Shown here piece by piece: positions 1-32,000 of a DNA stretch of 32,000 nt. Both the position numbers and the translations under genes were made by a program. The notes beneath the pieces were generated by a model. That model was given only the letters and a program-made list of their open reading frames with translations, was not told the origin of the DNA and ran no database searches. The stretch comes from Campylobacter cuniculorum DSM 23162 = LMG 24588 (GTDB taxonomy: Bacteria; Campylobacterota; Campylobacteria; Campylobacterales; Campylobacteraceae): contig NZ_CP020867.1 in assembly GCF_002104335.1 (NCBI RefSeq), positions 1,059,206 through 1,091,205 on the forward strand, in the 5' to 3' direction. Positions within the stretch are counted from its first letter, which is position 1, and every line of letters starts with the position of its first letter.

Positions 1-165
1 CAGCATTCTAAATTGCACAAAACGCGTTAAAAAACTATAATAAAAACCGCAAATTATCAGCAAAATAATCATCATTGTATCGGTATAAGGGATAATATCA
101 TTAGAGATAAAATCTGGAATTTTATGATTGATTAAATTTAAAATCGCATTGTTTGAAGAATCCAT
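1..165 (-). CDS. sodium:alanine (AGCS-family) amino-acid symporter, first 55 codons only (gene runs off the left edge)
   Basis: Reverse strand reads AAGGAG-N6-ATG (ATG at 165..163), then MDSSNNAILNLINHKIPDFISNDIIPYTDTMMIILLIICGFYYSFLTRFVQFRML. A first TM helix followed by ...T-R-F-x-Q-F-R is typical of AGCS symporter N-termini. Absent from the ORF track because it is truncated. Confidence 0.55.
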   Translation of the reverse strand, partial: MDSSNNAILNLINHKIPDFISNDIIPYTDTMMIILLIICGFYYSFLTRFVQFRML

Positions 166-275
166 AAATAGCTCCTTTACACTTTTACACTTATTCTAGT
201 GTATTTTTCTATAAAAAGTCTATTTTTGTCAAATAAAAAATATAAATTTTAAAAAAATGAGAAAATATGAAACAT

Positions 276-743
276 TTAAACTTTAAAATTGCAAAAATTT
301 TGCCTTAAAGCCTCATAGGCAATAATTCCTACACTTGTGGCTAAATTTAAACTTCTTCCATAAGATTTCATCGGTATGGTAATGGCATTGTTAGGATTTA
401 ACTCCATAAGTTCTTTTGGCAGACCAAAACTTTCACTGCCAAAAAACAAAAAATCTCCACTTTGAAATTCTGCTTCAAAATAAGGTCTTTTACTCTTAGT
501 TGTAGCAAAGAAAAAACGATTTTTTTGAATCAAATTTTCTTTCAAAAATTCCTCTAAATTCTCCCAGATTTGAGGTTCTAACTTGCTCCAATAATCAAGA
601 CCCGCTCGACGCACAGCCTTTTGAGAAAGCTCAAAAATCGTAGGTTTTATAATATGAAGTTTAAAACCCGCATTATAACACATTCTGCCTATACTACCGG
701 TATTTTGAGGAATTCGTGGATTGACTAAGATGATGTTAAACAT
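276..743 (-). CDS. trmL: tRNA (cytidine/uridine-2'-O)-methyltransferase, SpoU/TrmL type
   Basis: 155 aa. The N-terminus MFNIILVNPRIPQNTGSIGRMC and the C-terminal knot region LNLATSVGIIAYEALRQ match the TrmL/SpoU family pattern. Confidence 0.85.
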   Translation of the reverse strand: MFNIILVNPRIPQNTGSIGRMCYNAGFKLHIIKPTIFELSQKAVRRAGLDYWSKLEPQIWENLEEFLKENLIQKNRFFFATTKSKRPYFEAEFQSGDFLFFGSESFGLPKELMELNPNNAITIPMKSYGRSLNLATSVGIIAYEALRQNFCNFKV

Positions 744-744
744 T

Positions 745-1737
745 TTAAATCACAATTCTTGGAATATTTGGATGAAGTTTGACTAAAATTTCATAGACTA
801 TAGTATCAAAAAATCGTGCCCAAAGTTCAGCATCATCAAACACGCAAATTTCTTCTCCTAAATCCTCACAAGAAAAACTATCCATAGACATTTTACCGAG
901 TATAGCCTTGCCATTTGCTAATCTTAATTCACCCTTGCCATTAAAACGTAACAAACCATCCGCATAGCCCAAATCATAAGTTGCGATTTTTAAATCATTT
1001 TCAGCCGTATAAGCACCACCATATCCTACACTTTGCGAGTTTTTTAACATCCTTGAACTCAATCTATGGGCATAAAGACTTAAAACTTTTTTTAAATTTT
1101 CATTTGTATAACCAAATTGAGCAAGCCCTACCCTACAAAGCTCATCATCAGGTAATTTCGCAACCCTAAAAAGTGCAGGAGAATTAAAAGAATGAAAGAT
1201 GAATTTTAAATCACTCTGTTTTTGTAATAATTCTTTAGCTCTTTGAAATTTTTTTCTTTGTATAAAAAAACTCGCATCCATTTCATCTGCACGAGCAAAA
1301 TGCGTGAAAGCTCCTTCTAGTTTTAAAGGATGTTTTTTTAATTCTTTTAAAACAAAATCTAAATCTTCCAAGCAAACACCATTGCGATGCATATTTGTAT
1401 CAATTTTAAGATGAATTCTTGTATGTTTTTTAAACCGCGTTATCAAAGAAGAATCATTGAGTGCATAAATAAAACAAGCATTTTCATCACCATGGGGACG
1501 ATGAGAAAGTATGAGTATATTTTCAAAGAAATTTTTTAATTCAAAGGCTTCTTTTTCGCTTTTTACAGCGATGAATTTAACACCACAAGCCTTAGCAATG
1601 GGTGCTAAAATCTTTGCTCCATGTCCATAGGCATTGTCTTTAAAAACACAGATGAGTTTTTCAAAACCACCGGCTTTGATGGCGATTTGATTGAGATTGA
1701 ATTCATAAGATTTTTTATCGAGTTTAATTAAAGACAT
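745..1737 (-). CDS. alr: alanine racemase
   Basis: 330 aa. PLP-lysine motif VFKDNAYGHG near the N-terminus and C-terminal SMD motif region (GKMSMDSF). Tightly packed between trmL and pgp2. Confidence 0.9.
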   Translation of the reverse strand: MSLIKLDKKSYEFNLNQIAIKAGGFEKLICVFKDNAYGHGAKILAPIAKACGVKFIAVKSEKEAFELKNFFENILILSHRPHGDENACFIYALNDSSLITRFKKHTRIHLKIDTNMHRNGVCLEDLDFVLKELKKHPLKLEGAFTHFARADEMDASFFIQRKKFQRAKELLQKQSDLKFIFHSFNSPALFRVAKLPDDELCRVGLAQFGYTNENLKKVLSLYAHRLSSRMLKNSQSVGYGGAYTAENDLKIATYDLGYADGLLRFNGKGELRLANGKAILGKMSMDSFSCEDLGEEICVFDDAELWARFFDTIVYEILVKLHPNIPRIVI

Positions 1738-2720
1738 TATTGTTCTGCAATAATCTTCATCTTGCCCCTATTATCAAGTTTAACATATAGAATTTTATTG
1801 CCCTTGAATTGATAATTTTTAGTATAATAATCCTCATAAAAAGAAATTCTATACATTCTTTCATCGTCTAGATTTGGATAGGGGCTGATAATAATATTTG
1901 AAAATTTAATACTCTTTTGCTCTTTTCTTGAGAAAATTGTCTTTTTCATTGAAGCAAATTGACTAAAATCACTTTTATCAAAGCGTCTGAATCCTTTTTC
2001 ATCATAAAAACTTAAATAAGCATTCACATCACTTATAGTCCAAGCCTGTTTCCAAGCAAACAAATCCGCAAACAAAGAAGCCACTTCATCTTTTTTTGCC
2101 AAAACTTCGTTTTTTTCTTCAGTCAAAACATAAACTTTTTTACCTTCTACAACTTTAGCAAAAAGCTCTAATTTATCATTGAGTAAAGCGATACAACCTC
2201 TGGTTTTAAACTCATCAAGTCTTGTTCCATCAAGCGGATAGCCGTGTATCCAAATTCCTCCGCCGGTTTTTCCTTGAACTTTATCAAGCAAATTAGGATA
2301 ACTTGTCGCAAAAGCAAAGGGTCCATAATACTGGTCTGCCTTAAATTTAGTCCCAAGCTCATAAAAACCTATCGGAGTTTTTAAATCCCCTTCTTTTTCT
2401 TTATTGCCCATTAAACCTGTAATCACATCTTTTTGCTCGAATTCTTTTTTTATAACTCCATCATTGTAAGAATAAATTCTAAGAATTTTGCTCGTTTTAT
2501 TCGTTACAACGATATAACTTTCTTGGTCATAATATCCAAGAGAGACATTTTGCTCACCAAGTTCTTTAAGCCAAAAATCCTTGCTCGTAAGCTCCTTTTC
2601 TATAGCAACACCTACCGCATTCAAACCATCATTAAGATAAATTTTAACCAAATCAACGGCATTAACACTTGAAACAAAAATCAAAACAACAGCAATGATT
2701 TTAAGCGTAAATTTAAACAA
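1737..2720 (-). CDS. pgp2: periplasmic L,D-transpeptidase-fold enzyme (YkuD domain), homolog of the C. jejuni peptidoglycan LD-carboxypeptidase Pgp2
   Basis: 327 aa. Signal peptide MFKFTLKIIAVVLIFVSSVNA. YkuD catalytic signature GGIWIHGYP...TRGCIAL. Same position (downstream of alr) as Cj0906c in C. jejuni. Confidence 0.75.
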   Translation of the reverse strand: MFKFTLKIIAVVLIFVSSVNAVDLVKIYLNDGLNAVGVAIEKELTSKDFWLKELGEQNVSLGYYDQESYIVVTNKTSKILRIYSYNDGVIKKEFEQKDVITGLMGNKEKEGDLKTPIGFYELGTKFKADQYYGPFAFATSYPNLLDKVQGKTGGGIWIHGYPLDGTRLDEFKTRGCIALLNDKLELFAKVVEGKKVYVLTEEKNEVLAKKDEVASLFADLFAWKQAWTISDVNAYLSFYDEKGFRRFDKSDFSQFASMKKTIFSRKEQKSIKFSNIIISPYPNLDDERMYRISFYEDYYTKNYQFKGNKILYVKLDNRGKMKIIAEQ

Positions 2721-3013
2721 GACTTATCCTTTATTAACATTCTATTTTATCTTTAAGATACAACATTTTCATCACAATATTTCATTTATTAATTTTGTAA
2801 TTATAGAATTTTTTCCTTAAAAAATAGCAATTAAAATGAAAATTTTAAACACTTTTAATAAAATCTTAAAATTCAAAGCTTATCTTTTTCTAATAATTTT
2901 CTAAGAATATATTTTATGATAAAAAATATCATTTTTTATATGAATTTTAGAAACATTTTGTTATGATTTACATAGTAAAACTATTAGATTAAATTTTTAA
3001 AGGAGAATGAAAA

Positions 3014-3439
3014 ATGAAAAAAACATTGATTTTATTGTTACTAAGCATGAGTTTATGGGGCATGGATAAAGTGAGTATAGAAAATGCCTATATCAAACAA
3101 ACTCCACCCCATGCAAAGGCAACTGCGATTTTTTTAACCATTAAAAATGACAGCGACAAAGATCTTTCCTTGCTCAAGGCTCAAACTAATTTAAGCAAAG
3201 AAACAGAGCTTCACACGCATAAAAATGAAAACGGCAAAATGGTTATGAAAGAAGTGCCAAGTATCCCTATAAAAGCTCATTCAAGCACAGAACTTAAACC
3301 GGGAGGTTTGCATATTATGGTTTTTGATATTAAAAATCAAATTGATGAAAATACTCGAGCCGATTTAACCCTATATTTTGATAACAATCAAAGCATTGAA
3401 CTTAAGAATATCCCAAGTAAAGCGATTGTAAAACATTGA
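3014..3439 (+). CDS. periplasmic copper chaperone PCu(A)C (DUF461 family)
   Basis: 141 aa with a signal peptide. His/Met-rich copper-ligand pattern (ELHTHKNENGKMVMKEV ... GGLHIMVFD). First gene of a three-gene set joined by overlapping stop/start codons and ending in SCO1. Confidence 0.8.
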   Translation: MKKTLILLLLSMSLWGMDKVSIENAYIKQTPPHAKATAIFLTIKNDSDKDLSLLKAQTNLSKETELHTHKNENGKMVMKEVPSIPIKAHSSTELKPGGLHIMVFDIKNQIDENTRADLTLYFDNNQSIELKNIPSKAIVKH

Positions 3440-3861
3440 TAAAAAAAGTTTTTTTTACCCTAAATTTTGTTTGTATTATGATATTTTTTAGCTCTTGCAA
3501 AGACGAAAAAAAATCCTTCGATGAACCCTTAAGTTGCGATTTAAATATCAAGGATTGCACCTACAAATTCAAAGATAAAACAATTCTCATATCTTTAAAT
3601 CCAAAACCCCTACAAGCCTTAGATATTACGCATCTAAAAGTAGAAAATTTAGGTGATTATGACAATTTAAAGCTTAAAATCTATGGTTTGAATATGTTTT
3701 TAGGCGAAATTAAACCTAAACTTATCAAGCTTGGAAATGGAAATTATGAAAGTAAAATTGTTTTAAGCTCTTGCACTCTTGATGCGATGCGTTTTAGGGC
3801 TGAATTTACACAAAATGACAAACCCATAGGATTTTATTTTGATTTTGAGTTAAGAAGATGA
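3436..3861 (+). CDS. small lipoprotein of unknown function inside the PCuAC-SCO1 operon
   Basis: 141 aa. TTG start overlaps the upstream stop (TTGA). Signal MIKKVFFTLNFVCIMIFFSSC, with FSSC as a lipobox-like motif. Its stop overlaps the next start (ATGA). Confidence 0.65.
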   Translation: MIKKVFFTLNFVCIMIFFSSCKDEKKSFDEPLSCDLNIKDCTYKFKDKTILISLNPKPLQALDITHLKVENLGDYDNLKLKIYGLNMFLGEIKPKLIKLGNGNYESKIVLSSCTLDAMRFRAEFTQNDKPIGFYFDFELRR

Positions 3862-4412
3862 AAAGAAATTTTATTTTTGCGATTTTAGTGCTTGTTTTAA
3901 TCCTTACGAGCTTTTATTTTATTCCCAAAAACAATCCCTATGACTTTTCTTTAAGGTCTGAATTTGGTGAGCAAACAACATTAAAAAATTTTAGGGGCAA
4001 AAAACTCATTGTATATTTTGGCTATACTTTTTGTCCTGATGTTTGCCCAGCGACCCTTGCCCTACTTTCACAAACGCTTAATAAAATCAAAAATGACAAA
4101 GCCTATTTACTCTTTATTTCACTTGATCCGCAAAGAGATAAAGACATAGAAAAAACTAATGAATGGCTAAGATATTTTTATCCTCATGCTACAAGTTTGA
4201 TTGCAAAAAATGAAAAAGAGCTTGAAAAACTCGCTAAAAATTATGGTGTGATTTATGAAAAAATTGATTTAAAAGATTCTGTTATGCAATATTCTATCGC
4301 ACACAGCAATGAAATTTACCTTATCGATGAGCAAGGTAAATTTCAAAAAGCATTAAAAGATTTAAATCCCGAAGAATTATTTAAAGATTTAAAGACTTTT
4401 TTGCAAGATTAA
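3858..4412 (+). CDS. SCO1/SenC family copper-binding thiol:disulfide protein (cytochrome oxidase assembly)
   Basis: 184 aa. N-terminal TM anchor, thioredoxin-fold CxxxC motif FGYTFCPDVCP, and downstream His (SIAHS). Confidence 0.85.
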   Translation: MKRNFIFAILVLVLILTSFYFIPKNNPYDFSLRSEFGEQTTLKNFRGKKLIVYFGYTFCPDVCPATLALLSQTLNKIKNDKAYLLFISLDPQRDKDIEKTNEWLRYFYPHATSLIAKNEKELEKLAKNYGVIYEKIDLKDSVMQYSIAHSNEIYLIDEQGKFQKALKDLNPEELFKDLKTFLQD

Positions 4413-5311
4413 AAAGCAAAAAGATCAGTTGAGAGATACCTTTCAGCTGTATCATTGAGCATAGTGAGTATTCTTTTTTCGGGAAATTTTTGTGCTAAAA
4501 GTTTCGCTGCATAAACATTTGCTCCGCTTGAAATTCCCACCATTAACCCACTCTTTGCAAGTTCTCTTGCTGTAAGGATGGCATCTTCATTGCTTACGAC
4601 CATTATCTCATCAATCACTTCTTTGTTTAAAATTTCTGGGATGAAATTTGCTCCTATGCCTTGAATTTTATGAGGTCCAGCTTTACCCTCACTAAGAAGC
4701 GGAGAATCAAGCGGTTCAACGGCTATAATTTGAATGTTTTGCAGTTTTTCTTTTAAAATTTCACCCACTCCACTGATGGTCCCACCTGTTCCAAAACCCG
4801 CAACAAAAATATCAAGTTGAGAGTCTAAGTCATTGAGAATTTCCATAGCTGTGGTTCTTCTATGGGCATTTTTATTGGCTAAATTTGTAAATTGAGAAGG
4901 TATGAAAGAATTGGCATGAGTTTTTAAAAGCTCATTAGCTTTATCAACCGCACCTTTCATTCCTAAACTCGCAGGAGTAAGCTCGAGTTTTGCTCCAAAA
5001 AGCTCCATCATTCTTCTTCTTTCTAAGCTCATAGATTCGGGCATAGCAATCACGAGTTTAAGCCCTAAATCCGCACAAATCATCGCTAAAGAAATTCCTG
5101 TATTTCCGCTTGTTGCTTCGATAATCAAAGTATCTTTGTTAATCTTACCTTCGTCCAAAGCAGTTTTGAGCATCTCAAAAGCCGCTCTGTCTTTGATAGA
5201 ATGACTTGGATTGAAAAATTCACATTTTCCAAAAATATTTTTGCCAAATTTTTCTAAACTGATTATAGGAGTATTGCCTATAAGCTCACTCACTTTGTGA
5301 TAAATTCTCAT
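4409..5311 (-). CDS. cysM: cysteine synthase (O-acetylserine sulfhydrylase), PLP-dependent
   Basis: 300 aa. PLP-Lys region NPSHSIKDRAA, then SGNTGISLA and GTGGTISG loops. Annotated cysM at this position in C. jejuni; the cysK versus cysM distinction cannot be made by eye. Confidence 0.9.
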   Translation of the reverse strand: MRIYHKVSELIGNTPIISLEKFGKNIFGKCEFFNPSHSIKDRAAFEMLKTALDEGKINKDTLIIEATSGNTGISLAMICADLGLKLVIAMPESMSLERRRMMELFGAKLELTPASLGMKGAVDKANELLKTHANSFIPSQFTNLANKNAHRRTTAMEILNDLDSQLDIFVAGFGTGGTISGVGEILKEKLQNIQIIAVEPLDSPLLSEGKAGPHKIQGIGANFIPEILNKEVIDEIMVVSNEDAILTARELAKSGLMVGISSGANVYAAKLLAQKFPEKRILTMLNDTAERYLSTDLFAF

Positions 5312-5391
5312 GATTAACCTTTTTTTGTTTATTATAATAAAGAAAAAAAGTAAATAAGGAGTAAAAAAAGAATGATTAAAATTGAAAGCGA

Positions 5392-5412
5392 TAGGCTAGA
5401 AAATCTAGCCTA
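5392..5412 (-). terminator. candidate intrinsic terminator of hupB
   Basis: Perfect 9-bp inverted repeat TAGGCTAGA-AAA-TCTAGCCTA, 5 nt downstream of the hupB stop, followed on the minus strand by a T-containing tract. Confidence 0.55.
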
Positions 5413-5416
5413 ATTG

Positions 5417-5707
5417 TTATTTTTTCTTTTTAGCTTTAGCAACTGCTTCTTTAAGATTTTTACCAACTTTGAATTTAGCAACTTTGGTAGCAGGAACCTT
5501 GATAATTTTACCTGTACTTGGCACTCTCGCTTCTCTTGCTTTTCTTTCTGCTATTGAAAAAGTTCCAAAACCTATGAAACTCACACTATCCCCTTTAGCT
5601 AATGCGTTAGCGATTGTAGAAATAACCGCATCAGTAGCTGTTGCAGCGTCTTTTTTTGTTATCCCAGCACTTTGAGCCACTTGGGAAATGAAATCTGCTC
5701 TAGTCAT
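5417..5707 (-). CDS. hupB: HU-type histone-like DNA-binding protein
   Basis: 96 aa. MTRADFISQVAQ...GFGTFSIAERKAREARVPSTGKIIKVPA is the canonical HU/IHF arm. AAGGAG RBS 5 nt upstream. Confidence 0.92.
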   Translation of the reverse strand: MTRADFISQVAQSAGITKKDAATATDAVISTIANALAKGDSVSFIGFGTFSIAERKAREARVPSTGKIIKVPATKVAKFKVGKNLKEAVAKAKKKK

Positions 5708-5738
5708 AAAAACTCCTTCTAAAATTTAAGAATGTGGA

Positions 5739-5744
5739 ATTATA
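5739..5744 (-). promoter_or_regulatory. candidate hupB sigma-70 promoter -10 box (extended TGnTATAAT)
   Basis: Minus strand reads TGCTATAAT about 32 nt upstream of the hupB ATG. A 15-nt A tract (minus strand) lies 36-50 nt further upstream, in UP-element position. Confidence 0.45.
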
Positions 5745-5779
5745 GCACATTTTAATTAAAAAACAAGTTTAAATTATCG

Positions 5780-5794
5780 TTTTTTTTTTTTTTT
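5780..5794. repeat. homopolymer T15 (A15 on the hupB coding strand) in the ciaB-hupB intergenic region
   Basis: Counted directly: t at 5780 through t at 5794. Confidence 0.95.
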
Positions 5795-5859
5795 GTATTT
5801 TTTTGCATTCATTTTAACCCATAACGCTTTATTTACCTTACTTAAGATATATGTAAAAT

Positions 5860-7695
5860 TCAGCTTTGCATCTTATATTTTTCAAATTCTCCACTTGTGT
5901 CTGTGTCATTTCCAATTTTTTCATACAACTCATAATAAAATTTGACAAAATCGCGACATTCTTCTGATTGAGGCAAAAAAACTCCCTCTTCTAAAACACA
6001 AAAACGATTTAAAAATTCTCTTGCATCAAGTCTTAACACATAATGTTTCGCTAAATCATGATAATTTTTTAAGCATAATTCTTTAAATTTTTCATAAAAA
6101 TCCAAAGTAAAATTAACTTTAAATTCATTGTTTTTAAATTCCAAAGTTCCGCTTTCAAATAGCAAACTAAGATGTATCAAAGCTTCTGTATAATAAGGCT
6201 TAAGCTCATCAACCCTTTGCCACGCTATCAATCCCACAGCCCTTTTAATAAGCTCATTAAACACGGGCATTTTAAGTTCTTCTTGCTCATGATAAAAGAA
6301 ATTAACAAGTCCTCCTGCTGTGGCTTTGTATTCTTCAATATTTTTAAAAAATCCACTTTGATTCATTTGTTTTTCAGTCTCTTCAGCAATAAAAAAAATA
6401 TGCCCAAATTCGTGTCCTATAGTTGAAATTTCATAAACTCTTTTCCAAATTTCTTCTTCAAAAAATAAAATTTCTCTTGAAAAATCTAAAAATTTTTTAT
6501 CAAAAATTTCACTCGAAATTCTCATAAAGGGTTTGCTTTTCGTATTTTCATACACAAAATTTAAAAAAGCAAAAATTTTCTTACCCGCTTTTTTACTTAC
6601 AAATTCATCATTTGGCACGACTTGAGCAGAAAACAAACCCTTAAGTTCAGCCCCATAAAATACCATAGGAGAACAAATATAAAGCTGTGTTTTAGCTATA
6701 TTATGATACACCTCATTTTTTAAATTCTCATCAATAATGCCGATATTTTCATAAACTCTGGTAAAGCTTTCCTTAATTTCTTTGCTAAAATTTAAAGCAT
6801 CAAAAGTGCTTTCATCTTCTAAACGCAAATCCCATTCTAAAGCCACAGCATGAGTGTAATTATCCTCATAATACTCCAAAGGATGTCCCACTTGCAAAGG
6901 TGATTTGACTTTTAACCAAGCAAATTCAGCCTCTTGCCAAGCACTGATAATCTTTTCATCTTCTTTTTCACAAAATGCTTCTTTAAGCTTGTTAAAATAT
7001 TCTATATAAGCAAATTCTTCTTCATTTTGTGCAAAATTTTTAAGTTCAGTGAGCATAGTATCAAAGGCAAATTCAAGTTTTAGAATTTCATTTTCAAAAA
7101 ATCTTGCATAAGGAACAAATTTCCAAAGATTGCCGATTTTAACCAAAACGCCATAACTTCTTTCGCAAATTTGTCCTTGAGGGTTGAGCTGATAAAGCTT
7201 ATTTTGACGCAAAAATTTCAAAGCATCATCTAAATTTGGAAAGAGCTGTGCTAAAATTTTATTATTTTTTTCTAAAATTTCTTTGGTCCAAACCACTTCA
7301 AAAGCATTCATAACAAGCCCTATACGATGCACTCCTTCGATTAAAGCTTGATAAAAATCATTTAAAAGCTTTTTTTGTTTAATTTCAAGGATAAGATTTT
7401 GGTGTTCTTCTTCATAAAATTTCCTAACCTCATCATATAAAAGATGTTTGATTTCTGTAATCTTTTCATCTTTAAAATGATGCTTTTGAAATTCTTTAAC
7501 AAAATTTTCCTCTTTTAAATCAACAAGTCTCCTAAGAGCCGCTAAAATAACACTTGGCTCTTTTTCTAAACCACTAAGTTTGATTAAATTTTCTATGCTT
7601 TGATGACTTTCATTGCTGTCTAAAATTTCATAGAGAGCATTGATTTTTGCTTTGCGATGTTTTACAAGTTGAGATAATTCTTTAAAATGATTCAT
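5860..7695 (-). CDS. ciaB: Campylobacter invasion antigen B family protein
   Basis: 611 aa. Same length class and same position (between hupB and the thioesterase/cstA genes) as C. jejuni CiaB (Cj0914c). Contains an HEFGH motif. Confidence 0.85.
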   Translation of the reverse strand: MNHFKELSQLVKHRKAKINALYEILDSNESHQSIENLIKLSGLEKEPSVILAALRRLVDLKEENFVKEFQKHHFKDEKITEIKHLLYDEVRKFYEEEHQNLILEIKQKKLLNDFYQALIEGVHRIGLVMNAFEVVWTKEILEKNNKILAQLFPNLDDALKFLRQNKLYQLNPQGQICERSYGVLVKIGNLWKFVPYARFFENEILKLEFAFDTMLTELKNFAQNEEEFAYIEYFNKLKEAFCEKEDEKIISAWQEAEFAWLKVKSPLQVGHPLEYYEDNYTHAVALEWDLRLEDESTFDALNFSKEIKESFTRVYENIGIIDENLKNEVYHNIAKTQLYICSPMVFYGAELKGLFSAQVVPNDEFVSKKAGKKIFAFLNFVYENTKSKPFMRISSEIFDKKFLDFSREILFFEEEIWKRVYEISTIGHEFGHIFFIAEETEKQMNQSGFFKNIEEYKATAGGLVNFFYHEQEELKMPVFNELIKRAVGLIAWQRVDELKPYYTEALIHLSLLFESGTLEFKNNEFKVNFTLDFYEKFKELCLKNYHDLAKHYVLRLDAREFLNRFCVLEEGVFLPQSEECRDFVKFYYELYEKIGNDTDTSGEFEKYKMQS

Positions 7696-7754
7696 ATTTT
7701 TCCCCTTTTTTAACTTTTTTAATTATAATTAATTTTTTAAAATAAGGAGTAAAA

Positions 7755-8168
7755 ATGAGAGATATGGGAGAACCTAAATTAAAAATTGTTGCAATGCCAA
7801 ATGATACAAATCCAGCTGGAAATATCTTTGGAGGTTGGATTTTATCTCAAATTGACCTTGCGGGAGCCATTGCCGCGAGGGAGCTTTCGCCTGAAAGAGT
7901 TGTAACAATTTCTATGGATAAAGTTGTGTTTAAAGAGCCTGTTTTTGTCGGTGATATAGTATCTTGTTATGCAAAAATTATCAAAGCAGGAAATACTTCA
8001 ATCGCCGTTGAAGTTGAAGTGAGTGCTCAAAGAGTTGATGAGCTAGGTTGCACCTCTTGCATTAATGTAACTTCAGCCATAGTCACTTATGTCAGTGTGG
8101 ATAAAAGAGGCAGAAAAAAACCTATCAGCAATGAATTAAAAAGAATTCACGGCTTTTTAGAGTCTTAA
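7755..8168 (+). CDS. acyl-CoA thioester hydrolase, YciA-type hotdog fold
   Basis: 137 aa. The N-terminal MPNDTNPAGNIFGGWILSQIDLAG is the YciA/4HBT signature. AAGGAG RBS. Confidence 0.85.
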   Translation: MRDMGEPKLKIVAMPNDTNPAGNIFGGWILSQIDLAGAIAARELSPERVVTISMDKVVFKEPVFVGDIVSCYAKIIKAGNTSIAVEVEVSAQRVDELGCTSCINVTSAIVTYVSVDKRGRKKPISNELKRIHGFLES

Positions 8169-8187
8169 AGCAAAAAAGCTTTAAGAC
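8162..8187. terminator. candidate bidirectional terminator hairpin between convergent genes
   Basis: Perfect 10-bp inverted repeat GTCTTAAAGC-AAAAAA-GCTTTAAGAC. It spans the thioesterase stop codon and abuts the stop of the minus-strand ybdD-like gene. Confidence 0.55.
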
Positions 8188-8397
8188 CTAGCAACAGCGG
8201 TTTAAACCTCCGCTATTATATTTTCTTTCTAAATAATCCTTAAAAAATTCCTCTCTGCTCTTAGGAGTTTTTTCGGGATGTTTTTCTTTCATATGTTCTA
8301 AATATTTATCATAACTCGCAACGCCCACTAAGGGGTGAAAAAACCTTTCGGCTTTTTCATAATAAAAATAAATTTTTCTAAGCATTAAGTTTGACAT
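8188..8397 (-). CDS. YbdD/YjiX (DUF466) small protein, usual partner of CstA
   Basis: 69 aa. YDKYLEHMKEKHPEKTPKSREEFF and the terminal RCC are the family hallmarks. Overlaps the cstA 3' end by 20 nt. Confidence 0.85.
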   Translation of the reverse strand: MSNLMLRKIYFYYEKAERFFHPLVGVASYDKYLEHMKEKHPEKTPKSREEFFKDYLERKYNSGGLNRCC

Positions 8398-10477
8398 AAG
8401 GACTTTCCTTAAGCGGAATTTTAATCTTACCCAAACAAATTCCTATACAAGAAGCAACCACTAATAAAGTTGTTAGCATAAAGAATATACAAAGAATGGC
8501 GTCGAGTAAATTCGCAAATTTAGCCTGCGAAGCAGCTGAAATGTCCTTTTGTATCTTAGCTTTTTCCGCTTCATCGCTTGTTTGTATGAGTTGTTCTTCT
8601 AAAGCTTTGATTTTATCACTATTGATTTTAACTGCTGCAATATGAGAAACGGCATTTGCGACTTTATTGCCCTCTTCATAAGGTAAAACTTTTTGAATTC
8701 CGCCATATAAAGTTGCAACCAAAACAAAAATTGCAGGGATTAAGGTCACCCAAGTGTATTTAGCTTTGCCCATTTTAACTAAAATCGAGGTCACCAAAAG
8801 CAAAGCCATACCCGCTAACATTTGATTGCTCACACCAAAGAGAGGCCAAAGCGTGTAAATTCCGCCTTTAGGATCAATCGCTCCTTGATAAAGAAAATAT
8901 CCCCAACCTGCAACACTTAAAGCTGTGGCAAAAATTCCCGCACCATAGCTATGAATATCGCCTAAAGGTTTATAAACATTACCCAAAATATCTTGCACCA
9001 TAAAACGACATGCTCTCGTTCCCGCATCAACTGCTGTTAAAATGAATAGAGCCTCAAAAAGTATAGCAAAATGATACCAAAATGCCATCAATTCAACTCC
9101 TCCAAAAAGCTCATGTAAAATAAGAGCGACACCGATTGCAAAGGTTGGAGCCCCTCCTGTCCTTGAAAGTATAGTATTTTCTCCTATATTAGAAGTTAAA
9201 ACAGAAATTTCTTCAGGAGTGATAGAAAAGCCCCAATGAGATATAGTTGCTGCAACACCTGCTAAATCTGTGCCTATAATCGCACTTGAAGAATTGATTG
9301 CAAAATAAAGCCCCGGATGTAAAATACAAGCACAAATGAGAGCCATAACTGCAACCGCACTTTCACAAAGCATTGAACCATATCCAACAGCTAGAGCATG
9401 AGTTTCATTTTCTAACATTTTAGGACTTGTTCCACTTGAAATTAAAGCGTGAAAACCACTGATTGCCCCGCAAGCTATGGTTATAAATAAAAATGGAAAA
9501 ATTTCACCTGCAAATACGGGACCTGTGCCATCAAAGTATTGAGGATTAGTTTTTGGCATATACATATCTGGTGCAACAATCACAATAGCAATTGCCATTA
9601 TAACAATAACACCAATTTTTAAAAAAGTTGAAAGATAATCTCGTGGAGCAAGCAAAAACCAAACAGGTAAAACCGCCGCAATAAAACCATAAGCCATTAT
9701 GATTAAAGCTAGAGTTGGGGCATCAAAAGTGAATAATTGAGCCAAAGCTGGATCACTTGCTACAACACTTCCATAATGTATGGCTAAAATTAAGAGAATA
9801 AAGCCTATAATTGAAGCTTCTCCAACTTTTCCGGGTCTTAAAAATCGCATATAAATTCCCATAAAAACCGCAATAGGAATTGTCATAGCAATGGTAAATA
9901 AACCCCAAGGAGAATCTGCTAAAGCCTTCACAACCACCATAGCTAAAATCGCAATGATAATAATCATAATCCCAAAAATTGCAAGCATAGCGACTCCGCC
10001 GGTAAAATTTCCCATTTCATCTTTAATCATCTCTCCTAAAGAGCGACCATTGCGACGCGTAGAGATAAAAAGCACGACAAAATCATGGACCGCACCGGCA
10101 AAAACACCACCGACTAAAATCCAAAGCATAGAAGGCAAATAGCCCAATTGAGCTGCTAAAATAGGACCTACCAAAGGACCTGCACCCGCAATGGCTGCAA
10201 AATGATGTCCAAATAAAACAATTTTATTTGTAGGAACAAAATCATGCCCATCTCCATTGACCACAGCAGGAGTAGCTCGATTTTTATCCAATTCTAAAAC
10301 CTTATAAGCTACGAAACGTCCATAAAATCTGTAACCAATTGCATAGATACATACCGCAGCGACAATTAAATAAATCGCTGAAACAGATTCACCATTTTGC
10401 AAAGCTAAATAACAAAAGCAAAAAGCACCTAAAATCGCTACCAAAAGCCATAAAATTTTAGCTCCAAAGCCACTCAT
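8378..10477 (-). CDS. cstA: carbon starvation protein A family transporter (peptide/pyruvate uptake)
   Basis: Polytopic membrane protein with typical CstA blocks (FGHHFAAIAGAGPLVGP, GYGSMLCES). I place the start at the ATG at 10477 (MSGFGAKILW...), preceded by AAAGGAGA, giving 699 aa. The ORF-track start at 10534 adds 19 residues with no RBS. Confidence 0.9.
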   Translation of the reverse strand: MSGFGAKILWLLVAILGAFCFCYLALQNGESVSAIYLIVAAVCIYAIGYRFYGRFVAYKVLELDKNRATPAVVNGDGHDFVPTNKIVLFGHHFAAIAGAGPLVGPILAAQLGYLPSMLWILVGGVFAGAVHDFVVLFISTRRNGRSLGEMIKDEMGNFTGGVAMLAIFGIMIIIIAILAMVVVKALADSPWGLFTIAMTIPIAVFMGIYMRFLRPGKVGEASIIGFILLILAIHYGSVVASDPALAQLFTFDAPTLALIIMAYGFIAAVLPVWFLLAPRDYLSTFLKIGVIVIMAIAIVIVAPDMYMPKTNPQYFDGTGPVFAGEIFPFLFITIACGAISGFHALISSGTSPKMLENETHALAVGYGSMLCESAVAVMALICACILHPGLYFAINSSSAIIGTDLAGVAATISHWGFSITPEEISVLTSNIGENTILSRTGGAPTFAIGVALILHELFGGVELMAFWYHFAILFEALFILTAVDAGTRACRFMVQDILGNVYKPLGDIHSYGAGIFATALSVAGWGYFLYQGAIDPKGGIYTLWPLFGVSNQMLAGMALLLVTSILVKMGKAKYTWVTLIPAIFVLVATLYGGIQKVLPYEEGNKVANAVSHIAAVKINSDKIKALEEQLIQTSDEAEKAKIQKDISAASQAKFANLLDAILCIFFMLTTLLVVASCIGICLGKIKIPLKESPYVKLNA

Positions 10478-10608
10478 AAATCTCCTTTGTGTTGTAAATA
10501 TTTTAAAAATATAGTCAATTTTTAATAAAAACAAACTAAAAATAAAACGAAACTTAATTTAAATGCCTTAAATTTTTACAAAATGTAACATTAATCCAAG
10601 CTCTTGAC

Positions 10609-11538
10609 TCAAATAAACAAAGAATTAATGCTTTCATTATGATAAATGCGACGAATCACTTCAGCAAAAATGGGTGCGACGCTCAAAATTTTGATATTAG
10701 GAAGCTCTTTTTTTAAAGGAATAGTATCGGTTACGACAAGTTCATCTAAAATTCCACTTGCAATTCTCTCATAAGCTTCTCCGCTTAAAACAGCATGAGT
10801 GCAACATGCTGTGATGGATTTTGCCCCTTTATCTTTTAAAGATTTTGCGGCTTTAACTATAGTCCCGGCTGTATCGATAATATCATCAACCAAAATCACT
10901 TCTTTATCCTTAACATCACCGATGATATTCATCACTTCACTCTCATTTGCTCTTTCCCTACGTTTATCCACGATAACAATATCAAGCCCTAAATCCTTAG
11001 CCACACTTCTGGCTCTAGCAATGCCTCCTATGTCCGGACTTGCAATTATGGGATTTTTAAAATGTTTATTTTTGATGAATTCATTAAAAACAATGCTTCC
11101 ATAAAGATTATCCACAGGAATATCAAAAAAACCTTGAATTTGTCCCGCGTGCAAATCTATCGTTGCAACTCTATCAATTCCAGAAGTTTCAATCAAATTT
11201 GCTACAAGTTTAGCGGTGATAGGAACTCTAGGACTTGCCTTTCTATCTTGTCTTGAATAACCAAAATAAGGCATAATGGCTGTGATAGAATTTGTGCTAG
11301 AGCGTTTAAGGGCATCGGTTAAGATGAGAAGCTCCATTAAATTATCATTTGTCGGCATACAAGTACTTTGTATGATAAAAACATCTTTCCCTCGCACACT
11401 TTCGCTGATTTGAACGCTAATTTCTCCATCACTAAAACGTTTTATATCTGCATTGCTCAAGGGCAAAGAGAGATATTTAGAAATTTTCTTTGCAAGTTCT
11501 ATATTTGCTGAACCTGAAAAAATTTTATAACCACGCAT
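10609..11538 (-). CDS. prs: ribose-phosphate pyrophosphokinase (PRPP synthetase)
   Basis: 309 aa. DLHAGQIQGFF and the PRPP-binding loop ILVDDIIDTAGT. Confidence 0.95.
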   Translation of the reverse strand: MRGYKIFSGSANIELAKKISKYLSLPLSNADIKRFSDGEISVQISESVRGKDVFIIQSTCMPTNDNLMELLILTDALKRSSTNSITAIMPYFGYSRQDRKASPRVPITAKLVANLIETSGIDRVATIDLHAGQIQGFFDIPVDNLYGSIVFNEFIKNKHFKNPIIASPDIGGIARARSVAKDLGLDIVIVDKRRERANESEVMNIIGDVKDKEVILVDDIIDTAGTIVKAAKSLKDKGAKSITACCTHAVLSGEAYERIASGILDELVVTDTIPLKKELPNIKILSVAPIFAEVIRRIYHNESINSLFI

Positions 11539-11799
11539 GAATAACCTTTTTAAATTTTAAGATAAAAGTAAATTCTAATAAAAATAATGTTAAAAATTGC
11601 TTGATAAATTTTTTATAAATTTTTAAAAATTAACAAAAATTTAAATCATAAAACTTTTTTAAACAATTTTCAAACAATTTTGAATTTTAAAAAAATTTAT
11701 ATAAATTTTATCATATTTATTTATCATATTTAACTCTTGGTTTAAATTTTAAGTTTAAACTATGTTCTATCTAATATTATTATAAGCAAAAGGAATTCA

Positions 11800-12540
11800 A
11801 TGAAAAAAATTTTATTATTTGCTCTTTTTGGAATAATCGTGCATTTACAAGCCACTGAAGTTGGCACAGGAAATACCTATAAACCTTTTACCTATGTTGA
11901 TGAAAAAGGTCAAGCGGCGGGATTTGATGTGGAACTTTTAAAAATCTTACAAAATTATGATGAAAAACTTGAATTTCATTTTCGCCCGGTTCCTTTCAAT
12001 GCCTTATTTGCTGGGCTTGATAGCAATAAATTCGACATGTTAGCCCATCAAATTGCTAAAACCAAAGAAAGAGAGGAAAAATACATCTTTTCAGATACGC
12101 CCTATTTTAATGTTATATTAAATATCATCACAGCTGCCGATACAAAAATTGATTCTATAAAAGGACTTCAAAATAAAAGTTTTGGAGCGGTTGTTGGCTC
12201 AAATCAAGCCCTAAAAATTGAAGAATATGCAAAGAAAAATCCCGATTTAAAAATCAAAATTGTATATTTTAAAAATTATGGTACACAGCTTCTTGCTCTA
12301 GCCAATCACCAAATTGATGCAATCTTAGACAATCCTATTGTGGCTTTGGATTACGCTCAATCTGCCGGAGTTGAGATTAAAATCACAGATTTAACCCTGC
12401 AAAAAACCTCTGTGTATTTTGTTTTCAATAAAAAAGATGAAGACCTAAAAAACAGAGTTTCAAAAGCCTTGCAAAGGGCGAGAGAAGATGGAAAACTTAA
12501 AAATCTGTCTCTTAAATATTTCAACAAAGATTACACCTAA
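11800..12540 (+). CDS. polar amino-acid ABC transporter substrate-binding protein (family 3), paralog 1
   Basis: 246 aa with a signal peptide. YKPFTYVDEKGQAAGFDVEL and TKEREEKYIFSDTPY blocks. Confidence 0.8.
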   Translation: MKKILLFALFGIIVHLQATEVGTGNTYKPFTYVDEKGQAAGFDVELLKILQNYDEKLEFHFRPVPFNALFAGLDSNKFDMLAHQIAKTKEREEKYIFSDTPYFNVILNIITAADTKIDSIKGLQNKSFGAVVGSNQALKIEEYAKKNPDLKIKIVYFKNYGTQLLALANHQIDAILDNPIVALDYAQSAGVEIKITDLTLQKTSVYFVFNKKDEDLKNRVSKALQRAREDGKLKNLSLKYFNKDYT

Positions 12541-12555
12541 AATAAAGGAGATAAA

Positions 12556-13299
12556 ATGAAAATTTTAATTGCTATTTTTTTAAGTTTAAGCACACTTTTT
12601 AGTGTAGATCTTAAAGTAGGAAGTGAAAATGCCTATAAGCCTTTTGCTTATTTAGACGAAAAAAATAATGCCACAGGTTATGACAATGAAGTTGTTAAAA
12701 TTGTAGCAAGTTACATCAAAGATGCAAAGCTTGACTTTGTATCTGTGCCTTGGAATGCAATTTTTAGCGGTTTAGATTCTGCTAAATTTGACATAATTGC
12801 AAATCAAATCGTAAAAACTAAAGAAAGAGAGGAAAAATACATCTTTTCTAAATTTCCTTATTTTTATGGTGTAAGCACTTTGATTACGCTTGAAGATAAA
12901 AATATTACAGATATAAAAGAATTAAACAATCCAAAAATAGGAGTTACAGTAGGTTCAAATCACGCCTATCTCTTAGAAAATTATCTCAAAAATAACCCAA
13001 ATTTTAAAGCACAAATTGTATATTATAAAACAAGCCCAACCTTAGTGGCTGACCTTAAAAATAAACGTTTAGATGCTATTGTAAATGACCCTATTGCGAT
13101 TGTTGATTATGCAAAGGCACAAAATATCAAAGTGAAACCGAGTGCATTTGTTTTTGAAAAAGTGCCTGTGTATTTTGTATTCAGAAAGGACTCTAAAAAA
13201 CTCGCAAATTTAGTTGATGAAGCCTTAGAAAAAGCCATCAAAGAAGGAAAAATTTCAGAGCTTTCACTCAAATATTTTGGAGTGGATCAAAGTCAATAA
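12556..13299 (+). CDS. polar amino-acid ABC transporter substrate-binding protein (family 3), paralog 2
   Basis: 247 aa. Collinear with the upstream paralog (YKPFAYLDEKNNATGYDNEV, TKEREEKYIFSKFPY), including a nucleotide-identical stretch over TKEREEKYIFS. Confidence 0.8.
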   Translation: MKILIAIFLSLSTLFSVDLKVGSENAYKPFAYLDEKNNATGYDNEVVKIVASYIKDAKLDFVSVPWNAIFSGLDSAKFDIIANQIVKTKEREEKYIFSKFPYFYGVSTLITLEDKNITDIKELNNPKIGVTVGSNHAYLLENYLKNNPNFKAQIVYYKTSPTLVADLKNKRLDAIVNDPIAIVDYAKAQNIKVKPSAFVFEKVPVYFVFRKDSKKLANLVDEALEKAIKEGKISELSLKYFGVDQSQ

Positions 13300-13992
13300 A
13301 TGTTTGATTTTGCGTATTTTTACCATACAGCACAAAGCTTACTGCCCGGACTTCCCATAAGCTTTTTGATTGCTTCATTTTCTTTTTGCACAGGAGGCTT
13401 ATTGGGGCTTATTTTCGCTCTCATACGCGTCTATAAATTTCCTTTTTTGAATCAAATTGTCATTTTATATGTGTCTTTTTTTAGAGGCACACCCCTGCTC
13501 GTTCAACTCTTTATGTTTTTTTATGGAATTCCTATTTTTCTAAAATCTTTAAATTTTAATTTTAATTTTGCCTTAATCGATGCGATTTATTACGCCTTAG
13601 TCGTTTTTTCTTTATATGCGAGTGCCTATTTAACTGAAATTTTTAGATCGGCTCTTTTAGCCGTAGATAAGGGACAAATCGAAGCGGCTTATTCTGTAGG
13701 AATGAATAATTTTCAAACCCTAAGACGCATTATTTTACCTCAAGCTTTTATGATTACTTTGCCTAATTTGCTCAATTTTTTTATCCTACAAATTAAAAAT
13801 ACCGCCCTTGCTTCTATTATAACCGTTCCTGATCTTATGGGTTTAGCAGATATTGAAGCAGGAAGAAGCTCAAAATTTTTAGAAGTTTATTTAATGGCTG
13901 CGATTATGTATTGGATTTTATGTATGATTTTAGAATTTATTTTTTCAAAAATTGAAAAATATTTTGAGAAATTTAGAAAAAGCTATCATTAA
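13300..13992 (+). CDS. amino-acid ABC transporter permease (His/Glu/Gln/Arg/opine family)
   Basis: 230 aa. EAA loop IEAAYSVGMNNFQTLRRIILPQA. The ATG directly abuts the upstream stop (TAAATG). Confidence 0.85.
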   Translation: MFDFAYFYHTAQSLLPGLPISFLIASFSFCTGGLLGLIFALIRVYKFPFLNQIVILYVSFFRGTPLLVQLFMFFYGIPIFLKSLNFNFNFALIDAIYYALVVFSLYASAYLTEIFRSALLAVDKGQIEAAYSVGMNNFQTLRRIILPQAFMITLPNLLNFFILQIKNTALASIITVPDLMGLADIEAGRSSKFLEVYLMAAIMYWILCMILEFIFSKIEKYFEKFRKSYH

Positions 13993-14029
13993 AATAAAGC
14001 AAAATATTTTAATTGATTCGCTTTTAAAA

Positions 14030-15052
14030 TTATGATAAAATCAAATTTATTTCTTGTTTTGAAATGCATTGTCCTATTATTTTTGCTTTAATTCCCTCAT
14101 CGTGCAGGGCTTTTAAGCAATCTTTAACTTTATCTTCTGACAGAGCCATTAAAAGACCTCCCGAAGTTTGAGGGTCGCAAAGAATTAAATTTTCATCTTT
14201 AATTTTAGGGCAGAATGCCTTAACGAATTCAAAATTTCTATAGGCTCCGCCCGGAATCAAACCACTCTCTAAATACTCCTCAACTCCATCCAAAATAGGA
14301 ACTTCATCTTTAAAAATTTCAATTGAAATGAAACCATTAAGCATTTCACTCAAATGTCCCAAAAGTCCAAAGCCCGTAACATCGCTCATAGCATTTGCCT
14401 TAAATTTTTTAGCAATTTTGCTTGCTTTTAAATTTAAAGTCTGCATACTTTCTAACATAAGATTTAAATGCCTTTCTTGTAATAAATCGCCTTTTAAAGC
14501 TGTGCTTAAAATTCCTACGCCCAAAGGCTTAGTAAGCACGATAAAATCTCCTATTTTTGCTGTATTATTAGCGATAAATTCTTGAGGATTAACAAGACCT
14601 GTTGCACTCAAACCAAAAAACAACTCAGAACTTTCAATCGTATGTCCTCCCACAATCAAAGCTCCACATTCATTCACTTTATCGTTTGCACCCTCTAAAA
14701 GCTCTTGCAATATTTCTAAATCATGATTGCATTTATCAAAACCTACGATATTTAAAGCATTGATTACTTCTGCACCCATAGCAAAAACATCGCTCAAAGA
14801 ATTTGCTGCAGCAATAGCTCCAAAATGATAAGCACTATCAACGATAGGAGTAATAAAATCAAGGGTTTGAACCAAAGCTAAATTTTCATTAAGCTGATAC
14901 ACACTTGCATCTTCATTGTTGCCGATACCACTAAGCAAAGCTGGAGATTTTTGCATAAAGTTTAAAATTGTTTTAAGACCACCCGGGCTTAACTTTGCTG
15001 CACAACCTGCGGCTTTAACATAATGGGTTAATTTTTGATTTTTATACTTCAT
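14030..15052 (-). CDS. selD: selenide, water dikinase (selenophosphate synthetase), Cys-type
   Basis: 340 aa. N-terminal VKAAGCAAKL places Cys17 and Lys20 as in E. coli SelD. PurM-like fold blocks (DVFAMGA, VGGHT). Confidence 0.9.
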   Translation of the reverse strand: MKYKNQKLTHYVKAAGCAAKLSPGGLKTILNFMQKSPALLSGIGNNEDASVYQLNENLALVQTLDFITPIVDSAYHFGAIAAANSLSDVFAMGAEVINALNIVGFDKCNHDLEILQELLEGANDKVNECGALIVGGHTIESSELFFGLSATGLVNPQEFIANNTAKIGDFIVLTKPLGVGILSTALKGDLLQERHLNLMLESMQTLNLKASKIAKKFKANAMSDVTGFGLLGHLSEMLNGFISIEIFKDEVPILDGVEEYLESGLIPGGAYRNFEFVKAFCPKIKDENLILCDPQTSGGLLMALSEDKVKDCLKALHDEGIKAKIIGQCISKQEINLILS

Positions 15053-15364
15053 AAACTCACAAATAAACCCCAGAAAAACATTTAAATTTCAAAAATTATT
15101 ATTTCTACTTTCTCATTTTACCAAAAAAATCTAAATTAAATATAATTTCTAAATAAAACTCTACTAAGTATTTTCTTAATATCACAACTATATGCAATTA
15201 GAATAAAAAATTTATTCTTTAAATTAAAATCGTATTTGAGCTAAAAAAATATTTTAAAATTCAATGAGTTTAAATTTTTTATTATTAATATATCTTAATT
15301 TTTACCATCTCTTTAAAATCCTTTTGATATAATAACAAACAAAAAACTACATAAAGGATTTAAA

Positions 15365-15724
15365 ATGTCAAATTACCCTAAAGCTATAGGACCTTATTCC
15401 GTTTTTCGCCAAACAAATGATTTGCTTTTTATTTCAGGACAAATTCCTATCAATCCAAACACAGGAGAAATTGAGAGTTCAGATATAAAAGAACAAACCC
15501 GACAAGTTTTAAAAAATATCGGTGCAATTTTGAAAGAAAATGGACTAAATTATGATAAAGTTTTAAAAGCTACTTGTTTTTTAACTGAAATTGAAAATTT
15601 CGCGGTTTTTAATGAAATTTATGCTGAATTTTTCACTCCACCCTATCCTGCAAGGTCAGTTTTTGCTGTTAAAGCTCTTCCAAAAAATGCAAAAATTGAA
15701 GTAGAGATTATAGCTCAAAAATAA
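15365..15724 (+). CDS. ridA: RidA/YjgF family reactive-intermediate deaminase
   Basis: 119 aa. AIGPYS...ISGQIP...PARS...VEIE family pattern. Confidence 0.85.
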   Translation: MSNYPKAIGPYSVFRQTNDLLFISGQIPINPNTGEIESSDIKEQTRQVLKNIGAILKENGLNYDKVLKATCFLTEIENFAVFNEIYAEFFTPPYPARSVFAVKALPKNAKIEVEIIAQK

Positions 15725-15761
15725 TTTCTAAATCGAAATTTGTATTAAATTTATATTTTTA

Positions 15762-15791
15762 ATTGTTAAGTTAAAATTGTATCTTAACAAT
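15762..15791 (+). terminator. weak candidate terminator hairpin after ridA
   Basis: 9-bp perfect inverted repeat ATTGTTAAG-N12-CTTAACAAT followed by ATTTTATATTT. The stem is AT-rich, so this is tentative. Confidence 0.3.
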
Positions 15792-16103
15792 ATTTTATAT
15801 TTATTTTATAATTATAATAAATATAAAAAACCAACAACAAATTTTTACATATAAACCTTACACAATCGTGCTTACAACTAGAATTTGCAAATTTCATCAA
15901 AATATCTCAAAAATTTAAAAAACAAAGACTAAAAATAATTAAAATATTCTTTAGTTTAAATCCAAACCAAAGAATTTTAAAATCAAAAATTATTTTTAAG
16001 CAAAATTATATTAAAATTACACTCTAAAAATTACAAGGCTTTAGTTTAAAGCAGTCAGACTCTTTCTTCATTTCTGGCTATCTTAATCCACAGAGGAAAT
16101 TAA

Positions 16104-17321
16104 ATGTTAAAAGACTTTAAACAAAATTTTTTGATAAAATTTTGGTCGCCTATGCCTGCTATCATTGCTCTGGGTGTTATGGCAGCTTATTATTTTGGTT
16201 TAACTGGAACCTACTGGGCAGTTACAGGAGAATTTACCCGTTGGGGCGGACATATTCTTAATTTAATCGGTATTGATACAAACACTTGGGGATATTTCAA
16301 AATCATCGGTTTGCAAGGAGCTCCTTTAGATAGAATCGATGGAATGATGATTATTGGAATGTTTGCAGGAGCCTTAGCGGCAGCTTTAATGGCAAATAAT
16401 GTTAAATTCCGCTTACCGCAAAGTAATATTAGAATTTTTCAAGCTTTAATTGGAGGCATTATTGCTGGTTTTGGGGCAAGGATTGGTATGGGATGCAATT
16501 TAGCGAGTTTTTTCACCGGAATTCCACAATTTTCTCTCCATGCTTGGTTTTTTACCTCAATGACTTTGGCAGGAGTTTGGGTTGGGACTAAAATTGTATT
16601 TTTACCTATATTTCGCTCTCATATTCCTCTCATTAAAGTATCAAACATCAAAGAAATTGAAAATTCAAAAACTAAGGCGGATTTTTTATTTAAATTAGGT
16701 ATTTTAGTTTTAATTGTGGTTGGAATTTGGATTGCTTATTTAATGTTTTTTGGCAATATTTCAGAGGGCAAAAAATCTCAAATTCTTGCCATTGCAATGC
16801 TTTTTGGAGTTGGTTTTGGTTTTGTAATTTCAAGAGCACAAATTTGTTTCACTTCAGCGTTTAGAGATTTATTCATTACAGGACGCGGATATATGGCAAA
16901 AGCAGTAATTATCGGTATGATGGTTTCAACCATAGGAGTTTTTAGCTATATTATGTTAGGCGTTGCACCTAAAATCATGTGGGCAGGTCCTAATGCAATG
17001 ATTGGCGGGTTTTTATTTGGTCTTGGAATTGTGATTGCTGGAGGCTGTGAGTGTGGCTGGATGTATCGTGCGGTTGAAGGACAAGTGCATTATTGGATTG
17101 TAGGGATTGGAAATGTGATTGGTGCGACTTTGCTTGCAGCTACTTGGGATTATTATTCTCAAAATTTAGCGACAAATTTTGCACGTATTAATCTTCTTGA
17201 AAATTTTGGAAATTATGGCGGCTTGATATTAAATTATGTATTATTGTTTTTATTTTTAATCCTTGTTTTATATATTCAAAGACATTGTTTTTTGAAAAAT
17301 AAACATTTTAAAAGGATATAA
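16104..17321 (+). CDS. fdhT: YedE/YeeE-family inner-membrane protein (sulfur/selenium transport), equivalent of C. jejuni FdhT
   Basis: 405 aa polytopic protein. Conserved Cys-containing loops (GMGCNLASFF, SRAQICFTSAF, AGGCECGWMY). Immediately followed by a TusA/YedF-like gene. Confidence 0.8.
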   Translation: MLKDFKQNFLIKFWSPMPAIIALGVMAAYYFGLTGTYWAVTGEFTRWGGHILNLIGIDTNTWGYFKIIGLQGAPLDRIDGMMIIGMFAGALAAALMANNVKFRLPQSNIRIFQALIGGIIAGFGARIGMGCNLASFFTGIPQFSLHAWFFTSMTLAGVWVGTKIVFLPIFRSHIPLIKVSNIKEIENSKTKADFLFKLGILVLIVVGIWIAYLMFFGNISEGKKSQILAIAMLFGVGFGFVISRAQICFTSAFRDLFITGRGYMAKAVIIGMMVSTIGVFSYIMLGVAPKIMWAGPNAMIGGFLFGLGIVIAGGCECGWMYRAVEGQVHYWIVGIGNVIGATLLAATWDYYSQNLATNFARINLLENFGNYGGLILNYVLLFLFLILVLYIQRHCFLKNKHFKRI

Positions 17322-17322
17322 A

Positions 17323-17559
17323 ATGCAAGAAATTATCCCAAATTATCGTTTAGATTTACAAGGTGAGCCTTGTCCCTATCCTGCCATTAGAACTTTAGAA
17401 GTGTTGCCTGAATTAAAAAAGGGTGAAATTTTAGAAGTTTTAAGTGATTGTCCCCAAAGCATTAATAATATTCCTATTGATATAAAAAATTATGGTTATG
17501 AGATGCTTAAAATCGAGCAACTTGGAGCGACAATTCGTTATTTGATTAAAAAGCCTTAA
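17323..17559 (+). CDS. fdhU: TusA/SirA/YedF-like sulfur(selenium)-carrier protein, equivalent of C. jejuni FdhU
   Basis: 78 aa. CPxP motif GEPCPYP. Starts 1 nt after the fdhT stop. Confidence 0.8.
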   Translation: MQEIIPNYRLDLQGEPCPYPAIRTLEVLPELKKGEILEVLSDCPQSINNIPIDIKNYGYEMLKIEQLGATIRYLIKKP

Positions 17560-17648
17560 ATTAAAATGATATATTGTTTTATGGTAAAAATTTTTATGAT
17601 TATTTATGAAATTTTAGCCGTTTGTTTATAGTGTTAAATTTTTAATTA

Positions 17649-17661
17649 AAATTGCACTTAA
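17649..17661 (+). repeat. left copy of the 13-bp direct repeat AAATTGCACTTAA at the island boundary
   Basis: Exact match to 31712..31724. The internal intact gene copy has AAATTGCATTTAA at 19922..19934. Confidence 0.9.
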
Positions 17662-17762
17662 AATTTAAATTTTTATTTTTAATGATGTATTTTTGTTTTG
17701 AAATTGCAATATTTATAGAAATAATACCTTATGGACTTTTAGAAGGAACTATTTCGAAATGA
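17649..17762 (+). pseudogene. orphan 3' end (last ~33 codons plus TGA) of the polytopic membrane-protein gene, whose intact copy is 19556..20035
   Basis: 17649..17928 is near-identical to 19922..20195. The differences are one C/T, one G/A and a 6-nt AAGAAA insertion after the ATG. There is no 5' part upstream; upstream sequence is the fdhU flank. Confidence 0.85.
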
Positions 17763-31816: not shown

Positions 31817-32000
31817 AGAGCTTGAAGGTAAAGATAAAAGCCTTATATCCCATTCTTTTGCGTAATTTAAAATGCCTTGATTTGAAGATGAGATATATTG
31901 TTGATAAAAAGAGCTTTTTTGAAATAATTCGAAAGCTTTTTTGCCGCTAAGGGCTATGGTTTGAATTTTAGCTTGATTTAAAATCAAGGTCAAATCATTG
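31754..32000 (-). CDS. 3' end of an unidentified chromosomal gene (continues beyond the window)
   Basis: Open frame from the window edge to the stop at 31754..31756 (...LSLPSSSSANAKFKDEDLIKEYKKIKH*). No in-frame stop upstream within the window. I cannot assign a family. Confidence 0.5.
   Translation of the reverse strand, partial: NDLTLILNQAKIQTIALSGKKAFELFQKSSFYQQYISSSNQGILNYAKEWDIRLLSLPSSSSANAKFKDEDLIKEYKKIKH

What the first reader, a model, noticed from the sequence alone, without database searches (positions are those of the whole stretch)
17640..17762. Island is circularly permuted: one gene is split at a 13-bp direct repeat present at both ends (left junction)
The intact membrane-protein gene 19556..20035 is 480 nt long. 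At the right island end a copy runs for exactly 379 nt (31346..31724) and loses similarity immediately after AAATTGCACTTAA. At the left end, similarity to the same gene starts at AAATTGCACTTAA (17649..17661) and continues for the remaining 101 nt to the stop (17662..17762). The two parts sum to 379 + 101 = 480 nt. Both junction copies carry C where the internal copy has T (19930), so they are two halves of one allele. A circular element that recombined with the chromosome through a site inside this gene would leave exactly this structure (flank-att-3' part ... 5' part-att-flank). No integrase, transposase or relaxase is encoded in the island.
Basis: seen in the sequence. Interest (0 to 1): 0.8.

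Follow-up and report, generated by a model that had tools for sequence, protein, structure and literature searches.

The report
Integrase-less cassettes inserted at 13-bp site
A 14-kb island in Campylobacter cuniculorum is two gene cassettes with no integrase of their own, inserted in tandem by a crossover at one 13-base sequence inside a membrane-protein gene; the same sequence was used at a second chromosomal site, so an unidentified enzyme appears to move toxin/immunity-type genes around.

Summary

I found three further things.
- The island is two core-delimited units in tandem: unit A is 17649-19921 (2,273 bp) and unit B is 19922-31711 (11,790 bp). The 'intact' gene at 19556-20035 is their junction.
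- The same genome has a second island of 8,033 bp at an unrelated intergenic site. It shows the same split of the same gene at the same 13-mer.
- Other strains have a different right junction at the same chromosomal position. There a lipase gene is cut at a core-like sequence.

Chance 13-nt matches between the cassettes and the chromosome are abundant. Repeated use of this one 13-mer therefore points to sequence-specific reciprocal recombination of circular cassettes.

No recombinase is encoded in any unit or in the flanks. The site is not the Campylobacter difH site, and it forms no hairpin. The cargo matches the region between the primase gene and the T6SS cluster on C. jejuni/C. coli megaplasmids.

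No circular form has been observed, and the enzyme is unknown.

The parts
17323..17559 (+). fdhU (TusA-family sulfurtransferase); the last chromosomal gene before the island
   Evidence: Pfam TusA in the gene table. Named FdhU/YedF (ARJ56679.1).
17560..17648 (.). Left chromosomal spacer (flank of attL)
   Evidence: Identical in the draft assembly L002 and 99.5% identical in the island-free contig L001 up to the core.
17649..17661 (+). attL core AAATTGCACTTAA
   Evidence: The same position is the junction in nine other contigs, L002-L010.
17662..17762 (+). M3: the 3' 101 nt of the membrane-protein gene M, with no 5' part
   Evidence: It is 100% identical (with the core) to the left end of the second island.
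17649..19921 (+). Unit A: a 2,273-bp cassette measured core to core. It carries M3, T5 (96 aa, 17759-18049), M' (18130-18588), two further T5 fragments (18670-18939, 19269-19475), a 72-aa membrane ORF (18932-19150) and M5.
   Evidence: Its two ends (1.14 kb and 1.12 kb) are the two ends of the 8,033-bp second island L059 2621-10666.
19556..20035 (+). Intact M gene (159 aa). It is the reconstituted attP-like junction between unit A (which supplies M5) and unit B (which supplies M3). The core lies at 19922-19934 (T allele).
   Evidence: The gene is contiguous in the same form on C. jejuni/C. coli plasmids.
19922..31711 (+). Unit B: an 11,790-bp cassette measured core to core. It carries M3; T438 (20032-21348); the 454-aa, 1152-aa and 428-aa genes; a duplicated 86-aa + 580-aa module; Lipase_3 N-terminal fragments with small membrane proteins (29476-31265); and M5.
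   Evidence: It is homologous to the primase-to-T6SS region of megaplasmids.
31346..31724 (+). M5: the 5' 379 nt of gene M at the right island end. It reads on into the flank as a 156-aa hybrid ORF (31346-31816).
31712..31724 (+). attR core AAATTGCACTTAA
   Evidence: The same junction is present in L047, L049 and L051.
31725..31753 (.). Right chromosomal spacer
   Evidence: Contiguous with the core in the island-free contig.
31754..32000 (-). 3' part of udg (DNA-deoxyinosine/uracil glycosylase family); the first chromosomal gene after the island
   Evidence: Pfam UDG. Homologues are named.

Best explanation
The 14-kb island between fdhU and udg of Campylobacter cuniculorum consists of two non-autonomous cassettes inserted in tandem.

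Each cassette, when circular, carries one intact copy of a small membrane-protein gene (M). Each entered the chromosome by a single reciprocal crossover at the 13-bp sequence AAATTGCAYTTAA, which lies inside M and also occurs once in the target spacer. Integration splits M. Its 3' 101 nt end up at the left end and its 5' 379 nt at the right end. A second cassette inserted at the same core rebuilds an intact M at the internal junction.

The crossover is sequence-specific and is catalysed in trans by an enzyme not encoded in the cassettes. This enzyme is inferred and has not been identified. Candidates are a recombinase of the host chromosome, or one from the conjugative plasmid/ICE family that carries the same cassette arrays.

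The cargo is toxin/immunity-like. It includes fragments of Lipase_3 toxins, families of small membrane proteins, and homologues of genes that flank T6SS clusters on Campylobacter megaplasmids.

Shown: the junction anatomy, the empty site, the second island, the tandem structure, the plasmid homology, and the lack of any detectable recombinase. Inferred: the circular intermediate, the enzymatic specificity, and the cargo function.
For: - Junction anatomy is exact, and the core occurs 3 times against 0.06 expected.
- An island-free contig has one core between the two flanks, with full synteny on both sides.
- A second island (L059 2621-10666, 8,033 bp core to core) lies between a flhB-like gene and a PepSY-like gene. 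Its junctions are ...cataaatAAATTGCACTTAA-M3 and M5-AAATTGCATTTAA-tttctgctc. Its hybrid product is the annotated 134-aa protein ARJ56613.1.
- Island 2 shares both of its ends with unit A (95.5% over 1.14 kb and 99.55% over 1.12 kb). Unit A is therefore a discrete unit, and the window holds an A+B tandem.
- In only 40 kb of chromosomal DNA, 65, 264 and 160 positions of unit A, unit B and island 2 have chance exact matches of at least 13 nt. Microhomology alone therefore does not explain three uses of one 13-mer.
- The un-permuted form exists: M is contiguous on 15 Campylobacter plasmids. A metagenome contig, L012, reads lipase-fragment 3' end, intact M, T5. It has 11 mismatches in 758 nt to the predicted circle junction.
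- No recombinase was found with Pfam, NCBIfam or PADLOC, or in the precomputed Pfam tables.
Against: - No recombinase has been identified, and no circular molecule or excision product has been observed directly.
- Both known insertion sites are in one species, and the empty form of the second site was not found.
- The alternative right junction (type X) matches the core at only 11 of 13 positions. It could be a plain microhomology deletion, which would show that illegitimate recombination also acts here.
- The core is AT-rich and about one chance copy per genome is expected, so the target sites need not be evolved att sites.
- The protein sequence across the core is not conserved in distant M homologues.
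- The sister taxon's fdhU-udg spacer has only a loose resemblance to the core, so the core in the empty site could be an excision scar rather than an ancestral attB.
Confidence: 0.65

Rival explanations
1. The topology is the same (a circle plus a single crossover), but no dedicated recombinase is involved. Short-repeat, RecA-independent or short-homology recombination joins the circle and chromosome, as reported for the integrase-less microcin H47 island of E. coli.
For: - No recombinase is found in or near the cassettes.
- The H47 island excises and integrates without an island-encoded recombinase, and none of 16 host site-specific recombinases was required (PMC3191183, PMC5426353).
- The type-X junction uses an interrupted microhomology.
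- The arrays are full of other recombination scars, such as truncated lipase and T5 fragments and fusions like P0028.
Against: - Chance matches of 13 nt or more between cassette and chromosome are very common, and the cassettes have homologous copies hundreds of bp long elsewhere in the genome (L015). Even so, the same 13-mer was used at two unrelated sites and for the tandem junction.
- The junctions are clean and reciprocal.
Confidence: 0.2
2. The incoming circle was a whole conjugative megaplasmid or ICE that recombined with the chromosome at the core. The backbone was later lost by homologous recombination between the repeated cassette modules, leaving only the array.
For: - The cassette array, including a contiguous M with the same core, is cargo of 35 Campylobacter plasmids. 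It sits just downstream of the DUF5710/Toprim gene and, on pGPT21-005_1, next to the T6SS cluster.
- An ICE-like locus with the same array type exists in this genome (L015).
- Repeated modules of 230-300 nt that could delete a backbone are present.
Against: - Three separate units (A, B and island 2) carry no trace of plasmid backbone.
- Unit A is only 2.3 kb and shares both ends with island 2, which fits small discrete circles better.
- This model still needs the same sequence-specific crossover at the core.
Confidence: 0.1
3. The cassettes are IMEX-type elements that use the host XerH recombinase at the chromosomal dif site.
For: They lack their own recombinase, insert in tandem, and the core has weak dyad symmetry (TTAAA-TTGCA-TTTAA).
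Against: - The Campylobacter difH consensus TTGAAAACTRTAATTTTCAA (Table 2 of PMC2731167) has no match in the window at up to 3 mismatches.
- Two different intergenic sites are used, about 66 annotated protein accessions apart. A chromosome has one dif site.
Confidence: 0.03
4. The split is a coincidence of array ends or an assembly artefact.
For: The region is highly repetitive, and draft assemblies break there.
Against: - An independent draft contig covers attL at 100% identity (L002).
- attR is seen in three other samples.
- The empty-site contig is 36 kb long. In it no 31-base stretch across the junction could come from an occupied genome.
- The second island is in a complete genome, and its hybrid ORF is annotated in two assemblies.
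Confidence: 0.02

Closest known systems
Campbell-type site-specific integrative elements (prophages and genomic islands flanked by att direct repeats)
   Same: One core is present in the empty site and direct copies at both ends. The integrated form is circularly permuted relative to the free form. Tandem insertion occurs at the same site, and a secondary site is used.
   Different: There is no integrase or excisionase in the element. The smallest unit is 2.3 kb and holds only small membrane-protein genes and gene fragments. attP lies inside a cargo-type coding sequence. The targets are AT-rich spacers between convergent genes rather than tRNA genes.
Microcin H47 genomic island of E. coli (PMC3191183, PMC5426353)
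   Same: It is a small island carrying antagonism-related cargo and flanked by direct repeats. It encodes no recombinase, and its mobility depends on functions supplied by the cell.
   Different: The H47 repeats are extensive and imperfect, with several crossover segments. Here the shared sequence is one 13-16-bp core. For H47, excision and integration were shown experimentally; here they are only inferred.
IMEX elements (CTX/TLC phages, the gonococcal island) exploiting Xer at dif
   Same: These are integrase-less elements that integrate in tandem using a host enzyme.
   Different: The site used here is not difH, and two chromosomal sites are used.
Integron gene cassettes, and the cis-mobilizable elements (CIMEs) of ICEs
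   Same: They are small non-autonomous units delimited by recombination sites, stacked in tandem, and recombined by an enzyme encoded elsewhere.
   Different: There is no attC-type hairpin and no IntI/attI platform. No cognate ICE with the same att site was identified; the ICE-like locus L015 lacks the core.
Polymorphic toxin/immunity arrays with orphan modules (Rhs, CDI, Maf, T6SS effector islands)
   Same: The arrays hold truncated toxin genes and small putative immunity genes that share highly conserved recombination modules. They are exchanged between species and between plasmids and chromosomes.
   Different: Such arrays are thought to diversify by homologous recombination in conserved segments. 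Here whole array segments appear to relocate as circles through one specific 13-mer.

Membership tests
Site-specific integrative island (Campbell model) | Identical short direct repeats at both ends, and a single copy at the unoccupied site | tested here: met
Site-specific integrative island (Campbell model) | The same core is used in independent insertions (other site, tandem copies) | tested here: met
   The second island L059 2621-10666 has different flanks. The A+B tandem in the window has a core at 19922.
Site-specific integrative island (Campbell model) | Element-encoded integrase/recombinase | tested here: not met
   No recombinase family was found in any island protein with Pfam, NCBIfam or PADLOC. 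The gene tables show no Pfam hit for island 2.
Site-specific integrative island (Campbell model) | Detectable circular excised form | not testable with these tools
   Only indirect evidence is available: M is contiguous on plasmids, and L012 matches the predicted junction but comes from another strain.
IMEX (Xer/dif-exploiting element) | Integration at the chromosomal dif site, with a dif-like attP | tested here: not met
   The difH consensus from PMC2731167 is absent at up to 3 mismatches, and two distinct sites are used.
Integron cassette | attC imperfect inverted repeat that folds as a single-stranded hairpin, with an adjacent intI/attI | tested here: not met
   Single-stranded DNA folds of attP and attB are no better than shuffles (z +1.1 to -0.8). 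No integrase is present in the window.
CIME / integrative mobilizable element dependent on a helper ICE | A helper element in the same host with the same att site and a cognate integrase | tested here: inconclusive
   An ICE-like locus (L015) and related plasmids carry the same array type. L015 has no copy of the core, and no integrase could be linked to the site.
Transposon / insertion sequence | Transposase, terminal inverted repeats, and a target-site duplication created from target sequence only | tested here: not met
   No transposase was found. The repeated 13-mer belongs to the element's own gene on plasmids. The ends are two halves of one gene, not inverted repeats.
H47-type recombinase-less island | Flanking direct repeats and no island-encoded recombinase | tested here: met
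H47-type recombinase-less island | Excision and integration shown to be independent of RecA and of known site-specific recombinases | not testable with these tools
   This needs genetics in C. cuniculorum or a surrogate host.
T6SS-associated effector/immunity array | Recognisable toxin domains paired with small immunity-type genes | tested here: inconclusive
   Lipase_3/Mbeg1-like domains occur in paralogous full-length genes. In the window only N-terminal fragments ending at GFRGTE are present, each followed by a 112-113-aa membrane protein. The large window proteins have no family hit.
T6SS-associated effector/immunity array | Genetic linkage to T6SS core genes | tested here: inconclusive
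   Linkage is met on plasmid pGPT21-005_1, where the array abuts tagH/tssM/hcp/vgrG. It is not met in the window. C. cuniculorum is reported to have a T6SS elsewhere in its genome (PMC9676060).

The most novel reading that the evidence does not exclude
Campylobacter has a previously unrecognised site-specific recombination system. Its only cis requirement is a roughly 13-bp core inside an immunity-like membrane-protein gene. The system shuttles integrase-less toxin/immunity cassettes of 2-12 kb as circles between T6SS megaplasmids or ICEs and chromosomal spacers. It stacks them in tandem, and it splits or rebuilds gene M (and its translationally coupled downstream gene) with each event. The enzyme would be either a new type of recombinase or a known host enzyme acting on a non-canonical site.
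Probability: 0.35. Interest if true: 0.8.

Novelty: new variant of a known kind. Interest (0 to 1): 0.6.

Why it matters
Toxin/immunity and T6SS effector arrays are usually assumed to diversify by homologous recombination and by riding on plasmids or integrase-bearing islands. Here the anatomy suggests that segments of such arrays move on their own as small circles, using one short sequence and a borrowed enzyme.

If this is confirmed, three things follow:
- It would explain how effector/immunity repertoires spread between megaplasmids and chromosomes, and between Campylobacter species.
- It would add a non-dif example of integrase-less integrative elements in Campylobacterota.
- It would provide a defined 13-bp site and three natural substrates with which to search for the responsible recombinase.

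Tried and rejected
- **Xer/dif.** The Campylobacter difH consensus from PMC2731167 is absent from the window at up to 3 mismatches.
- **Folded single-stranded att site.** Neither attP nor attB forms a significant hairpin.
- **Core-like sites at other cassette boundaries (integron-like model).** Only the three known sites match at up to 3 mismatches, which is fewer than chance would give.
- **Recombinase search.** Pfam, NCBIfam and PADLOC on the island proteins and Pfam on the window flanks found none.
- **GC skew** follows gene orientation and was not informative.
- **Collection scans.** JGI metagenome scans (two patterns) and an IMG/VR scan for M3 or M5 sequences returned nothing.
- **GTDB genome scan with an M-family alignment.** It found the conserved N-terminus in many Campylobacter and enterohepatic Helicobacter species, but none of those loci holds the core.
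- **Exact-protein look-ups that failed.** The attR hybrid ORF, P0012 and P0172 are not on record. The second island was reached only through P0335.
- **Candidate extra junctions.** P0005 turned out to be a prophage insertion in M. P0007 turned out to be a poly-T frameshift. Neither is an att junction.
- **Not attempted.** I did not predict structures of the large cargo proteins.

Full report
**Observation**

The window comes from Campylobacter cuniculorum. Its proteins are ARJ56679-56691 of strain DSM 23162 = LMG 24588, and it is 100% identical to draft contig JHZL01000011.

The ORF 19556-20035 is 480 nt long and encodes a 159-aa multi-pass membrane protein. I call this gene M. A base-by-base comparison gives these results:
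- The right copy, 31346-31724, is identical over 379 nt apart from C versus T at 31720/19930. Identity is lost directly after AAATTGCACTTAA.
- The left copy begins to match at 17649 and runs to the stop at 17762, with 2 mismatches in 114 nt.
- The 13-mer AAATTGCAYTTAA occurs three times in the window, against 0.06 expected.
- The repeats extend beyond the gene on the island side. 31228-31724 matches 19438-19934, and 17649-18038 matches 19922-20305.

**The empty site**

An exact-protein look-up of FdhU returned a 36-kb contig (L001, also fetched as L045). In it fdhU is followed 130 nt later by udg on the opposite strand.

The spacer reads ...gtgttaaatttttaattAAATTGCATTTAAgttttataaaaaatttgtg... 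That is the left flank, one core and the right flank, with housekeeping synteny for 10 kb on each side.

No 31-base stretch across this junction could come from an occupied genome, so it is not an assembly chimera.

Nine other contigs show the occupied left junction. They all break 30-60 nt into M3, as expected at a repeat.

**Tandem structure and a second island**

Cluster members of M include a 134-aa C. cuniculorum protein, ARJ56613.1. It is identical to M through ...FFIKLHL and then continues ISALFSNF*.

Its locus (L059, CP063091.1 1583828-1604034) lies 66 annotated protein accessions upstream of fdhU. It sits between a flhB-like gene and a PepSY-like gene. The junctions are:
- left: ...ctttgatttcataaatAAATTGCACTTAA followed by M3;
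- right: M5 ending ...ttttattAAATTGCATTTAA followed by tttctgctc....

The core-to-core distance is 8,033 bp.

The left 1.14 kb of this island matches window 17649-18778 at 95.5%. The right 1.12 kb matches window 18817-19934 at 99.55%. The second island is therefore a larger version of the window segment 17649-19921.

It follows that the window island is two core-delimited units in tandem: unit A of 2,273 bp and unit B of 11,790 bp. The 'intact' M gene is the junction rebuilt from A's M5 and B's M3.

**Why this points to sequence specificity**

The same 13-mer inside M has been the crossover point at two unrelated chromosomal spacers and at the tandem junction.

In only 40 kb of chromosomal DNA, 65, 264 and 160 positions of unit A, unit B and island 2 have chance exact matches of at least 13 nt. 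The genome also holds homologous cassette copies hundreds of bp long (L015). Generic short homology therefore does not explain the repeated choice of this one 13-mer.

**A third junction type**

A look-up of UDG gave three kinds of right-hand junction. All join the right flank at the same position:
- the empty form;
- the M5 form (window, L047, L049, L051), with the C allele and a run of seven A in the flank;
- a form (L046, L048, L050, L052) in which a Lipase_3 toxin gene is cut at ...GAATTAAATTATATTT|AAGTTTTATAAAAAATTTG.

The lipase gene has the GHSLGG motif and is 98.6% identical to the start of a 1263-aa gene in L015. The intact gene reads AATTAAATTATATTTTAAATC at that point, which matches the core at 11 of 13 positions.

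Samples with this right end have the ordinary M3 left end (L004/L048 and L009/L050).

This form is either the use of a secondary att-like site or a microhomology deletion ending at attR. I cannot tell which. Its flank haplotype (T at the variable position, six A) equals the empty site rather than the M-type attR.

**Alleles**

- attL has T in eight other contigs;
- attR has C in samples whose attL has T;
- island 2 has C on the left and T on the right.

All occupied left junctions have AAAA before TTGCA, whereas the empty site has AAA. This is probably homopolymer variation.

**No enzyme found**

- None of the island proteins hits a recombinase, transposase or relaxase family in Pfam, NCBIfam or PADLOC.
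- No island 2 gene has a recorded Pfam hit.
- The window flanks encode only housekeeping proteins.
- Unit A contains only M-family membrane proteins and fragments of the T438 N-terminus, so nothing in the cargo is needed in cis.
- The Campylobacter difH consensus (PMC2731167) is absent from the window, and two sites are used. Xer/dif is therefore not supported.
- attP and attB form no significant single-strand hairpin.
- No core-like sites mark the other cassette boundaries.

**Source and nature of the cargo**

The array T5-fragment / M' / T5-fragment / M / T438 / 454-like / 1152-like / 428-like is collinear with a region of 35 C. jejuni and C. coli plasmids of 72-192 kb, many of them conjugative. 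The region always lies just downstream of a DUF5710/Toprim gene, and M is contiguous there.

On C. coli pGPT21-005_1 the array runs from that gene to the T6SS cluster (tagH, tssM, hcp, tssB/C, vgrG), and homologues of most window island proteins lie in that stretch.

A third C. cuniculorum locus (L015) is an ICE-like region with the same Toprim gene and full-length Lipase_3 genes, but no core.

M3 and the following gene are nearly identical between C. cuniculorum and C. coli, which indicates recent exchange between species. The M family, with an almost invariant first 38 residues, occurs in many Campylobacter and enterohepatic Helicobacter species. C. cuniculorum is reported to carry a T6SS (PMC9676060).

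The toxin/immunity function of the cargo is an inference from these associations.

**Un-permuted form**

Metagenome contig L012 reads lipase-fragment 3' end, intact M, T5 (MKEIIKYY...). It has 11 mismatches in 758 nt to the junction predicted for an excised A+B circle. It comes from another strain. It shows that this arrangement exists, but it cannot distinguish a circle from a different tandem order.

**Ancestry of the target**

A sister taxon (UDG 76% identical) has a 42-nt fdhU-udg spacer, AAATTTATTCAAGTTTTGATTAAG... This resembles AAATTGCATTTAAGTTTT only loosely. Whether the core in the empty site is ancestral or an excision scar remains open. Either way a reciprocal exchange at the core is implied.

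**Comparison and verdict**

The anatomy is that of Campbell-type site-specific integration with tandem and secondary-site insertion, but without an element-encoded integrase.

The closest described cases are:
- the recombinase-less microcin H47 island of E. coli (PMC3191183, PMC5426353);
- IMEX elements;
- CIME and integron cassettes.

The window element fails a defining feature of IMEX elements (dif) and of integron cassettes (attC/IntI). A cognate helper element, which would define a CIME, could not be shown.

I rate it a new variant of a known kind. I put the sequence-specific, trans-catalysed circle model at about 0.65. The main rival is recombinase-independent short-repeat recombination.

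Noticed in passing
window 19913-19921 and 31703-31711; L053 9669-9677; L055 ~6358; L056 ~7091; L047/L049/L051: A poly-T tract directly upstream of the core inside M varies in length (T7, T8 or T9) between copies and strains. The shorter forms shift the reading frame so that M terminates at the TAA of the core (for example the 125-aa C. coli/C. jejuni proteins P0183 and P0184). This could be phase variation or decay of M at the recombination site.
   Followed up: partly
proteins P0174, P0175, P0176, P0182 (C. cuniculorum, ENA/UniRef); corresponds to window 19919-19934: Some M alleles read FFVKCNLKF instead of FFIKLHLKF. The simplest DNA change is TTGCA to TGCAA, which is the reverse complement of the centre of the quasi-palindrome TTAAA-TTGCA-TTTAA. 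This was seen only at protein level; no DNA with this allele was retrieved.
   Followed up: partly
L046 10529-11421, L048, L050, L052 (right flank of other strains); L015 19011-20462: An alternative right junction exists. A Lipase_3 toxin gene is truncated at AAATTATATTT|AAGTTTT, exactly where the M5 junction lies in the window. The full-length 1263-aa copy is in the ICE-like locus.
   Followed up: yes
window 18012-18243, 19438-19669, 31228-31459; L015 9881-10114; plasmids: A module of about 230 nt is 93-98% identical among cassettes. It comprises the last codons ...KEFSxFMIV of the upstream ORF, an 80-nt spacer and the first 113 nt of M-family genes. It is about 95% identical to C. jejuni/C. 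coli plasmid copies, while the rest of each M-family gene diverges. It looks like a homologous-recombination module for swapping cassette halves.
   Followed up: partly
window 17759-17762 and 20032-20035: The stop codon of M overlaps the start codon of the next gene (ATGA) at both M3 copies. This suggests translational coupling of M with the T5/T438 gene. At attL the coupled upstream part of M is missing.
   Followed up: no
window 25904-27459 versus 27493-29484: There is an internal duplication with divergence. The 3' end of the 1152-aa gene plus the 428-aa gene recurs as an 86-aa ORF plus a 580-aa lipoprotein-like gene (repeat families D3, D5-D8, D11-D13). On plasmid pGPT21-005_1 there are three tandem 428-aa paralogues next to tagH.
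   Followed up: partly
window 29841-30642 versus L015 11727-12527: An 802-nt segment is 99.75% identical between the fdhU island and the ICE-like locus roughly 590 annotated protein accessions away. The segment holds a lipase N-terminal fragment ending GFRGTE plus a 112-aa and a 113-aa membrane protein. This indicates very recent exchange between loci.
   Followed up: no
L015 1-9500 (CP063091.1 ~1030500-1039981): This is an ICE- or plasmid-like region. It has a 1662-aa polyvalent protein (LPD3, PBECR1, ART-PolyVal, PBECR3), SocA_Panacea, a P22_portal-like gene and DUF5710/Toprim_3, and it lies directly next to a cassette array.
   Followed up: no
L014 337-1754 (C. jejuni/coli GCA_001495175.1): An M homologue is interrupted after codon ~91 by a prophage carrying a Peptidase_S24 repressor and phage tail genes. 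This disruption of M is unrelated to the core.
   Followed up: no
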